In this document: positions 1 through 64,000 of the stretch, piece by piece
Layout: each line of letters begins with the position of its first letter
Position numbering within the stretch: position 1 is the first letter of the stretch
NCBI GenBank assembly: GCA_031412235.1
Contig: JANOCP010000075.1
Span: 5,696-69,695, forward strand
From: Polaromonas sp.
Lineage (GTDB): Bacteria > Pseudomonadota > Gammaproteobacteria > Burkholderiales > Burkholderiaceae_C
Length of the DNA stretch: 64,000 nt
Direction of reading: 5' to 3'
Translations under genes and position numbers: made by a program
The notes under the pieces: model-generated
What the model saw: the letters and a program-made list of their open reading frames with translations, nothing else
The model's database searches: none
Told to the model about the DNA's origin: nothing

Positions 1-1
1 A

Positions 2-3000
2 AATCGCTATTACCCACTGACCACTGCAGCGGTCGCGTTTGGCGACAACCGCATTGCCAGCGATGTCTTGACCATCAACGGCGCAGCCAACTTTTCGGAC
101 AAGCACGCAGCCATTGGAAAAGCCATCAGCGTTAGCGGCATTAACCTCACTGAAGCAGATGCCGGTAACTACACCGTCAATGCCACGGCGAGCACGCTGG
201 CCGATATCACGGCCAGGGCATTGACTGTGACCGCCACCGGCGCGAACAAGGTCTATGACGGCTTGACAACAGCAGCGGTCGGGTTTGGCGATAACCGTAT
301 CAACAGCGATGTCTTGACTATCAACGGCGTAGCCAACTTTTCGGACAAGAACGCAGCCATAGGCAAAACCATCAGTGTCAGCGGCATCAACCTCGGCGGC
401 GCAGATGCTGGCAATTACATCGTCAACCCCACAGCTTCCGCAGCAGCCAATATTGCGGCCCGTGCTTTAAACGTGACGGCCACGGGTACCGGCAAGGTGT
501 ACGACGGCCTAACAGCTGCCACCGTGAGGCTCAGTGACAACCGTATTGCCAGCGATGTATTGACCATCAACGGCGCGGCCAGTTTCTCGGACAAGAACGC
601 GGCCATTGGCAAGACCATCAGTGTCAGCGGTATCAGCCTCAGCGGCGCCGATGCCGGCAACTACATCGTCAACACTGCAGTTACTACGACTGCCGATATC
701 ACGGCGCGTGCTCTGACAGTGACGGCCGCTGGAGTCAACAAGGTTTATGACGGGGTGACTACCGCAGCGGTTACCTACGGGGATAACCGTATTGCCAGCG
801 ATGTGCTGAACGTTAACGGCACAGCCAATTTTATCGACAAGAACGCAGCCACTGGCAAAACCATCAATGTCAGCGGCATCAACCTCAGCGGGACGGATGC
901 AGGTAACTATACGGTCGGTGCTACCACGGCTACTACGGCAGCAAATATTGGGCGCCTCGCCTCCGTAACCTGGGTTGGCGGCGCAAGCGGCAACTGGTTT
1001 GATCCTGTCAACTGGGCGGGCGGTGCTGTACCTGACCTTTCCAATGTGGCAAACGTCATCATTCCAACCGGCGTGAATGTCAGTTTTAACAACGCCAACC
1101 TGGTCTCGCATGCACAGGGTGGCATGGTTAGCCTTGACACCATCGGAAGCACGGGTTCCATGAGTCTTGTTGCAGGCAACCTGAACATAGCCAACAGCCT
1201 TCAACTGGCTGCGCTTTCCCAATCTGGCGGTAGTCTGGTCGGCACGGGTAACGTGGTGGTTGACGGGTTCACCCAGACCGGAGGTTCCGTATCCACCACC
1301 GGCAACTTCAACGTCAACAAGGTATTTGCGCAGACCGCTCCGGGGACTGTGGCTGTCACCGGTGATGTGGGTATCACCCAGCTCAGTGGCGACCTCGGCG
1401 TCAGCAGCTTGTCCGGTAAAAACGTCGCGCTCGCCGCAATCAGTGGCGTAGCGATTCTCGGCAGTGTTACGGTAACGGGCACGCTGGGTGTCAGCGCCAG
1501 TGGCAATATTTCGCAGACCGGCATTGACCCGATTTCAGTTGCAGGCGTCAGCACGTTTGTATCGACAACCGGTGACATCACCTTGACCAACGCGGCCAAC
1601 AATTTCCAGGGCCCGGTCAATGCCAGCGGCCATAACGTTGCCGTAACCAATGCCAACGCCGTCGCTTTGGGTGCTGTCACTGCGACCGGCACGCTGGGTG
1701 TGGTTGCCACCACGGGTAATATCACGCAGATCGGCGCGAGCGTTATTACTGCGGTCGGTGACAGTACGTGGTCGACCGCAGCCGGCAACAACATTGCCCT
1801 GACCAGCGCGAACAACAACTTCGTCGGATCGGTCAATGCAAGCGGTAAAAACATTGCATTGACGGATATCAACGGCATCACGCTGGGCACGGTCGCGGCA
1901 ACCGGAACCCTTGCTGTCATTGCAAAAAATGATATTGCACAGACCGGCCCGGTAACGGTCGTTGGCGTCACAACGCTGACGTCCACCGTTGGCGACATTA
2001 CCCTGAACAACCCGGCCAATGATTTCACAGGACCAGTTAGTGTCACTGGCAAAAACATCAGCCTGGCAGATGCAAACGCCATTGTTCTGGGTACGGTTGC
2101 AGCTACTGGTGCGTTGACGATACATGCCGTAAATGACATCACGCAAACTGGTCCGTTGACCGTAGGCGGCATCAGCACCCTGAGCTCGACGATTGGCGAC
2201 ATCATTCTGACCAACGCGGCGAATGACTTCGTTGGTGCGGTCAATGCCAGCGGAAAAAACATCAAGCTGACTGATATCAACGGCATTGTTCTGGGCACCG
2301 TCCACGCGACCGGTACGCTGGACGTGCTCGCCCGGAACGACATCACACAAACAGGCCCAGTCACCGTTGCAGGACTATCCACACTGGTATCTACCCTTGG
2401 CGACATCATCCTTACCAATCCGGCGAACGACTTTGTGGGCGCCGTCGACGCCATCGGCAAAAACATCGCGCTGACCGACGTTAACGGCATCGTTCTCGGC
2501 ACGATAGCCGCGACCGGCACGCTGGCTGTGCTTGCGAAGAACGACATCACGCAGACGGGCCCAGTGACTGTCGCCGGGGTCAGCACGCTGAAATCTACCA
2601 CCGGCGACATCACGCTCAACAACCCGGCGAACGATTTCGTCGGCGTGGTCACCGCTACCGGAAAAAATATCTCGCTTACAGATATCACCGGCCTTACGGT
2701 AGCGCTTAACGCCACCGGAAACAGCGTGCTGGTTGCTGGTGGTGATCTGGTGGTCAGCGGAACCACGCACGACCTTGACACCACAACTACCAATGGTGGC
2801 AAAACCATCTTTGGCACAACCATCGTTACCGGAGACCTGGATGTAAACAGTGCAGGCCCAACCAGCCAGACGGGCGTACTCACTGTCACCGGAGCGCCAA
2901 CCATCATTGTTGCTGGTGTCGATGTCAGTGTTACCCCGCCTGTGACCATCGTGGTCCCACCTCCTGTCGTTATTCCACCGGTTGTGATTCCTCCGGTGGT

Positions 3001-3328
3001 CATACCGCCAGTAGTGGTCCCGCCTGTCGTAATTCCGCCGGTGGTAATTCCACCTGTTGTGATATTGCCGGTGGTGCCAGTCACGCCACCGGCAGTCGTT
3101 CCGGGTGTTTCACCGGAGATAACGGCCCAGACTGTGGTTGCCCAGCTGCAATCAGCGCTTGTCGCCCCATCGCTGGCCAACGCAACCCTTGCAACTGCGG
3201 CCCTTTCTCCTGCCAGCGACGGCGTTATGTCTGACGACGAGCGGCGCCTGAAGAGGAGCAGCATGAAGTTGCAGGTTTTGGGCGGCGGCGTGCGTTTACC
3301 TGCAAACATCGTTACAACAAATAAATAA
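2..3328 (+). CDS. Two-partner-secretion exoprotein (TpsA / filamentous-haemagglutinin-like adhesin), C-terminal portion; 5' end lies upstream of the window
   Basis: The frame is open from nt 2, and the first residues (NRYYPLTTAAVAFGDNRIASDV) already match the internal repeat. There are four ~80-aa YDG/MBG-type repeats (..DAGNYTV..ADITARALTVTATG.NKVYDG..). About seven ~75-aa repeats follow (ITQTGPVTV.G.STL.ST.GDI.L.N.ANDF.G.V.A.GKNI.LTD.NGI.LGTV.ATGTL). Then comes a Pro-rich PPVVI tract. A ShlB/FhaC-type gene lies immediately downstream. Confidence 0.8.
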   Translation, partial: NRYYPLTTAAVAFGDNRIASDVLTINGAANFSDKHAAIGKAISVSGINLTEADAGNYTVNATASTLADITARALTVTATGANKVYDGLTTAAVGFGDNRINSDVLTINGVANFSDKNAAIGKTISVSGINLGGADAGNYIVNPTASAAANIAARALNVTATGTGKVYDGLTAATVRLSDNRIASDVLTINGAASFSDKNAAIGKTISVSGISLSGADAGNYIVNTAVTTTADITARALTVTAAGVNKVYDGVTTAAVTYGDNRIASDVLNVNGTANFIDKNAATGKTINVSGINLSGTDAGNYTVGATTATTAANIGRLASVTWVGGASGNWFDPVNWAGGAVPDLSNVANVIIPTGVNVSFNNANLVSHAQGGMVSLDTIGSTGSMSLVAGNLNIANSLQLAALSQSGGSLVGTGNVVVDGFTQTGGSVSTTGNFNVNKVFAQTAPGTVAVTGDVGITQLSGDLGVSSLSGKNVALAAISGVAILGSVTVTGTLGVSASGNISQTGIDPISVAGVSTFVSTTGDITLTNAANNFQGPVNASGHNVAVTNANAVALGAVTATGTLGVVATTGNITQIGASVITAVGDSTWSTAAGNNIALTSANNNFVGSVNASGKNIALTDINGITLGTVAATGTLAVIAKNDIAQTGPVTVVGVTTLTSTVGDITLNNPANDFTGPVSVTGKNISLADANAIVLGTVAATGALTIHAVNDITQTGPLTVGGISTLSSTIGDIILTNAANDFVGAVNASGKNIKLTDINGIVLGTVHATGTLDVLARNDITQTGPVTVAGLSTLVSTLGDIILTNPANDFVGAVDAIGKNIALTDVNGIVLGTIAATGTLAVLAKNDITQTGPVTVAGVSTLKSTTGDITLNNPANDFVGVVTATGKNISLTDITGLTVALNATGNSVLVAGGDLVVSGTTHDLDTTTTNGGKTIFGTTIVTGDLDVNSAGPTSQTGVLTVTGAPTIIVAGVDVSVTPPVTIVVPPPVVIPPVVIPPVVIPPVVVPPVVIPPVVIPPVVILPVVPVTPPAVVPGVSPEITAQTVVAQLQSALVAPSLANATLATAALSPASDGVMSDDERRLKRSSMKLQVLGGGVRLPANIVTTNK
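2960..3064 (+). repeat. Seven tandem 15-nt units encoding (PPVVI)n inside the TpsA gene
   Basis: The peptide reads PPVVIPPVVIPPVVIPPVVVPPVVIPPVVIPPVVI. Codons differ between units (cct cct gtc gtt att / cca ccg gtt gtg att / cct ccg gtg gtc ata ...). Confidence 0.9.
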
Positions 3329-3338
3329 GAGTCCCATC

Positions 3339-5045
3339 GTGAATCAAATCCCACAACACCTGTTGGCGCTGCGTCCGCTTATGGCTGCATTACTCGTAGC
3401 TATTCCGTCTTTGGGTTCTGCCCAATCAGTCGGTACAGTCGCACCGGATGCAGGCTCAATCCTCCGCCAGATTCAACCGGTCCCAGTTACTCCGCAAGCC
3501 TCCAGCGCCCCAGCGTTGAAGATCGACAAGGAAACGGCTGCAACGCGCCCTGCTGGCGAAGCATTTCCGGTCAGTGCCATCCGCATCACAGGAAACAAGA
3601 AAATTGACACAGCCACCTTGCATGCGCTGGTCAGTGAGGGGGAGGGCAAGAGCCTGACGCTGGGACAGCTGGAGCAGCTGGTCGAGCGGATTACTGACTA
3701 TTACCGCAGCCACGGATATCCGCTGACCCGTGCGGTCATTCCTGCGCAGACCATTAGCGGCGGCATCGTCAACGTCCAGATTATTGTGGCCCGCTACGGA
3801 AAGGTTACCCTCATCAACCAGAGCCGCCTTGGCGACCCGTTGATGCAGGCGACGCTTTCGCCGCTTGCACCCGGGAACGACATCGAGCAAAAGAGCCTGG
3901 ACAAAGCGCTACTGCTGCTTTCAGACATTCCGGGTGTTGTCGTCAACGCCAGGGTCAAGCCGGGTGATGAAGTGGGCACGTCTGACCTTGAAGTCAGCGT
4001 AACTTCCGGTGCAGGCGTTTTCGGCAGTGCCATGTTGGACAACTACGGAAATCGCTATACCGGCCGTGCCCGTGTCAGCGCGAGTGTCAACATCGTCGAT
4101 CCGCTGAACCTGAAATTCAGCAATGTGGTGAGCGTGAGTGCCCTGAGCTCCGGGGCAGGTATGAACTACGGCCGCCTTGCCTATGAGGCCTTGGTTAATG
4201 GATCGGGATCCCGAGTCGGGGCTTCCTATTCGGCACTTCGCTACAAGCTGGGTGGATCGCTCGCATCCCTTGATGCGCACGGAACGGCTCAGGTAACGAG
4301 CGTGTTCGCGCGACATCCCTTCCTTCGGAGTCAGGACGCGAATGTCTACGGCCAACTCCAGTATGAACAGCTGCAGCTACGGGACCGTATTGATATTTAT
4401 TCGGGCGCGACAGATAGAAACCTCGCGAACTGGACCCTGGGTCTCGCGGGCGACGGGCGGGACTCATTGTTATCAGGTGGTGTCAATGCCTGGAGCTTGA
4501 GCCGTACTGCCGGTCGTGTCGGTTTCAAGAACGACGCAGCGCAATTTATTGATGCGGTCAGCGCGAAAACCCAAGGCAAATTTTCGAAATGGAATGCCAG
4601 TTTGAGTCGCCTTCAGTATCTGGGTGCACAAGACGCGCTTTATTTGTCTTTTTCGGGTCAGTGGGCCAACTCCAATCTGGATTCATCGCAAAAAATGTCC
4701 ATTGGTGGACCGTACTCGGTACGTGCTTATGATGCGGGCACCATTTCAGGCGACACCGGGTCTCAGGCCACGGTTGAACTTCGTCATGATCTAAGTCTGG
4801 GTGTGGAAGGGCGATGGCAGGCCGTGGCTTTTGCTGACAGTGCAAATGTGAAGGTCAACAAGAACCCCTGGTTTGTAGCTGCGAACACAGCCTATCTTAG
4901 TGGTGTAGGTCTGGGACTGAATTGGGCGGGGGCTCATCAGTGGAGTGCCAAGGCCTACTTCGCCAGGCCAGTTGGGGCAACACCAGAGCTAGTCGGTTCA
5001 ACCAACTCTACGCGGACATGGCTGGAAATAAACAGGGGATTCTGA
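3339..5045 (+). CDS. ShlB/FhaC/HecB-family TpsB outer-membrane transporter (hemolysin secretion/activation protein)
   Basis: GTG start 11 nt after the TpsA stop. Signal peptide (LLVAIPSLGSAQS). POTRA-like segment (FPVSAIRITGNKKID..LTLGQLEQLVERITDYYRSHGYPLTRAVIPAQ). Beta-barrel part ending in a terminal ..INRGF aromatic residue. Confidence 0.85.
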   Translation: MNQIPQHLLALRPLMAALLVAIPSLGSAQSVGTVAPDAGSILRQIQPVPVTPQASSAPALKIDKETAATRPAGEAFPVSAIRITGNKKIDTATLHALVSEGEGKSLTLGQLEQLVERITDYYRSHGYPLTRAVIPAQTISGGIVNVQIIVARYGKVTLINQSRLGDPLMQATLSPLAPGNDIEQKSLDKALLLLSDIPGVVVNARVKPGDEVGTSDLEVSVTSGAGVFGSAMLDNYGNRYTGRARVSASVNIVDPLNLKFSNVVSVSALSSGAGMNYGRLAYEALVNGSGSRVGASYSALRYKLGGSLASLDAHGTAQVTSVFARHPFLRSQDANVYGQLQYEQLQLRDRIDIYSGATDRNLANWTLGLAGDGRDSLLSGGVNAWSLSRTAGRVGFKNDAAQFIDAVSAKTQGKFSKWNASLSRLQYLGAQDALYLSFSGQWANSNLDSSQKMSIGGPYSVRAYDAGTISGDTGSQATVELRHDLSLGVEGRWQAVAFADSANVKVNKNPWFVAANTAYLSGVGLGLNWAGAHQWSAKAYFARPVGATPELVGSTNSTRTWLEINRGF

Positions 5046-5677
5046 GCGGGACGCCTGCCGGTCAGGGCAATGCTGTGCCCTGCCTTTCAGGTTGCCGAAC
5101 ATCTCGCACGGCTGCAGGATTTACTCTGCTTGAGTTGGTTACGGTCCTGGCGATTTCCGCCATCCTGATCAGCCTCGCGGTCCCTTCGCTCTCCCGAATG
5201 CTTCAGTCCAACACAAGGTCCAGCGCGGTCAATACCTTTCTGGCTGACATGGGTTATGCGCGCAGCGAATCGATTCGTCTGGGCGGCGGGATTACCATGT
5301 GTCGTAGTGACTCTCCGGAAGATGTTGCAGCGACCTGCAGCATTACCTCCGCCCATAGCGGCAGTGGTTGGGCCAGTGGCTGGATTGTTTTTCATGATCT
5401 CGACGCCAATGGGTTTCGAGAGACTGCCGACCCTGTACTTCGGGTACAGGCTCCTATTGTTGCGATGGACTCCATTCTTGAAGGTGGAAATGGTCCGCCC
5501 AGCATATTTCGCTTCACAGGAACGGGGCGACTCTTCAATCTTGCAGCAGCTACGTCGCTTACCTTTGGTGGCGGCAGTTATGACATTGATGTCAGGCGTA
5601 TTTTGTGTGTCAGTTTTGGCGGACGTGCCCGAATAGCTGGCGATGGTTCAGCTCGTTGCGACAGTGACAATCTATGA
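5018..5677 (+). CDS. fimT: Type IV minor pilin, FimT/GspH family
   Basis: Prepilin N-terminal methylation motif (AAGFTLLELVTVLAISAILISLAVPS). The start is uncertain: ATG 5018 overlaps the TpsB end, and an in-frame GTG at 5075 gives a shorter leader. The stop overlaps the pilV start (ATGA). Confidence 0.75.
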   Translation: MAGNKQGILSGTPAGQGNAVPCLSGCRTSRTAAGFTLLELVTVLAISAILISLAVPSLSRMLQSNTRSSAVNTFLADMGYARSESIRLGGGITMCRSDSPEDVAATCSITSAHSGSGWASGWIVFHDLDANGFRETADPVLRVQAPIVAMDSILEGGNGPPSIFRFTGTGRLFNLAAATSLTFGGGSYDIDVRRILCVSFGGRARIAGDGSARCDSDNL

Positions 5678-6231
5678 ATTCTCTGAAGCGCAAACATCAC
5701 CACCAGACCGGCACCTCTCTCATAGAAGTGCTGGTCGCCATACTGTTGCTGTCTTTCGGCATGCTTTCCCTGGGTGTGATGTTGTCCTTTGCTGTGCAGA
5801 TGCCCAAGTTATCTGGCTATCGTGCGACCGCCACCAATATTGCGGCCAATCATATCGAGCGTATCCGGGCAAATCCTGGTGGATTTCGAAATGATGCGTA
5901 TCGCCTTCCCTTGAGTTACGACGGTACCTCCAAAGAAATGGAACTGTCTGACTGCAGCTATCCCGCTTGCACAGAGGCAACGCTGGCGACCATGGATAAC
6001 GCCGCTGCCAAACGCACCGTGCGTATCGGGCTGCCCTCGGGAGGCATGCTGGTGACCTGCGACACAAGCCCGTGTGGCAACAACTCCTATGGCAATCTGT
6101 GGGTCATCTGGCAAGAGCCCAGCACCCGTGCCGCACTGGATCCGACAGCCTCTGACAACTGCCCGGATCAGGTAACTAAAGCCTACACCAGTCCCAAGCC
6201 GCGCTGCCTTTATGTGAGATTCAGGACATGA
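5674..6231 (+). CDS. pilV: Type IV pilus modification / minor pilin PilV
   Basis: N-terminus QTGTSLIEVLVAILLLSFGMLSLGVM (class III signal-like). Position after fimT. ATGA coupling. Confidence 0.8.
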   Translation: MNSLKRKHHHQTGTSLIEVLVAILLLSFGMLSLGVMLSFAVQMPKLSGYRATATNIAANHIERIRANPGGFRNDAYRLPLSYDGTSKEMELSDCSYPACTEATLATMDNAAAKRTVRIGLPSGGMLVTCDTSPCGNNSYGNLWVIWQEPSTRAALDPTASDNCPDQVTKAYTSPKPRCLYVRFRT

Positions 6232-6263
6232 CCGGCCACCGGATCTCTCAGGGATGTCGCCAT

Positions 6264-7244
6264 ATGAAAGGCTTCTCGCTGATTGAGTTGATGGTTTCGC
6301 TGACCATAGGCCTGCTGCTCGCCACAGCGGCTTTCTCTGCCTATCTGGGTGCTTCAGCCGCCAGCAAAATGTCGGATGCCCAGATCCGCATGAACGAAGA
6401 TGCACAGGCCGCGCTGGTCATCTTGAGCCAGCAGCTAAAAATGGCCGGCAACAATCCTGATCGCGCCGACCGTATCGACAATGCTGATCCCGCATTCTCG
6501 AGCCGCCACAACCCGGTCTATGGTGATACCAGTTTTGCGACGGGTACCTATACAACCAGCGAGTTCTCGGTGCGTGGCTGCGACGGGCGATTCTCCAATA
6601 TCGCCACCGCAGCCAGCCTCGACCAGCTCACCTGTGCGGGTTCAGTCACTTCGCTACCAGACTCCATTGCTGTCAGCTATGAAGCGGATAGCTTCAACAC
6701 GATCCCCACCACACAAGCCACCGGAAAGTTGCCTACGGACTGTGTAGGCAAAAAACTTTCGCTGATTACCGCTGCGTTACCCACTGTGGTTGGTGCAGGC
6801 ACTGCCAGCGCAACCGTTACGTACTTCATCGCAGAAAACAGGTTTTATATTGCAGCATCCCATGCGCTCGCATCTTCCAGTCTGTACTGCAAGGGTAACG
6901 GCGAAGGGTCCACGCCCCAGGCGCTGGTGAACAACGTCGAAGATATGCAGATAAGCTATGGTGCAGTCAGCATGGCGACGACCTCCACTGTTGCCACAGT
7001 TGCTGGTTATTTGAGCGCAGGCGAAATCGCTGCACTGGGCTCTTCGTCAAACGACCCCCTTCCCTGGGAAAAAGTCCTGGCGGTTCGCGTATGCGTTCTT
7101 GTTCGTAGTGAGGGCCAGGTGGTGTCTGAACAGGCTTCTGCGCGGTACCTGAACTGCGAGGGTAGCCTAGCTGCTATCCCTGCAGATCGGCGGCTGCGGC
7201 AAGCCTATTTTGCAACGGTGTTGTTGCGAAACCGGCGGCTCTAG
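6264..7244 (+). CDS. pilW: Type IV pilus assembly / minor pilin PilW
   Basis: MKGFSLIELMVSLTIGLLLATAAFSAYL prepilin-type N-terminus. I prefer ATG 6264 over the longer 6228 ORF start. Confidence 0.8.
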   Translation: MKGFSLIELMVSLTIGLLLATAAFSAYLGASAASKMSDAQIRMNEDAQAALVILSQQLKMAGNNPDRADRIDNADPAFSSRHNPVYGDTSFATGTYTTSEFSVRGCDGRFSNIATAASLDQLTCAGSVTSLPDSIAVSYEADSFNTIPTTQATGKLPTDCVGKKLSLITAALPTVVGAGTASATVTYFIAENRFYIAASHALASSSLYCKGNGEGSTPQALVNNVEDMQISYGAVSMATTSTVATVAGYLSAGEIAALGSSSNDPLPWEKVLAVRVCVLVRSEGQVVSEQASARYLNCEGSLAAIPADRRLRQAYFATVLLRNRRL

Positions 7245-7889
7245 ATGCTGCCCACAAGCAACCCCATGTGTATGCCCGTCTTCCCCGTCGAGCGTCCAGT
7301 CACCGGACAAGGTGTACTAAGTCCTGCATGCCATTCAAATGAGCGCGGCGTGGTACTGGTCTTGACGCTCGTCTTGCTGGTTTTGATCTCTTTGCTTTCC
7401 GTCACGAGTTTGCACAATGTTGGTTCTGCAGAAAGTGCGGCAGGTAATGTGCGTACTACCGAGCTGGCGACCCAGGCCTCCGAAATGGCGCTGCGCCACT
7501 GCGAGGCGTCAGTCCTGGCCGCAATGACGGTTGAAGCTGGCGGTGTATCTACCTATCCCACCACGTTTGAAAGCGCCAACATTTTGGCGCCCAGCGACCC
7601 GCCGCAATGGCAAAACAAGGCACTTTGGGACAGCAGTTCTGCAACGGTTTTTGTGCTGCCATTGATTCTGCTGAACCAGCCCGGTATTGCCACGGTCACT
7701 TACCGCCGTTCCCCCGAATGCATGGTGGAGCGTTTGCCCGCTGTGCCGGGGGTGGACCCGTCAAGCTTTTTTGTAATTACCGCGCGGGGATTTGGCCCTG
7801 AAGTTCCAGCGGTAGTTGGCACATTTCGCACACGTCCAACCGGCAGTGAGATATGGCTGCAATCGAACATCAGGCTGGAGTCCGAGTAA
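7245..7889 (+). CDS. pilX: PilX-like type IV pilus minor component
   Basis: ERGVVLVLTLVLLVLISLLSVTSLHNVGSAESAAGN resembles the PilX N-terminal domain. It begins directly after the pilW stop (TAGATG). The true start may be further downstream. Confidence 0.6.
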   Translation: MLPTSNPMCMPVFPVERPVTGQGVLSPACHSNERGVVLVLTLVLLVLISLLSVTSLHNVGSAESAAGNVRTTELATQASEMALRHCEASVLAAMTVEAGGVSTYPTTFESANILAPSDPPQWQNKALWDSSSATVFVLPLILLNQPGIATVTYRRSPECMVERLPAVPGVDPSSFFVITARGFGPEVPAVVGTFRTRPTGSEIWLQSNIRLESE

Positions 7890-7945
7890 ATCCGGAAACC
7901 GGCGGCCCATCCGTCGGCAACTCCAAATTTCGACAAGGAATCCCC

Positions 7946-9121
7946 ATGATCAAGCTTTTCTGGGCCAACCGGGTTTCGGCCCCTTCCAGTAGCATGAAAA
8001 ACCGCATTTTGCCCGGGCCCACCGCACTTGCTGACGCCGGTTCAGGCGTCAGGCTCCAGGCGCTGCGCTGGCTGTTTGGAGTCACTGGCCCGCTGCTATT
8101 AATACTGGTCTGCGTACCTGCGCGAGCGGCCCACTATAACTTTCCAGGCAAGCTGCCTGAAGGCTGTACTGGCAGCAAGGGCAGCTATACCTGCGGCGCA
8201 CTTGCGCTTGATGCTGGTGACACCATAAGTATTGGTGCTCCCGCTACCATCATCGTCAATGGTGCATTTACTACGGGAGCGGGCACCTACATCAATGCTG
8301 GAGGTACCGCCTCAGACCTGTCTTTTGCTGTTTCAGGAACAACCCATATCGGTACCTTGTCGGACGTCACAGCAAACATCGTCGGCGTGGGTGTAGTGAC
8401 TTTGGGCGCACTTGTAAAGCTTAAAGGCAACATCAGCACCCAGTCGGCAGCGATCAACATCGGCGATTTCAACACCATCAACGGATCGCTTTCTACAGCC
8501 GTTGCTGGTGTGGTGAACGTTGGCGCAAATAGCCGGGTGACGGGCAGTATCAGCACCTTGTCCGGTGCTATCAATATCGGGGCCAACACCACTATTGACG
8601 GCTCGCTATCCAGTTCGCTTGCCGGTGTCATCACCATAGGTGCTGGTGCGAAAGTCGGTGGCAATATCAGCACCGTGTCTGGTGCCATCAACCTCGGTGC
8701 GGGCAGCAACGTCATTGGATATGTCCTGAGCACTATTGCAGGCGCCATAACTTTGGGAGACAAAGCCACTGTCGGTGGCAATATTGCCTCCAACTCCGGC
8801 GCCATCACCATTGGCACCGGGAGTAGCGCCGGCGGCTCGGTCTGCACCGGTTTGGCTGGTGCCATCACGCTGAATGACAACACCTCCGTAGGTGGCAATA
8901 TAACTACTAACGCAGGTGCAATTACGGTCGGTGATTTGAGCCAGGTCGCCGGCTCCATCAATGCCGTTGTGGGCGCAGTGACCGTTGCCTCAAGCTCAAA
9001 AGTCGGAAAGTATGCAAGCAAGATCGAATGCCAGTTTGACCCTCGGAACGAAAAGGCGCGTGCAGCGCCCTCAGTCCCCGTCATCAAGTCCCGCGAGTGG
9101 CGTCAACTGTTCATGCGCTGA
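7946..9121 (+). CDS. Secreted beta-helix repeat protein (bactofilin-like / MshQ-N-terminal-like repeats) occupying the PilY1 position
   Basis: ATG 7946 is preceded by AAGGAA. Hydrophobic signal-like segment (LFGVTGPLLLILVCVPARAAHY). About ten alternating 19/20-aa repeats (GNISTQSAAINIGDFNTIN / GSLSTAVAGVVNVGANSRVT ...). The start is uncertain (7946 or 7994). Confidence 0.65.
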   Translation: MIKLFWANRVSAPSSSMKNRILPGPTALADAGSGVRLQALRWLFGVTGPLLLILVCVPARAAHYNFPGKLPEGCTGSKGSYTCGALALDAGDTISIGAPATIIVNGAFTTGAGTYINAGGTASDLSFAVSGTTHIGTLSDVTANIVGVGVVTLGALVKLKGNISTQSAAINIGDFNTINGSLSTAVAGVVNVGANSRVTGSISTLSGAINIGANTTIDGSLSSSLAGVITIGAGAKVGGNISTVSGAINLGAGSNVIGYVLSTIAGAITLGDKATVGGNIASNSGAITIGTGSSAGGSVCTGLAGAITLNDNTSVGGNITTNAGAITVGDLSQVAGSINAVVGAVTVASSSKVGKYASKIECQFDPRNEKARAAPSVPVIKSREWRQLFMR

Positions 9122-9122
9122 T

Positions 9123-9650
9123 ATGAGAAATCACCCCAGCACGAATGGCGCATCCTTCCGTCAATACCTTGGTCCTGCATCGGCAGGACATCGGTACAAG
9201 AGGCGAGGATTCACGCTGATCGAACTCGTCATCTCAATGGCAATTGTTGCCATCCTGACCAGTATTGCCCTGCCTGCCTACACCAGCTATATCGCAAAAG
9301 CCAGGCGGGCCGACGCCCGGACGCAGTTGGTCCAGGTCGCGCAGTTCATGCAACGCTTTTATGCAGCTAACGACAGTTTTGCCAAAGATCGCGCCAATAA
9401 CGATGTCATCGGGCAGGTGCCGCCTGGTTTGCAACAGTCTCCCGCCGACAGCACCAAAATTTATACGCTGACCATTCCTGCTGAAACTCTGGCCGCAGGC
9501 AGTTTCGAGATCCGCATGAGTCCGGTTGTGGGAGGCTCAATGGCCAACGATCGATGTGGGGCTTTCACCCTGACATCAACCGGGCTGCGTGGTGTTTTGA
9601 ACGGTGACGTGGTCGGTGATACCAGCTTGCGCGACGCCTGCTGGCGCTAG
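9123..9650 (+). CDS. pilE: Type IV pilin PilE-like
   Basis: RGFTLIELVISMAIVAILTSIALPAYTSYIAKARRADARTQL is a classic type IVa pilin N-terminus. C-terminal Cys pair (DRCGAF...RDACW). ATG 9123 is the only canonical start and gives a 28-aa leader. Confidence 0.8.
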   Translation: MRNHPSTNGASFRQYLGPASAGHRYKRRGFTLIELVISMAIVAILTSIALPAYTSYIAKARRADARTQLVQVAQFMQRFYAANDSFAKDRANNDVIGQVPPGLQQSPADSTKIYTLTIPAETLAAGSFEIRMSPVVGGSMANDRCGAFTLTSTGLRGVLNGDVVGDTSLRDACWR

Positions 9651-9717
9651 GATTCGGCCGCGGTTTGCAAGAAACCAACTATCTCAGTCAGGCGGGGTCG
9701 TGACTACCGAGCCTATG

Positions 9718-9735
9718 TGTCATACTTATCTGACA
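9718..9735 (+). promoter_or_regulatory. PpsR/CrtJ-type palindrome TGT-N12-ACA immediately upstream of bchI
   Basis: TGTCATACTTATCTGACA ends 1 nt before the bchI ATG (9737). There is no Shine-Dalgarno between them. Confidence 0.55.
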
Positions 9736-9736
9736 T

Positions 9737-10768
9737 ATGACAGTGTCTTTTTCTTTTTCTGCAATTGTGGGCCAGGACGAGATGAAGCTGGCGATACTTA
9801 TCGCCGCCATTGACCCCAGCATTGGTGGCGTTTTGGTGTTTGGTGATCGTGGCACGGGCAAATCGACTGCGGTACGGGCGCTTGCAGCGCTGCTACCCAA
9901 AATGCGTGCAGTTGTCGGTTGCCGATATGGTTGCGACCCGGCGAACAGCAGCGTCAGCTGTGAGGATTGCGCCGCACTTCGTAACGCTGCCAAAGCCCCT
10001 CCCAAAAGTCATCTCGTACCTGTGCCTGTGGTTGACTTGCCGTTGGGTGCTACTGAAGACCGCGTGGTCGGAGCGCTCGATCTGGAGCGTGCGCTGTCGC
10101 AGGGCGTCAAGGCATTTGAGCCAGGTTTGCTGGCCAGGGCGAACCGGGGGTTTTTGTACATAGATGAAGTCAACCTGCTTGAAGACCATCTGGTTGATCT
10201 TCTGATTGACGTGGCCGCGTCGGGCGAGAACGTTGTAGAACGTGAGGGCCTGAGCGTGCGGCATCCGGCACGCTTTGTACTGGTGGGCAGCGGTAACCCC
10301 GAAGAAGGTGAGTTGCGCCCCCAGTTACTTGACCGCTTTGGCCTGTCGGTTGAAGTCAAAACGCCGGAAGACCTGGCCTCACGCGTTGAGGTCGTTCGCA
10401 GGCGTGATGCTTTTGAACACGACCCGGCAGGCTTTACTGAAAAGTGGAAAAAGGAAGACGAACGCACGCGTCGGCGCATCGTTGCTGGGCGTACACGCCT
10501 GAGCACGGTAAACATTCCGGATGCCGCGCGCGAAAGGGCAGCGCAGCTTTGCATGGCGCTGGGTACTGACGGACTGCGTGGTGACCTCACAATGATTCGC
10601 GCAGCCCGCGCACTGGCAGCATTGCAGGGGGACGCCGAAGTTACCGACGTACATTTGCGCCGTGTTGCCGCGCCGGCACTGCGCCATCGGCTGCGCCGTA
10701 ATCCGCTCGACGATGCGGGTTCCAGCGTGCGGGTAGACCGCGCTGTCACCGAGTTGATGGGCACCTGA
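9737..10768 (+). CDS. bchI: Magnesium chelatase ATPase subunit I
   Basis: FSFSAIVGQDEMKLAILIAAIDPSIGGVLVFGDRGTGKSTAVRALAALLP (Walker A). FLYIDEVNLLEDHLVD (Walker B). Typical BchI length. Confidence 0.95.
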   Translation: MTVSFSFSAIVGQDEMKLAILIAAIDPSIGGVLVFGDRGTGKSTAVRALAALLPKMRAVVGCRYGCDPANSSVSCEDCAALRNAAKAPPKSHLVPVPVVDLPLGATEDRVVGALDLERALSQGVKAFEPGLLARANRGFLYIDEVNLLEDHLVDLLIDVAASGENVVEREGLSVRHPARFVLVGSGNPEEGELRPQLLDRFGLSVEVKTPEDLASRVEVVRRRDAFEHDPAGFTEKWKKEDERTRRRIVAGRTRLSTVNIPDAARERAAQLCMALGTDGLRGDLTMIRAARALAALQGDAEVTDVHLRRVAAPALRHRLRRNPLDDAGSSVRVDRAVTELMGT

Positions 10769-12660
10769 TGAACTCTGATGCTGCAACGGTTGCAGCGTTG
10801 CTGGCGGTGGATTCGTCAGGCCTGGGCGGCGTTGCTTTGCGCTCATCTGCGGGCGCAGCGCGTGATGCCTGGCTTGGCTTGCTAAAGCAGCTTTTGCCAG
10901 CAAACAAGCCGTTTCGGCGCATACCCCTGAACATCAATGACACCGCCTTGCTTGGCGGTCTTGATCTGGGTGCCACCTTGCACGCAGGCAGGCCGGTTGC
11001 ACAGCAGGGCGTGCTTGCCCAATGTGATGGCGGCATCGTGCTGCTGGCGATGGCCGAGCGTTTGTCCCTGGGCACCGCCGCCCGCCTGGCTGCCGTGCTT
11101 GATACCCACGAGGTTGCCATTGAGCGTGATTCTCTAACGGTGCGCAGGCCTGCGCGCCTGGGCATGGTGGCGCTTGACGAAGGCGCTAGCGACGACGAAA
11201 AACTGCCTGCTGCATTGCTCGACCGTCTGGCTTTTCATCTGGTGCTCGATGGGCGGGAAGGTCAGCACCAACCGCATGAGTCGCAGGATCAGATTAACTG
11301 GCAGGCCAGCGACGTTAACAACGCACGCGCGCTGTTGCCTCGCGTGCTCGCAAGTGACGAGGCGCTTCAGGCCCTGTGCGCGGCTGCATTGGCCCTGGGT
11401 GTTGATTCCTTGCGCGCACCGCTGTTGGCGCTGCGGGCTGCGCGGGCAGCGGCCGCCTTGTCGGGCCAAACCGGGGTGTGTGAAGAACATATCGCCCTGG
11501 CCGCCAGGCTGGTGCTCGCACCGCGAGCAACCCGGTTGCCTGCGCCGTCGCCAAGTGACGAGACAGAAGAAACCGATAAAACAGACGAGAACAACACCGA
11601 GGACGAGCGGGACCAACAAGCTGGATCCCAACCCAAAGACACGCCGCCCGACCCCAGCACCCCTGACAGTTCTGAGCCACCCGACAATATGGCATCCGAT
11701 CAAGACCGGTCCGATTCCGATACAGGCAAGTCGCTTGCTGAAACGGTGCTTGAAGCCGCCCAAGCCGCGATACCACCAGGCTTGCTGGCTGCGCTCAAGC
11801 TTGGTGATGCTGCCAGGTCGCGCGCGCAAGCTGCAGGGCGTTCAGGCGCGGCCCAAAAAAGCCAGATGCGCGGTCGGCCACTCGGTGCACGCCGGGGGGA
11901 GCCGAGGGCTGGCACACGGCTCAATGTGATTGAAACCCTGCGTGCAGCGGCACCCTGGCAAAAGCTGCGCCAGCGCGAGGCGGCCACGCGTACGCCCCAG
12001 GCCGGGCCAGCCAAACCGCAGCAGGCCCCATCGGGACAGCGTATTTATGTTCGGCGTGAAGACTTTCACATCACGCGCTTCAAGCAGGTCGGCCAGACCA
12101 CTACCCTGTTTGTGGTCGATGCCTCGGGCTCTTCAGCCTTAAACCGGCTGGCTGAGGCCAAGGGCGCGGTTGAACTGCTGCTGGCTGATTGCTATGCGCG
12201 CCGCGACCGCGTGTCGGTGCTGGCTTTTCGCGGCAAAACCGCCGAGCTCCTGTTGCCACCCACCCGTTCACTGGCCCGCGCCAAGCGCAGCCTGGCGGGG
12301 CTGCCGGGCGGCGGCGGCACGCCGCTGGCCACCGCTATTGATGCCGCACGCGAATTGGCGGCTCAAATCAGCCGCCGTGGTGAAAGTCCAATCATCGTCC
12401 TGCTGACCGACGGGCGCGGCAATATCGCACGCGATGGCGCCCCTGGCCGGGTAAGAGCCACTCAAGACGCGCTGGCCGCAGCCCGCCAGCTGCGTATCGC
12501 TGGCGTTGCCTGCCTGCTCATGGACACCTCGCCGCAGCCCCAGCCCGCAGCGCAGCTGCTGGCGCGTGAAATGGGTGCCGCCTACGTGCCCCTGCCTTAC
12601 GCGGGCGCGCAAATACTATCGCAAGTGGTACGCGCTGCAACTGGCACAAAGCCGCGCTGA
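10768..12660 (+). CDS. bchD: Magnesium chelatase subunit D
   Basis: Coupled to bchI (TGATG). Degenerate AAA-like N-terminal half. Acidic/Pro-rich linker (SPSDETEETDKTDENNTEDERD..PPDPSTPDSSEPPD). C-terminal vWA domain with MIDAS motif (LFVVDASGSSA). Confidence 0.93.
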   Translation: MNSDAATVAALLAVDSSGLGGVALRSSAGAARDAWLGLLKQLLPANKPFRRIPLNINDTALLGGLDLGATLHAGRPVAQQGVLAQCDGGIVLLAMAERLSLGTAARLAAVLDTHEVAIERDSLTVRRPARLGMVALDEGASDDEKLPAALLDRLAFHLVLDGREGQHQPHESQDQINWQASDVNNARALLPRVLASDEALQALCAAALALGVDSLRAPLLALRAARAAAALSGQTGVCEEHIALAARLVLAPRATRLPAPSPSDETEETDKTDENNTEDERDQQAGSQPKDTPPDPSTPDSSEPPDNMASDQDRSDSDTGKSLAETVLEAAQAAIPPGLLAALKLGDAARSRAQAAGRSGAAQKSQMRGRPLGARRGEPRAGTRLNVIETLRAAAPWQKLRQREAATRTPQAGPAKPQQAPSGQRIYVRREDFHITRFKQVGQTTTLFVVDASGSSALNRLAEAKGAVELLLADCYARRDRVSVLAFRGKTAELLLPPTRSLARAKRSLAGLPGGGGTPLATAIDAARELAAQISRRGESPIIVLLTDGRGNIARDGAPGRVRATQDALAAARQLRIAGVACLLMDTSPQPQPAAQLLAREMGAAYVPLPYAGAQILSQVVRAATGTKPR

Positions 12661-12678
12661 CCAGCGAAGCCGCAAGCC

Positions 12679-13623
12679 ATGACTCAGCGCCTGCAATGGG
12701 ATACCGATGGCCTTGACTGGCCGCATCGCCAAGCCAGCCGTTTTGTGCAGGCTGCCGGGCTGCGCTGGCATGTTCAGCAATTCGGTGATGAGCAGCAGCA
12801 GTTACCGCTTGCGCTGCTGATTCATGGCACTGGCGCTTCTACCCATTCGTGGCGCGGTCTGGCTCCCTTGCTGGCACCGCACTTCAGGCTGCTTTCGCTT
12901 GACTTGCCCGGCCATGGGTTTACCGACATGCCTACAGGCGGGCCAACATCGCAGCAGCTCTCATTACCGGGCATGGCGCAGGCGATCAGCGCTTTGCTCT
13001 CGGATTTGGATCAGTCGCCCGCCTTGGTGATTGGTCATTCTGCCGGTGCCGCGATTGGCGCACGCATGTGCCTTGATCGCCTGATTTCACCAGCATTGCT
13101 GCTCAGCATCAACGGCGCTTTTTTACCTTTAGGCGGAATGGCGGGCCAGCTTTTTTCGCCGGTCGCCAGGCTTATGTCGGCCCTTCCATTTGTGCCACAA
13201 GTCTTCTCGTGGCGGGCGGCTGACCCGGCTGTGCTGCAACGGTTGATGGACGGCACCGGCTCCAGGCTGGACGCCACAGGCATGGCGCTTTACGGCAAGC
13301 TGGTCAGAAACCCCGGCCATGCCGCTGGTGCACTGGGAATGATGGCCAACTGGGACTTGCCGCAGCTGGTTCAAGACATGCCGCACCTCAAAGCCCCGCT
13401 ATGCCTTGTGGTCGCCAGCCAGGACCGGACTATCTCACCACGTCAGGCCAGCCGCGTCATGGCCATGTTGCAGCCCGCTATCGGGCGAGCGCTGACTACG
13501 CTGCCCGGCCTCGGGCATCTGGCGCATGAAGAGCGGCCAGATCTGGTGGCGGCAGTGGTGATGGAGCAGTTTTGCACTGCGGACCAGGTATTCTACAAAG
13601 CGTCAGTAGATGCTATAAAATAA
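12679..13623 (+). CDS. bchO: Alpha/beta hydrolase, magnesium-chelatase-associated BchO
   Basis: LLIHGTGASTHSWRGLAP..LDLPGHGFT..VIGHSAGAAIG (GxSxG nucleophile elbow). Position after bchID, as in Rhodobacter-type clusters. Confidence 0.8.
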   Translation: MTQRLQWDTDGLDWPHRQASRFVQAAGLRWHVQQFGDEQQQLPLALLIHGTGASTHSWRGLAPLLAPHFRLLSLDLPGHGFTDMPTGGPTSQQLSLPGMAQAISALLSDLDQSPALVIGHSAGAAIGARMCLDRLISPALLLSINGAFLPLGGMAGQLFSPVARLMSALPFVPQVFSWRAADPAVLQRLMDGTGSRLDATGMALYGKLVRNPGHAAGALGMMANWDLPQLVQDMPHLKAPLCLVVASQDRTISPRQASRVMAMLQPAIGRALTTLPGLGHLAHEERPDLVAAVVMEQFCTADQVFYKASVDAIK

Positions 13624-13661
13624 ATAGCTGCTTATAGCCGTACTCATTGGGCTCAGAGCCC
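13624..13661 (+). repeat. REP-like intergenic element, copy A (bchO | ccmI convergent junction)
   Basis: ATAGCTGCTTATAGCCGTACTCATTGGGCTCAGAGCCC. It shares the AGCTG..(C)CCG.A...ATTGGGCT.(C)AG.CC core with copies at 35708, 36421 (inverted) and 56440. It contains a GGGCT-CAG-AGCCC mini-hairpin. Confidence 0.7.
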
Positions 13662-13683
13662 TTTTAATGCTAAAAAAGCTGTT

Positions 13684-14934
13684 TCAGGGCTGTACGCTGT
13701 CAATCACCAGGCCAAGTTTGTCGCTACCGGCCTTTACTGGCCCGCTTTGCCCGACCAGGTCACCGCTTTGCGGCATGGCATTGCCAGATTTTGAAACCCT
13801 TGCACCCACCACGACCAGCGGGAATTTTGACAGTTTCAACTCTGCCGACATCGCGGTGCTGTCGTCCAGCGTGAAGCTGATCGGGAATTCGCTGGCTTTG
13901 TGCCGCAAAATGGCCAGCGGCATGCGCGGGCCCTCGGCGGCTCTGGCGAAGATGAAAACGGTATCGTCAGGGGCGACTTTGCTTTTTAAGGCGGATGACA
14001 AGCTGACGACGCCCTGGATGCTGGCGGTGGCCGCTAAGGGTGTGGGCGCTGACTTGGCGGTCACCTGCGGTGCGCCAGATGCGGCACGTGCCTCGTCCAC
14101 GCTGCTGGCCAGGCCTTTGGCAAAGTCGCTGCCGGGTGGGGCCAAATCGCGGGCTTTGGTCCAGTACTGAATTGCCTTGAAAAAGTCTTTTTTCTCAAAC
14201 GCGGCGCTGCCAGCCAGGGCCAGGGCCTTGAGGTTGTTCGGGTCCAGTACCAGCGCACGCTCGTACAGTATGGTGGGTTCGCCCACCATGCTTTGGCCTT
14301 GCAGCATGGCCAGCACGTCGGCGTGGTCGGCCATGATTTGGGCATTGCCAGGGTTCAGTTCAACCGCGCGTTTGTAGGCTTTGCTGGCCTCCGGGAATTT
14401 TTGCATCGCGGCATAAGACCGGGCCAGCATTTCCCAGGCCTTGGGGTCAGGCGTTTCATGAGCCGGAACGGCCTCCAGCCGGGCGGCAAAGGCGCTGACC
14501 ATGGCTTCGATTTCTGCGGGAGTCGGCTCGGTTTCAGCCTTGGCGACAAGGTTGGCCGGGTCCAGCGCCTGGATGTTGCCTAAAAAGCCATAAACGCCGA
14601 GTGCTAGCAAGGGAATGGTCAAGCCGAGTGCCCAAGCGGTGCGGGTGGACTTGGCAGGGAGATCTTTTGAAATAGCCGCTTCCGGCGTACTTTCTTCATC
14701 AAGGGCCCGGCGTTCAATCTCGCTTTTGGCCAATGCCAACTGGTCGACATTGATGCTGCCAGCTGCAAAGTCAGCATCCAGCTGGTTGAGCTGACTGCGC
14801 AGGACGGACAGGTTGGCTTGGGCGGCATCGGCCGCTGTTTTGCCTGTATCGCCTTTTGATTTGAGCAAGGCAGGCAACACCAGTGCGAGTGCCAACACCA
14901 ACAGCAGGGCGGCGGAAATCCAGAAAGCGATCAT
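13684..14934 (-). CDS. ccmI: Cytochrome c-type biogenesis protein CcmI (CycH), TPR-containing
   Basis: N-terminal membrane anchor(s) plus TPR-like C-terminal half (AYKRAVELNPGNAQIMADHADVLA.., YERALVLDPNNLKALALAG). Last gene of the ccm operon. Confidence 0.8.
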   Translation of the reverse strand: MIAFWISAALLLVLALALVLPALLKSKGDTGKTAADAAQANLSVLRSQLNQLDADFAAGSINVDQLALAKSEIERRALDEESTPEAAISKDLPAKSTRTAWALGLTIPLLALGVYGFLGNIQALDPANLVAKAETEPTPAEIEAMVSAFAARLEAVPAHETPDPKAWEMLARSYAAMQKFPEASKAYKRAVELNPGNAQIMADHADVLAMLQGQSMVGEPTILYERALVLDPNNLKALALAGSAAFEKKDFFKAIQYWTKARDLAPPGSDFAKGLASSVDEARAASGAPQVTAKSAPTPLAATASIQGVVSLSSALKSKVAPDDTVFIFARAAEGPRMPLAILRHKASEFPISFTLDDSTAMSAELKLSKFPLVVVGARVSKSGNAMPQSGDLVGQSGPVKAGSDKLGLVIDSVQP

Positions 14935-14940
14935 TTGTTT

Positions 14941-15402
14941 TTAGTTTTGAGGTGGAGTAGCAAGCAGGGCTCTAGCTTTGGCAGCATCAGCGTCGCTCAA
15001 AGCCGCTGGCTGTGCGCTGAGTCTGCGCCGCCTGACATTCAGCACCAGCATCACCAGGGCAATTGCCAGTAGCGTGAACGGCCCCACCCATAACAGCACG
15101 GTGGTGGCTTTAAGCGGCGGGCGGTACAGCACAAAGTCGCCATAGCGCTGAACCATGAAGTCCAGAATCTGCCTTTGCGACTGGCCTTCGCTCAGCTTGA
15201 TGCGAATTTGGTTTTTCAAATCAACCGCCAAGTCGGCGTTTGATGCGGCAATGGTCTCGTTCTGGCAAACCAGGCAGCGCAACTCTTCAGCGATGACCAT
15301 CATGCGTGCTTCAAGCGCCGGGTCAGCCGATATGTTCGGGGCGACTTTGGCTTGAAGCGCAAAACTCAGGCAGAGCGTGACAGCAAAGAGAAATAACTTC
15401 AT
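14941..15402 (-). CDS. ccmH: Cytochrome c-type biogenesis protein CcmH
   Basis: Signal peptide and the LRCLVCQNETIA (LRCxxCQ) motif. Confidence 0.9.
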   Translation of the reverse strand: MKLFLFAVTLCLSFALQAKVAPNISADPALEARMMVIAEELRCLVCQNETIAASNADLAVDLKNQIRIKLSEGQSQRQILDFMVQRYGDFVLYRPPLKATTVLLWVGPFTLLAIALVMLVLNVRRRRLSAQPAALSDADAAKARALLATPPQN

Positions 15403-15405
15403 GAC

Positions 15406-15945
15406 CTAGCTCGCAGAGAGCTTCTTGACCAGCGGCAAAATCGTGTCTCGCAGCGCCTCGGGCGTGACCGGGCCAATGTGCTTGTGGCGAATCACGCCTT
15501 GCTTATCGACCACAAAAGTTTCAGGCACGCCGTACACACCCAGTTCAATACCCACCAAACCATCTCCGTCGACCAGCGAGGCAACATACGGATTGCCAAA
15601 ATTACCCAGCCAGGCAATGGCGGCGGGTGACTTGTCTTTGTAGTTCAAGCCGTAAATCGGCACCTGGTTGGTTTTGGCCAACTCGACCAGCAATGGGTGT
15701 TCAATGCGGCAAGCCACGCACCATGATGCCCAGACATTGAGCAACCAGACCTTGCCAGCCAGGTCTTGCGCCGCAAGGGTTTTGTCGGGCTGATTCAAGA
15801 CGGCCAACTTGAAGGACGGCACAGGTTTATTGATCAGCGGCGAAGGCACTTCACGCGGGTTGAGCGTGAGGCCAATGGCCAAAAATGCGACCAGCACGGT
15901 AAAAATGCCCAGCGGCAAAAACCGCTTGATCGTGGCGCTGTTCAT
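15406..15945 (-). CDS. ccmG: Thiol:disulfide interchange protein DsbE/CcmG
   Basis: Thioredoxin fold with WASWCVACRIEHP (CxxC) and GVYGVPETFVVD. Confidence 0.9.
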   Translation of the reverse strand: MNSATIKRFLPLGIFTVLVAFLAIGLTLNPREVPSPLINKPVPSFKLAVLNQPDKTLAAQDLAGKVWLLNVWASWCVACRIEHPLLVELAKTNQVPIYGLNYKDKSPAAIAWLGNFGNPYVASLVDGDGLVGIELGVYGVPETFVVDKQGVIRHKHIGPVTPEALRDTILPLVKKLSAS

Positions 15946-17960
15946 CAGACTTCGGCTTTGGCTATTAGTGGCTTGGCAGGCATCGATGTAGGGGGTTGAA
16001 CCACTGGCGCAGCTTTCTTGGCCGCAACTTTTACCGCCCGATAGCGCCTGTCCAGCACCGCCAGCAAGCCGCCCAGTGCCATCAGCACACAGCCAAACCA
16101 GATCCAGTTCACAAATGGTTTGTGGTGCAGACGCACGCTCCAGGCGGTGGCGCTGACGGGCTCGCCCAAAGCGACATACAAGTCGCGGGTGATGCCCCGG
16201 TCAATCGCCACTTCAGTCATGGGCATGCTGCGCACGGTGTAAATGCGGCGCTCGGGGCGCAGCATGGCAATCACCTTGTCGCCGTCAAGTACCGTCAGTG
16301 TGGCTCTGGCTGAGGTGTAGTTCGGTCCTTTGGCCTGCACCACGCTGTCAAGCTTGAAAGTGAAGCCGCCAACGGTAGCGGTTTCACCCGGCTCCATGCG
16401 CACATCGTTTTCGCTTTGAAAGCTGCTCACCACCGTCACACCGACAATGAACACTGCAATGCCAAAGTGTGCCAGCAACATGCCGTAATAGCTGCCAGGC
16501 TGAGCCGCAAAGCGGGCCAACCAGCTGGTGGCACGGTTCTCACGAACGCGGGTGATGAGGTTCAGCACGGCGGTACTCGCCACCCACACTGCCAGCAACA
16601 AGCCCAGGCCCGTCATGGGTGTCCAACTGCCCAGCAGCATGGGCGCAATGACGGCGCTGGCAACGCTGACACCAATCGCCCAACGCAGGCGCTTGGCCAA
16701 GTCCATCACCTCAGCTTGCCGCCAGCGTGTCATCGGACCCACACCCATCAAGAACAGAGCAGGGGCTATCAGCGGCACAAAAACTGCTACGAAATACGGC
16801 GGGCCGACTGACAGCTTGCCCATGCCGAGTGCATCAATCACCAGCGGGTACAGTGTGCCCAGTAATACAGCAGCAGCAGCCACAACCAGCAGTACATTGT
16901 TGGCTAGCAGCATCGATTCACGCGAGACGGGTTCAAAGCTGCCGCCTAACCCCACGCGCGGCGCGCGCCAGGCAAACAGTGCCAGTGAGCCGCCAACGAC
17001 CAACGCCAGAAAAATCAGAATAAAGATACCCCGCTCCGGGTCCGTTGCAAAGGCATGAACAGAACTAAGCACCCCTGAACGAACAATGAAAGCCCCCAGC
17101 AGTGACAACGAAAAAGTCATGATGGCCAGCAATGCCGTCCACATTTTGAAGCCGCCACGCTTCTCAGTCACCGCCAACGAGTGAATCAGCGCCGTGCCCA
17201 CCAGCCACGGCATGAAGGACGCGTTTTCAACCGGATCCCAAAACCACCAGCCGCCCCAGCCCAGCTCGTAATAAGCCCAAAAACTGCCCAGCGCAATACC
17301 CACGGTTAAAAAACACCATGCCACGGTTGTCCACGGGCGTGACCAGCGCGCCCAAGCGGCATCGAGTCGACCCGACAGAAGCGCTGCAATCGCAAAGGCA
17401 AAGGCCACCACAAAACCCACGTAACCCATGTACAGCATGGGCGGGTGAATGATCATGCCCGGGTCTTGCAGCAGCGGGTTCAGGTCTTGCCCGTCAGGCG
17501 CAGCGGGGAGCAGGCGGGTAAATGGGTTGGATGTGAGCAGCGTGAACAAAATAAAGCCGCAGCTCACCAAGCCCATCACACCCAGAACTCGGGCAATCAT
17601 GCGGTCATCAAGCTGTTTGGAGAAAATCGAGACGGCCAGCGTCCAGCCTCCCATAATCAACGACCACAGCAATATCGAACCTTCGTGGTTGCCCCATACC
17701 GCCGTGATTTTGTACATCATGGGCAGCATGCTGTTGGAATGTTGCGCCGCTAATTGAACTGAAAAATCGTTGGTAACGAAGGCGTACGTCAGGCAGCCAT
17801 ATGAAATGGCGACAAACAAAAATTGCCCACGCGCAGAAGGCCTGGCCAGCGCCATCCACGCTGCATTCCCTGTGTGCGCGCCAATCAGCGGCAGCACGCT
17901 TTGCGACAGCGCCATCATGAAGGCCAAAATAAGGGCGAAGTGGCCGAGTTCACTGATCAT
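15945..17960 (-). CDS. ccmF: Cytochrome c heme lyase subunit CcmF
   Basis: 671-aa polytopic protein with the WGGWWFWDPVENASFMPW (WWD) heme-handling motif. Confidence 0.93.
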   Translation of the reverse strand: MISELGHFALILAFMMALSQSVLPLIGAHTGNAAWMALARPSARGQFLFVAISYGCLTYAFVTNDFSVQLAAQHSNSMLPMMYKITAVWGNHEGSILLWSLIMGGWTLAVSIFSKQLDDRMIARVLGVMGLVSCGFILFTLLTSNPFTRLLPAAPDGQDLNPLLQDPGMIIHPPMLYMGYVGFVVAFAFAIAALLSGRLDAAWARWSRPWTTVAWCFLTVGIALGSFWAYYELGWGGWWFWDPVENASFMPWLVGTALIHSLAVTEKRGGFKMWTALLAIMTFSLSLLGAFIVRSGVLSSVHAFATDPERGIFILIFLALVVGGSLALFAWRAPRVGLGGSFEPVSRESMLLANNVLLVVAAAAVLLGTLYPLVIDALGMGKLSVGPPYFVAVFVPLIAPALFLMGVGPMTRWRQAEVMDLAKRLRWAIGVSVASAVIAPMLLGSWTPMTGLGLLLAVWVASTAVLNLITRVRENRATSWLARFAAQPGSYYGMLLAHFGIAVFIVGVTVVSSFQSENDVRMEPGETATVGGFTFKLDSVVQAKGPNYTSARATLTVLDGDKVIAMLRPERRIYTVRSMPMTEVAIDRGITRDLYVALGEPVSATAWSVRLHHKPFVNWIWFGCVLMALGGLLAVLDRRYRAVKVAAKKAAPVVQPPTSMPAKPLIAKAEV

Positions 17961-17970
17961 GGTTGGGGGC

Positions 17971-18438
17971 TCAAGGGTAGGGTTTCAATGTCGCGCTGGT
18001 TTGCTGCGGCTTGCCTGCAGCAGCGTTCTTTATGGCTTCGGCGGCTTCGGGCGGCATGTAGTTTTCATCATGCTTGGCCAGCACTTGGTCGGCCTTGAAG
18101 ATGCCGTCAGCCCCCAGCTTGCCTTGCGCCACTACGCCCTTGCCTTCTTTGAACAAGTCTGGCAAAAGGCCGGTATACGTCACGGGGATGGTCTTGGCTA
18201 GATCAGTCACCACAAAGCGAGTGGTCAAGCCTTGGGGTTCGCGCTTGATGCTGCCCATCTCGACCAGCCCGCCAACCCGAAAGCTGCGACCCAGTGGCGC
18301 TTCTTTGGCCACGACCTGCGTGGGGCTGAAGAAAAACACCAAATTGCTGTTGAAGGCGTTCAATACCAGTGCGGTGGCCACGCCCAAAGCAGCGAGCCCG
18401 CAGGCGATGGCAATCAGTCGTTTGCTTCTTGGTTTCAT
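17971..18438 (-). CDS. ccmE: Heme chaperone CcmE
   Basis: N-terminal anchor and [13 protein letters not shown] heme-binding His motif. Confidence 0.93.
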
Positions 18439-18617
18439 GTTTGAGATTGTCCTGTATCTGCCGCGCCTTGTTCGCGCACTTCGGCCAAAAGCGCACGGCG
18501 CTTGAGGTTAAGGGCAATCGGCTCAAGGACGCACACCAAAGCGCAAACGCACAACGAGCCCCACACATACAGGCCGTAGCCACCCATAGCCAGAAAATCG
18601 CCAAAACTGGCCCACAT
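18435..18617 (-). CDS. ccmD: Heme exporter protein CcmD
   Basis: Small single-TM protein ([28 protein letters not shown]..). I prefer the ATG that overlaps the ccmC stop (TAATG) over the longer 18647 start. Confidence 0.75.
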
Positions 18618-19357
18618 TATTTGACCCCCATTTCTGCTTGTGCCCATCCCGTATGGCGTTCGCGGTCAAGAATAATTAGCCGCACCCGCATCAGGGCAAG
18701 CGCAATACAGTAGGCCCAAAAAGCCAGCGCCATGACAAGCATGCCCATCAGCATCGGCGTGGCCATGCTGGCCCCTTTGACGGTGATGGATGCGCCCTGG
18801 TGCAGCGTGTTCCACCATTGGACTGAAAAGTAAATGATGGGTACGTTGACCACGCCAATCAGCGCAAGCAAACCGGCGGCGCGGTCGGCCCGGCGCACGT
18901 CAATCGACGCGTGCAGCGACATGAACCCGATGTATAAAAACAGCAGCACCAGCTCTGACGTCAGGCGCGCGTCCCAGACCCACCAGGCACCCCACGTCGG
19001 CTTGCCCCACAACGCGCCCGTCCAAAGCGCTAGAAACGTCATCAGCGCACCTGTGGGGGCCAGGGCGCAAGCCATCATCGACGACAAGCGCGAGTTAAAC
19101 ACCAGCCCGGCGCCCGCCCAACCTGCCATGGCGACGTAAATCACCATCGACATCCAGGCGGTGGGGACATGCACAAAAATGATCCGGTACGCCTGGCCCT
19201 GGGTGGCGTCAGTGGGCGCAACCCACAAACCTAAATACATGCCATAAGCGCCCAGCAGGCAAGCTGCCACCGCAAACCACGGCATCAGCTTGCCCGCCAG
19301 TGGGTAAAAGCGCTGCGGGGCGGCGAAGTAAAACCAGTTGATATTGCTTGAGCGCAC
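18617..19357 (-). CDS. ccmC: Heme exporter protein CcmC
   Basis: WGKPTWGAWWVWDARLTSE (WWD motif). About six TM helices. Confidence 0.92.
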   Translation of the reverse strand: MRSSNINWFYFAAPQRFYPLAGKLMPWFAVAACLLGAYGMYLGLWVAPTDATQGQAYRIIFVHVPTAWMSMVIYVAMAGWAGAGLVFNSRLSSMMACALAPTGALMTFLALWTGALWGKPTWGAWWVWDARLTSELVLLFLYIGFMSLHASIDVRRADRAAGLLALIGVVNVPIIYFSVQWWNTLHQGASITVKGASMATPMLMGMLVMALAFWAYCIALALMRVRLIILDRERHTGWAQAEMGVK

Positions 19358-19406
19358 TTTTTTAATCCACAGATGAACACATTATTTTATTCAGTCGCCC
19401 AGCGCG

Positions 19407-20093
19407 CTATTCCATTGAAATCCGCAGTGCGGCCGCCGTGACCCAAGGGGAGACCATCAAACCCACAATCAGCAACGCTCCTAACAATGAGAAGTGTCCC
19501 GACACCCCCAGTCCCGCGTTGTGCGCCTCTACCGCGCCCGCGCCAAAAATCAGCACCGGGATTGTGAGCGGCAGAACCAGCAGCGACAGCAGCACACTGG
19601 AGCCGCGCAACCCGACCGTGAGCGCTGCGCCCATCGCGCCGACCAGGCTCAAAATCGGCGTTCCCAGCAGCAGCGACAGCACCAACACACCCGTCGCCGA
19701 CGCGGACATATCAAATTGCAAGGCCAGCACGGGTGACAGCAGCACCAAAGGCAAGCCCGAACCCACCCAGTGCGCCAGCGTTTTCCCCAGCACCAGCAAG
19801 GCCAGCGAATGGGTTGACAGCAGCATCTGCTCTAAAGTTCCGTCGCTGTGGTCGTCAGCAAACAAACGCGGCAGCGACAGCATCGAGGCCAGCATGGCCG
19901 CCACCCACAACACACCGGGGGCCATGGTGCGCAGCAGCTGTGGTTCAGGCCCCACTCCCAGAGGGAACAAACTGACCACCATGACAAAAAAGATCAGCGT
20001 TGAAAACGTATCGCTGCGCCGCCGCAGGGCCACGCGCAGGTCGCGCCGCAGCACCACCAGCAGGCCAGACATCCCCCCTGGCGCTTGTTTCAT
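19407..20093 (-). CDS. ccmB: Heme exporter permease CcmB
   Basis: 228-aa polytopic membrane protein between ccmA and ccmC. It overlaps the ccmA stop. Confidence 0.88.
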   Translation of the reverse strand: MKQAPGGMSGLLVVLRRDLRVALRRRSDTFSTLIFFVMVVSLFPLGVGPEPQLLRTMAPGVLWVAAMLASMLSLPRLFADDHSDGTLEQMLLSTHSLALLVLGKTLAHWVGSGLPLVLLSPVLALQFDMSASATGVLVLSLLLGTPILSLVGAMGAALTVGLRGSSVLLSLLVLPLTIPVLIFGAGAVEAHNAGLGVSGHFSLLGALLIVGLMVSPWVTAAALRISME

Positions 20094-20713
20094 AGCGCCA
20101 GCTCCTTCTGGTCTGACGTGCTGATGGCCATGTCCTGATGGCTAGTCAAAACCACCATGCCCGCGTTGGCAAGATGCGCCTCCAGCAGGCGGGTTAGCCA
20201 GGCAGTTGCTGTGCTGTCGAGCGCATTGAACGGTTCATCGAGGATCCACAGTGGAGTTGCAGGGCTCAAAGCCAGCCGCGCCAGTGCGCTGCGTCGTCTT
20301 TGGCCTTGCGACAGGCGGCGGACGGGTGTATGTTCGTGGCCACGCAGGCCCGCACCCCGGAGTGCCGCCAGCGCCGCGTTCGCGTCGGGTGGTTGTCCTC
20401 CCAGCGTGCAGGCATCCCGCAGATTTTCGAGCGGCGAGAGTTCATCTTTGAGAGCCGCCGCGTGGCCGAGATACAGCAGAGCGCTCCCAAATGCTTCGCG
20501 CTGGCTGGCAACAGGCTGTCCTCGCCAGAGTATTTGTCCCTCACTCGGCAGCAACAAACCGCACAACAACCTCAGCAAGCTGGTTTTTCCTGCGCCATTA
20601 GCACCGCGGACACGCAACAACTGTCCGGGATGGATGTCCACAGACAGGTTGCTGAACAGCTGGCGGCTGCCCCTGGTGCATGCCAGTTTCTCGACGTGCA
20701 TGCCCAGACTCAT
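20090..20713 (-). CDS. ccmA: Heme exporter ATP-binding protein CcmA
   Basis: Walker A GANGAGKTSLLR, ABC signature LSQGQRRR, Walker B LWILDEP. Confidence 0.92.
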   Translation of the reverse strand: MSLGMHVEKLACTRGSRQLFSNLSVDIHPGQLLRVRGANGAGKTSLLRLLCGLLLPSEGQILWRGQPVASQREAFGSALLYLGHAAALKDELSPLENLRDACTLGGQPPDANAALAALRGAGLRGHEHTPVRRLSQGQRRRSALARLALSPATPLWILDEPFNALDSTATAWLTRLLEAHLANAGMVVLTSHQDMAISTSDQKELAL

Positions 20714-20855
20714 GGATTGGCTCGCAAAAGCTGGTCAGGTTCAACCTGGCCAAAGTGAAAACATGCCAAACCCGGAACTCCTTAAACCCACGATTGTCGC
20801 GTGATATCGCCAAAAAAGTCCGGGTGTTAAAGCTGGTTGACGGTTTCTTTTAATG

Positions 20856-20899
20856 TGTCTATATTAGTTGACAGTAACTAGTGACAATATATGTTTACA
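20856..20899 (+). promoter_or_regulatory. Tandem PpsR/CrtJ-type palindromes with sigma70-like promoter upstream of crtE (divergent with ccmA)
   Basis: TGTCTATATTAGTTGACA (perfect TGT-N12-ACA, 20856-20873, ending in a TTGACA -35 box). An 8-bp spacer follows, then TGACAATATATGTTTACA (TGA-N12-ACA, 20882-20899) covering a TATGTT -10 candidate 16 bp after the -35. Confidence 0.6.
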
Positions 20900-20968
20900 T
20901 AAAAGTTTTACTTGCCAGTCTGACCCCGTAAATTTGTTTTTTTACCTGTACCTCTTGAGGAGCATTGC

Positions 20969-21889
20969 ATGAAAGCCATTACACATATTGAACAATCGCT
21001 GGCAGCGGCGCTGGCGTTGGGCGAAGCGCCCGGTTGCCCTCCCAAGCTGGCTTGCGCTGTTCGGCATGCCGTGTTCCCGGGTGGCGCGCGCATACGGCCC
21101 CAGTTATGTCTGGCTGTGGCGCAGGCCTGCGGAAATGATGATCCGCTGCTGGCCGATGCCGCAGCAGTGGCCATTGAACTGCTGCACTGTGCCTCACTGG
21201 TGCATGACGACCTGCCGTGCTTTGACGATGCACCCACACGCCGTGGGCGTGCCTCGGTGCATTGGGCTTACGGCGAGAGTCTGGCGGTTCTGGCGGGTGA
21301 CGCCTTGATTGTGCTGGCGTTTCAAACCCTTGGTCTGGCGGGTGGCCAGTCACCAAAACGTATGGCTGAAGTGCTGGGCGTGGTGGCCAGAGGTGTCGGC
21401 ATGCCCTTTGGCATTGTGGCGGGGCAGGCATGGGAAAGCGAGTCCCGGGTGTCGCTCACTGCTTATCAGCGGGCTAAAACCGGGGCACTGTTTGTAGCTG
21501 CAACAGCTGGCGGTGCTTTGGCTGCGGGGGCAGACGCCAAGCCCTGGGTTGCTCTGGGCGAGTGGCTCGGCGAGGCCTATCAGGTGGCCGACGATATTCG
21601 TGATGTGATGGCGGACCCAAGCCTGCTCGGCAAGCCGGTGGGCCAGGACGTGGCATTGGGCCGTCCCAGTTCGGCCATTGGCCTGGGGCTGGGTGGCGCC
21701 ATCGCTTACTTCGAAAAACTGGTGCAGTCGGCGATTGATTCGGTGCCCGAATGCGCGAGCCGCGAGGCGATGAGACAACTGGTGCGCCAGGAGTCAGAGC
21801 GCCTGGTGCCCCGCGAGGCCTGCGACAAGTTCAGGCATGTACAGGCGGTGCAAGGTGTTGCATCCCCTGTCAATAGCGTTGCCGCCTGA
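20969..21889 (+). CDS. crtE: Geranylgeranyl diphosphate synthase
   Basis: Polyprenyl synthase Asp-rich motifs LVHDDLPCFDD and YQVADDIRD. SD GAGGAG upstream. Confidence 0.9.
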   Translation: MKAITHIEQSLAAALALGEAPGCPPKLACAVRHAVFPGGARIRPQLCLAVAQACGNDDPLLADAAAVAIELLHCASLVHDDLPCFDDAPTRRGRASVHWAYGESLAVLAGDALIVLAFQTLGLAGGQSPKRMAEVLGVVARGVGMPFGIVAGQAWESESRVSLTAYQRAKTGALFVAATAGGALAAGADAKPWVALGEWLGEAYQVADDIRDVMADPSLLGKPVGQDVALGRPSSAIGLGLGGAIAYFEKLVQSAIDSVPECASREAMRQLVRQESERLVPREACDKFRHVQAVQGVASPVNSVAA

Positions 21890-23076
21890 TGCGAACACTC
21901 GACCTGGACAAGTCGCCAGACGGTGCTCACAGCAGGCCCGCCTGGCGCGACCGGTTTGACGCCTGGATGGACAGAAAACTGACCGATCCAGGCTTTTCGC
22001 GCTGGGCAGCCGGCCATGTTTTTACCCGCTGGATCACGCGACGGCGGGCGCAACAAGTGTTCGATGTGATGGCTGGCTTTGTGTATTCTCAGGTGCTGTT
22101 GGCGTGTGTTCGCTTGCGAATTCTTGAGCTTGTCAGCGAGTCGCCACGCACGCTGGACGAACTGGCACATATTTGCCAGGTACCCGCATCTGCTTTGCAG
22201 CGTTTGATCAATTCTGCGGTTGCATTGAAATTGCTGGCGCTGCGCGGGCAGCGACGTTACGGTCTGGGCGCTCTGGGTGCGCCGGTGGCAGGCCACGCAG
22301 GCATACGCGCCATGATTGAGCACCACGCTGTGCTGTACCACGACATGCAAGACCCGGTAGCCTTGCTGCGCGACCAGCTTGGCGAAGGTCAGATGGCTGC
22401 ATATTGGCCCTATGCGGCAGATGGGACAACCGAGGGGGCAGCCTCTGACCGGCCGCGCCACTGGCAGGGCGAGAAGGTGTCGCGCTACTCACAATTGATG
22501 TCCGCCTCACAGCCTTTTGTGGTGGACGAGGTGCTGGCGACCTATGACTTTGCGCGGCACCGCTGCGTGCTCGACGTAGGTGGCGGCCAGGGTACGTTTG
22601 TAGGGCGCATGGCAAGGCAATGCCCTCAGCTCAAGTTGCAATTGTTTGACTTGCCGCAGGTGGCTGAACTGGCTCGAGAAAATTTCATAAAAAATGCCAT
22701 CGACGACCGTGCGACGGCCTTTGGCGGCGACTTTCTGAGAGACCACTTGCCGACAGGGGCCGACCTGGTGACGCTGGTCCGTGTTGCACACGACCACCCG
22801 GACAGGCATGTCAAGGCCATCCTGCGCGCCATCTACCAAGCTTTGCCCGAGGGCGGAACCCTGCTTTTGGCGGAGCCCATGGCGCAGCCGGCCAATGAGC
22901 CCCCGCTGGGAGATGCGTACTTCCATTTTTATTTGCTTGCCATGGGTGCGGGCCGTCTGCGTACCGCGGCTGAGCTGGGCGACATGATGGCCGAGGCCGG
23001 TTTTTTCAGGATTGAAACCCTGAACAACCCGATGCCCCTTCAAACAAGGATCCTGCTTGGCAGGAAATCTAAGTAG
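21889..23076 (+). CDS. crtF: Demethylspheroidene / hydroxyneurosporene O-methyltransferase
   Basis: Class I SAM-MTase motif VLDVGGGQGTF. O-methyltransferase-2-like C-terminal half. Coupled to the crtE stop (TGATG). Confidence 0.85.
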   Translation: MRTLDLDKSPDGAHSRPAWRDRFDAWMDRKLTDPGFSRWAAGHVFTRWITRRRAQQVFDVMAGFVYSQVLLACVRLRILELVSESPRTLDELAHICQVPASALQRLINSAVALKLLALRGQRRYGLGALGAPVAGHAGIRAMIEHHAVLYHDMQDPVALLRDQLGEGQMAAYWPYAADGTTEGAASDRPRHWQGEKVSRYSQLMSASQPFVVDEVLATYDFARHRCVLDVGGGQGTFVGRMARQCPQLKLQLFDLPQVAELARENFIKNAIDDRATAFGGDFLRDHLPTGADLVTLVRVAHDHPDRHVKAILRAIYQALPEGGTLLLAEPMAQPANEPPLGDAYFHFYLLAMGAGRLRTAAELGDMMAEAGFFRIETLNNPMPLQTRILLGRKSK

Positions 23077-23099
23077 TTACCCGCTATTTACACTAAAAA

Positions 23100-23143
23100 C
23101 GTAAATAAGAATTGACACTTTATTTTGTAAATATAAACTGACA
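23100..23143 (+). promoter_or_regulatory. Tandem PpsR/CrtJ-type palindromes with sigma70-like promoter abutting the bchC ATG
   Basis: CGTAAATAAGAATTGACA (cGT-N12-ACA, ends in TTGACA). An 8-bp spacer follows, then TGTAAATATAAACTGACA (perfect, 23126-23143). TAAACT -10 candidate 16 bp after the -35. The bchC ATG at 23147 has no SD. Confidence 0.6.
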
Positions 23144-23146
23144 GTC

Positions 23147-24082
23147 ATGCAAGCACAAGCTATCGTCTTCCAAGCGCCCCGGCAACTGCTGGTCAAAGCG
23201 CTGGATTTGCCCCAAGCGGGTGCAGGTGAGATAGAAGTTCAGGTCGAATTCAGTGGCATAAGCACCGGTACAGAGCGCTTGTTGTGGGATGGCACCATGC
23301 CCGCTTTCCCTGGCATGGGCTACCCGCTGGTACCGGGTTACGAGTCAGTCGGCCGCGTAGTCGGTAAAGGCCCTGATGTTGACCTGCAATTGGGCACACG
23401 GGTGTTCGTACCCGGCGCTCAATGCTTCGCAGGTGTTCACAATTTGTTTGGTGGCTCTGCCTCCCGGCTGGTGGTTCAGCAGTCGCGCACCGTGGCTGTG
23501 CAGGAATCGCTGGGCGCAGAAGCTGTGTTGATGGCTCTGGCTGCCACGGCACAGCACGCGCTGGCGGGTGGTACACCACCCGATTTGATCATTGGGCACG
23601 GTGTCATGGGTCGTTTGCTGGCCAGGTTGACACTGGCTGCAGGCCATGCAGCACCCACCGTGTGGGAGCTCAACCCCGCCCGTCAGGCTGGCGCTCAGGG
23701 GTACAGCGTATGCAGTCCCCATGATGATCCTCGCCGTGATTACCGCGCTATTTATGACGTCAGTGGCGATTCCAGCATTCTGGACAAAGCGATCGCCCGT
23801 CAAGCCCCAGGCGGCGAAGTGGTGTTGGCGGGCTTTTACAAAGAGTCACTGAGCTTCGCGTTCGCTCCGGCTTTTATGCGAGAGACACGAATTCGCATTG
23901 CCGCCCAGTGGAAGCGTGAGGATTTGCTCGTCACTGCGGATCTCGCCCACGGCGGCAAACTGTCCCTTGATGGCTTGATCACCCATTCTGAGTTGCCTGG
24001 GAAGGCCGAGGCTGCGTATCACACGGCTTTCGGCGATGCGGCTTGCTTAAAGATGATTCTGGATTGGAAACACAGCACATGA
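23147..24082 (+). CDS. bchC: Bacteriochlorophyllide a dehydrogenase (3-hydroxyethyl bacteriochlorophyllide dehydrogenase)
   Basis: GISTGTERLLWDGTMPAFPGMGYPLVPGYESVGRV is a typical BchC/MDR-family signature. Confidence 0.92.
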   Translation: MQAQAIVFQAPRQLLVKALDLPQAGAGEIEVQVEFSGISTGTERLLWDGTMPAFPGMGYPLVPGYESVGRVVGKGPDVDLQLGTRVFVPGAQCFAGVHNLFGGSASRLVVQQSRTVAVQESLGAEAVLMALAATAQHALAGGTPPDLIIGHGVMGRLLARLTLAAGHAAPTVWELNPARQAGAQGYSVCSPHDDPRRDYRAIYDVSGDSSILDKAIARQAPGGEVVLAGFYKESLSFAFAPAFMRETRIRIAAQWKREDLLVTADLAHGGKLSLDGLITHSELPGKAEAAYHTAFGDAACLKMILDWKHST

Positions 24083-25068
24083 ACCCGACGACCATCATGA
24101 TGAGAGATCTTCGCGCAGAGGCCGCAATTGAGCCTGCGCCAATAAAGACTGGTGAGGCCAACAAAGAAACGCAGATCATTGCCATCTATGGCAAAGGCGG
24201 TATTGGCAAAAGCTTCACCCTGGCCAACCTCAGCTACATGATGGCGCAGCAGGGTAAAAAAGTTTTGCTGATTGGCTGCGACCCGAAAAGCGACACCACC
24301 AGCCTGTTGTTTGGTGGTCGGGCCTGCCCCACGATTATTGAAACCTCGTCCAGGAAAAAACTTGCTGGCGAGGCTGTTGCGATTGGCGATGTCTGCTTCA
24401 AGCGCGACGGCGTTTATGCCATGGAGCTGGGTGGTCCTGAAGTCGGACGTGGCTGTGGTGGCCGCGGAATCATTCACGGCTTTGAGTTGCTCGAAAAACT
24501 CGGTTTTCACGACTGGGGCTTTGACTACGTGCTGCTCGATTTTTTGGGTGATGTAGTGTGTGGCGGTTTCGGATTGCCGATTGCCCGTGACATGTGCCAA
24601 AAGGTCATCGTGGTGGCCAGCAACGATTTGCAGTCCCTTTATGTGGCTAACAACGTCTGTTCTGCGGTTGAATATTTCCGCAAGCTGGGCGGCAACGTCG
24701 GCGTGGCGGGCATGGTTATCAACCGTGATGACGGTACCGGCGAGGCATCGGCATTTGCTGAAAAAGTCGGTATTCCCGTGCTGTCGGTTATTCCGGCCAA
24801 TGATGACATTCGCCGCAAAAGCGCCAGCTACGAGATCATTGGTCGCCCCGATTCAGTGTGGGGCCCAATGTTTGCGCAGCTCGCAGAAAACGTCGGCACG
24901 TCGCAGCCGATTCGTCCAAAACCGATGACGCAAGACCAATTGCTGGGCTTGTTCTCGGCTGATGTGGTGGGCCGTAATGTGGTGCTCGAGCCCGCCACGC
25001 AGTTTGACATGTGCGGCAAAAAAGAAACCGCTAAAGAAACGCTTGAAGTCGTTTACGACGAAGTCTGA
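24079..25068 (+). CDS. bchX: Chlorophyllide a reductase iron protein subunit X
   Basis: NifH-like [15 protein letters not shown]-loop and CGGFG cluster ligand region. ATG 24079 overlaps the bchC stop (ATGA). Confidence 0.93.
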   Translation: MNPTTIMMRDLRAEAAIEPAPIKTGEANKETQIIAIYGKGGIGKSFTLANLSYMMAQQGKKVLLIGCDPKSDTTSLLFGGRACPTIIETSSRKKLAGEAVAIGDVCFKRDGVYAMELGGPEVGRGCGGRGIIHGFELLEKLGFHDWGFDYVLLDFLGDVVCGGFGLPIARDMCQKVIVVASNDLQSLYVANNVCSAVEYFRKLGGNVGVAGMVINRDDGTGEASAFAEKVGIPVLSVIPANDDIRRKSASYEIIGRPDSVWGPMFAQLAENVGTSQPIRPKPMTQDQLLGLFSADVVGRNVVLEPATQFDMCGKKETAKETLEVVYDEV

Positions 25069-25083
25069 ATTGAATAAGAAATC

Positions 25084-26655
25084 ATGAGCACAGTTATTCC
25101 GATCATCCCGATGCCTTCCTTGACGGATAGGGCGCCGATCGCTACGGCGCTTGAAGGTGACGGCATGGGTTGCCATAGCGGTGGCGATGCAATGCTGGCG
25201 GCGGCGAAAACTGCAGGCAAATCAGAAATCCTGGACCAGTACGCCAAGGATTACCCAAAAAACCCCAAAGCTGGCCCGCATGACCAGCCGCAAAGCATGT
25301 GTCCGGCATTTGGCTCATTGCGCGTTGGCTTGCGAATGCGCCGCACCGCCACTATTTTGTCGGGCTCGGCCTGCTGCGTATATGGCTTGACGTTTACTTC
25401 GCATTTTTACGGTGCCAAGCGCAGTGTGGGTTATGTGCCATTCAATTCTGAGTCGCTGGTGACGGGGAAACTGTTTGAAGACATACGCGAAGCGGTGTTT
25501 CAGCAAGCTGACCCTGCGCTTTACGACGCGATTGTGATCATCAACTTGTGCGTGCCAACAGCCAGCGGTGTGCCGCTTCAAATTTTGCCAAAAGAAATCA
25601 ACGGTGTGCGCATTATCGGTATCGACGTGCCAGGTTTTGGTGTGCCGACCCACGCGGAAGCCAAAGACGTCTTGGCTGGTGCGATGCTGAAGTATGCGCG
25701 CACCGAAGCATTGGCTGGCCCGGTGCAAGCGCCGCGTAATGGTAAATCCGACAAGCCCACCATCACTTTGCTGGGCGAGATGTTTCCGGCTGACCCGGTG
25801 ATCATCGGCATGATGCTGGATCCCATGGGCCTGGCTGCTGGTCCGAGCGTACCGACCCGCGAATGGCGCGAATTGTATGCTGCGCTTGACTGCGCTGCAG
25901 TCGCTGCCATTCACCCGTTTTACACCGCTAGCGTGCGAGAGTTTGATGCAGCTGGTCGCGCCATTGTGGGTTCTGCGCCTGTCGGTTATGACGGTACAGA
26001 GGCCTGGTTGCAGGCTATTGGCGAGGCGACCAACATTGCACAAAGCGATATTGATGCAGCCAAGAACAAGTTTTTGCCCGCAATCAAGGCAGTGCTTGCG
26101 AAGACTCCCATCAAAGGCCGTATCACCTTGAGTGGTTATGAAGGCTCTGAATTGTTGGTGGGCAGATTGCTGGTGGAAAGTGGCGCTGACCTGCGCTATG
26201 TCGGTAGTGCCTGCCCAAGGACCGCCTGGAACGAGGCTGACGTGCAGTGGTTAGAGGCCAAAGGCGTGATGGTGCAGTTCCGCGCATCCCTGGAGCAAGA
26301 CCTGGCAGCGGTGCATGAGTTCAAACCTGACTTGGCCATTGGCACCACGCCAGTAGTTCAAGCGGCCAAAGAGTTGACGATTCCTTCGCTGTACTTCACC
26401 AACCTGATTTCAGCCCGCCCCTTGATGGGCCCGGCGGGCGCTGGTTCTTTAGCTACGGTGGTCAACGCGGCAATCGGCAACAAAGCCCGCTTTGAACAGA
26501 TGAAAGAATTTTTCGGCACTGCAGGTACCGGCCACTCCACTGGCGTGTGGGAAGCAGCTCAAGGCTTGCCGCAAGACCGCCCCGAATTCAAGGCCGAGCA
26601 ACGCAGACTGGCCGCCAAGATGGCCAAGAAGCGCAAAGCCGAGGAAATGATCTGA
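25084..26655 (+). CDS. bchY: Chlorophyllide a reductase subunit Y
   Basis: NifD-like. [43 protein letters not shown] is typical of BchY. Confidence 0.92.
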
Positions 26656-26656
26656 T

Positions 26657-28135
26657 ATGTTAGTTCTAGACCACGATCGTGCAGGCGGCTATTGGGGCGC
26701 GGTGTATGTGTTCACTGCCATCAAGGGCTTGCAAGTGGTTATTGACGGCCCGGTAGGCTGCGAGAATCTACCTGTCACGTCGGTACTGCATTACACCGAT
26801 GCATTGCCCCCGCATGAGTTGCCGATTGTGGTCACCGGTTTGGCTGAAGAGCAATTGGGTCGTGAAGGCACGGAAGGTTCCATGCGCCGTGCCCATGCCG
26901 CGCTTGACCCGGACCTACCGTCGGTTGTGGTGACTGGCTCCATAGCCGAAATGATTGGTGGCGGCGTGACGCCGGCGGGCACCAACATCCAGCGGTTTTT
27001 ACCTCGTACGATTGACGAAGACCAGTGGCAGTGCGCCAACCGAGCAATGTTCTGGTTGTGGTCAGAGTACGGCCTCAAGCATGTTCCAGCACGCAAACCT
27101 GCGTCTGAGCGCGCGCCGGGTGAAAAGGCCAGGGTCAACATCATTGGCCCGAGCTACGGTACGTTTAACTGCCCCAGTGACCTGGCGGAAATCCGCCGTT
27201 TGGTGCAAGGCATTGGCGCGGAGATCAATATGGTCTTCCCTCTGGGCAGCCATCTGGCCGACGTGTCGCGCCTGGTTGAGGCCGATGTCAACATTTGCAT
27301 GTACCGCGAGTTTGGCCGCATGTTATGCGAGGCTCTGGAACGGCCATACCTGCAAGCGCCGATTGGCCTGCACAGCACCACGAAGTTTTTACGCAAGTTG
27401 GGCGAGCTGCTTGGTCTGGATCCCGAACCCTTCATTGAGCGCGAAAAGCACACCACCATCAAACCGATTTGGGACTTGTGGCGCTCGGTGACCCAGGACT
27501 TTTTTGGCACCGCCAACTTTGCAGTGGTGGCTAACGAGACTTACACACGCGGCATTCGTCACTTTCTTGAGGACGAAATGGGCTTGCCGTGCAACTTTGC
27601 AATTTCGCGTTGCCCAGGTGCCAAAACCGACAACGCAGAAGTCCGCCGCTTGACCACCACAAAAACACCTTTGGTGATGTACGGCAGCTACAACGAACGC
27701 ATGTATTTGGCCGAATGCGGCGGTGGCGGCATGATGAAAGCGACGTTTATTCCCGCCTCATTCCCACTGCCCATCATTCGCCGCCATACCGGTACGCCTT
27801 TCATGGGCTACGCCGGTGCAACCTACCTCATCCAGGAGTTTTGCAACGCGTTGTTTGATGCGCTGTTTCATATTTTGCCCCTGGGGACTGATCTGGACAA
27901 GATTGATGCGACACCCAGCCGGGTCAATGCCGACAAGCCAATAACGTGGAGCGCCGATGCGCATGCGCTGCTTGAAGACTTGATTGAGGCCGAGCCGGTT
28001 CTGGTTCGTATTTCAGCCGCCAAACAGATGCGGGATCGCGCCGAGCGGGATGCGCGCCAAGCTGGCCGGTCAAGTGTTGAAGTTGATCGCCTTTCAGAAT
28101 TGTTCGGGCATTCAAAAGCGGGGTTGGCTGCATGA
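26657..28135 (+). CDS. bchZ: Chlorophyllide a reductase subunit Z
   Basis: NifK-like. [40 protein letters not shown] is typical of BchZ. Confidence 0.92.
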
Positions 28136-28168
28136 CCTGCAACACGACCGCCTCGAGTTCCCCTACAA

Positions 28169-28190
28169 GTATTCAGGCCTGCCTGAATAC
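28169..28190 (+). promoter_or_regulatory. Perfect 9-bp stem / 4-nt loop hairpin in the bchZ-pufB spacer (candidate puf 5' mRNA structure)
   Basis: GTATTCAGG-CCTG-CCTGAATAC. Confidence 0.45.
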
Positions 28191-28280
28191 AAGTTCGCTG
28201 AAGCAGACCTGCTGCAGCAATTCGTTCCTTGCTCTCGGGCAAGGTGTTGGCCGCAAGGCTTTTTAAGTGAGGTATTGACT

Positions 28281-28424
28281 ATGAATCAAAGTACAACTCC
28301 ATCGGGATTGTCTGACTCAGAGTGCCAGGAATTTCACAAGTACTACATCCAGGGTTACCTGATGTTTGCTGCGGGTGCATTACTTGCGCACAGCTTGACT
28401 TGGATCTGGCGTCCCTGGTTCTAA
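28281..28424 (+). CDS. pufB: Light-harvesting 1 beta polypeptide
   Basis: 47 aa. ..ECQEFHKYYIQGYLMFAAGALLAHSLTWIWRPWF carries the conserved N-terminal His, the BChl-ligating His37 and a WRPWF C-terminus. SD GTGAGG. Confidence 0.93.
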   Translation: MNQSTTPSGLSDSECQEFHKYYIQGYLMFAAGALLAHSLTWIWRPWF

Positions 28425-28455
28425 GAACCCCTAGAACCTACTCACGGAGATAAAT

Positions 28456-28680
28456 ATGGCTTATTTACATGCTCAACAGTCGGACAGTGTTTCGCAAACA
28501 CCTCTCAAGGAGTTTCGATACCTGTATGTTGTTCTCTTCTGCGTCTTTTTGTTGCTTGCAATGATGGGGCAGATGCTGTTCATGGATTGGCGTAACTGGC
28601 TGCCAGGGGCAGAAGGGACGCGTCCGATGTTGGGCAGCGTGAAGTCGGCTGTGTACACCGTGATTTCTCAACTCAACTAA
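28456..28680 (+). CDS. Uncharacterised 74-aa single-TM protein between pufB and pufA (His-less LH1-alpha-like polypeptide candidate)
   Basis: GGAGA SD 6 nt before the ATG. It starts 31 nt after the pufB stop, and its stop lies 10 nt before the pufA ATG. One hydrophobic helix (YLYVVLFCVFLLLAMMGQMLFM) is followed by DWRNWLPGA. I recognise no family with confidence. Confidence 0.7.
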   Translation: MAYLHAQQSDSVSQTPLKEFRYLYVVLFCVFLLLAMMGQMLFMDWRNWLPGAEGTRPMLGSVKSAVYTVISQLN

Positions 28681-28690
28681 AGGAAATATT

Positions 28691-28882
28691 ATGTGGCGTA
28701 TTTGGCGTATTGTTGATCCCCGCAAAGGCATCATCTTCACAGGCTTGATCATTGCCTTTACATGCACGTCGATCCATCTGGTTCAACTTAGCACTGATCG
28801 CTATAACCTCAACACGTGGCACCCAGACACGGTGAAGGCTGCAAAGGCTGCGCAAAACGCAGCGATGCCACCTTCAAAATAA
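28691..28882 (+). CDS. pufA: Light-harvesting 1 alpha polypeptide
   Basis: MWRIWRIVDPRKGIIFTGLIIAFTCTSIHLVQLSTDRYN.. has the canonical alpha N-terminus and His29 ligand. SD AAGGA. Confidence 0.9.
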   Translation: MWRIWRIVDPRKGIIFTGLIIAFTCTSIHLVQLSTDRYNLNTWHPDTVKAAKAAQNAAMPPSK

Positions 28883-28906
28883 CGGCGGCGCTTTTGCTGC
28901 CGATGC

Positions 28907-28946
28907 GGTGAGCGAAGTCAGGCTGATACGGCCTGCTTCGCGCACC
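28907..28946 (+). promoter_or_regulatory. Intercistronic pufA-pufL stem-loop (mRNA stability / processing element candidate)
   Basis: GGTGAGCGAAGTCAGGC-tgatacg-GCCTGCTTCGCGCACC forms ~15 bp with one bulge and one mismatch. Confidence 0.55.
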
Positions 28947-29010
28947 CCTCAAGTACAACTATTTATTTCTGGCAGCGTCTAGCCACGCGTACCGGATGCG
29001 AGGAGCCAAT

Positions 29011-29838
29011 ATGGCCATGCTGAGTTTTGAAAGAAAGTACCGTATTCGCGGCGGCACCCTGATTGGGGGCGACCTGTTCGATTTCTGGATGGGCCCGTTT
29101 TACGTTGGTTTTTTTGGAATAACCACAGCTTTTTTTACTCTTGTTGGCACAGCCATGATTTTATGGGGTGCCGCCATGGGACCGACCTGGAATCCATGGC
29201 AAATCAATATTGCGCCGCCAGACATTTCAAATGGATTGAAGATGGCTCCGATGATGGCCGGTGGCTTGTGGCAAATCATCACCGTTTGTGCGTTGGGCGC
29301 ATTCGTTTCGTGGGCGCTCAGAGAGGTCGAAATTTGTCGCAAACTGGGAATGGGCTTGCATGTCCCGGTTGCATTTGGTTTTGCGATTTTTGCGTACTTC
29401 ACCCTGCAGGTCATCCGCCCGGTGCTGATGGGTTCCTGGGGTCACGCTTTCCCCTACGGCATTTATAGCCACCTGGATTGGGTTAGCAATACGGGTTATC
29501 AATACCTGCACTTTCACTACAACCCGGCGCACATGATTGCGGTGACGTTGTTCTTCGCCACCACCTTGTCACTGTCGCTGCACGGCGCGCTGGTGCTGTC
29601 GGCCACTAACCCTGGCAAAGGCGAAGTTGTTAAAACACCTGAGCATGAAGACACTTTTTTCCGCGACGTGATTGGCTACTCGGTTGGCACGCTTGGCATT
29701 CACCGCTTGGGCCTGTTCCTGGCGCTCGCAGCAGTCTGGTTTTCAGCGCTGTGCATTGTTATCAGCGGGCCGTTCTGGACGCGCGGTTGGCCCGAATGGT
29801 GGGGCTGGTGGCTGAACATGCCAATCTGGGGTCATTAA
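29011..29838 (+). CDS. pufL: Photosynthetic reaction centre L subunit
   Basis: [35 protein letters not shown]. Five TM helices. SD GAGGAG. I prefer ATG 29011 over 28996. Confidence 0.95.
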
Positions 29839-29872
29839 AAGAACACGAGGAAAGAACAAGAGGTGAATCAAC

Positions 29873-30847
29873 ATGGCTGAATATCAAAATCTTTTTACTA
29901 CGGTGCAGCCCATCGGGCCTGCATCTCCGGGTGTCCCTTTGCCGCCAGGCGACTCTGAACGAATCGGCACGCCGTTTTTTCTTCACCTCGCCGGGCGGCT
30001 GGGCAATGCGCAGATCGGCCCGATTTACCTAGGCTGGCTGGGGCTTGCCTCGCTGCTGTTCGGCACACTTGCGTTCAACATCATTGGCTTTAATATGTTG
30101 GCGCAGGTGGACTGGAATCCCATGCAAATGATTCGTCAGCTGTTTTGGTTGGCGCTTGATCCGCCAGCGCCAAAATATGGTTTAAGCATTCCTCCGCTTA
30201 ACGACGGTGGTTGGTGGAATATCGCTGGCTTCATGCTCACGATTTCTCTCCTCTTGTGGTGGGCGCGTATGTACCGCCGCGCGCGACAACTGGGGCTGGG
30301 GACGCACGTGGCATGGGCTTTTGCCGCAGCTATCTGGCTTTATCTGGTCGTTGGGTTCTTCCGCCCTGTGCTGATGGGTAGCTGGGCTGAATCGGTACCC
30401 TTCGGTATCTTTCCGCACCTGGACTGGACGGCGGCCCTGTCACTGCGCTACGGCAACCTCTTCTACAACCCTTTCCATGCATTGTCGATTGTTTTTTTGT
30501 ATGGCTCTGTCTTGCTGTTTGCCATGCACGGCGCAACGATTCTTGCCGTCGGCCGTTATGGTGGTGAGCGCGAGATTGAGCAAATCATTGATCGCGGAAC
30601 GGCGTCCGAGCGCGCAGGCCTATTCTGGCGCTGGACGATGGGCTACAACGCGACGATGGAGTCGATTCACCGCTGGGCGTGGTGGTTTGCCGTACTCTGC
30701 CCGCTGGTAGGTGGCATTGGAATATTACTCACCGGCACGGTGGTAGACAACTGGTACTTGTGGTCTGTCAAACACCATGTCGTACCAAGTTATCCTGCTG
30801 TGTACGTGCCCACCCTTGACCCCGCTTTGCTCGGAGTGAAACCATGA
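29873..30847 (+). CDS. pufM: Photosynthetic reaction centre M subunit
   Basis: [11 protein letters not shown].. N-terminus and conserved ..HGATILAV.. region. SD GAGGTG. Confidence 0.95.
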
Positions 30848-31959
30848 TGACGCACATCGCCCTTAAATTATTGCTTGCAAGCATTGCTGCACTGCTCATC
30901 ACTGGCTGTGAAAGGCCGCCGATTGCGGTGTCGCAAACCGGCTTTCGCGGTACCGGCATGGAGCAGGTTTACAACCCGCGCACGCTGGCTACACAGGCGT
31001 CCCTTAATAAAGCGCCTGCAGCTGCCGATGCGATTGTTGACGTACCTGGTGCACCCAAAGCCGGTGCGATTTACCAAAACGTTAAAGTGTTGGGTGACCT
31101 GAGCGTAGGCGAGTTTGCCCGTACTATGAGCGCCATCACAGAGTGGGTAGCGCCCCAGCAAGGTTGCAACTACTGCCACGTGGCTGGCAACTTTGCTGAC
31201 GACAGCGTGTACACCAAAGTCGTCGCGCGCAAGATGTTACAGATGACACAAAAAATCAACTCGGGCTGGAAGCAGCACGTGGCTGAAACCGGCGTGACCT
31301 GCTACACCTGCCATCGTGGTAACAATATCCCCAAAGAAATCTGGTTTGCACCTGCAGCTCAAAAATTTGCCGGTGGCAATCTGGGTAATGATGCCGGGCA
31401 AAATCGCGCTGCCAGGTCGGTGGGTCTGTCGTCTTTGCCGTATGACCCTTTCACGCCATACTTCCTGGACAGCAAGCCCATTCGCGTTAATGGCAAGGAA
31501 GCGCTGGCTTTGAAGGGTACCGCTGCCAACCGCAGCTCCATCAAGCAAGCTGAACACACTTACGGCACGATGATTCACTGGTCTGAATCGCTGGGCGTGA
31601 ACTGTACCTACTGCCACAACACGCAGTCTTTTTCGAGTTGGGGGGCCAACGCCACACCGCAGCGCGCTACCGCCTGGTACGGCATCCGCATGGCGCGGGA
31701 ACTCAACAATGAGTACATGGTGCCCATCACCAATGTTTTTCCTGCGAACAGACTGGGACCTACCGGCGACGTGGCTAAGGCCAACTGCGCGACCTGCCAC
31801 CAGGGCGCTTACAAACCTCTGTATGGCGCGGCTATGGCCAAACACTACCCTGCGATGTACGCACCGGTCAAAGCGCCTGATGCGCCAGTCGCTGTGCCCT
31901 TAGCTGCTGCTGCGCAAGCTGCACCTGTTGCTGGTAAGGTTGAGGTTTCAGCCAAGTAA
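30844..31959 (+). CDS. pufC: Reaction-centre-bound tetraheme cytochrome c subunit
   Basis: Four CxxCH motifs (CNYCH, CYTCH, CTYCH, CATCH). Lipobox-like LLITGC. ATGA overlap with pufM. Confidence 0.93.
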
Positions 31960-31982
31960 ATTGCTCTGGCCTATCAAGCCCC

Positions 31983-32003
31983 CACTGCGCTTTGCGCGCA
32001 GTG
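31983..32003 (+). terminator. Hairpin downstream of pufC (weak terminator / 3' stabiliser candidate)
   Basis: CACTGCGC-tttgc-GCGCAGTG. The T-run (TTTTT) begins only 12 nt later, so this is not a canonical intrinsic terminator. Confidence 0.35.
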
Positions 32004-32023
32004 TCTGGGCGGTCACTTTTTGT

Positions 32024-32761
32024 ATGCCGCCCACTGATTTAACGACCCCATCAGCCGCCGAAGCCTCACAGGCTAAACCTGTGGGCACGGTGGCCGTGTT
32101 TTTGCTGGCCGACATTGCGCCCCAACACCGCTGGTGGGGTTATGCCCGGTTTGTGATTGGGCGTTTTATCATGCGCGGTGTACCAGGGCTGGTGATGTAC
32201 AAGGTGATGGGTAGCGGTGATGGCGGCGGCTTTGGCCTCAGGCCCAGCAGTTCGCGGCAGGCGTTGTTTTGTTTGTTCGCCGACGAGGGCTGCGCCGACG
32301 CATTTTTAAAATCATCGACAGCACATAGGTATGAGCAGCGATCGCGAGAGTTTTGCTCTGCAAAGCTGCGGGCTTATGCTTGCAGGGGCACTTGGTCGGG
32401 TCAAGCGATTGCTGTTACGGCTACTGCGCCAGAAGAGGGGCCGATTGCTACGCTGACCCGAGCGTCTATCCGGCCCACCCGCGCCCTGCGCTTTTGGCGC
32501 ATGCAGCCCGCCAGCGAGGTGTCGCTAAACGCTGCAAGTGGCTGCCTGATGGCTACAGGGGTAGGGGAAGCGCCTTTTTTCCGGCAAGCGACGTTCAGTT
32601 TGTGGACCAATACTGCCGCCATGGACGCTTATGCGCGTACCGGTGCGCACCTGGCCGCAATACGCGCTGCGCATGAAGGTGCTTTCTTTTCAGAATCGAT
32701 GTTTGTACGTTTTGTGCCGTACAGCTTGACGGGCAGTTGGCGTGGGCGGCGCTATGGCTGA
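32024..32761 (+). CDS. crtA: Spheroidene monooxygenase
   Basis: ..VAVFLLADIAPQHRWWGYARFVIGRF..VMGSGDGGGFGLRPS..EAPFFRQATFSLWTNTAAMDAYAR.. resembles CrtA. ATG 32024 was chosen over the upstream extension of the ORF. Confidence 0.8.
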   Translation: MPPTDLTTPSAAEASQAKPVGTVAVFLLADIAPQHRWWGYARFVIGRFIMRGVPGLVMYKVMGSGDGGGFGLRPSSSRQALFCLFADEGCADAFLKSSTAHRYEQRSREFCSAKLRAYACRGTWSGQAIAVTATAPEEGPIATLTRASIRPTRALRFWRMQPASEVSLNAASGCLMATGVGEAPFFRQATFSLWTNTAAMDAYARTGAHLAAIRAAHEGAFFSESMFVRFVPYSLTGSWRGRRYG

Positions 32762-34343
32762 GCGAGCTGTGCTGAAGGGTCAACACGTCATTGTGGTGGG
32801 CGCGGGCGTGGGAGGTCTGGTCAGTGCTTTGCTTCTGGCACACAGCGGTGTGCGGGTCACGCTGGTGGAGTCAGCCAGCGCACCCGGCGGAAAAATGCGG
32901 CAAATCAACGTCGGTGGCGCGCTGGTGGACTCAGGCCCGACGGTGTTCACCATGCGTTGGGTATTTGAGCAAATCTTTGCGCAGGTCGGCTGTAACTTGG
33001 CCGATGTGGTCAAGCTGGAGCCACTGGACATCTTGTGCCGGCATGCCTGGCGCAGTACCGATCAACGACTGGATTTATTCACCGATATAGCGCGCTCGGC
33101 TGACGCCATCTCGCAATTCAGCTCACCCCAAGAGGCGCAGCGCTTTGTCGCCTTCTGCAAAAAAGCCAAGAAGATTTACAACCATCTCGAAGGCCCTTAC
33201 ATCCGATCATCCCGCCCAAGCCTGAGTAGCATGGGTGCCGACCTGGGTGTCAAAGGCATGGCCGCTCTCGCCAGCCTCGGGCCATTTGCGTCGCTGTGGC
33301 AGTCGCTCGGAGCTTATTTTCAGGACCCGCGTTTGCGTCAGTTGTTTGGCCGCTACGCTACCTATTGCGGGGCGTCGCCCTGGGCTGCGCCCGCGACGCT
33401 GATGTTGGTCGCGCATGTCGAACTCGATGGCGTGTGGTCGGTCGATGGTGGTATGCACGCGCTGGCTAAAGCGATAGCCGCGCAAGCCGCGCGCCGGGGC
33501 GCTACGCTGCGCTATTGCTCGCCATGCCAGCGCATTTTGGTCCGTGATGGCAGAGCCTGCGGCATTGAGCTGGCGGGTGGTGAGCAACTGGAGGCTGATG
33601 CGATTATTTTTAATGGTGATGCAAGCGCGCTTGCGCAAGGTTTGTTGGGCGCTGATGCGCAGCAAGCCGCAAAAAATACGCCGTTACACAAGCGTTCGCT
33701 GTCAGCCGTCACATGGTCTGTCAAAGCAAAGACATCAGGCCTTCCGCTCGTCAGGCACAACGTGTTTTTTGATGACGATTACCAACTTGAGTTTGACGAA
33801 ATTTTCAAACGGCACAAGCTGCCCAGTCGCGGTACCGTGTACGTTTGTGCACAAGACCGGACAGACACCGCTAAACCTACTGATCAAAACGAACGCCTGC
33901 TGTGCTTGGTCAATGCACCGGCCACAGGCGACTCACATGCTTTTAACTCGCCGGAGATTCAATCATGCCAGGAGCAAAGCCTCAAGCTGCTGGGCCAATG
34001 TGGCCTGGTGCTGGATTTGGCCTCAAAAACAGCCCAGTCAGTCATCACCACTCCGGGGGACTTCAACCAGCTGTTTCCGGGCACGGGCGGGGCGCTCTAC
34101 GGCCCGGCATCGCACGGGTGGATGACGCCCTTTCAAAGACCGAGCTCGGTCAGCAAACTCCCGGGGCTGTACCTGGCGGGGGGCAGCGTACACCCGGGGC
34201 CGGGCGTACCGATGGCGGCGCTGTCGGGCCAACTGGCGGCCGCCACAGTTCTGGCGAGCCTCGGTTCGACCAGGCCGTCGGGCCGGGTGCGTATCTCTGG
34301 TGGTACGTTGACGCCATCAGCGACGACGGTCAGCACGCCCTGA
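32754..34343 (+). CDS. crtD: Methoxyneurosporene / 1-hydroxycarotenoid 3,4-desaturase
   Basis: FAD Rossmann motif HVIVVGAGVGGLVSALLLA. Phytoene-desaturase-family C-terminus (LYLAGGSVHPGPGVPMAALSG). It overlaps the crtA stop by 8 nt. Confidence 0.88.
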   Translation: MAERAVLKGQHVIVVGAGVGGLVSALLLAHSGVRVTLVESASAPGGKMRQINVGGALVDSGPTVFTMRWVFEQIFAQVGCNLADVVKLEPLDILCRHAWRSTDQRLDLFTDIARSADAISQFSSPQEAQRFVAFCKKAKKIYNHLEGPYIRSSRPSLSSMGADLGVKGMAALASLGPFASLWQSLGAYFQDPRLRQLFGRYATYCGASPWAAPATLMLVAHVELDGVWSVDGGMHALAKAIAAQAARRGATLRYCSPCQRILVRDGRACGIELAGGEQLEADAIIFNGDASALAQGLLGADAQQAAKNTPLHKRSLSAVTWSVKAKTSGLPLVRHNVFFDDDYQLEFDEIFKRHKLPSRGTVYVCAQDRTDTAKPTDQNERLLCLVNAPATGDSHAFNSPEIQSCQEQSLKLLGQCGLVLDLASKTAQSVITTPGDFNQLFPGTGGALYGPASHGWMTPFQRPSSVSKLPGLYLAGGSVHPGPGVPMAALSGQLAAATVLASLGSTRPSGRVRISGGTLTPSATTVSTP

Positions 34344-35194
34344 GCATCATCGCCTTTGTAGGCAGTGTTTTTTCGCCCTATTACGCGAGCGCATTTGCAA
34401 AGCACAGCGCTGCGGTACAAGCCGGTAACCATTGCGCTATCAACGTTGCGCTGTACGGCCCTGGCCGCCGCCGCTGGACCATGACCGAGCGTGGTAGCGC
34501 CCGCGTTCAGCGTAGTGCCGAACAATTGGTGATCGGCCCCAGTCAGCTCAAATGGACGGGCGGCCATTTGCAGATTGATCTGGACGAAATCAGCGTGCCC
34601 GTCCCGCAGCGCGTGCGCGGCATGGTACGTGTGTACCCGGATGCGCTGTGCACCTACTCGAACGCGCTGGACGATGCAGGCAAGCACCGCTGGGGGCCCA
34701 TTGCGCCTTGCGCGCGGATTGATGTTGATTTGCAAAAGCCTGGCCTCAAGTGGCAGGGCAACGCTTATTTGGACAGCAATGAGGGCGACGAGCCTGTCAC
34801 CGTGCCGTTTAAAGCCTGGGACTGGTCACGCGCCCGCATGGCAGATGGAAGCACGGCTGTGATCTACGACGTGACGCAAACCAGCGGCGCGCAGACGTTA
34901 TTGGCCGAGCGCTTCAAACCCGATGGCTCGTGGGAATCGTTTCAACCCGCGATCCAGCGTGAACATTTACCGCCCACCCTCTGGCGCATTGACCGTGGAA
35001 TTCGCGCGGACGCATCAAGTGCTACCCAGGTTCTTGAGACACTTGAAGACACACCGTTTTACGCACGCAGCCTGCTGCAGACCCAACTGCTGGGTGAGAA
35101 GGTCAGCGCCGTACACGAGACGCTAGAACCCCAGCGCCTCAAAAGCCGCGCCGTGCAAATGATGTTGCCCTTTCGCATGCCGCGCCGGGCTTAG
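34118..35194 (+). CDS. crtC: Hydroxyneurosporene synthase (acyclic carotenoid 1,2-hydratase)
   Basis: Conserved CrtC N-terminal block ..GPGAYLWWYVDAISDDGQHALSIIAFVGSVFSPYY.. begins near nt 34262. The start is uncertain: the nearest in-frame canonical starts are GTG 34118, ATG 33998 and ATG 33965, all deep inside crtD. Confidence 0.8.
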   Translation: MDDALSKTELGQQTPGAVPGGGQRTPGAGRTDGGAVGPTGGRHSSGEPRFDQAVGPGAYLWWYVDAISDDGQHALSIIAFVGSVFSPYYASAFAKHSAAVQAGNHCAINVALYGPGRRRWTMTERGSARVQRSAEQLVIGPSQLKWTGGHLQIDLDEISVPVPQRVRGMVRVYPDALCTYSNALDDAGKHRWGPIAPCARIDVDLQKPGLKWQGNAYLDSNEGDEPVTVPFKAWDWSRARMADGSTAVIYDVTQTSGAQTLLAERFKPDGSWESFQPAIQREHLPPTLWRIDRGIRADASSATQVLETLEDTPFYARSLLQTQLLGEKVSAVHETLEPQRLKSRAVQMMLPFRMPRRA

Positions 35195-35207
35195 GAGGCC
35201 AAAGCCG

Positions 35208-35672
35208 ATGGTTGCCAACGACACCGTTAAAGTTCTGCATGTGCTGTCTGCGTGCCTCTTTTTAGGCAACGTGGTGGTCAGCGGCACCTGGGCTTTTTTG
35301 GCCGAGCGCACGCGAAGCTTTGAAGTCATTGCGTTCAGTAACCGACTGGTGCTGATCACTGACCTGCTGTTCACGCTGACAGGCGCGCTGCTGGTGGTCT
35401 ACACCGGCTCGCTCATGTCGCACCGCTACGCGGCGTTACCGGCTGCATCACAGGCCTGGATCACCTGGTCGTACCTTCTGTTCGGCCTGTCGGGGCTGAT
35501 CTGGGCGCTGGTACTGGTGCCCATCCAGCTGCGCCAGCGCATACTGCTCAAGCGCTACAAAGCCATCACACCTGAATATCTGAAGCTGTCCCGCATCTGG
35601 CAAATCAGCGGCGCCGTAGCCACCATCGTGCCACTGCCGATTGTGTATTTGATGATCGTCAAGGGCATGTGA
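35208..35672 (+). CDS. Four-TM membrane protein (DUF2269-like), terminal gene of the crt/puf superoperon
   Basis: SD AGGAGG. It starts 13 nt after the crtC stop. It has four hydrophobic segments. The family assignment is from memory of the DUF2269 pattern and is tentative. Confidence 0.6.
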   Translation: MVANDTVKVLHVLSACLFLGNVVVSGTWAFLAERTRSFEVIAFSNRLVLITDLLFTLTGALLVVYTGSLMSHRYAALPAASQAWITWSYLLFGLSGLIWALVLVPIQLRQRILLKRYKAITPEYLKLSRIWQISGAVATIVPLPIVYLMIVKGM

Positions 35673-35707
35673 CAGGCCTGGTAGCTGACGCTAATTGCTA
35701 TTAAATT

Positions 35708-35744
35708 AGTAGCTACCAACACCCAAAACTATTGGGCTATAGGC
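35708..35744 (+). repeat. REP-like intergenic element, copy C
   Basis: AGTAGCTACCAACACCCAAAACTATTGGGCTATAGGC. Same core as copies A, B and D. Confidence 0.6.
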
Positions 35745-35941
35745 ATAAATAAAGGTAAAAACTGATCGAAACTGTTTTTAAGTAGTTTGAAGGTGAACCG
35801 GGTCAGCCCGGGCGGCTTGAGATTCGAAATGTGCCGTTAATGTCAAAAAAATGACTCAGTGCCAATGATTGCAGGCGCAAGTAGCTCCTAAATTCAAAAT
35901 AATTGACATTGCTTGCAAGCTTGATTGTTGCGCAGCTCGCT

Positions 35942-36370
35942 TCAAACCACGGGCGCATCCATCACCTTACCTGCTGCAATCAGGGTATCCATCTTCATCA
36001 TTACCTCTTCGGGAGTGGCTGTGTAGGGGTCAAACAGGGGGCGCTGGCTCTGGGCGGCATCTAGCGGCGGCATGTGGACCAGGTCGATGTGCGCCATTGC
36101 CCACTTGCCGTAGCGTCGGCTCCGGATGTCCTCTTGCTGCCGTAGCACCATACTTTCATGCCGCTTGTCCTGCGAGATGCGTGCGTACAAAGCCTCCACC
36201 TGGCTACGCTCTCCTTCCAGCACCTGCAGGTACACGCCCTGGCCTTGGCACAGCACGCCAGTGATGCCGTTGCTTGGGTTGTGGCGCTGCGCGCTTCGCA
36301 AAATGGTGCCCGTCACGGCGGTGGTGATGGGGCCAACGGCAGTACTGATATAAAGAATCCGGTTCAGCAT
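35942..36370 (-). CDS. Short BLUF-domain blue-light (FAD) photoreceptor
   Basis: RILYISTA (conserved Tyr). ..NGITGVLCQGQGVYLQVLEGERSQVEALYARISQDKRH.. (conserved Gln and the LEG / D.RH blocks). ..YGKWAMAH (W-x-M). 142 aa with no output domain. Confidence 0.85.
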   Translation of the reverse strand: MLNRILYISTAVGPITTAVTGTILRSAQRHNPSNGITGVLCQGQGVYLQVLEGERSQVEALYARISQDKRHESMVLRQQEDIRSRRYGKWAMAHIDLVHMPPLDAAQSQRPLFDPYTATPEEVMMKMDTLIAAGKVMDAPVV

Positions 36371-36420
36371 GCTTGGGTGATCCTTGAGCTGGTCAATAAC
36401 CTATTTTCTAGATTAAATAA

Positions 36421-36456
36421 GGCTGTAGCCCAATCACTTCGGGTGCCAACAGCTAT
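36421..36456 (-). repeat. REP-like intergenic element, copy D (inverted relative to copy C)
   Basis: The reverse complement reads ATAGCTGTTGGCACCCGAAGTGATTGGGCTACAGCC. Confidence 0.65.
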
Positions 36457-36476
36457 TAAATACATAGTGATTATAG

Positions 36477-36635
36477 TTAATTTCGGGATTTATCTTGCCT
36501 GGCGCTGGGCTTGGCATCCAGCCCTGTTTGGCGCTTTTTTTCTTGTGCCAGGTCACGCAGTTGCCACCATACAAAGACAGCGCCTGCGGCAATCAAAATC
36601 AGCACCTTGATGGCCATCAGACTATTGGCGTTCAT
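36477..36635 (-). CDS. 52-aa single-TM ORF immediately downstream of crtB (below the ORF-track length cut-off)
   Basis: The ATG lies 3 nt after the crtB TAG. The product is MNANSLMAIKVLILIAAGAVFVWWQLRDLAQEKKRQTGLDAKPSARQDKSRN, one hydrophobic helix plus a basic tail. No SD was recognised and no family was recognised. Confidence 0.4.
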   Translation of the reverse strand: MNANSLMAIKVLILIAAGAVFVWWQLRDLAQEKKRQTGLDAKPSARQDKSRN

Positions 36636-36638
36636 AGA

Positions 36639-37769
36639 CTAAACGTGGCCGGTCAAAGGGTGGCCATGCGCTTTGGCATAGGCCGCAGCTTGTGCCTGCT
36701 TGCGCTCGGTATCGGCGCGTTCCAGCCGTTCAAACAGCTCTGCCGTCCAGCGGGCGCGCTCTTCAAAGCTGCGGCGGGGTGGCTCAGCTGGCACGTCAGG
36801 CTCAGCTCCTGGTGGCAGTTTGGCAGCAGCCACCAAAAACTGATTGGCGGGCAGGGCAGCAAAGTGCTGTTTGGGGTCAGCGGGTGCCAGCAGCGCGGCA
36901 CCACTGGCTCGAGCCAGCAAGGCCAACTTGCGTTTGCCAGACACAACAGCGCGATGGTTGATGCTGTCCAGCCCGGCGCGTTCAAGTTCGCGGCCAATCT
37001 CCGCGTATACCAGCCGCGCCGCGCGTATGGCAGGGCGGCAGTCTCGTGGCAGCTGGCCAATGCCATGTTCTGATCGTTGATACAGTACATCAGCGGCTTT
37101 TATCAGGCGTTCAATCACGCTGGCGATGCGGGTGTCAAACACTGGGTTAGCGAGCCAGGCGTCAGGCTCAAGACCTGCCTCACGCATCCAGGCCAGCGGC
37201 AGGTAGAGACGGCCAAATCTGGCGTCTTCGCCCACGTCACGGGCTATGTTGGTCAGTTGCATGGCGACGCCCAAGTCACAGGCCCGAGCCAGGGCTTGTT
37301 CGCTTCTGGTGCGCATGACCACCGCCATCATGGCGCCTACGCTGCCGGCCACGCGCGCCCCATAGGCCTCCAGGTCTTCAATCGTTTCGTAACGGCGGCC
37401 TTCAGCGTCCCACTCAAAGCCTTCCAGCAGCGCTGCAACCAATTCGAGCGGCAAGTCAAATTCTCGTACTACTGCAGCCAAGGCCCTGTCGGGCGCGTGG
37501 GCCATCGGGTCGCCGGCGTAGACGCGCCGTAGCCGTTCATTCAGGGCTGCCAACGCGGTTACCCGGTCATCGCTGAAGTCAATCGCGTCATCGGCGACGC
37601 GGCAAAAGGCATACAGGGCAATGGCAGGGCCACGCACCCGGCCGGGTAGCAGGCGGGATGCTGCGAAAAAGGTTTTTGAGCCGCCGCGCATGAGCTCCTG
37701 GCAGGCTTCGTAGTCAAAGCCGTGCTTGTCAGTGCTTGGGGCTGCTCTAACTGCTTGCAATTCAGGCAT
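36639..37769 (-). CDS. crtB: Phytoene synthase
   Basis: Squalene/phytoene synthase Asp-rich motifs YAFCRVADDAID and NIARDVGEDARFGRLYLP. It overlaps the crtI stop. Confidence 0.9.
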   Translation of the reverse strand: MPELQAVRAAPSTDKHGFDYEACQELMRGGSKTFFAASRLLPGRVRGPAIALYAFCRVADDAIDFSDDRVTALAALNERLRRVYAGDPMAHAPDRALAAVVREFDLPLELVAALLEGFEWDAEGRRYETIEDLEAYGARVAGSVGAMMAVVMRTRSEQALARACDLGVAMQLTNIARDVGEDARFGRLYLPLAWMREAGLEPDAWLANPVFDTRIASVIERLIKAADVLYQRSEHGIGQLPRDCRPAIRAARLVYAEIGRELERAGLDSINHRAVVSGKRKLALLARASGAALLAPADPKQHFAALPANQFLVAAAKLPPGAEPDVPAEPPRRSFEERARWTAELFERLERADTERKQAQAAAYAKAHGHPLTGHV

Positions 37770-39351
37770 GGGATGGGTTGCGTATTTCGGGGATCACGGT
37801 TTGCAGCGCCTTGGCCGACATCAGTACGCCCGGCATGCCCGCGCCGGGGTGCGTGCTGGCTCCGACCATGAAGAGGCCTTCAATATCCTCGCTGCGGTTG
37901 TGGGGCCGAAACCAGGCGCTTTGCAGCAGCACCGGCTCCAGCCCAAAGGCAGCCCCCTTGTAGGACAGCAAGTCATCGTGGAAATGCTGCGGCGTCATCA
38001 CGTGTGAGGTCACGATGTGCTGGCTCAAGCCCGGCAACAAGGTTTCTTCAAGTCGCTTGCACACAGCCCGCCGGTAGGGTTCGGCGTGCTGTGCCCAGTT
38101 GGTGCCGCTGTCCAGGTGCGGCACCGGGGCCAGCACGTAAAAACAGTCGTGGCCCTGGGGCGCGACCGACGGGTCTGTCGCCGTGGGGCGGTGCAGATAC
38201 AAAGAGAAGTCATCGGTCAGCTTGTGGTTTTTAAAAATGTCGGTCAGCAAGCCTTCGTAGCGCGGACCCAGCGCCATGGTGTGGTGCGGTACATCGGGGT
38301 ATTGTTTGTTGGTGCCAAAGTACCAGACGAACAGGCTCATCGAATGCTTTCCGCTTTCAATTTTCTGGTCTGTCCAGTGACGGCGGTGTTCAGGTGCAAT
38401 CAGGTTTTTATACGTCCATGACGTGTCCGAGTTACACACCACGATATCGGCTGCCAGTGCTTCACCGCTGGCTAACTCAACACCTGTCGCGCGGCCACCT
38501 TCCACTACAATTTTGCGCACTTCGACGTTGTAGCGCACTGGCACGCCGCGCTCGGTCAGGAGCCTGACCATACCCTGAATAATCGCGCCTGTGCCGCCCA
38601 TGGCGGAGTACACGCCAAAGCGCCGCTCCAGCGCGTTGATGAGGCTGTAAACACCAGTCACGGAAAAAGGGTTGCCGCCAATCAGAAGCGTTTGCAGGCT
38701 CATTGCCATGCGCAGCTTGGGGTGTTTGAGGTAACTGGACACCAGGCTGTACATCGTGCGCCAGGCTTTCATCTTCATCATGGCGGGCAGGGCTGCCACC
38801 AGATCGCCAATGCTGTCAAAGGCTTTGCAGCCCAGCGTTTCAAAACCCAGGCGGTAGCATTTGTCAGCCTCTTGTACAAAGCGGTCGAAGCCTGCGGCAT
38901 CTTCTGGGCTGATGCGAACGACTTCAGCGCGCATACGTGCCGGGTCTCCGTTGTAGTCAAAGTGTGTACCGTCGTCAAACCGGACGCGGTAGAACGGGTC
39001 CATCAAGCGCAGCTCAACATCGTCAGCAAACTTCTTGCCGCACAGCGCCCAAAGTTCCTCAAACAAAAACGGCACGGTGACGATGGTTGGTCCGCCGTCA
39101 AAGGTGAAGCCGTCCTGTCGGCGCACATAGCCCCGCCCGCCTGGGCCATCAAGCTTTTCCAGCACAGTGACCTTGTAGCCCATCACAGACAGGCGGATGG
39201 CCGCAGCCAGCCCCCCAAAACCGGAGCCCACCACAATCGCGGTCTGCTCTCCTGCCGGGCCAGCGCCTGAGCCTTGGGCGACAAAACCAGCGGTGGGTGC
39301 TGCCGTCACTACATTGAGCGGCGAAAAAGGTGAACCTGTTGTAGACATCAA
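37762..39351 (-). CDS. crtI: Phytoene desaturase
   Basis: TAIVVGSGFGGLAAAIRL dinucleotide-binding motif. C-terminal ..MVGASTHPGAGMPGVLMSAK. Confidence 0.92.
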   Translation of the reverse strand: MMSTTGSPFSPLNVVTAAPTAGFVAQGSGAGPAGEQTAIVVGSGFGGLAAAIRLSVMGYKVTVLEKLDGPGGRGYVRRQDGFTFDGGPTIVTVPFLFEELWALCGKKFADDVELRLMDPFYRVRFDDGTHFDYNGDPARMRAEVVRISPEDAAGFDRFVQEADKCYRLGFETLGCKAFDSIGDLVAALPAMMKMKAWRTMYSLVSSYLKHPKLRMAMSLQTLLIGGNPFSVTGVYSLINALERRFGVYSAMGGTGAIIQGMVRLLTERGVPVRYNVEVRKIVVEGGRATGVELASGEALAADIVVCNSDTSWTYKNLIAPEHRRHWTDQKIESGKHSMSLFVWYFGTNKQYPDVPHHTMALGPRYEGLLTDIFKNHKLTDDFSLYLHRPTATDPSVAPQGHDCFYVLAPVPHLDSGTNWAQHAEPYRRAVCKRLEETLLPGLSQHIVTSHVMTPQHFHDDLLSYKGAAFGLEPVLLQSAWFRPHNRSEDIEGLFMVGASTHPGAGMPGVLMSAKALQTVIPEIRNPSHA

Positions 39352-39358
39352 TATCCCA

Positions 39359-40153
39359 TCAATCTGCTGCCACAGTTTGGGCGAGTGGCTTGCGATTGCG
39401 CATGGCCCAGCGCCACAGTGCCGTTGAAGGCAAGGGCAGTACCAGGAGAAAATGCTCCAAAATCGCCATGGCCAGCATAGTGCCGGCCAGGATCAAACCT
39501 ACCGACTCTGCGGTGCTGGTCGTGACGTCTACCGCGCGAATACCAACCAACACCAGAACCAGAGATGAAAGTGCTATCGAAACAGGCAAAAAAACATTCA
39601 TGGGACGCCGCTTGAAATAGCTGCCCATATAGGTCAGGTGCAGCGGCAAAAATTCTTCGGACAAATTGCGGACACCAAAAAACAGATTCAGCTTCGCGCT
39701 CGTACGCATCACCCACAGTACCGCAAACGTCCACAGGCCGACCTGGTTGGCGGCGTTCCAGGTGATGATGGCAATTGCCACGCCGCCAGCAAGTATGCCC
39801 AGCTCGTGCCAAAGAATGGCAGCCACGGCCTGATTAAAGCGTGGCCAGCCACTTGGTGCCGTGCAGGGCTGCTGGCGCGGACCGGTCAGCCAGCCGGTTA
39901 AAAACGTCAACTCGTGCCAGCCCCACACCAACAAAGCGCAGGTAAAAGCGCAATAGGCGTTGACGGCGCCTAAAGTATCCGCCGTATGCGAAAGGCCATA
40001 CAAGGCCGTCATGGCCAGAAGGGATGAGATCAGCACGCTCCATCTAAACGTAGTGCGAGGCATGCCGTTAAGCAGCAGCACCACACCTGTGGAGAACCAC
40101 CACACGAAGATCGCAAACAGGACAGGAGCAATCAGCTCAAACATATTGACCAA
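39359..40153 (-). CDS. puhE: Putative photosynthetic complex assembly protein PuhE (DUF3623)
   Basis: Polytopic. MFELIAPVLFAIFVWWFSTGVVLLLN.. and its position after acsF are typical of PuhE. Confidence 0.8.
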   Translation of the reverse strand: MVNMFELIAPVLFAIFVWWFSTGVVLLLNGMPRTTFRWSVLISSLLAMTALYGLSHTADTLGAVNAYCAFTCALLVWGWHELTFLTGWLTGPRQQPCTAPSGWPRFNQAVAAILWHELGILAGGVAIAIITWNAANQVGLWTFAVLWVMRTSAKLNLFFGVRNLSEEFLPLHLTYMGSYFKRRPMNVFLPVSIALSSLVLVLVGIRAVDVTTSTAESVGLILAGTMLAMAILEHFLLVLPLPSTALWRWAMRNRKPLAQTVAAD

Positions 40154-40174
40154 GGTGGTGACGCAATCACATCT

Positions 40175-41263
40175 TTACCAAACAGGCTGCATGCGGATTT
40201 GCGCAGGCAGCTCGTGCTGCTTCATGGGCAACAGATACAAACGCACAAAAGTCGCCGCACCCACCACCGCCCAATAACCCTGCTTGAGCCAGCCCAGTGG
40301 GCCGCCCCGCGCCTTGGCAGCTGTGATGCCGGTTTGCGCTTCAAACAAGCGCGTCATGCCAGCGCGAAAAGTCGGGTTGTCAATGTCCAGCGACACAGGA
40401 AAAACCTGTTTCGTGATGTCGTTGGTGATGCGAAACACCTCGTAGTCGTAAGCAGTGGGATCCAGGCCCATCGCCGCCTTTAGCTGCGGGCGGGTGTGGT
40501 CACGCACATACATCGTGCCGTATACCGCCAGCAGGAAAAAACGAATCCACAGCACATTCAAGCCCTTGAGCAAATGGGGCTGCGCGCGCATGATGAGCGC
40601 AAACGATTCGCCATGGCGAAATTCGTCGTTACACCAGCGCTCAAACCACCGGAAGATCGGGTGAAAGCGCTTGTCGGGGTTGCGCTCCAGCTGCCGGAAG
40701 ATGGTGATGTAGCGGGCGTAGCCGATTTTCTCGCTCAGGTAGGTCGCGTAAAAAATGTACTTGGGTTTGAAGTAGGTGTAAGCCTTGGTGCGCTTTAAGT
40801 CACCCAGGTCAAGCCCCAAGCCAAAGTCTTTGAGTGACTGGTTGATGAACCCGGCATGGCGGGATTCATCACGCGCCATGTAACGCATCAGCGCCTTGAT
40901 GTCGGGGTTAGTCACGTTCTTTTGAATCTCGTTGTACAAAATACAGCCTGAAAACTCAGACGTCAGAGAACTGATTAAAAACTCGATGAACTCTTGCCGC
41001 AGCTCGGGGCTGACTTTAGAAAAATGCTCGGCCACTTCAACTGCAAACTCGGGTGTGCGCTGAAAGTGGTCATGGTTGTTGTCGCCCTCGTACTCAGCCA
41101 GCATGGTGTCCCATTCAGCGCGAAGCGACGACACATCGATCTTGTCCATGGCGTCGAAGTCAGTGGTGTAAAAACGCGGGCTGAGGAGCGTGTCTTGCTT
41201 GGCCTGAAGTGCGGCTGACTCAGATGTCGTGGCAGTAGCTGGCCCTGTGGCTGTCGCTGGCAT
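40175..41263 (-). CDS. acsF: Aerobic Mg-protoporphyrin IX monomethyl ester oxidative cyclase
   Basis: [14 protein letters not shown] and the di-iron ExxH motifs ([20 protein letters not shown]). Confidence 0.93.
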
Positions 41264-41302
41264 GGTGCTGTCCTGATGTGATGAGTATTGACTGGGCGCC
41301 GA

Positions 41303-41779
41303 TTACCTGGCTTGAGGCTGCATCGTGAGAAACGGCGCAAATACCGCAGCGTTGGTAGGCCCAAATGATTCTAGGTCGACACGCTGGCCTGAGACGGGGT
41401 CAAACAGGGTTAACCTTCCGTCGGTGCGGGAGATCAGTTTGAACGGCTGCTCAGGGCCGATTTTGCGCGCTATGCGGTCGCGGGCTAACGCGCGTATTGC
41501 GCCACGGAAAAACCCCTGCTCACCTGTCACGGTGGTCAGCAGCTTGCCGGTCTCGCCGTCAATGACTGCCACGCCGCCGTCCGCACGATCTTCAAAGCGC
41601 AGCAGCCTTTCACTGACGGTGGCCGCGGCCAATTGGTCTGGCCCATTGCCTGTGATGCGAACCAGCGCCACCGCACCTATCGTAAACGTCAGCAGGCAGG
41701 CCGCTGTCCACAAAACCCAGCGCGGAAAGGTGTCAGGGGTGCTGGACGGCATGGCGTTTGAAAGTGCAGAGGTGGTCAT
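41303..41779 (-). CDS. puhC: Photosynthetic complex assembly protein PuhC
   Basis: 158 aa, single N-terminal TM (FPRWVLWTAACLLTFTIGAVALVRITG). Position puhA-puhB-puhC. Confidence 0.8.
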   Translation of the reverse strand: MTTSALSNAMPSSTPDTFPRWVLWTAACLLTFTIGAVALVRITGNGPDQLAAATVSERLLRFEDRADGGVAVIDGETGKLLTTVTGEQGFFRGAIRALARDRIARKIGPEQPFKLISRTDGRLTLFDPVSGQRVDLESFGPTNAAVFAPFLTMQPQAR

Positions 41780-41810
41780 GGTTGTCTAAAACAAAGTTCA
41801 ATTTGCCAAG

Positions 41811-42488
41811 TTACTTGCTGGCAGCCAGCTGCCAATTGGCGGACTTAGCCTCGATTGGCGATAGCACTGGTGCGCTGACCTTGCCAGTGTTTTGTATCCA
41901 GGCCTTATGCAGCATGGCTGCAAAGGTTTGTACGTCTGCAATACAGCGTAGCATGGGTTCTGGCTTGGCAAGGTGCCAGGGCCTTGCGTGTGGCCACAAA
42001 TTCAGCCAGCCAATGCGATCGCCGCCACTCAGAGCCAAAGGAATATCCCCAAAACCTTTGCGTGCAAGCAGCAGGCCAGCAGCATCAATCCGCTTGAGCG
42101 GCAGGTTAAATGTCAGCGTCAGCACAATGCCAATGCGCATCACCACGCGCTGGTCTGTAAGCGTGTAGGCTGTGGTACGTGCCGTCAGCCACGCAAGGAT
42201 GCCCAGTGCTGCAAGTGCTGTCAGAGCCAGTCCAGCTACCAGCATTACGCCGGCCAGTATGGTCATTGCATGGGCGTCAAGTGAGTACAAATAAGTCCCT
42301 CTAACGACCATCAGCACCACAAAATAAACAGCGATCTTTTTCATGTGAAAGACGCGCACTGCCAGATCTGCAAAGTCAGGCGCACCCTGCCACAAAATGC
42401 TTTCGCCCTTGGGCAGCGGTTCGGGCAGGCCGTAGGCTGCTTCAAACTCGTGCTCGTGACCATTGCTCTTGATGTTCTGAATACTCAC
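41811..42488 (-). CDS. puhB: Photosynthetic complex assembly protein PuhB
   Basis: GESILWQGAPDFADLAVRVFHMKKIAVYF.. with a bPH-type architecture. ATGA-type overlap with puhA. Confidence 0.8.
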   Translation of the reverse strand: MSIQNIKSNGHEHEFEAAYGLPEPLPKGESILWQGAPDFADLAVRVFHMKKIAVYFVVLMVVRGTYLYSLDAHAMTILAGVMLVAGLALTALAALGILAWLTARTTAYTLTDQRVVMRIGIVLTLTFNLPLKRIDAAGLLLARKGFGDIPLALSGGDRIGWLNLWPHARPWHLAKPEPMLRCIADVQTFAAMLHKAWIQNTGKVSAPVLSPIEAKSANWQLAASK

Positions 42489-43255
42489 AGCAGTGGCTCC
42501 GCACGGGTTGGATCTGCGTATAGCGTGCCACCACCGTAATAGGCGCTGATTTTCTCCTCTTCCAGCAGCGTGACCTGGTCAGCGTTCTGGATGCCGGGGA
42601 CATCGGTAAACTGGGCGGCGTAAATGCTGTGCGCCTTGACGCTGTCGCGCTTGATACGGGCAAAGGGCACGGGCAGCAAGACCCTGCGGCCACTGCCGTC
42701 AACGCTAAGTTCGACTTCAACAAAGCGGAACATCATCTCGCAGGTGTCAACCCACATGTCGACCACCTTGCCAGCAACTTTGTTGTCAGTACCGAGCACC
42801 GGCAAACCGCGTGGGTCGGTGTCGTTTTTGGATACGCCAAAACCATTGAGCACCCGCAGCGGGCGAATGATAGGCAGGCCATGCAAGTCCATGTCGGGCA
42901 CATCGGCACGCATGGTGTAAGCGCCCGCGCCGACCCCAGATGTCATCAGGTCGCCGGTTGGAATGTAGGGGTTGCCGAAGGACGCGCCGTCGCGGCGGGT
43001 GTTGACGGGTGGCTCGGGGCGATTTAGCTCCGGTACTGTGACTTCTTTGCCATTGGCCAGCTTGAAGGTTTTGGGCGAGGGAATCGGCCACCCTGTGATG
43101 GGCAATGAACCAGGTCGCTCTTCAGACTCCATCGGATAGCCTTCGCGGTGATTTTCAAGCACCAGGTAATAAATGATGCCTGCAAAAAACAGCCAGAAAG
43201 CGTACAGAACAATCTGGGCTAGATCGAGATAACCTGTGATGGCGCCTACTTGCAT
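42485..43255 (-). CDS. puhA: Photosynthetic reaction centre H subunit
   Basis: ITGYLDLAQIVLYAFWLFFAGIIYYLVLENHREGYPMES N-terminal helix and PRC-barrel C-terminal part. Confidence 0.93.
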   Translation of the reverse strand: MQVGAITGYLDLAQIVLYAFWLFFAGIIYYLVLENHREGYPMESEERPGSLPITGWPIPSPKTFKLANGKEVTVPELNRPEPPVNTRRDGASFGNPYIPTGDLMTSGVGAGAYTMRADVPDMDLHGLPIIRPLRVLNGFGVSKNDTDPRGLPVLGTDNKVAGKVVDMWVDTCEMMFRFVEVELSVDGSGRRVLLPVPFARIKRDSVKAHSIYAAQFTDVPGIQNADQVTLLEEEKISAYYGGGTLYADPTRAEPLL

Positions 43256-43331
43256 GATGGATCTCCTAAAAAGTAGCGGTTGCTCGGGTAAGTGGTTAAA
43301 ACAGAGGATAAAAACTTGACCAAAAAATCAA

Positions 43332-44792
43332 TCATCCTGGCAGATCGGCCATGCCAAAACGTTCAACTTTTGCTGGCTGACTGCTGGTTTGCAGAGTGGC
43401 GCGCCTGACGAGCGGTCCAATGGCTGCCAACGTCACAAAAAGCAGGCAAATTTCGGTGTAGTAAACAAAGCTGTAGCCAGTGACAGGTACGGCCAGAGCG
43501 GATCCGAGCGAGCCTTGCAGCGCCAGGCTGGATACAAAGTCACGCGCCGCCCCGCCAAAGGCAATCGACAAGCCCGCCGCTGTGGCTTGAACCGCACCCC
43601 AGGCGCCGAGTGCAAGACCAACGAATTCTTTGCGCTCCATGCTCATGGCTGCAGCCAGGGTGCTCACTGAAAATAGTCCGGCACCAAATCCAATGCAAAA
43701 CACACCCGAGTAAAACAGCCAGGTGGCATCAAGCGGTGCCGCAAAAATAACCCCTGAAAAGCCGGGCAAACCACACACCACACCATAGGCCGCCAGCCGG
43801 CAAGGATCAATGCCGTTTGACAGCTTGCGTGATGCCACCGCAAATGCCACCAGTGAACCACTGGCCAGCAGAGCTGTCAGCATGGTGGTCGCGCTGACGG
43901 TAAGTTTCAAAATCTCGCCGCCGTAAGGCTCTAAAACAATGTCTTGCATGTTGAATGCAGCAGTGCCCAAAGCCACCATGGCCAAAAACCTGCGGGCCTT
44001 GCCATTGCTGATGAAACGCTGCCAGGTATCTTTAAAAACCGGCACTGGTTCAAGCTTCAGAGCGGCAGCCCGTACCGGGTCACGCGCCTCTTGCTTCCAA
44101 AGGGCAATTGCGTTCAACACCAGCGTCAAAACCGCATGGCCTTGTATAGCTTGAATCATTTTTTTGGGCGTGAAGTCTTGCAGCATTAAACTGAAGACGA
44201 AACTGCTGCCCACCATCCCTAGCAGCAGCATGACGTACATCAACGCTACCACCCGCGGACGGGTCGGCTCATCTGCCAAATCGGTGGCCAGCGCCAGGCC
44301 AGCCGTTTGCGAGGTTTGCAAACCAATGCCTACCAATAAGAATGACAGGCCAGCAATTGCCTGATTCAACCAGTCAGGGGTGCGTATGTCACCTTGCCCT
44401 GTCAACACCAGCAGGGCAAACGGCATAAAGGTCAGGCCCATGAATTGCAGCATCGTACCTGTCCAGATGAAAGGTACCCGCCGCCATCCAAAGGCTGATC
44501 GGTGTGTGTCGGAGCGAAAGCCCGTGACAGCCCGAAACGGTGCGACCAGCAACGGTATGGCCACCATGAGTGCGACCAGCCAGGCGGCAACGCCAAGCTC
44601 GACAATCATTACACGGTTGAGTGTGCCGACCATCAGTGCCGCAGACATGCCGACAGTGACCTGAAATAAGGACAACCTAAGCAGGCGGCCGAGCGGCAAA
44701 CTTGCGCTGGCAGCGTCTGCGAACGGCAGAAACTGCATGGGCACGCGGCGAATGCCATTTTTAAAGCTTGGGATTTTCACAGCCTTGTCCAC
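43332..44792 (-). CDS. lhaA: LhaA (PucC/BCD-family MFS protein, LH1 assembly)
   Basis: 12-TM MFS-like protein (LRLSLFQVTVGMSAALMVGTLNRVMIVELG), between bchM and puhA. The start could be the downstream Met (44738). Confidence 0.85.
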   Translation of the reverse strand: MDKAVKIPSFKNGIRRVPMQFLPFADAASASLPLGRLLRLSLFQVTVGMSAALMVGTLNRVMIVELGVAAWLVALMVAIPLLVAPFRAVTGFRSDTHRSAFGWRRVPFIWTGTMLQFMGLTFMPFALLVLTGQGDIRTPDWLNQAIAGLSFLLVGIGLQTSQTAGLALATDLADEPTRPRVVALMYVMLLLGMVGSSFVFSLMLQDFTPKKMIQAIQGHAVLTLVLNAIALWKQEARDPVRAAALKLEPVPVFKDTWQRFISNGKARRFLAMVALGTAAFNMQDIVLEPYGGEILKLTVSATTMLTALLASGSLVAFAVASRKLSNGIDPCRLAAYGVVCGLPGFSGVIFAAPLDATWLFYSGVFCIGFGAGLFSVSTLAAAMSMERKEFVGLALGAWGAVQATAAGLSIAFGGAARDFVSSLALQGSLGSALAVPVTGYSFVYYTEICLLFVTLAAIGPLVRRATLQTSSQPAKVERFGMADLPG

Positions 44793-45481
44793 TCCATGGC
44801 TTGTGATTTGTAAAAGCCGCTGGAGATGCGCTCATCCCGGCTGTGCTGCCATGCCTCTAACACCTCATCTTGTGCCATGAGTTGCAGGAGCTTTGCTTTG
44901 GCCATTGGCTCCAGCCATGGCGCCCGATTGGTACGCGGCAGTAAACGACCCACTGAAATCATGACAGCCAGCAGGGGTGTGCGCGGCGCAAAAGTAAAGG
45001 CAATTGAGGTAGATGTGCGCTCTGCCAGCCGCGACAGGGCCGACACCGCATCTTTGGTTTCGTAGTGAATGACTGAGTCCATCGCTATGACGTGATCGAA
45101 ACTGCCTAACTGCACATCCAGCATGTCTCCGCTGCGAAAATCAAGCGAACCACCATTGGGCAGAGACTGGGGTGCCCTCTTTCTGGCCAGTTCCACTAAC
45201 TTAGGGGACAAGTCAATCGCCACGACATCCGCGCCACGGCGTGCGGCCTCGACAGCTAAAGCACCAGTACCGCAGCCGGCATCCAGAACACGCCGTCCGC
45301 TCAAGTCATCAGGTAGCCAGGACAGCAAGGTTCCTCGCATTTTGTCGCGCCCGGCACGCACAGTGGCGCGGATACGCCCGACCGGGGCATCGGAGGTGAG
45401 TTGCTCCCAAGCTTGCACGGCAGTGCGATCAAAGTAGTCTTCGATCTGGCTGCGCCGGCTGGTATAGGTTGCTGTTTCCAC
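44777..45481 (-). CDS. bchM: Mg-protoporphyrin IX methyltransferase
   Basis: SAM motif VLDAGCGTGALAVEAARRGADVVAIDLS. Typical BchM length. Confidence 0.92.
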   Translation of the reverse strand: METATYTSRRSQIEDYFDRTAVQAWEQLTSDAPVGRIRATVRAGRDKMRGTLLSWLPDDLSGRRVLDAGCGTGALAVEAARRGADVVAIDLSPKLVELARKRAPQSLPNGGSLDFRSGDMLDVQLGSFDHVIAMDSVIHYETKDAVSALSRLAERTSTSIAFTFAPRTPLLAVMISVGRLLPRTNRAPWLEPMAKAKLLQLMAQDEVLEAWQHSRDERISSGFYKSQAMEWTRL

Positions 45482-45492
45482 TGCTGATACCT

Positions 45493-50187
<4,695 letters not shown>

Positions 50188-50213
<26 letters not shown>

Positions 50214-51786
50214 CGTAGAGGGTCTCTATAGTGATGACGGGCAGGCCCTTGTCCCTTGCATACATCTCAGTGTTGCGGCGAGCCTTGCCGCGCACGAAAA
50301 ACGGAATTTTCTTGAGTTCTTTTTCAGCTTCTGCGCCCCACACTGCGTTGACGGTTGTGGTCGCAGCCTGTTCTATCGCCTCAGCCGACGTTTTGGCAGC
50401 GCTTGAAATAGCTTCAGTGGCCTCTAGTGTGGCGGCGGCTTTGCTGACCACAGCTGATTTGCCCAAATGCGATGGGCTGGCATCTTCATGAAATTCAGCG
50501 TCGCCTCTGAACATCCCAATCAAATGCTCTTCCAGCCCCATCATGAGCGGATGTACCCAGGTATCGAACATGACGTTCGCGCCCTCAAATCCCATTTGAG
50601 GGGAATAGCGCGCCGGGAAATCCTGCACATGTACGGGCGCTGAGATCACTGCGCACGGTATGCCGAGTCGCTTGGCAATGTGCCGCTCCATTTGCGAGCC
50701 CAGGACCAGCTCGGGCTGTAACTCTGCAACCTTGGCTTCTACTTCCAGATAGTCATCGGTGATCAAAGGCTCAATGCCGTACAGCTTGGCTGCTTCGCGG
50801 ACTTCGCGTGCGTGCTCGCGGCTATAGGTGCCCAAGCCAACCACAGTGAAGCCCAGTTCGCGACTGGCAATGCGGGCTGCTGCCACAGCATGCGTTGCAT
50901 CGCCAAATACAAATACGCGTTTGTTGGTCAGGTAGGTCGAGTCGACCGACTTGGCGTACCACGGTGCTCTGGCGTCAGCGCTGGCTAGTACCGCCGTGAC
51001 TTTGCTCGCATCAACGCCCGCCAATTGAGCCACTTCACTGATGAATTCCCGAGTCGCACCTGATCCAATCGGGACAATTTTGGTAGCGGGTTGACCAAAC
51101 GTACGGGTCAGCCATTGCGCGGCAACAGATGCAATTTCAGGATACAGCACCACATTGAAGTCAGCATTGCCCAGACGTGCCATGTCAGCAGGCGTGGCAC
51201 CTAGCGGCGCAACTACATTGATGTCAATGCCCAATTGGCCGAGCAGTCCGGTGATTTCACGCAGGTCGTCACGATGCCTGAAACCCAGCGCGGTTGGGCC
51301 GAGAATATTGCAGCTTTTGCGGTCGTTTGCAGTGCGTTCAGTTTTGGGTTTGGCAAGTGAACGCACCAATTGATAAAAAGTTTCAGACGCGCCCCAGTTT
51401 TCTTTGCGCTGGTAGCTGGGCAGTTCCAGTGCAACTACAGGAATCGGCAAATCCAGCGCCTTGGCCAGACCGCCCGGATCGTCTTGAATCAACTCGGCTG
51501 TGCATGACGCACCGACCAGCATGGCTTTGGGTTGGAAGCGCTCAAAAGCTTCGCGTGCGGCTGTTTTAAACAGTTCTGCGGTGTCGCCACCCAAGTCACG
51601 CGCCTGGAATGTGGTGTAGGTCACAGGCGGGCGCTTTGGCAGGCGCTCTATCATCGTGAACAGCAAGTCGGCATAGGTGTCACCTTGCGGGGCATGCAGC
51701 ACGTAATGCACGTCCTCCATGGCCGTGGCGACTCGCATGGCGCCGACATGCGGCGGGCCTTCGTATGTCCAGAGGGTGAGCTGCAT
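50188..51786 (-). CDS. bchB: Light-independent protochlorophyllide reductase subunit B
   Basis: [48 protein letters not shown] is a canonical BchB/ChlB N-terminus. Confidence 0.95.
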
Positions 51787-51795
51787 TTGTATGTC

Positions 51796-53618
<1,823 letters not shown>

Positions 53619-53620
53619 GG

Positions 53621-53665
53621 GTGCAATTTAGCCCCACAAGTTCAAAGTGTCAATCTATATTGACG
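53621..53665 (-). promoter_or_regulatory. bchF promoter with PpsR/CrtJ-type palindromes, read on the minus strand
   Basis: The minus strand reads CGTCAATATAGATTGACA-ctttgaact-TGTGGGGCTAAATTGCAC-cc-ATG. Site 1 is cGT-N12-ACA and ends in TTGACA. A 17-nt spacer leads to a TAAATT -10, then 6 nt, then the bchF ATG. Site 2 is degenerate (TGT-N12-CAC). Confidence 0.6.
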
Positions 53666-53842
53666 TAAATTAAGGTTGACAGTATTTATTGAACTTAAAA
53701 AGTCATAAATCAGTAGAAACTTGATTGACCTCAATCGTTTTCGACTGTAAAAGCTGTGTAGCTTTGGCGAGGCTGCCTTCATGGACTACTCGCGGCGCTA
53801 TTTTTTTAGGTAGAGACTTATTAAAAATATCGGCAACGCAAC

Positions 53843-53867
53843 CATGCCCTGTCTGATTCAGGGCATG
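53843..53867 (+). promoter_or_regulatory. Perfect 9-bp stem hairpin upstream of aerR/ppaA
   Basis: CATGCCCTG-tctgatt-CAGGGCATG, 43 nt before the aerR ATG. Confidence 0.35.
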
Positions 53868-53909
53868 AAATGTGTCGCTTACTGTGCGTTAGGTGCGAGG
53901 AGATAAAAC

Positions 53910-54860
53910 ATGGACTTGCAGTCAAAAGTCAACCCCGATCGGGCCGGCAGCGTGCCGGAGTTGCAGCATTTTGCTGTTGCCACAGATCGCCGGGCCTATG
54001 CAGAAGGCAGTCAGGCCATCGCGCGGCTGGCAACTGACGCCAACCGCGAGACCGTTGAGTTAAGGCTGGCTTTGCTGTCTCGGGCGATTGAGGACGAAAT
54101 CATTCCGCGGCTGATGCTGGCGCACCCCGGTGCTGTCGACTGCCTGCCTTTGACACCCCCCGCCAGCGCTCAAGTCAGTTTGGAAGATGTGCGGTCCTTT
54201 GCCCAACTGGTGTTGGCTCCGGACGAAAACGTGGCCCATGCTTGCATCGAGACCATGCGCACCAGCGGTATTTCTGTCGAAACCATTTACACCGACCTGT
54301 TGGCTCCAGTGGCCAGGTATTTGGGCGAGTTGTGGGAAGACGATCTTTGCGACTTCACCCAAGTCACCGTGGGTTTGGGGCGCCTGCAGCAGGTGCTCAG
54401 GGAGTTGAGCCCCGCGTTTAGTCAGTCCAGCGCCAACTCCAGCGGAAATCGCGTCCTGCTGCTTCCCGGGCCTGGCGAGCAACATACTTTTGGCCTGGTC
54501 ATGGTTGCCGAGTTTTTCAGGCGTGCTGGCTGGGACGTGGCTGGTGGCCCGTGGGAGGCGGGTGCCGACCCCATCGTCATGGTGCAGCGCGAATGGTTTG
54601 ATGTGGTGGGCTTTTCGCTGGGCAACGTGGACCAGCTTGACGACCTCGCAGCCTGCATCAAAAGCGTGCGTTCAGCGACCTTGAATAAAACTATCTGCGT
54701 TATAGTGGGCGGGCCCCTTTTCCTGGCCAATCCTGAGTATGTGGCCTACGTGAACGCAGATGCTGCCTCCACAGACGGTGCGCAAGCGCCAGGCTTGGCA
54801 GCAAGCTTGGTAGCTGCGCGGGGCCGGGGTTCTGACTTGGGCGCTAATGCAGTTTCCTAG
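53910..54860 (+). CDS. aerR: Cobalamin-binding PpsR antirepressor AerR/PpaA
   Basis: SCHIC-like helical region (..VARYLGELWEDDLCDFTQVTVGLGRLQQVLREL..). B12-binding domain with the (D/E)xHxxG motif (PGEQHTFGLVMVAEFFRRAGWDV). It lies immediately upstream of ppsR. SD GAGGAG. Confidence 0.85.
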   Translation: MDLQSKVNPDRAGSVPELQHFAVATDRRAYAEGSQAIARLATDANRETVELRLALLSRAIEDEIIPRLMLAHPGAVDCLPLTPPASAQVSLEDVRSFAQLVLAPDENVAHACIETMRTSGISVETIYTDLLAPVARYLGELWEDDLCDFTQVTVGLGRLQQVLRELSPAFSQSSANSSGNRVLLLPGPGEQHTFGLVMVAEFFRRAGWDVAGGPWEAGADPIVMVQREWFDVVGFSLGNVDQLDDLAACIKSVRSATLNKTICVIVGGPLFLANPEYVAYVNADAASTDGAQAPGLAASLVAARGRGSDLGANAVS

Positions 54861-54927
54861 TGCGGTGCGCTTTTTGCATGTCACTCCAACAATCCACTTC
54901 CTCAGTTAACCGTATCTCTAGGCAAAT

Positions 54928-56382
54928 GTGAAGTCACCGCAACAGGCAACAAAAGAAATCACAATCGGGCGATTTGACAGCCCTGAGCTGTTTCTAGCTG
55001 GTTTAGATGCGCAGACTGCCGCTTCTTTAATTTCTGCGGCTGCCGACGTTGCCCTCATTCTGGATGAGCATGGCGTGATTCAAGATATGGCCTTTGGTAA
55101 CGACGAGCTCAGGCATGGCCACCACGATTGGCTTGGCAAACCATGGCTGCAAACCGTTACGATAGAAAGCCGGCCTAAAGTTGAGGAAATGCTAAGCGAG
55201 GCGGTTAGCAGCGGCAGTGCCAAGTGGCGGCACATCAACCACCCTTCGGCCGACAGTGCCGACCTGGCGCTGCTCTACACCATCGTCCCACTCAGCCGCG
55301 AGGCAGGCCCGCACCGCTCTGTCGCCTTTGGCCGCGACTTGCGCTCACAAGTCGCGTTACAGCAGCGCTTGGTCAGTGCCCAGCTCTCGATGGAGCGCGA
55401 TTATTGGCGATTGCGCCATGTTGAAACCCGCTATCGCTTGCTGTTCCAGGTAGCTGCTGAGGCAGTGCTGATACTGGACGCCACCACCGAAAAGCTCGAG
55501 GAGGCGAACCCCGCCGCCTACAAATTGCTGGGCGACAAGGCACGCGTTGCCAATTGGACGCTGACCCAGAGCCTTGACTCCTTAAGCGTGCCGGCCGTTT
55601 TGCAAATGTTTGCAGCGCTTCGGCTGCGTGGGCGTGCGGACCCGATCACGGTCTGTTTTACCGAATCTTCGGACGTTTACACCTTGTCCGGGTCGCTGTT
55701 CAGACAAGAAAATTCCACCCACTTTTTGGTCCGCGTCACACCTTTAAAGCCCACAGCGTCCTCGACTGAAAGCGCTTTGACGCAAATGCTGCTGCGCGTC
55801 GTCGACAACGCGCCTGATGCATTTGTCGTGACCGATATGGATGGCCGGGTAATGACTGTAAACCGGGCTTTCCTGGAGCTGACACAACTGGCGAGCGAGG
55901 CGCTGGTGCGCGGCGAGCCATTGCAAAAGTGGCTGGGCCGTAGCGGCGTAGACATGAATGTACTGATCTCCAACTTGCGCCAGCGCGGCACGGTACGCCT
56001 GTTTGCGACCACCCTGCAAGGCGAGTATGGCTCGACCGCTCAGGTCGAGATTTCAGCCGTCAGCGTGACGACAGGCGATCAGCCTTGCCTGGGTTTTACC
56101 ATCCGCGATATTGGCCGGCGCTTGACCAACGAACCGACGTTGACGAGCAAAGACCTGCCGCGCTCGGCTGGCCAGATGACCGAGCTTGTGGGCCGTGTTC
56201 CGCTGCGCGACATCGTGCGTGAAACCACGGATTTGATCGAAGAGTTGTGTATTCAAGCGGCGCTGGAACTGACCGGTGACAACCGCGCTGCTGCCGCAGA
56301 AATGCTGGGTCTGTCGCGCCAAAGTTTGTACGTCAAGCTCAAGCGTTTCGGCGTAGGTGATGTTGAACTTGAAAACAGATAG
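54928..56382 (+). CDS. ppsR: Photosynthesis gene repressor PpsR/CrtJ (PAS domains plus Fis-type HTH)
   Basis: GTG start. PAS repeats. C-terminal ..IEELCIQAALELTGDNRAAAAEMLGLSRQSLYVKLKRFG with the conserved Cys just before the HTH. Confidence 0.88.
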   Translation: MKSPQQATKEITIGRFDSPELFLAGLDAQTAASLISAAADVALILDEHGVIQDMAFGNDELRHGHHDWLGKPWLQTVTIESRPKVEEMLSEAVSSGSAKWRHINHPSADSADLALLYTIVPLSREAGPHRSVAFGRDLRSQVALQQRLVSAQLSMERDYWRLRHVETRYRLLFQVAAEAVLILDATTEKLEEANPAAYKLLGDKARVANWTLTQSLDSLSVPAVLQMFAALRLRGRADPITVCFTESSDVYTLSGSLFRQENSTHFLVRVTPLKPTASSTESALTQMLLRVVDNAPDAFVVTDMDGRVMTVNRAFLELTQLASEALVRGEPLQKWLGRSGVDMNVLISNLRQRGTVRLFATTLQGEYGSTAQVEISAVSVTTGDQPCLGFTIRDIGRRLTNEPTLTSKDLPRSAGQMTELVGRVPLRDIVRETTDLIEELCIQAALELTGDNRAAAAEMLGLSRQSLYVKLKRFGVGDVELENR

Positions 56383-56436
56383 CTGAATGCTGAATGCTGA
56401 CTATTAGCTATTAGCTATTAGCTATTAGCTATTAGC
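56383..56436 (+). repeat. Two adjacent heptanucleotide microsatellites: (CTGAATG)x2.6 then (CTATTAG)x5
   Basis: ctgaatgctgaatgctga (56383-56400), followed by ctattag x5 (56401-35), then c at 56436. This starts directly after the ppsR TAG. Confidence 0.9.
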
Positions 56437-56439
56437 TTT

Positions 56440-56475
56440 ATAGCTGCTTGCGCCCGTATTGATTGGGCTACAACC
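56440..56475 (+). repeat. REP-like intergenic element, copy B (between the convergent ppsR genes)
   Basis: ATAGCTGCTTGCGCCCGTATTGATTGGGCTACAACC. Confidence 0.65.
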
Positions 56476-56491
56476 TTAAAAATCTGGCTTT

Positions 56492-57904
56492 TCAGGTATT
56501 TGAAGGACTCTTGTTGAGCGTTTCCAGCTGATGACGGTTGATGCCCAGCAGCGTAGCTGCCTTGTTCAGGTCAGCGCCAGCGCGCTCCATCGCCATGCGA
56601 ATAAAGTTGCGCTGCAACAATTCTGATGCGCGCTGCATCAGCTCCGGTAATGCTGCACTGCCGACCTGGTCACACAGCACCTTCACAGCTGCTTGCATGG
56701 GCTCTACAGTGACGGAAATGTCTCCGCCAGCTGTTGGCGTTAGTCGGATGCTAAAACCAATGCACGGCGGGTCTATCTCGCTGAGCAGGGTAGCCGCCAC
56801 CTCAACTGGCTTGATAACGGCATCTTGCGCCAGTACCGTTGATGGCGCGTAGCCCGTCATACCCTCACGGCCGACGCGCTCCAACAATTCCGCAAAAGGC
56901 TCATTTGGCAGGCTGAGCCAGTCCGAAAGCGGGCGCCCCCTGACCGATGCCTCAGTACTGGCCTGTACCAGTTTCAGAAAAGCCGGGTTGGCCACCAAAA
57001 CACCGCCATCCACGTCGGTGACGGCCACACCGTCGCTGGCGCTGTCGACCAGCCGCGCCAGTGTGGCGCCCAGGTTGGCCGATGAGCCTAGCTGCTCGGC
57101 AGTTCTGATCCTGACCAGCAACTGCTGCGAGTCCAGGACGCGGAACGGTGTCGCCGTGACGCTGGTGCTGGTGACCCGACCCAGCAGTTGGGCACGGGTT
57201 TCGGTTGACTGCCCGCTTTGAAGTGCGCTGGCAAGCGCCGCATGGACGATGTCGCGCGAATGACGTTCAAAGCCAAAGCAGGCGCTTTGGCCCACCACCT
57301 GGCTGGACGACAAATCAAACAATTCAGACGCGCTTTGGTTGGCTTCAATGATGTTGAGCGTACTGCCATCAACCACAATGACGGCATCGGTCGCTACCTG
57401 AAAAAGTAGCCTGTAGCGCGCCTCGGCCTGCCGGGCACGAGCGTAGTTGCGCTCCATTTCACGCTGCGCACAAATGAATTTTTGCTGTAATGCGGCACTG
57501 CTGCCCAAGTCACGTCCCACGGCTAAAATCGGTCCGCGCGAGCCCAGGCGCATGGCAGTGTAGGCCACTGGTACCGTCGCACCGTCGCCTGCGGGGTGAT
57601 TGACTTCACGCTTTCGGGTTGCGCAGGTGGGCGACGCCTCGGCCATCAAACGCTCGACTTTGGATTTTGATTCACTGGTCACTGTTTCCGACCAGAGGTG
57701 ACCGACCCAGGTATGGGCATCGCTGGCCAGCGGAGTGGATGCGCGCTGGTCAACCCGCTGCACGACACCCCTTTCGTCAATCACCAACGCGATATCGCCG
57801 CCCAGGGACACCATGGTGCGCGCAAGCTCGGGAGCCCATTCGGACAATGACTCTGAAAAAGAGCTTGCCGTGCTGGCCACTGTCGAGTTCATTGCTTCGG
57901 TCAT
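56492..57904 (-). CDS. Second PpsR-family regulator (PAS domains plus Fis-type HTH)
   Basis: Same architecture as ppsR: ..DIALVIDERGVVQRV.., ..RYRLLFQVATDAVIVVD.., and C-terminal ..FIRMAMERAGADLNKAATLLGINRHQLE. It lacks the Cys preceding the HTH. Confidence 0.8.
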   Translation of the reverse strand: MTEAMNSTVASTASSFSESLSEWAPELARTMVSLGGDIALVIDERGVVQRVDQRASTPLASDAHTWVGHLWSETVTSESKSKVERLMAEASPTCATRKREVNHPAGDGATVPVAYTAMRLGSRGPILAVGRDLGSSAALQQKFICAQREMERNYARARQAEARYRLLFQVATDAVIVVDGSTLNIIEANQSASELFDLSSSQVVGQSACFGFERHSRDIVHAALASALQSGQSTETRAQLLGRVTSTSVTATPFRVLDSQQLLVRIRTAEQLGSSANLGATLARLVDSASDGVAVTDVDGGVLVANPAFLKLVQASTEASVRGRPLSDWLSLPNEPFAELLERVGREGMTGYAPSTVLAQDAVIKPVEVAATLLSEIDPPCIGFSIRLTPTAGGDISVTVEPMQAAVKVLCDQVGSAALPELMQRASELLQRNFIRMAMERAGADLNKAATLLGINRHQLETLNKSPSNT

Positions 57905-57927
57905 GACATCACCTTCACCCTAAGTTT

Positions 57928-57954
57928 GGCCGCCCGTCGATATGGACGGCGGCC
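57928..57954. promoter_or_regulatory. GC-rich hairpin in the ppsR2 / bchG divergent region
   Basis: GGCCGCCCGTC-gatatg-GACGGCGGCC (one bulged C). Confidence 0.3.
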
Positions 57955-58032
57955 TGTCATATCAAGCGTTTGGGTTGCCTCACATGACTTGTTAACAGAC
58001 TCTGTGACTGTTTTGCATCACTTAAGTGTAGG

Positions 58033-58076
58033 TGTAAATATAAGTTGACACAAGCAGATGTCAATTAAATAATACA
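58033..58076 (+). promoter_or_regulatory. Tandem perfect PpsR/CrtJ palindromes with sigma70-like promoter abutting the bchG ATG
   Basis: TGTAAATATAAGTTGACA (ends in TTGACA), an 8-bp spacer, then TGTCAATTAAATAATACA. The AT-rich -10 candidates (TAAATA/ATAATA) lie inside the second palindrome. The bchG ATG is at 58080, preceded by an in-frame TAA and no SD. Confidence 0.65.
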
Positions 58077-58079
58077 TAA

Positions 58080-58979
58080 ATGCTTGTTTTGGCTTCGCGC
58101 CCCTCTTTTTCTACAGTCGCTGAATTGTTCAAGCCCATAACCTGGTTTCCGCCGATGTGGGCGTTTGCCTGCGGCGTGGTGGCATCTGGCGTGGCCATGG
58201 AGGGTAAATGGTTGCTGGCAGTAGTTGGCGTGGCATTGGCGGGGCCTTTCGTGTGTGCCACCAGCCAGGCCGTCAATGACTGGTATGACCGGCATGTCGA
58301 CGCCATCAACGAGCCGCTTCGCCCCATCCCCTCCGGCCGTATGCCAGGCCAATGGGGCTTTTACATAGCCGTGCTGTGGACGGTAATCTCGATGCTGGTC
58401 GCCACCGTGCTCGGGTTTTGGGGATTTTGCGCTGCGGTGGTGGGCTTGCTGCTTGCATGGGCTTACAGCGCGCCGCCAATTCGCCTGAAAGAAAACGGCT
58501 GGTGGGGCAATGCGGCCTGCGGCTTCAGTTATGAGGGCATCGCCTGGGCCACGGGTGCGGCGGTGATGGCCGGCGGTGTGATGCCAGATAGCCGCTCTCT
58601 GTTGCTGGCGCTGATGTACAGCATTGGCACGCACGGCATCATGACGCTAAACGACTTCAAGGCTGTCGAGGGTGACAGGCAGATGGGCGTACGCTCACTG
58701 CCAGTGCAACTTGGTGTGCAAAACGCCGCGCGCGTGGCTTGTGGCGTAATGATTTTGTCGCAGGCGGTGGTGCTTGTGCTGCTGCTCAGTTGGGGCAAGC
58801 CTGTGCATGCGGCTGCGATTGGTGCTTTGATGGTTGCGCAGTGCGTCATGATGCGGCGCTTTTTAGCCAGTGTGACGCAGCGTGCCCTCTGGTACAGCGG
58901 CTTTGGCGTCCCCCTTTTTGTGGCCGGCATGATGGTCAGCGCCTTTGCATTACGTGGCCTGGCAGGAGTTGGGTCATGA
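58080..58979 (+). CDS. bchG: Bacteriochlorophyll synthase (UbiA family)
   Basis: ..ELFKPITWFPPMWAFACGVVASG.. and the prenyltransferase motif NDWYDRHVDAINEP. Confidence 0.92.
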   Translation: MLVLASRPSFSTVAELFKPITWFPPMWAFACGVVASGVAMEGKWLLAVVGVALAGPFVCATSQAVNDWYDRHVDAINEPLRPIPSGRMPGQWGFYIAVLWTVISMLVATVLGFWGFCAAVVGLLLAWAYSAPPIRLKENGWWGNAACGFSYEGIAWATGAAVMAGGVMPDSRSLLLALMYSIGTHGIMTLNDFKAVEGDRQMGVRSLPVQLGVQNAARVACGVMILSQAVVLVLLLSWGKPVHAAAIGALMVAQCVMMRRFLASVTQRALWYSGFGVPLFVAGMMVSAFALRGLAGVGS

Positions 58980-60349
58980 CAAATTTTGGCTGGGCCAGTA
59001 TTGCGCGTCTGGGCCTGGTCCAGGCGTGTCTCGGCTCGATCGTGGTGTTGACTACGTCAACACTGAACCGTGTCATGGTGGTCGAACTGGCGTTGCCTGC
59101 CTTGCTTCCGGGATTACTGGTTGCCTTTCATTACGCCGTTCAGATTACGCGGCCGCGCATGGGCCATGGTTCAGATGTTGGCGGGCGACGCACGCCCTGG
59201 ATTGTTGGCGGTATGGCCGTGTTGGGGCTGGGAGGTGTGCTGGCATCGATTGCTACAGCGTGGATGGCCAGCCAGAGAGGGCCAGGTATTGTGCTGGCAG
59301 TCGTTGCCTTCGGCTTGATTGGCCTGGGCGTCAGCGCCAGCGGCACCTCACTTTTGGTCCTGCTGGCCAAACGCGTGGCGCCCGAGCGGCGCGCGGCTGC
59401 AGCCACCATGGTGTGGCTCATGATGATTGTCGGTTTTGTTGTTACAGCAAGCGCTGCCGGACAACTGCTTGACCCGTATTCGTCAACCCGGCTGGTTCAG
59501 GTTACGGTAGCTGTTGCAGTGGCGGCCCTGTGTATCACCCTGCTTGCGGTTTACCGGCTTGAAGGTCAGGCGCAGACAAATACTCTTACACCCGCGTCTG
59601 CGCCTGCGGCTGCGAAACCTGGTTTTCGCGAAGCATTTGGGCAGGTTTGGAGCGAGCCCGAAGCCCGCCGTTTCACGGTTTTTGTGTTTGTGTCCATGCT
59701 CGCTTACAGTGCGCAAGACCTGATTCTTGAGCCCTTTGCAGGCACGGTTTTTGGCTTTACCCCGGGCCAGTCGACCAGTCTGGCAGGCGTGCAGCATGGC
59801 GGTGTGCTGGCGGGCATGCTGCTGGCCGCGTTTGCCGGAACCCAGTTTGGAGGGCGGCAGATTGGCACCTTGCGTGGCTGGATGGTGGGCGGCTGCCTGG
59901 CCTCGGTTGTGGCATTGCTTGGGCTCGTCATTGCTGGCGTTTCTGGGCCACCCTGGCCCCTGAAGTCCAACGTGTTTGCGCTGGGTGTTGCCAATGGGGC
60001 GTTTTCAATTGCTGCCATTGCTTCGATGATGCGGCTTGCAAGCGAAGGCCGCGAGGCGCGCGAAGGTACGCGCATGGGGTTGTGGGGCGCGTCACAGGCG
60101 ATTGCCTTTGGTTTTGGTGGACTCCTGGGTGCGGCTGGTAGTGACCTGACGCGGCGCTGGATTGCGTCGTCGGGTACCGCTTACGCCGTGATTTTTTTAC
60201 TTGAGGCTTTGCTGTTTGTCGCGGCTGCATTTCTGGCCTTGCGCATAGCCACCGGGCACGCGTCCGGGGTCATACCGGCTGTCGCAGGTCGTGACCGGAA
60301 GTATGTCGACCACCGCGGCCCGAATCTGGACATGAAAGAGGTGATGTGA
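58976..60349 (+). CDS. PucC/BCD-family MFS protein (orf428/Bch2-like)
   Basis: ATG 58976 overlaps the bchG stop (ATGA). SD GGCAGGAG. ..RLGLVQACLGSIVVLTTSTLNRVMVVELALPA.. It sits between bchG and bchP, as in Rhodobacter. Confidence 0.85.
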   Translation: MTNFGWASIARLGLVQACLGSIVVLTTSTLNRVMVVELALPALLPGLLVAFHYAVQITRPRMGHGSDVGGRRTPWIVGGMAVLGLGGVLASIATAWMASQRGPGIVLAVVAFGLIGLGVSASGTSLLVLLAKRVAPERRAAAATMVWLMMIVGFVVTASAAGQLLDPYSSTRLVQVTVAVAVAALCITLLAVYRLEGQAQTNTLTPASAPAAAKPGFREAFGQVWSEPEARRFTVFVFVSMLAYSAQDLILEPFAGTVFGFTPGQSTSLAGVQHGGVLAGMLLAAFAGTQFGGRQIGTLRGWMVGGCLASVVALLGLVIAGVSGPPWPLKSNVFALGVANGAFSIAAIASMMRLASEGREAREGTRMGLWGASQAIAFGFGGLLGAAGSDLTRRWIASSGTAYAVIFLLEALLFVAAAFLALRIATGHASGVIPAVAGRDRKYVDHRGPNLDMKEVM

Positions 60350-61554
60350 TGACCATTCTTGAAACTTTTGATGTTGTCGTTGTTGGTGGCGGCCCTGCGG
60401 GTGCAACAGCCGCGCAAGATCTGGCCCGCAAGGGCCGCAAGGTGTTGCTGCTTGACCGGGCAGGCCGAACCAAGCCCTGCGGCGGAGCCATACCGCCGCG
60501 GCTGATCAAGGATTTCGGCATCCCGGACAGCTTGCTGGTGGCAAAAGCCAGCTCTGCACGCATGGTCGCACCCAGTGACAAGCGAGTAGACATACCTATC
60601 GAAGGCGGCTTTGTCGGCATGGTGGACCGACATGAATTTGACGAGTGGCTGCGCGAGCGCGCCGCTGCCAGCGGAGCCGAGCGCCGCACGGGAAGTTTTG
60701 ACAAACTCGACCGTGACGAAGATGGCACCTGCGTAGTGCATTACCACGCCCGTGATAGACACAACCGTGGCGACGGCGTACCCATGCGCGTGCGTGCACG
60801 CAGCGTCATTGGCTGCGACGGTGCGCGCTCAGGCGTGGCGCGCCAGGCCATCCCGGGCGCCAAAGACATGCCCTGCGTGTTTGCTTATCACGAGATCGTG
60901 CGTGCCCCGGCCACCAAGCCCGCGGGCTATGACGGTTCGCGCTGCGACGTCTACTATCAGGGCAAGCTGTCACCTGATTTTTATGGCTGGGTATTTCCGC
61001 ATGGGGATACGCTCAGCATCGGTACCGGCAGCGCCGACAAGGGGTTTTCGCTGCGCGGCGCAGTCACCAGCCTGCGCGAAGCCGCCGGATTGAAAGACGC
61101 CGAAGTGCTGCGTCGCGAGGGCGCGCCCTTACCCATGAAGCCGCTGCGCTGCTGGGACAACGGCCGTGATGTTGTGGTTGCTGGCGATGCCGCTGGTGTG
61201 GTTGCACCCGCTTCAGGCGAAGGTATTTACTACGCCATGTATGGTGGGCGCCTTGCCGCTGATGCGGTTGAAGAGCTGCTACAAACTGGTAATCCGCGCG
61301 TCCTTCGAATGGCGCGCAGACGGTTTATGCGCGTGCACGGCAAGGTGTTTTTGGTGCTGGGCATCATGCAGTGGTTCTGGTACGGCAGTGAAAAACGTCG
61401 CGAGCGCTTCGTTAGAATTTGCGAAGACCGTGACGTGCAGCAGCTTACCTTTGATGCTTACATGAACAAGGAGCTGGTACGCGCAAAACCCATGGCCCAC
61501 GTGCGCATCTTCTTTAAGGACATCGCTCACCTGATGGGTCTGGCCAAGGTGTGA
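60349..61554 (+). CDS. bchP: Geranylgeranyl diphosphate/bacteriochlorophyll reductase
   Basis: FDVVVVGGGPAGATAAQDLA FAD motif and typical BchP/ChlP length. The start is coupled to the upstream stop (GTGATGTGATG). Confidence 0.92.
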   Translation: MTILETFDVVVVGGGPAGATAAQDLARKGRKVLLLDRAGRTKPCGGAIPPRLIKDFGIPDSLLVAKASSARMVAPSDKRVDIPIEGGFVGMVDRHEFDEWLRERAAASGAERRTGSFDKLDRDEDGTCVVHYHARDRHNRGDGVPMRVRARSVIGCDGARSGVARQAIPGAKDMPCVFAYHEIVRAPATKPAGYDGSRCDVYYQGKLSPDFYGWVFPHGDTLSIGTGSADKGFSLRGAVTSLREAAGLKDAEVLRREGAPLPMKPLRCWDNGRDVVVAGDAAGVVAPASGEGIYYAMYGGRLAADAVEELLQTGNPRVLRMARRRFMRVHGKVFLVLGIMQWFWYGSEKRRERFVRICEDRDVQQLTFDAYMNKELVRAKPMAHVRIFFKDIAHLMGLAKV

Positions 61555-61856
61555 TGGCCTGGTTTGACCAGTGGTTGCCGCAGTGGGTCATGGGCGGAGG
61601 GTTGATCGACACCATCATCGCCATCACGCTGCTCGAAGTAGCAGCTTTGCTGGCCTACCACCGTCAAACAAAACGCGGCTTGTCGCCGCGTGATTATTTG
61701 CTCAATGTCGTCTCAGGCCTGTGCCTGATGCTGGCACTGCGCTGCGCATTGGCAGGCAGCGCTTGGTATTTCATATCCGCTTATTTAATGGCGGCAGGAC
61801 TAGCTCACGTTGCCGACATCGCCTTGCGGCTACGGCAACGGGCGCAGTCGCGTTAA
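61554..61856 (+). CDS. ~100-aa three-TM membrane protein translationally coupled to bchP
   Basis: The ATG overlaps the bchP TGA (TGATG). There are three hydrophobic segments. No family was recognised. Confidence 0.55.
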   Translation: MAWFDQWLPQWVMGGGLIDTIIAITLLEVAALLAYHRQTKRGLSPRDYLLNVVSGLCLMLALRCALAGSAWYFISAYLMAAGLAHVADIALRLRQRAQSR

Positions 61857-61857
61857 A

Positions 61858-62178
61858 TCAAGCGGCTTTCTTGACCCAGGCGCTGCACCAGCCTTTGCCA
61901 GCAACTTGTTTGCCTGCAAACAATGGACAAGCAGCTGCTGCGTCGGTTGCCTTGCCTGCATACAACTGGCAGTTGTTGCATAACTGCGTGTTGGCGTGTT
62001 TCGGATACTTTTTGGCATCTACCTTGGTGGTGTCAGCGACATAACCCAGGCCTACAGCTTGAGGGTCTTTTTCATTGACCATAGGTGCGGCGGCTTGTGC
62101 CATTGCGCTGGATGCGGCAAGGGTAGAACTACCTGCAGCGACGTGCAGCATAAATACTCTGCGGTTCGTGTTTTTCAT
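61858..62178 (-). CDS. hip: High-potential iron-sulfur protein (HiPIP) precursor
   Basis: Tat-type signal (NRRVFMLHVAAGSSTLAASSAMA). Four Cys in the HiPIP pattern (..LCNNCQLY..AAACPLFAGKQVAGKGWCSAWV). Confidence 0.88.
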   Translation of the reverse strand: MKNTNRRVFMLHVAAGSSTLAASSAMAQAAAPMVNEKDPQAVGLGYVADTTKVDAKKYPKHANTQLCNNCQLYAGKATDAAAACPLFAGKQVAGKGWCSAWVKKAA

Positions 62179-62460
62179 GGAAAGATCCTATTTTTAAGTA
62201 ACGTGGGATCTCAAATGATGCCATAAAAATACTAATCCGTCTTTTTCTCTACCTTGCGGTAACTTATTTGGGGTTTTTGCCATCCGTCATCAAAAACGCG
62301 GTCGATGGTCAGTTTGGAGATTGACGCACATATCGCTTAAATCAGCCCATTTGCTACAAAAATATAGTCAGTTAAAGCTGTCATCATTGGGCTGGTGATC
62401 GTATTGCATTAAATTTTTGACCTGAAAGCAGCAAGGTTCTGCCTCCTATGCGGTCGCAGT

Positions 62461-63408
62461 TCACCTTGACCCTTTATGAGTCGATTTGGGTTTAACTTCC
62501 ATCTGCCTGATCAGGTTGCGCGTGTATTCCGTCATGAAGTCCAGAAACGCGCTGGTGCGTTTGGGAATGAATTTGCGGCTGGGCAGTGCCGCATAAAGCG
62601 TGTTTCGCCCAGTGATCCAGGGTGAAAGAATGCGCTGCAGTTGCCCGCTATGCAAATGCTGGGCGACAAGGTCAATCGACTGGCTGCTGATGCCCGCGCC
62701 GTCAACACAGGCGCGTATCAGTGTGTCGGTGTGGTTGACCAGCATGGCGGGTTCAATCGCCACTTCAACTTCACGCCGGTTTTCATCCGGATTCATCAGG
62801 CGCCATACCCGGTGGCGGTTGGCGGGGAACTTGGCCCTGAGGCAGCGGTGCTGGGCCAGTTCTTCAGGCTGTTGCGGCACGCCGTAGCGGCGCAGGTAGT
62901 CCGGTGATGCGCACAAAACACCGTCGGACGACGCAATCGGCCGGGCAATGATGTTGGCATCGAAAGCGTCAGTCGCACCCATCAGCGTCAAATCGTAGTC
63001 TTCGATAGGCGGTGTCGAAGGTGAGTCGACGTGAATGTCGAGCACGACTTTCGGGTACAGCCTGCCAAACTCCGCCACCAGTGGCCCCAGAATATGCACG
63101 CCAAAAATCGGCGGTGTCAGTATGCGTATCACGCCCGACATTTCTTCGGCATGGGCTTGCGCCGCCGCGTGGGCTTCGTCTATGTCGTTCAATATGTGGC
63201 GCACCCGCGCCAGGTAGGCCTCGCCCGCATCGGTCAGTGCCAGCCGTCGGGTGGTACGTTGCAGCAGGCGCACGCCAAGGTGGTCTTCAAGGTCACCGAC
63301 CAGCCGGGTTACAACGGCAGCCGACATGTCAAATTTGCGCGCTGCCGCCGCAAAACTGCCGTCATCGACCACTTGCTGAAACACGCGCATTGATTGAAGT
63401 CTGTCCAT
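62461..63408 (-). CDS. LysR-family transcriptional regulator
   Basis: N-terminal wHTH (MDRLQSMRVFQQVVDDGSFAAAARKFDMSAAVVTRLVGDLEDHLGVRLLQRTTR) plus a LysR substrate-binding part. Confidence 0.88.
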   Translation of the reverse strand: MDRLQSMRVFQQVVDDGSFAAAARKFDMSAAVVTRLVGDLEDHLGVRLLQRTTRRLALTDAGEAYLARVRHILNDIDEAHAAAQAHAEEMSGVIRILTPPIFGVHILGPLVAEFGRLYPKVVLDIHVDSPSTPPIEDYDLTLMGATDAFDANIIARPIASSDGVLCASPDYLRRYGVPQQPEELAQHRCLRAKFPANRHRVWRLMNPDENRREVEVAIEPAMLVNHTDTLIRACVDGAGISSQSIDLVAQHLHSGQLQRILSPWITGRNTLYAALPSRKFIPKRTSAFLDFMTEYTRNLIRQMEVKPKSTHKGSR

Positions 63409-63435
63409 GGTTTACCCCTAATTTTCCGTCTTATT

Positions 63436-63455
63436 ATTGCTATTTTGACAGCAAT
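63436..63455. promoter_or_regulatory. Interrupted dyad (LysR-box candidate) in the lysR / DUF4148 divergent region
   Basis: ATTGCT-ATTTTGAC-AGCAAT has perfect 6-bp arms and contains a T-N11-A pattern. It lies 28 nt upstream of the lysR start. Confidence 0.4.
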
Positions 63456-63628
63456 GTATTGTTTAAAGTACTGTTTTTCTGCCGATGTCAAAGTAATACA
63501 GTTCATACATCGATGAGTCAAAGCCCAATAAAGGCGACTCACCGAGGCTGGACAGACGGGGTCAACAGCAACAAACAGTTGCCCGCCATGCCCGGAAATG
63601 TCACTCTAACTTTTACAGGATCTTCATC

Positions 63629-63916
63629 ATGAAATCGAAATTTTTCTCTGCTGCCGTTTTGTCTGTTGCTGCCCTGACCTCCATGGGCGCTTCTGCAGAA
63701 ATCTACAACTCTTGGATGTTTGACCAGATGGCCACGCCTGCCGCCAAAACCCGCGCCGAGGTCAAGGCGGAGGTGCTGCAAGCCCAGTCAGGCGCAGTGT
63801 CAGGCTCAGCCTACAACGGCGCGATTGCGCAGCAAAAACTGGGTACACCAGTCGCTGAAAAAGCCGGTACCGCGCCGCAAGCCAGCGCACAAGCGGTCAA
63901 AACCAGCCAGCAATAA
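63629..63916 (+). CDS. Small secreted protein, DUF4148-like
   Basis: Signal peptide (MKSKFFSAAVLSVAALTSMGASA) and ..KTRAEVKAEVLQAQ.. motif, typical of DUF4148 proteins of Burkholderiales. Confidence 0.6.
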   Translation: MKSKFFSAAVLSVAALTSMGASAEIYNSWMFDQMATPAAKTRAEVKAEVLQAQSGAVSGSAYNGAIAQQKLGTPVAEKAGTAPQASAQAVKTSQQ

Positions 63917-64000
63917 GGCTGCAGTAATCAGCCAGAAGTTTTCGGCTGCTGGCTGAATCAAAAGCGCCGCACGCTTCACGGTTTGCGGGGTTTTGCATTT

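Follow-up and report, generated by a model that had tools for sequence, protein, structure and literature searches.

For roughly 30 years the literature has known an open reading frame lodged between pufB and pufA, and two descriptions of it come closest to the gene studied here. PMC12817894 cites ORF2 of Rubrivivax gelatinosus, which lies between pufB and pufA and lacks a BChl-binding His. Its counterpart in the puf operon of Roseateles depolymerans, ORF74, encodes 74 aa, sits at the same place and shares the major 1-kb transcript with pufB and pufA; it is among the three genes most induced by carbon starvation and also among the three most reduced in a sigma-factor mutant (PMC10037100). These mentions, in which the ORF is one of unknown function, were all that we found on what the gene does, and homology to LH1 beta is not discussed in either paper. 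Since ORF2 and ORF74 already occupy this site, the premise of an earlier note on this DNA, a contiguous pufB-pufA unit, does not hold as a rule for Burkholderiales.

We analyzed a window of 64 kb, meaning the whole stretch of DNA under study, from a Polaromonas-like organism with ~85% nucleotide identity to the nearest species representative. The puf ORF (28456..28680, + strand) begins with ATG at 28456, stops with TAA at 28678-28680 and encodes the 74-aa product MAYLHAQQSDSVSQTPLKEFRYLYVVLFCVFLLLAMMGQMLFMDWRNWLPGAEGTRPMLGSVKSAVYTVISQLN. Its Shine-Dalgarno sequence, a directly read GGAGA at 28446..28450 (+), is located 5 nt before the ATG and not 6 nt as the earlier note had it. The gap from the pufB stop (28422-28424) is 31 nt, and only 10 nt separate the puf ORF stop from the pufA ATG at 28691, with an AGGAA, the Shine-Dalgarno sequence of pufA, abutting that stop. 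The only His of the product is H5, and the segment D44-W-R-N-W-L-P-G-A52 is present; on these points and on the frame, its Shine-Dalgarno motif and both gaps, the sequence agrees with the earlier reading. The product is a single-pass membrane protein with a maximal Kyte-Doolittle hydropathy of 2.53 (19-residue window). AlphaFold2 predicts a helix over residues 16-47 (codons 28501..28596, +), with a pLDDT of ~90 across residues 21-40. The predicted monomer consists of this helix and a short C-terminal helix only (mean pLDDT 66), with low confidence beyond the main helix, including the tail helix at residues 61-73. A Foldseek search of the model against the PDB gave no match and is uninformative for a single helix.

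The puf ORF fits the description of ORF2 and ORF74 in its position between pufB and pufA, its host order Burkholderiales, its length of ~74 aa and its missing BChl-binding His. Orthologues occur at the same position in Burkholderiales outside the Polaromonas group, namely in a "Rubrivivax sp." MAG (L079) and in Rivibacter subsaxonicus (L081), and identity to the Rivibacter and Rubrivivax-like members is ~40-60%. We infer that the gene belongs to the ORF2/ORF74 family, an assignment based on position, length and taxonomy.

Sequence comparison identifies the puf ORF as a paralogue of LH1 beta that has diverged from it. BLASTP aligned it without gaps to its own pufB (E 4e-05), and hhalign matched its family to the local pufB with a probability of 84-93% (E 7e-06 to 3e-07). 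A profile of the family retrieved 19 LH beta chains from the PDB at E<=10, the best of them LH1 beta chains at E 1e-11 to 5e-09 with the tail included, and no alpha chain at that threshold. The relationship is plainer still in Rivibacter subsaxonicus, where the orthologue and its own beta chain are colinear over residues 1-49 (E 4e-16, 35% identity). The puf ORF itself had no match at E<=10 among Pfam and NCBIfam profiles. Ten distant relatives remained below the family cut-offs, with <=19 bits for Pfam LHC (PF00556; cut-off 23 bits) and <=31 bits for NCBIfam pufB (cut-off 61 bits). Existing annotations list proteins of the family as "light-harvesting protein" or "LH1 beta chain".

Compared with LH1 beta, the puf ORF retains the K-E-F with which the helix begins on the cytoplasmic side, the TM helix itself and the periplasmic W-R-x-W-L-P-G, including the Trp residues at +6 and +9 relative to the ligand position; the predicted topology is that of LH1 beta, and both proteins are encoded next to pufA. 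It also keeps the ~20-residue C-terminal extension that "long" beta chains have and that the local pufB, terminating at WRPWF, does not. The best comparators for this architecture are the long beta chains of Rhodopila globiformis (7XXF_B) and Halorhodospira halophila (8Z81_B), to which homology extends over the helix, the W-R-P-W-[LI]-P-G motif and the extension, with which the puf ORF tail aligns. Two substitutions set the product apart. The EFH of beta has become EFR, so that His-18 is replaced by Arg21 (mostly Arg, Tyr or Phe in the family), and in the gapless beta register the BChl-ligand His0 is replaced by Gln39. The earlier note had placed the His equivalent at Met37, a misassignment that follows from its use of an alpha-type register; every alignment supports Gln39. 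Likewise, the DWRNWLPGA segment, previously likened to the N-W-L-E-G-A of alpha chains, corresponds to W-x-W-R-P-W-[LIV]-P-G of beta. The ligand column is non-His in 447 of 467 unique family sequences. It is Gln in 85% of these 447, with Ser, Arg, Thr, Ala, Lys, Leu or Met in the remainder, Met being found in the Rubrivivax-like loci L053, L070 and L079. A canonical pufB coexists with the puf ORF, and every locus that we read combines a short, His-containing beta with a long, His-less beta'.

The puf ORF is a genuine, selectively maintained gene. Homologues form 138 protein clusters at 90% identity, and 124 species-level genome loci carry the family. The gene order bchZ-pufB-ORF-pufA-pufL was found in all 80 of these loci that were inspected, and the same synteny is seen in L081-L084, which bears out the expectation that the position between pufB and pufA is kept in related clusters. 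All 81 orthologous loci have an ATG start and a GGAG[AG]-type Shine-Dalgarno sequence, and that of the puf ORF is the strongest of the pufB, puf ORF and pufA trio. With a median dN/dS of 0.235 the frame is under purifying selection and not neutral evolution, and no match to any unrelated family was found. Selection is strong on the periplasmic parts, with a pN/pS of 0.05 for W-R-x-W-L-P-G-A-E-G and 0.15 for the tail, compared to 0.41 for the TM helix. The most constrained segment, W45-R-N-W-L-P-G-A-E-G54 (codons 28588..28617, +), is the beta-type periplasmic interface motif; among the 447 unique members W45 is present in 446, R46 in 431, W48 in 423, P50 in 434, G51 in 438, A52 in 424 and E53 in 424. 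The C-terminal tail S61-N74 (SVKSAVYTVISQLN; codons 28636..28677, +), a predicted short periplasmic helix, is invariant at most positions in 28 homologues.

The neighboring genes are those of a typical puf operon. Upstream lies bchZ (26657..28135, +), a 492-aa ORF with full-length tblastn matches of 74-97% identity upstream of pufB in related loci wherever the contig extends; the equivalent neighbors in L081-L084 bear the Pfam domains Oxidored_nitro/PCP_red. A candidate "ORF1" upstream of pufB (28132-28266) was rejected as a conserved protein, as its frame and sequence differ between lineages. That the flanks are bona fide pufB and pufA, as the earlier note held, is confirmed by profile matches. 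The first (28281..28424, +) encodes a canonical short LH1 beta of 47 aa with His residues at H19 and H37 (Pfam LHC 2e-09, NCBIfam pufB 1e-17); in the PDB it is closest to the long beta chains 8z81_B (75 aa) and 9m8m_B (67 aa), which extend past residue 47. The second (28691..28882, +) encodes an LH1 alpha of 63 aa (NCBIfam pufA 9e-09, Pfam LHC 1.4e-04). In the ORF list the operon continues on the + strand (29011..31959) with pufL (29011-29838), which matches PDB L chains at 1e-151, pufM (29873-30847) and pufC (30844-31959), an order common to all related loci. The 64-kb window holds no extra antenna (puc) genes; its LH-like ORFs are pufB, the puf ORF and pufA only.

Two stable RNA hairpins (28883..28946, +) directly follow pufA. 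RNAfold gave -52.5 kcal/mol for 28880-29000 (z -3.5), and none of 200 shuffled sequences folded as well. These hairpins are likely the 3' end or the stabilizer of an abundant pufB-ORF-pufA mRNA segment. Together with the gaps of 31 and 10 nt and the lack of any terminator-like site within pufB-ORF-pufA, they are the sequence signals that bear on co-transcription here, and the hairpins are consistent with what is described for ORF74.

How might a beta chain without its ligand serve the antenna? The core of the earlier proposal, an LH-like single-helix protein without a BChl-ligating His, proved real and conserved once stripped of its alpha-like label, and the accessory RC-LH1 role suggested with it is plausible because such a His is missing. 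The reading we favor, to which we give nearly an even chance, is that the product serves the RC-LH1 core as an accessory LH1 polypeptide without a ligating His and arose by subfunctionalization of beta. The gene would have originated by tandem duplication of pufB followed by subfunctionalization. Its product would be made from the abundant pufB-ORF-pufA mRNA segment that also yields the antenna polypeptides, insert N-in/C-out and dock onto LH1 alpha/beta through its beta-type helix and W-R-x-W interface. It could provide, in trans, the conserved periplasmic tail missing from the truncated canonical beta of these bacteria, and might stabilize or shape the ring or modulate quinone access. Subfunctionalization is supported by the local pufB, which lacks the residues past WRPWF that its nearest relatives of solved structure and the puf ORF possess, and by the pairing of a short, His-containing beta with a long, His-less beta' in each locus that we read. 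The side chain at the ligand position is unlikely to be a required BChl ligand, since this position is variable across the wider family.

Several observations fit an accessory subunit less well. Short beta chains occur in many phototrophs that lack a partner of this kind, and the function of the tail is hence not generally required. A homologous subfamily lies upstream of a long pufB (L085), for which a simple subfunctionalization story does not account. The long-beta tail is invisible in the Halorhodospira structure (PMC11802735). The TM helix of the puf ORF evolves fairly fast, which speaks against an accessory subunit as well. A solved Burkholderiales RC-LH1 that might either reveal the protein or rule it out was looked for in the PDB, and none was found.

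The main rival, which we consider somewhat unlikely, is that the product acts as an assembly factor or chaperone. A pigment-free mimic of beta could bind nascent alpha (or beta) by way of its beta-type interface and hold it until BChl-loaded beta arrives, or otherwise guide ring assembly, and would then be absent from or sub-stoichiometric in the mature complex. Such a role would agree with the lack of a conserved BChl ligand in the family, with a beta-type interface motif that is its most conserved part and with the homologous subfamily that occupies the pufQ position upstream of pufB. Biochemical accounts of LH1 from Rvi. gelatinosus are not known to name any polypeptide besides alpha and beta. 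Codon usage points in the same direction, as it is less optimized in the puf ORF than in pufB or pufA: two-fold codons end in C at a frequency of 0.52 (pufB 0.82, pufA 0.60), and CTG makes up 0.25 of Leu codons (pufB 0.53, pufA 0.46). This weaker bias hints at lower translation than that of a stoichiometric ring subunit. However, a high-abundance mRNA segment and the strongest Shine-Dalgarno sequence of the three genes would be unusual for a factor needed in catalytic amounts. Moreover, the known LH1 assembly factors LhaA and PuhB/C/E are encoded in the puh operon, and it is not obvious why a chaperone should have an invariant periplasmic tail.

It is improbable that the product is instead a third pigment-binding antenna polypeptide, in which Gln39 or a water bound to it would ligate BChl and alpha/beta' pairs would add a spectrally distinct pigment. 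In other antenna proteins, Gln and Asn do ligate (B)Chl, and the +9 Trp of beta hydrogen-bonds the BChl acetyl group. In accordance with such a role, Gln39 is invariant in the 76 sequences of our alignment A3, each of them retrieved as a homologue of the family, and predominates among the 447, the +6 and +9 Trp residues are retained, and 799/813 nm bands of Limnohabitans planktonicus are unexplained (review PMC12654162). The ligand column is nonetheless Met in the three Rubrivivax-like loci and Ser, Arg, Thr, Ala, Lys or Leu in other subfamilies, and R. depolymerans, which has ORF74, is listed with an 873 nm antenna band only.

We regard as very improbable a PufQ-like regulator or carrier controlling porphyrin flux into BChl synthesis, an alternative also raised in the earlier note. 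PufQ (PF05398) and the puf ORF product do have their size (~74 aa), a single TM helix and the puf operon location in common, and a related subfamily, A5, lies between bchZ and pufB, precisely where pufQ would be. Yet pufQ lies upstream of pufB and the puf ORF downstream, their conserved motifs differ and no homology is detectable: neither the puf ORF nor 10 relatives matched the Pfam PufQ profile, and hhalign against an alignment of five true PufQ sequences returned probabilities of 9% for family A3 and 2% for A5. The conserved parts are also periplasmic, and the clear homology to beta explains the fold. Descent from LH1 alpha, for which only the local resemblance of N-W-L-P-G-A to N-W-L-E-G-A speaks, is refuted by BLASTP (no alignment with the local pufA at E<=100), by hhalign (probability 1% against a pufA alignment) and by the PDB profile search, where beta chains were matched at 1e-11 and no alpha chain appeared at E<=10, the whole length aligning without gaps to beta.

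Extending the accessory-subunit reading to the family as a whole, we tentatively propose, with less assurance than for the single protein, that ORF2/ORF74 proteins are a third class of RC-LH1 core polypeptide in the antenna of Burkholderiales phototrophs, beta-derived, free of a pigment ligand and present at a defined stoichiometry. This class might have arisen by tandem pufB duplication and subfunctionalization, with relatives moved to the pufQ position in other lineages. Its carriers would include the abundant freshwater Limnohabitans, Polaromonas, Rhodoferax and probably Polynucleobacter-like groups. Burkholderiales aerobic anoxygenic phototrophs are among the most abundant freshwater bacteria, and all those that we sampled carry the gene in that stretch of the puf operon which is expressed most strongly. 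While the gene itself was known as ORF2/ORF74, its recognition as a His-less paralogue of beta leads to a precise hypothesis, either an extra LH1 component or a beta-mimicking assembly factor. The automatic "LH1 beta chain" annotations of family members should be treated as misleading.

For the proposed role, the closest parallels are PufX, protein W, the LH1 gamma and gamma-like polypeptides and protein-U/Y. These, like the puf ORF product, are small, have a single helix (or a hairpin) and lack a BChl-ligating His, the gamma-like polypeptide being a mere 22 aa long and inverted in the membrane (PMC9640540). Our PDB search revealed no sequence relationship between them and the puf ORF product, and their genes are located elsewhere: pufX downstream of pufM, and those of gamma, W and U outside the puf operon, whereas the puf ORF lies between pufB and pufA. 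These accessory polypeptides are built into the LH1 ring or attached to it, and they influence its closure, its stability or the passage of quinone. We propose that a comparable role may be filled here by a protein that, unlike PufX, protein W and the gamma-type subunits, is derived from beta itself.

The 74-amino-acid reading frame between pufB and pufA (28456-28680, forward strand; ATG 28456, TAA 28678-28680, read from the sequence; here "the ORF") is a real gene. It belongs to an operon of the order bchZ, pufB, ORF, pufA, pufL, pufM, pufC, in which pufB (28281-28424, forward strand, stop 28422-28424; 47 aa; Pfam LHC 2e-09, NCBIfam pufB 1e-17) ends 31 nt before it and pufA (28691-28882, forward strand, ATG 28691; 63 aa; NCBIfam pufA 9e-09) begins 10 nt after it. 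A GGAGA Shine-Dalgarno sequence (28446-28450, forward strand) stands 5 nt upstream of its ATG, and the AGGAA Shine-Dalgarno of pufA directly adjoins its stop. On re-reading, start, length and both gaps matched the placement in the earlier note exactly. That note had also suggested looking for homologues at this position and for constraint on the frame, and both were found. A protein search with the ORF brought up 138 clusters at 90% identity; almost all have a length of exactly 74 aa, and identity goes down to 55%. Scanning one genome per species gave 124 loci, 80 of which were kept for inspection (Polaromonas, Rhodoferax, Limnohabitans, Hylemonella, Variovorax, Rubrivivax and unclassified Comamonadaceae/Burkholderiales); the ORF lies between pufB and pufA in 80/80, and where the contig extends far enough, bchZ precedes the group and pufL follows it. 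The nearest representative is a "Polaromonas sp." MAG with ~85% nucleotide identity to the window over 8 kb. All 81 copies start with ATG behind a GGAG[AG]-type Shine-Dalgarno; the median gap is 23 nt on the pufB side and 15 nt on the pufA side. Median dN/dS (Nei-Gojobori) is 0.235 for the ORF versus 0.117 for pufB and 0.114 for pufA, and constraint along the ORF is very uneven: the N-terminal tail has a pN/pS of 0.61, the helix 0.41, W45-G54 0.05, the linker 0.78 and the C-terminal tail 0.15. Since synonymous sites are near saturation, all these ratios are conservative.

The ORF is a conserved, constrained, His-less beta paralogue in the operon's antenna segment; on sequence comparison, it is beta-like and beta-derived, not alpha-like. 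It aligns without gaps to the window's own pufB (BLASTP, E 4e-05), and hhalign of its family against 78 local pufB gives 84-93% probability. Compared with all PDB chains, a profile of 28 homologues matched LH beta chains exclusively, among them Halorhodospira halophila 8Z81_B (9.7e-12), Rhodopila globiformis 7XXF_B (1.9e-11), 9M8M_B and Rps. palustris 6Z5S/6Z5R, in alignments that extend through the C-terminal tail. In Rivibacter subsaxonicus the ORF is colinear with its own beta from Met1 to Leu49 (35% identity, E 4e-16); that beta ends ...WTWRPWL and the ORF there runs on ...WSWRPWLPGAEAEKSLVGDVKSAVYTFMSYLT. In the beta register, E-F-H19 becomes E-F-R21 and the BChl ligand H37 becomes Q39, both universally conserved beta histidines being replaced. 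Many members are labelled "light-harvesting complex 1 beta chain" in IMG, and NCBI calls some "light-harvesting protein" and others "hypothetical".

Searching 1.8 billion representatives exhaustively with a profile yielded 132 clusters at 50% identity, most of them ~74 aa, His-less and carrying W-R-x-W-[LF]-P-G-A-E ... G-V-K-[AS]-A-V-Y-T-F-M-S-H-L; long beta chains of the canonical type, in which both histidines are present, surfaced only at E 1e-08 to 1e-04. The pufB-ORF-pufA order also occurs outside the first locus set, in R. subsaxonicus and in the related loci L082/L083, whose protein is found on >1000 contigs, and L084; another, L086, reads crtE-crtF-pufB-ORF-pufA. Among 447 unique non-His members, the column of the beta ligand His holds Gln in 85% and otherwise Ser, Arg, Thr, Ala, Lys, Leu or Met, the last in the three Rubrivivax-like loci. 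W45, R46, W48, P50, G51, A52, E53, V62, V66 and Y67 are each conserved in >90%, T68 in ~90% and K63 in ~82%. The family, as judged from its alignment, thus lacks a conserved pigment ligand but has a strongly conserved periplasmic face.

The window's pufB is a short form ending at WRPWF; the solved chains nearest to it, 8z81_B (75 aa) and 9m8m_B (67 aa), run on, as does the ORF, through PG(A/P)EG and ~20 residues. Canonical pufB stops exactly at WRPW[FL] in every carrier read, and all 80 related loci combine a short beta that has the histidines with a long beta' that lacks them. As the ORF has the tail and the carriers' pufB is cut at WRPW[FL], the simplest history would be that pufB was duplicated in tandem and the copies then lost complementary parts, one the histidines and the other the tail. 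We infer that the ORF retains the beta helix, the periplasmic W-R-x-W interface including the Trp at +9, and the long-beta tail. An AlphaFold2 model from a 76-sequence alignment (mean pLDDT 66) has a long helix at 16-47, where residues 21-40 reach pLDDT ~90, and a second, short helix in the C-terminal tail at 61-73, whose amphipathicity is modest (muH 0.38, shuffle p 0.06); a Foldseek search with this model gave no match, which a lone helix would lead one to expect. For both copies to persist, the tail-bearing one would still have to meet the antenna, which favours an accessory polypeptide on LH1. Our tentative preference, held with somewhat less than even confidence, is that the product serves as a non-His accessory polypeptide, docking on LH1 alpha/beta and adding a periplasmic element.

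The main rival, a beta-mimic assembly factor absent from the mature complex, is less probable but is favoured by the weak codon bias of the ORF, the weakest of the three genes (C-ending fraction 0.52 versus 0.82 in pufB and 0.60 in pufA; CTG/Leu 0.25 versus 0.53 and 0.46), and by the existence of a homologous subfamily in the pufQ position. At L085, a related locus, a His-less beta-like gene (326-562) lies between the bchZ end (123-275) and a long, 74-aa pufB (689-913) followed by pufA (925-1143), which is the classical pufQ position. This subfamily, with Arg at the ligand column and the tail EAKAAANT..PFAFMA, shows clear homology to the ORF family by hhalign (99.4%) and has no detectable relation to Rhodobacter PufQ (profile-profile 2%), prompting the question of how frequently the genes found in the "pufQ position" outside Rhodobacterales derive from beta. 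An extra BChl ligated by Gln is improbable, given the variable ligand column. A PufQ-like role in regulation is poorly supported and very unlikely; the PufQ-like alternative of the earlier note fails because Pfam PufQ matches neither the ORF nor ten relatives, and against five true PufQ proteins (all with PF05398) the ORF family reaches 9% profile-profile probability, ruling out PufQ identity. An alpha paralogue, as first proposed, is poorly supported and scarcely credible: the ORF has no BLASTP alignment to the window's pufA at E<=100, hhalign against pufA gives 1%, no alpha chain is among the profile's PDB matches at E<=10, the supposed His equivalent Met37 gives way to Q39 in the beta register, and DWRNWLPGA is the beta W-x-W-R-P-W-[LIV]-P-G motif.

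ORF2 of Rubrivivax gelatinosus is described as having no BChl-binding His and no relation to PufA2 (PMC12817894). In Roseateles depolymerans, "ORF74" (RS05155) lies between pufB (RS05150) and pufA (RS05160), and these three genes change most on carbon starvation and are most reduced in a sigma-factor mutant (PMC10037100). Position, length, lack of His and orthologues in a "Rubrivivax sp." MAG and Rivibacter make the window ORF a probable orthologue of ORF2/ORF74. It is taken here to join a reported, uncharacterised family and is no new element; the literature searched assigns the gene no function. The earlier proposal, an extra LH-like component without the His, was reasonable, but the protein is beta-derived and its family already reported. 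A profile search found no chain of this family in the PDB, and no PDB RC L subunit is distinctly close to either of two Burkholderiales queries, the best scores (508-525 bits) being tied with unrelated lineages (Allochromatium, Halorhodospira, Rhodopila). ORF2/ORF74 poses a well-defined question, of moderate interest, in a very abundant phototroph group.

When the 64-kb window was scanned with HMMs in all six frames, no further LH-like ORF turned up, hence no puc genes there. Limnohabitans planktonicus is reported to show additional antenna bands at 799/813 nm and to carry puc genes within its PGC (PMC12654162); in the three Limnohabitans loci fetched, pufB-ORF-pufA stands alone around the puf operon. 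In the window's pufA (28691-28882), N-W-L-E-G-A after the ligand His is replaced by D-R-Y-N-[LI]-N-[TSA]-W-H-P-D-T, which is kept across Comamonadaceae-type loci; the alphas of Rivibacter, L084 and L086 retain F/Y-N-W-L-D-G. A 44-aa ORF at 28132-28266 overlaps the bchZ stop (ATGA) at the position of Rvi. gelatinosus "ORF1", where gene callers also predict 42-44 aa ORFs in Rivibacter and L082. Neither its frame nor its sequence is conserved across the 80 loci; all that is kept is a motif at the nucleotide level around GGCCGCAAGGCTTT, immediately ahead of the Shine-Dalgarno of pufB. A 5' UTR element is more probable here than a protein. Between pufM and pufC, R. depolymerans carries a further reading frame, "ORF77" (PMC10037100), which is absent from the window, where these two genes overlap by 4 nt (30844-30847).

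The ORF has the best Shine-Dalgarno of pufB, ORF and pufA. Two strong GC-rich hairpins (28883-28946, forward strand) lie immediately 3' of pufA, the region 28880-29000 folding at -52.5 kcal/mol (z -3.5), and pufB-ORF-pufA contains no terminator-like site. In Rhodobacter, the pufBA segment is the stable, abundant portion of puf mRNA, and the window's hairpins resemble its intercistronic stabiliser. Together with the uninterrupted segment before them, they also fit the 1-kb transcript of Roseateles.

Follow-up and report, generated by a model that had tools for sequence, protein, structure and literature searches.

The window, by which the whole analysed stretch of 64,000 nucleotides is meant, is a photosynthesis gene cluster (PGC) in a Burkholderiales MAG (440 contigs, 92% complete). 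The nearest named relative of its BchC belongs to a Polaromonas MAG, with 81% identity. NCBIfam models confirmed BchF, BchN, BchB, BchH, BchL and BchM on the minus strand and PpsR and BchG on the plus strand. The regulatory genes are the following:

53910-54860, plus strand: aerR (B12-binding type), upstream of ppsR
54928..56382, plus strand: ppsR, the cognate repressor (TIGR02040, 501.9 bits)
56492..57904, minus strand: ppsR2, a second PpsR-like paralogue divergent from bchG (TIGR02040, 264 bits; cutoff 275.4)

Promoters operated by PpsR/CrtJ are the textbook model of oxygen and light control of photosynthesis genes, a model in which ordinary leaders follow them. Sites of the form TGT-N12-ACA, exact or with one mismatch, were found at bchF, bchC, bchG, bchI and crtE. 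The elements at bchF are:

53681-53664, minus strand: upstream PpsR-type palindrome of the bchF operator, TGTCAACCTTAATTTACg, overlapping cGTCAATATAGATTGACA by 2 nt
53665-53648, minus strand: palindrome cGTCAATATAGATTGACA
53653-53648, minus strand: -35 hexamer TTGACA, the last six bases of cGTCAATATAGATTGACA
53647-53631, minus strand: 17-nt spacer between -35 and -10
53630-53625, minus strand: -10 hexamer TAAATT, outside both palindromes
53624-53619, minus strand: GCACCC, followed by the bchF ATG at 53618-53616
53073..53618, minus strand: bchF coding sequence (181 aa), heading bchFNBHLM-lhaA-puh, with its predicted +1 on the A of the ATG (53618)

The first-pass annotation had described a cGT-N12-ACA palindrome ending in TTGACA, a 17-nt spacer, TAAATT, GCACCC and a bchF ATG without a Shine-Dalgarno sequence (SD), and this arrangement was recovered exactly at 53665-53616 on the minus strand. 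It had counted only one palindrome there, however, and missed the second, overlapping one (TGTCAACCTTAATTTACg, 53681-53664). The bchF operator is thus a variant in which both palindromes overlap by 2 nt and cover the -35 side only. Their centres lie 16 bp apart, compared with 26 bp in the operators of bchC, bchG and crtE, and each of these distances is half-integral in helical turns.

The A of the bchF ATG is the seventh nucleotide past TAAATT, which is the canonical sigma70 start position. BchF itself matched TIGR02020 with 180.7 bits over residues 23-164 (NCBIfam). An in-frame TAA inside the -10 hexamer, 9 nt 5' of the ATG, closes the upstream frame, and the next in-frame start is codon 39, within the conserved BchF core, so that the start codon is unambiguous. 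Neither the window nor 10 relatives have any in-frame start other than the +1 ATG ahead of this core.

At the other loci with PpsR-type sites, all of them on the plus strand, the elements are:

23100-23117, plus strand: upper palindrome of bchC, cGTAAATAAGAATTGACA, with the -35 TTGACA at 23112-17
23126-43, plus strand: lower palindrome of bchC, TGTAAATATAAACTGACA, below an 8-bp spacer, with the -10 TAAACT at 23134-39
23147..24082, plus strand: bchC coding sequence, with GTC between the lower palindrome and the ATG, whose A is the predicted +1
58033-50, plus strand: upper palindrome of bchG, TGTAAATATAAGTTGACA, with the -35 TTGACA at 58045-50
58059-76, plus strand: lower palindrome of bchG, TGTCAATTAAATAATACA, 8 nt below the upper one, with the -10 AATAAT at 58068-73
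58080..58979, plus strand: bchG coding sequence, with TAA, an in-frame stop, directly before the ATG; the A at 58080 is the predicted +1
20856..20899, plus strand: crtE operator and promoter, 18-8-18 palindromes with TTGACA-16-TATGTT, an internal control
9718-9735, plus strand: single PpsR palindrome of bchI, TGTCATACTTATCTGACA, followed by T and then by the ATG at 9737

Two palindromes 8 bp apart, spanning both -35 and -10, are thus present at bchC, bchG and crtE. The -10 hexamer TAAACT stands 7 nt before the bchC ATG and AATAAT 6 nt before the bchG ATG. An ATG lacking an SD just behind the palindrome had also been reported earlier for bchC, bchG and bchI, and this was borne out, the gaps here being 1-3 nt. 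About 67 nt of leader, including GAGGAG, separate the crtE ATG at 20969 from its operator, even though this is the same 18-8-18 operator as at bchC and bchG. Misplacement of the start codons was rejected as an explanation: there are in-frame stops immediately 5' of the starts, and ahead of the conserved cores no alternative start exists. At bchC, relatives of the leaderless and of the leadered architecture align at the same N-terminal Met.

The bchG palindromes (58033-58076) carry opposed promoters, the minus-strand one, TTGACA (58064-58059)-16-TATATT (58042-58037), pointing at ppsR2, and therefore one operator pair could repress both genes. About 125 nt of leader, with a strong SD, precede ppsR2. 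Between the ppsR2 start and the bchG promoter lies a GC-rich inverted repeat, GGCCGCCCGTCGATATGGACGGCGGCC, at about 57926-57952, without a T-run after it.

The bchI gene differs from the others in having an extended -10, TGT-CATACT (9718-9726; TGTCATACT), without a recognisable -35. The CATACT ends 10 nt before the ATG, which is borderline for the -10 spacing of a leaderless gene; the transcription start site (TSS) is predicted at about 9733, which would give a leader of about 4 nt and a transcript that is near-leaderless at best. The motif TGnCATACT is kept before bchI in relatives (L091-93, L098-100, L114), and the palindrome-ATG arrangement is common to only 2 close relatives. The gene is situated at the edge of the PGC (9650-9737), directly 3' of a same-strand type IV pilin operon, and in many relatives bchI is placed behind another gene and has an SD.

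Strong SDs were present at the leadered first genes crtE, aerR and ppsR2 and at pufL and pufM, while a recognisable SD was missing at bchD, bchO, bchY, bchH, bchB, crtF and most ccm genes; of the internal genes of the PGC and the ccm group, about half have no recognisable SD over the whole window. The contrast drawn in the first-pass annotation, SD-less heads of bch transcripts against internal genes with strong SDs, accordingly holds for crtE, aerR, pufL and pufM and fails for about half of the internal genes. Absence of an SD was rejected as stand-alone evidence of leaderless transcripts, since so many internal genes lack one here. Many of these internal genes are joined by ATGA or overlapping stop/start junctions, and this pattern suggests that they rely heavily on translational coupling. 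A 106-aa ORF 3' of bchP (61858-62178, minus strand) has the leaderless-type geometry TTGAGA-18-TAGGAT-6-ATG.

Bare TGT-N12-ACA sites were not enriched in the window (16 found, 16.0 expected), and the argument cannot therefore rest on palindrome enrichment. The A/T-rich palindromes ending in TTGACA were, every one of them, within promoter gaps. An unbiased sigma70 scan recovered bchG TTGACA-17-AATAAT with 11 matches of 12, and bchF TTGACA-17-TAAATT, bchC TTGACA-16-TAAACT and crtE TTGACA-16-TATGTT with 10 of 12 each; it gave 4 sites per scanned region, compared with 1.9 and 1.0 expected from shuffles.

Strict leaderless geometry was found at the true start of 13 of the 5,864 ORFs, bchC and bchF among them, compared with 5-11 at shifted control offsets, and a genome-wide leaderless habit was rejected on these counts. 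The geometry is concentrated at PpsR promoters heading long biosynthetic operons. Over their first 45 nt the predicted mRNAs are weakly structured, with less structure than their shuffles (z +1.0 to +1.6), which lends weak support. A pyrimidine at -1 was considered as a TSS signature and dropped, because C precedes 54% of the SD-led ATGs here and the trend disappears outside the family.

The spacing was compared across the same GTDB family, sampled with one genome per genus (200 genera, about 35 with a PGC). The nominal +1 was set 30 nt past the end of the -35, the distance was measured from the -35 to the first usable in-frame start, and loci with a start at -1 to +2 of the nominal +1 were assigned to the leaderless class. 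The relatives are not statistically independent. The leaderless class included bchG in 30/30 genera and bchF in 20/30, all with ATG, and bchC in 10 of 24 family loci. The ten remaining bchF loci have leaders of 8-51 nt, and the remaining bchC loci leaders of 23-86 nt. When the loci with a tandem operator were pooled, 41 of 86 bchC loci were in the leaderless class. Leaders of 3-7 nt were found in none of the compared loci of bchG, bchF and bchC, and the distribution is thus bimodal.

The spacing is kept and the sequence is not: the spacer and the stretch between -10 and ATG drift among the family loci, while the distance from -35 to ATG is constant within 2 nt over more than 55 genera. At bchF the 34-bp unit of two palindromes was retained in 30/30 family loci, all with the consensus TGTCAAnnTTnATTTACGTCAAn6TTGACA, and a -10 of the form TA(A/G)ATT at 17-nt spacing in 27/30. 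The start codon is ATG in 82 of the 83 loci of the leaderless class, and GTG and TTG occur among the leadered loci. The latter mostly have canonical SDs (for instance AAGGAG in L002, GGAGG in L027 and AAGGGAG in L029), with dG down to -14.

Outside the family, ATG was found at the nominal +1 of bchG in 25 of the 27 loci with a PpsR-type -35, all of them with ATG; these loci represent nine families, six of them further Burkholderiales and three other Gammaproteobacteria. A bchG leader, of 24 nt, was seen in one family only. With bchC, the gap between palindrome and ATG is 2-4 nt in Polaromonas, Limnohabitans, Rhodoferax, Hydrogenophaga, Curvibacter and similar genera, and 28-101 nt in Rubrivivax, Roseateles, Ideonella, Rhizobacter and Methylibium as well as in Bradyrhizobium, Acetobacteraceae, Azospirillaceae, Ectothiorhodospira and Lysobacterales. 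Four Rhodobacteraceae (plasmid sequences) have the bchC operator as here, and behind it a leader of 60-75 nt, a strong SD and a start codon that is GTG or TTG.

These bchC leaders in Rhodobacteraceae and other groups, together with a leader at bchF of Dinoroseobacter shibae, mean that the leaderless layout is not a general PGC property, and the earlier suggestion that it might be one does not stand. On the sequences compared, the predicted layout is a conserved, lineage-specific variant of the classical PpsR promoter, and an ancient one at bchG.

On a tree of concatenated BchC, BchG and BchI from 23 genomes, the state of bchG did not change, whereas that of bchF changed at least five times, each leadered genome being an isolated tip, and that of bchC at least four times. 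The states of bchF and bchC vary independently between the genomes. Such repeated exchange of a putative +1 ATG for a leader with an SD would be expected of two alternative working solutions at one promoter.

Among the 45 leadered bchC loci, 11 keep an ATG at the nominal +1, compared with 2.8 expected, and nine of these open an upstream ORF of 12-31 codons (L045, L056, L059, L060, L150, L151, L160, L179 and L185; L151 is Roseateles depolymerans). Leadered bchC genes with such a +1 ORF occur in Roseateles depolymerans and in Ideonella and Rubrivivax MAGs. The upstream ATG is out of frame with bchC and located 2-5 nt past the lower palindrome, and the stop codon of the ORF overlaps the bchC start (ATGA in eight loci, TGATG in L185). 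The +1 ATG may thus begin a leaderless upstream ORF that is coupled to bchC; the coupling is only suggestive, because 78% of all leaders leave this frame open anyway and the control made within leaders is not independent. Comparable upstream ORFs of 10-12 codons precede bchF in L005 and L007. In five further loci (L046, L049, L054, L164 of Methyloversatilis, and L175) the +1 ATG is in frame with BchC and adds 4-18 N-terminal residues, which looks like a third way to keep a +1 AUG.

The best-supported explanation, with a probability of roughly 0.7, is that the bchG, bchF and bchC transcripts are leaderless, with their 5' end on the AUG, and that the bchI transcript has a leader of about 4 nt. 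The first-pass proposal that PpsR-controlled bch transcripts are leaderless or nearly so is in this form upheld for bchG, bchF and bchC by the fixed spacing, the bimodal split, the repeated switches and the geometry shared with Rhodobacter capsulatus, and is weak for bchI. The position of +1 is derived from the sigma70 rules of E. coli and Rhodobacter, and the true TSS could lie 1-3 nt away.

In mechanistic terms, 53616-53681 would be a sigma70-type, PpsR-operated promoter of bchFNBHLM. PpsR bound to both overlapping palindromes, including the -35, would block RNA polymerase, as judged from homology, and on de-repression the polymerase would start about 7 nt past TAAATT, at the A of the bchF ATG. 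With the start predicted on the AUG, the first cistron would have neither a 5' UTR nor an SD; ribosomes would bind its 5'-terminal AUG directly in a 70S-type initiation, and the downstream cistrons would depend on SDs or translational coupling. The design at bchG and bchC would be as at bchF, except that the -10 is inside the lower palindrome and 3 nt separate this palindrome from the ATG. At bchF and bchC the leaderless design appears to have been exchanged repeatedly for a leader with an SD, bchG being nearly invariant.

It is also conceivable, although unlikely, that the genes are mainly translated from leadered mRNAs, by read-through from crtEF in the case of bchC and from unrecognised upstream promoters in the case of bchF and bchG, the A/U-rich operator then serving for SD-independent ribosome loading of the S1 type. 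The bchC gene is internal to a same-strand superoperon, crtEF-bchCXYZ-puf, and read-through transcripts with a long 5' region must therefore exist as well; A and T strongly predominate in the 20 nt preceding the ATGs of bchC and bchG, and many genes in the window function without a recognisable SD. At bchF and bchG, however, there is no same-strand gene upstream, the neighbours being divergent, and the sigma70 scan found no other same-strand promoter in the 290-bp spacer of bchF or the 175-bp spacer of bchG. Translation from leadered mRNAs also leaves unexplained the distance from -35 to ATG that is fixed in more than 55 genera, the gain of SDs at longer gaps, and the ATG at +1.

Equally improbable for bchF, bchC and bchG is a TSS slightly ahead of the ATG, with which the mRNA would be near-leaderless and have a 5' UTR of 1-5 nt; for bchI this is certainly the likelier case. 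The gap between -10 and ATG varies from 5 to 8 nt among the relatives, the conserved CATACT of bchI lies 10 nt before the ATG, and RNA polymerase can choose its TSS flexibly within about 6-9 nt, all of which would allow such short leaders. At bchF, bchC and bchG, however, the A of the ATG occupies the canonical seventh to eighth position and is the best purine available, and the functional difference would be little, as such mRNAs lack an SD either way.

That the TTGACA and TAnnnT hexamers are by-products of the PpsR palindromes, with another sigma factor (e.g. the RpoH-like SP70 of Roseateles) acting elsewhere, is very improbable: TTGACA is indeed intrinsic to TGT-N12-ACA sites that end in it, but TA(A/G)ATT of bchF stands outside any palindrome and is yet kept at exactly 17 nt, the homologous R. 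capsulatus bchC promoter has its -35 and -10 spanned by palindromes (PMC5362033), and in the Roseateles PGC no RpoH-type consensus was found and a direct effect was left undecided by the authors (PMC10037100).

Beyond transcripts that simply start on the AUG, it could be imagined, though doubtfully, that beta- and gammaproteobacterial phototrophs share an old "leaderless regulon" of PpsR promoters, in which the +1 AUG itself is under selection and translation of the first enzyme is gated by the capacity for 70S initiation. This capacity might shift during starvation or slow growth, when aerobic phototrophs induce their pigments. The +1 AUG is kept almost universally at bchG and is often still present where bchC or bchF gained a leader. 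If true, such a regulon would add a post-transcriptional layer to PpsR control.

If the leaderless reading of bchG, bchF and bchC is true, a large group of freshwater aerobic phototrophs, including Limnohabitans, Polaromonas, Rhodoferax and many other Burkholderiales together with some gammaproteobacteria, starts its pigment operons with leaderless mRNAs. Control through the 5' UTR would be ruled out at these bch genes, and start-codon annotation and the design of reporter fusions would change. The orthologous promoters, having switched repeatedly between the leaderless and the SD-led state, would also form a natural series for studying the evolution of initiation modes. A literature search found no published description of leaderless PpsR-controlled bch transcripts.

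One of the closest known counterparts is bchC of R. capsulatus, where CrtJ palindromes are located at -4 to -21 and -30 to -47 from the mapped TSS and the two together span the -35 and -10 recognition sequences (PMC5362033). As in that promoter, bchC, bchG and crtE here have two TGT-N12-ACA sites 8 bp apart, the upper over the -35 and the lower over the -10, and the identical 18-8-18 geometry would make the first base of the start codon +1 at both bchC (A at 23147) and bchG (A at 58080). Unlike in the four Rhodobacteraceae, in which a leader follows the bchC operator, the ATG itself would thus be at +1. The bchF operator differs from that of R. capsulatus bchC in its overlapping palindromes with centres 16 bp apart.

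In D. shibae, PpsR motifs lie over the -35 and over the -10 and TSS of bchF, and occlusion of sigma70 has been proposed by the authors (PMC10890935). The bchFNBHLM operon and the PpsR repressor are common to D. shibae and the window; in D. shibae, however, the lower motif reaches only to position -28 relative to the start codon, and a leader of about 24 nt is expected from a TSS that is only predicted. In Roseateles, transcription of bch, puf and puh depends on an RpoH-like sigma factor, with no promoter defined (PMC10037100).

An accepted signature of leaderless genes is a TANNNT some 10 bp ahead of the start codon (PMC3160421), and leaderless translation is AUG-dependent in E. coli and Caulobacter (PMC9031893), a requirement with which the ATG of the leaderless-class loci (82/83) fits. 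Known examples come from Deinococcus, Actinobacteria and, in E. coli, lambda cI and Tn1721 tetR, with 70S ribosomes on the 5'-terminal AUG (PMC3160421, PMC9031893). In Deinococcus and Actinobacteria leaderless genes occur genome-wide, whereas strict geometry is rare here. As in the known leaderless genes, the -10 hexamer of bchF, bchC and bchG lies 6-8 nt before the AUG, and an SD is lacking.
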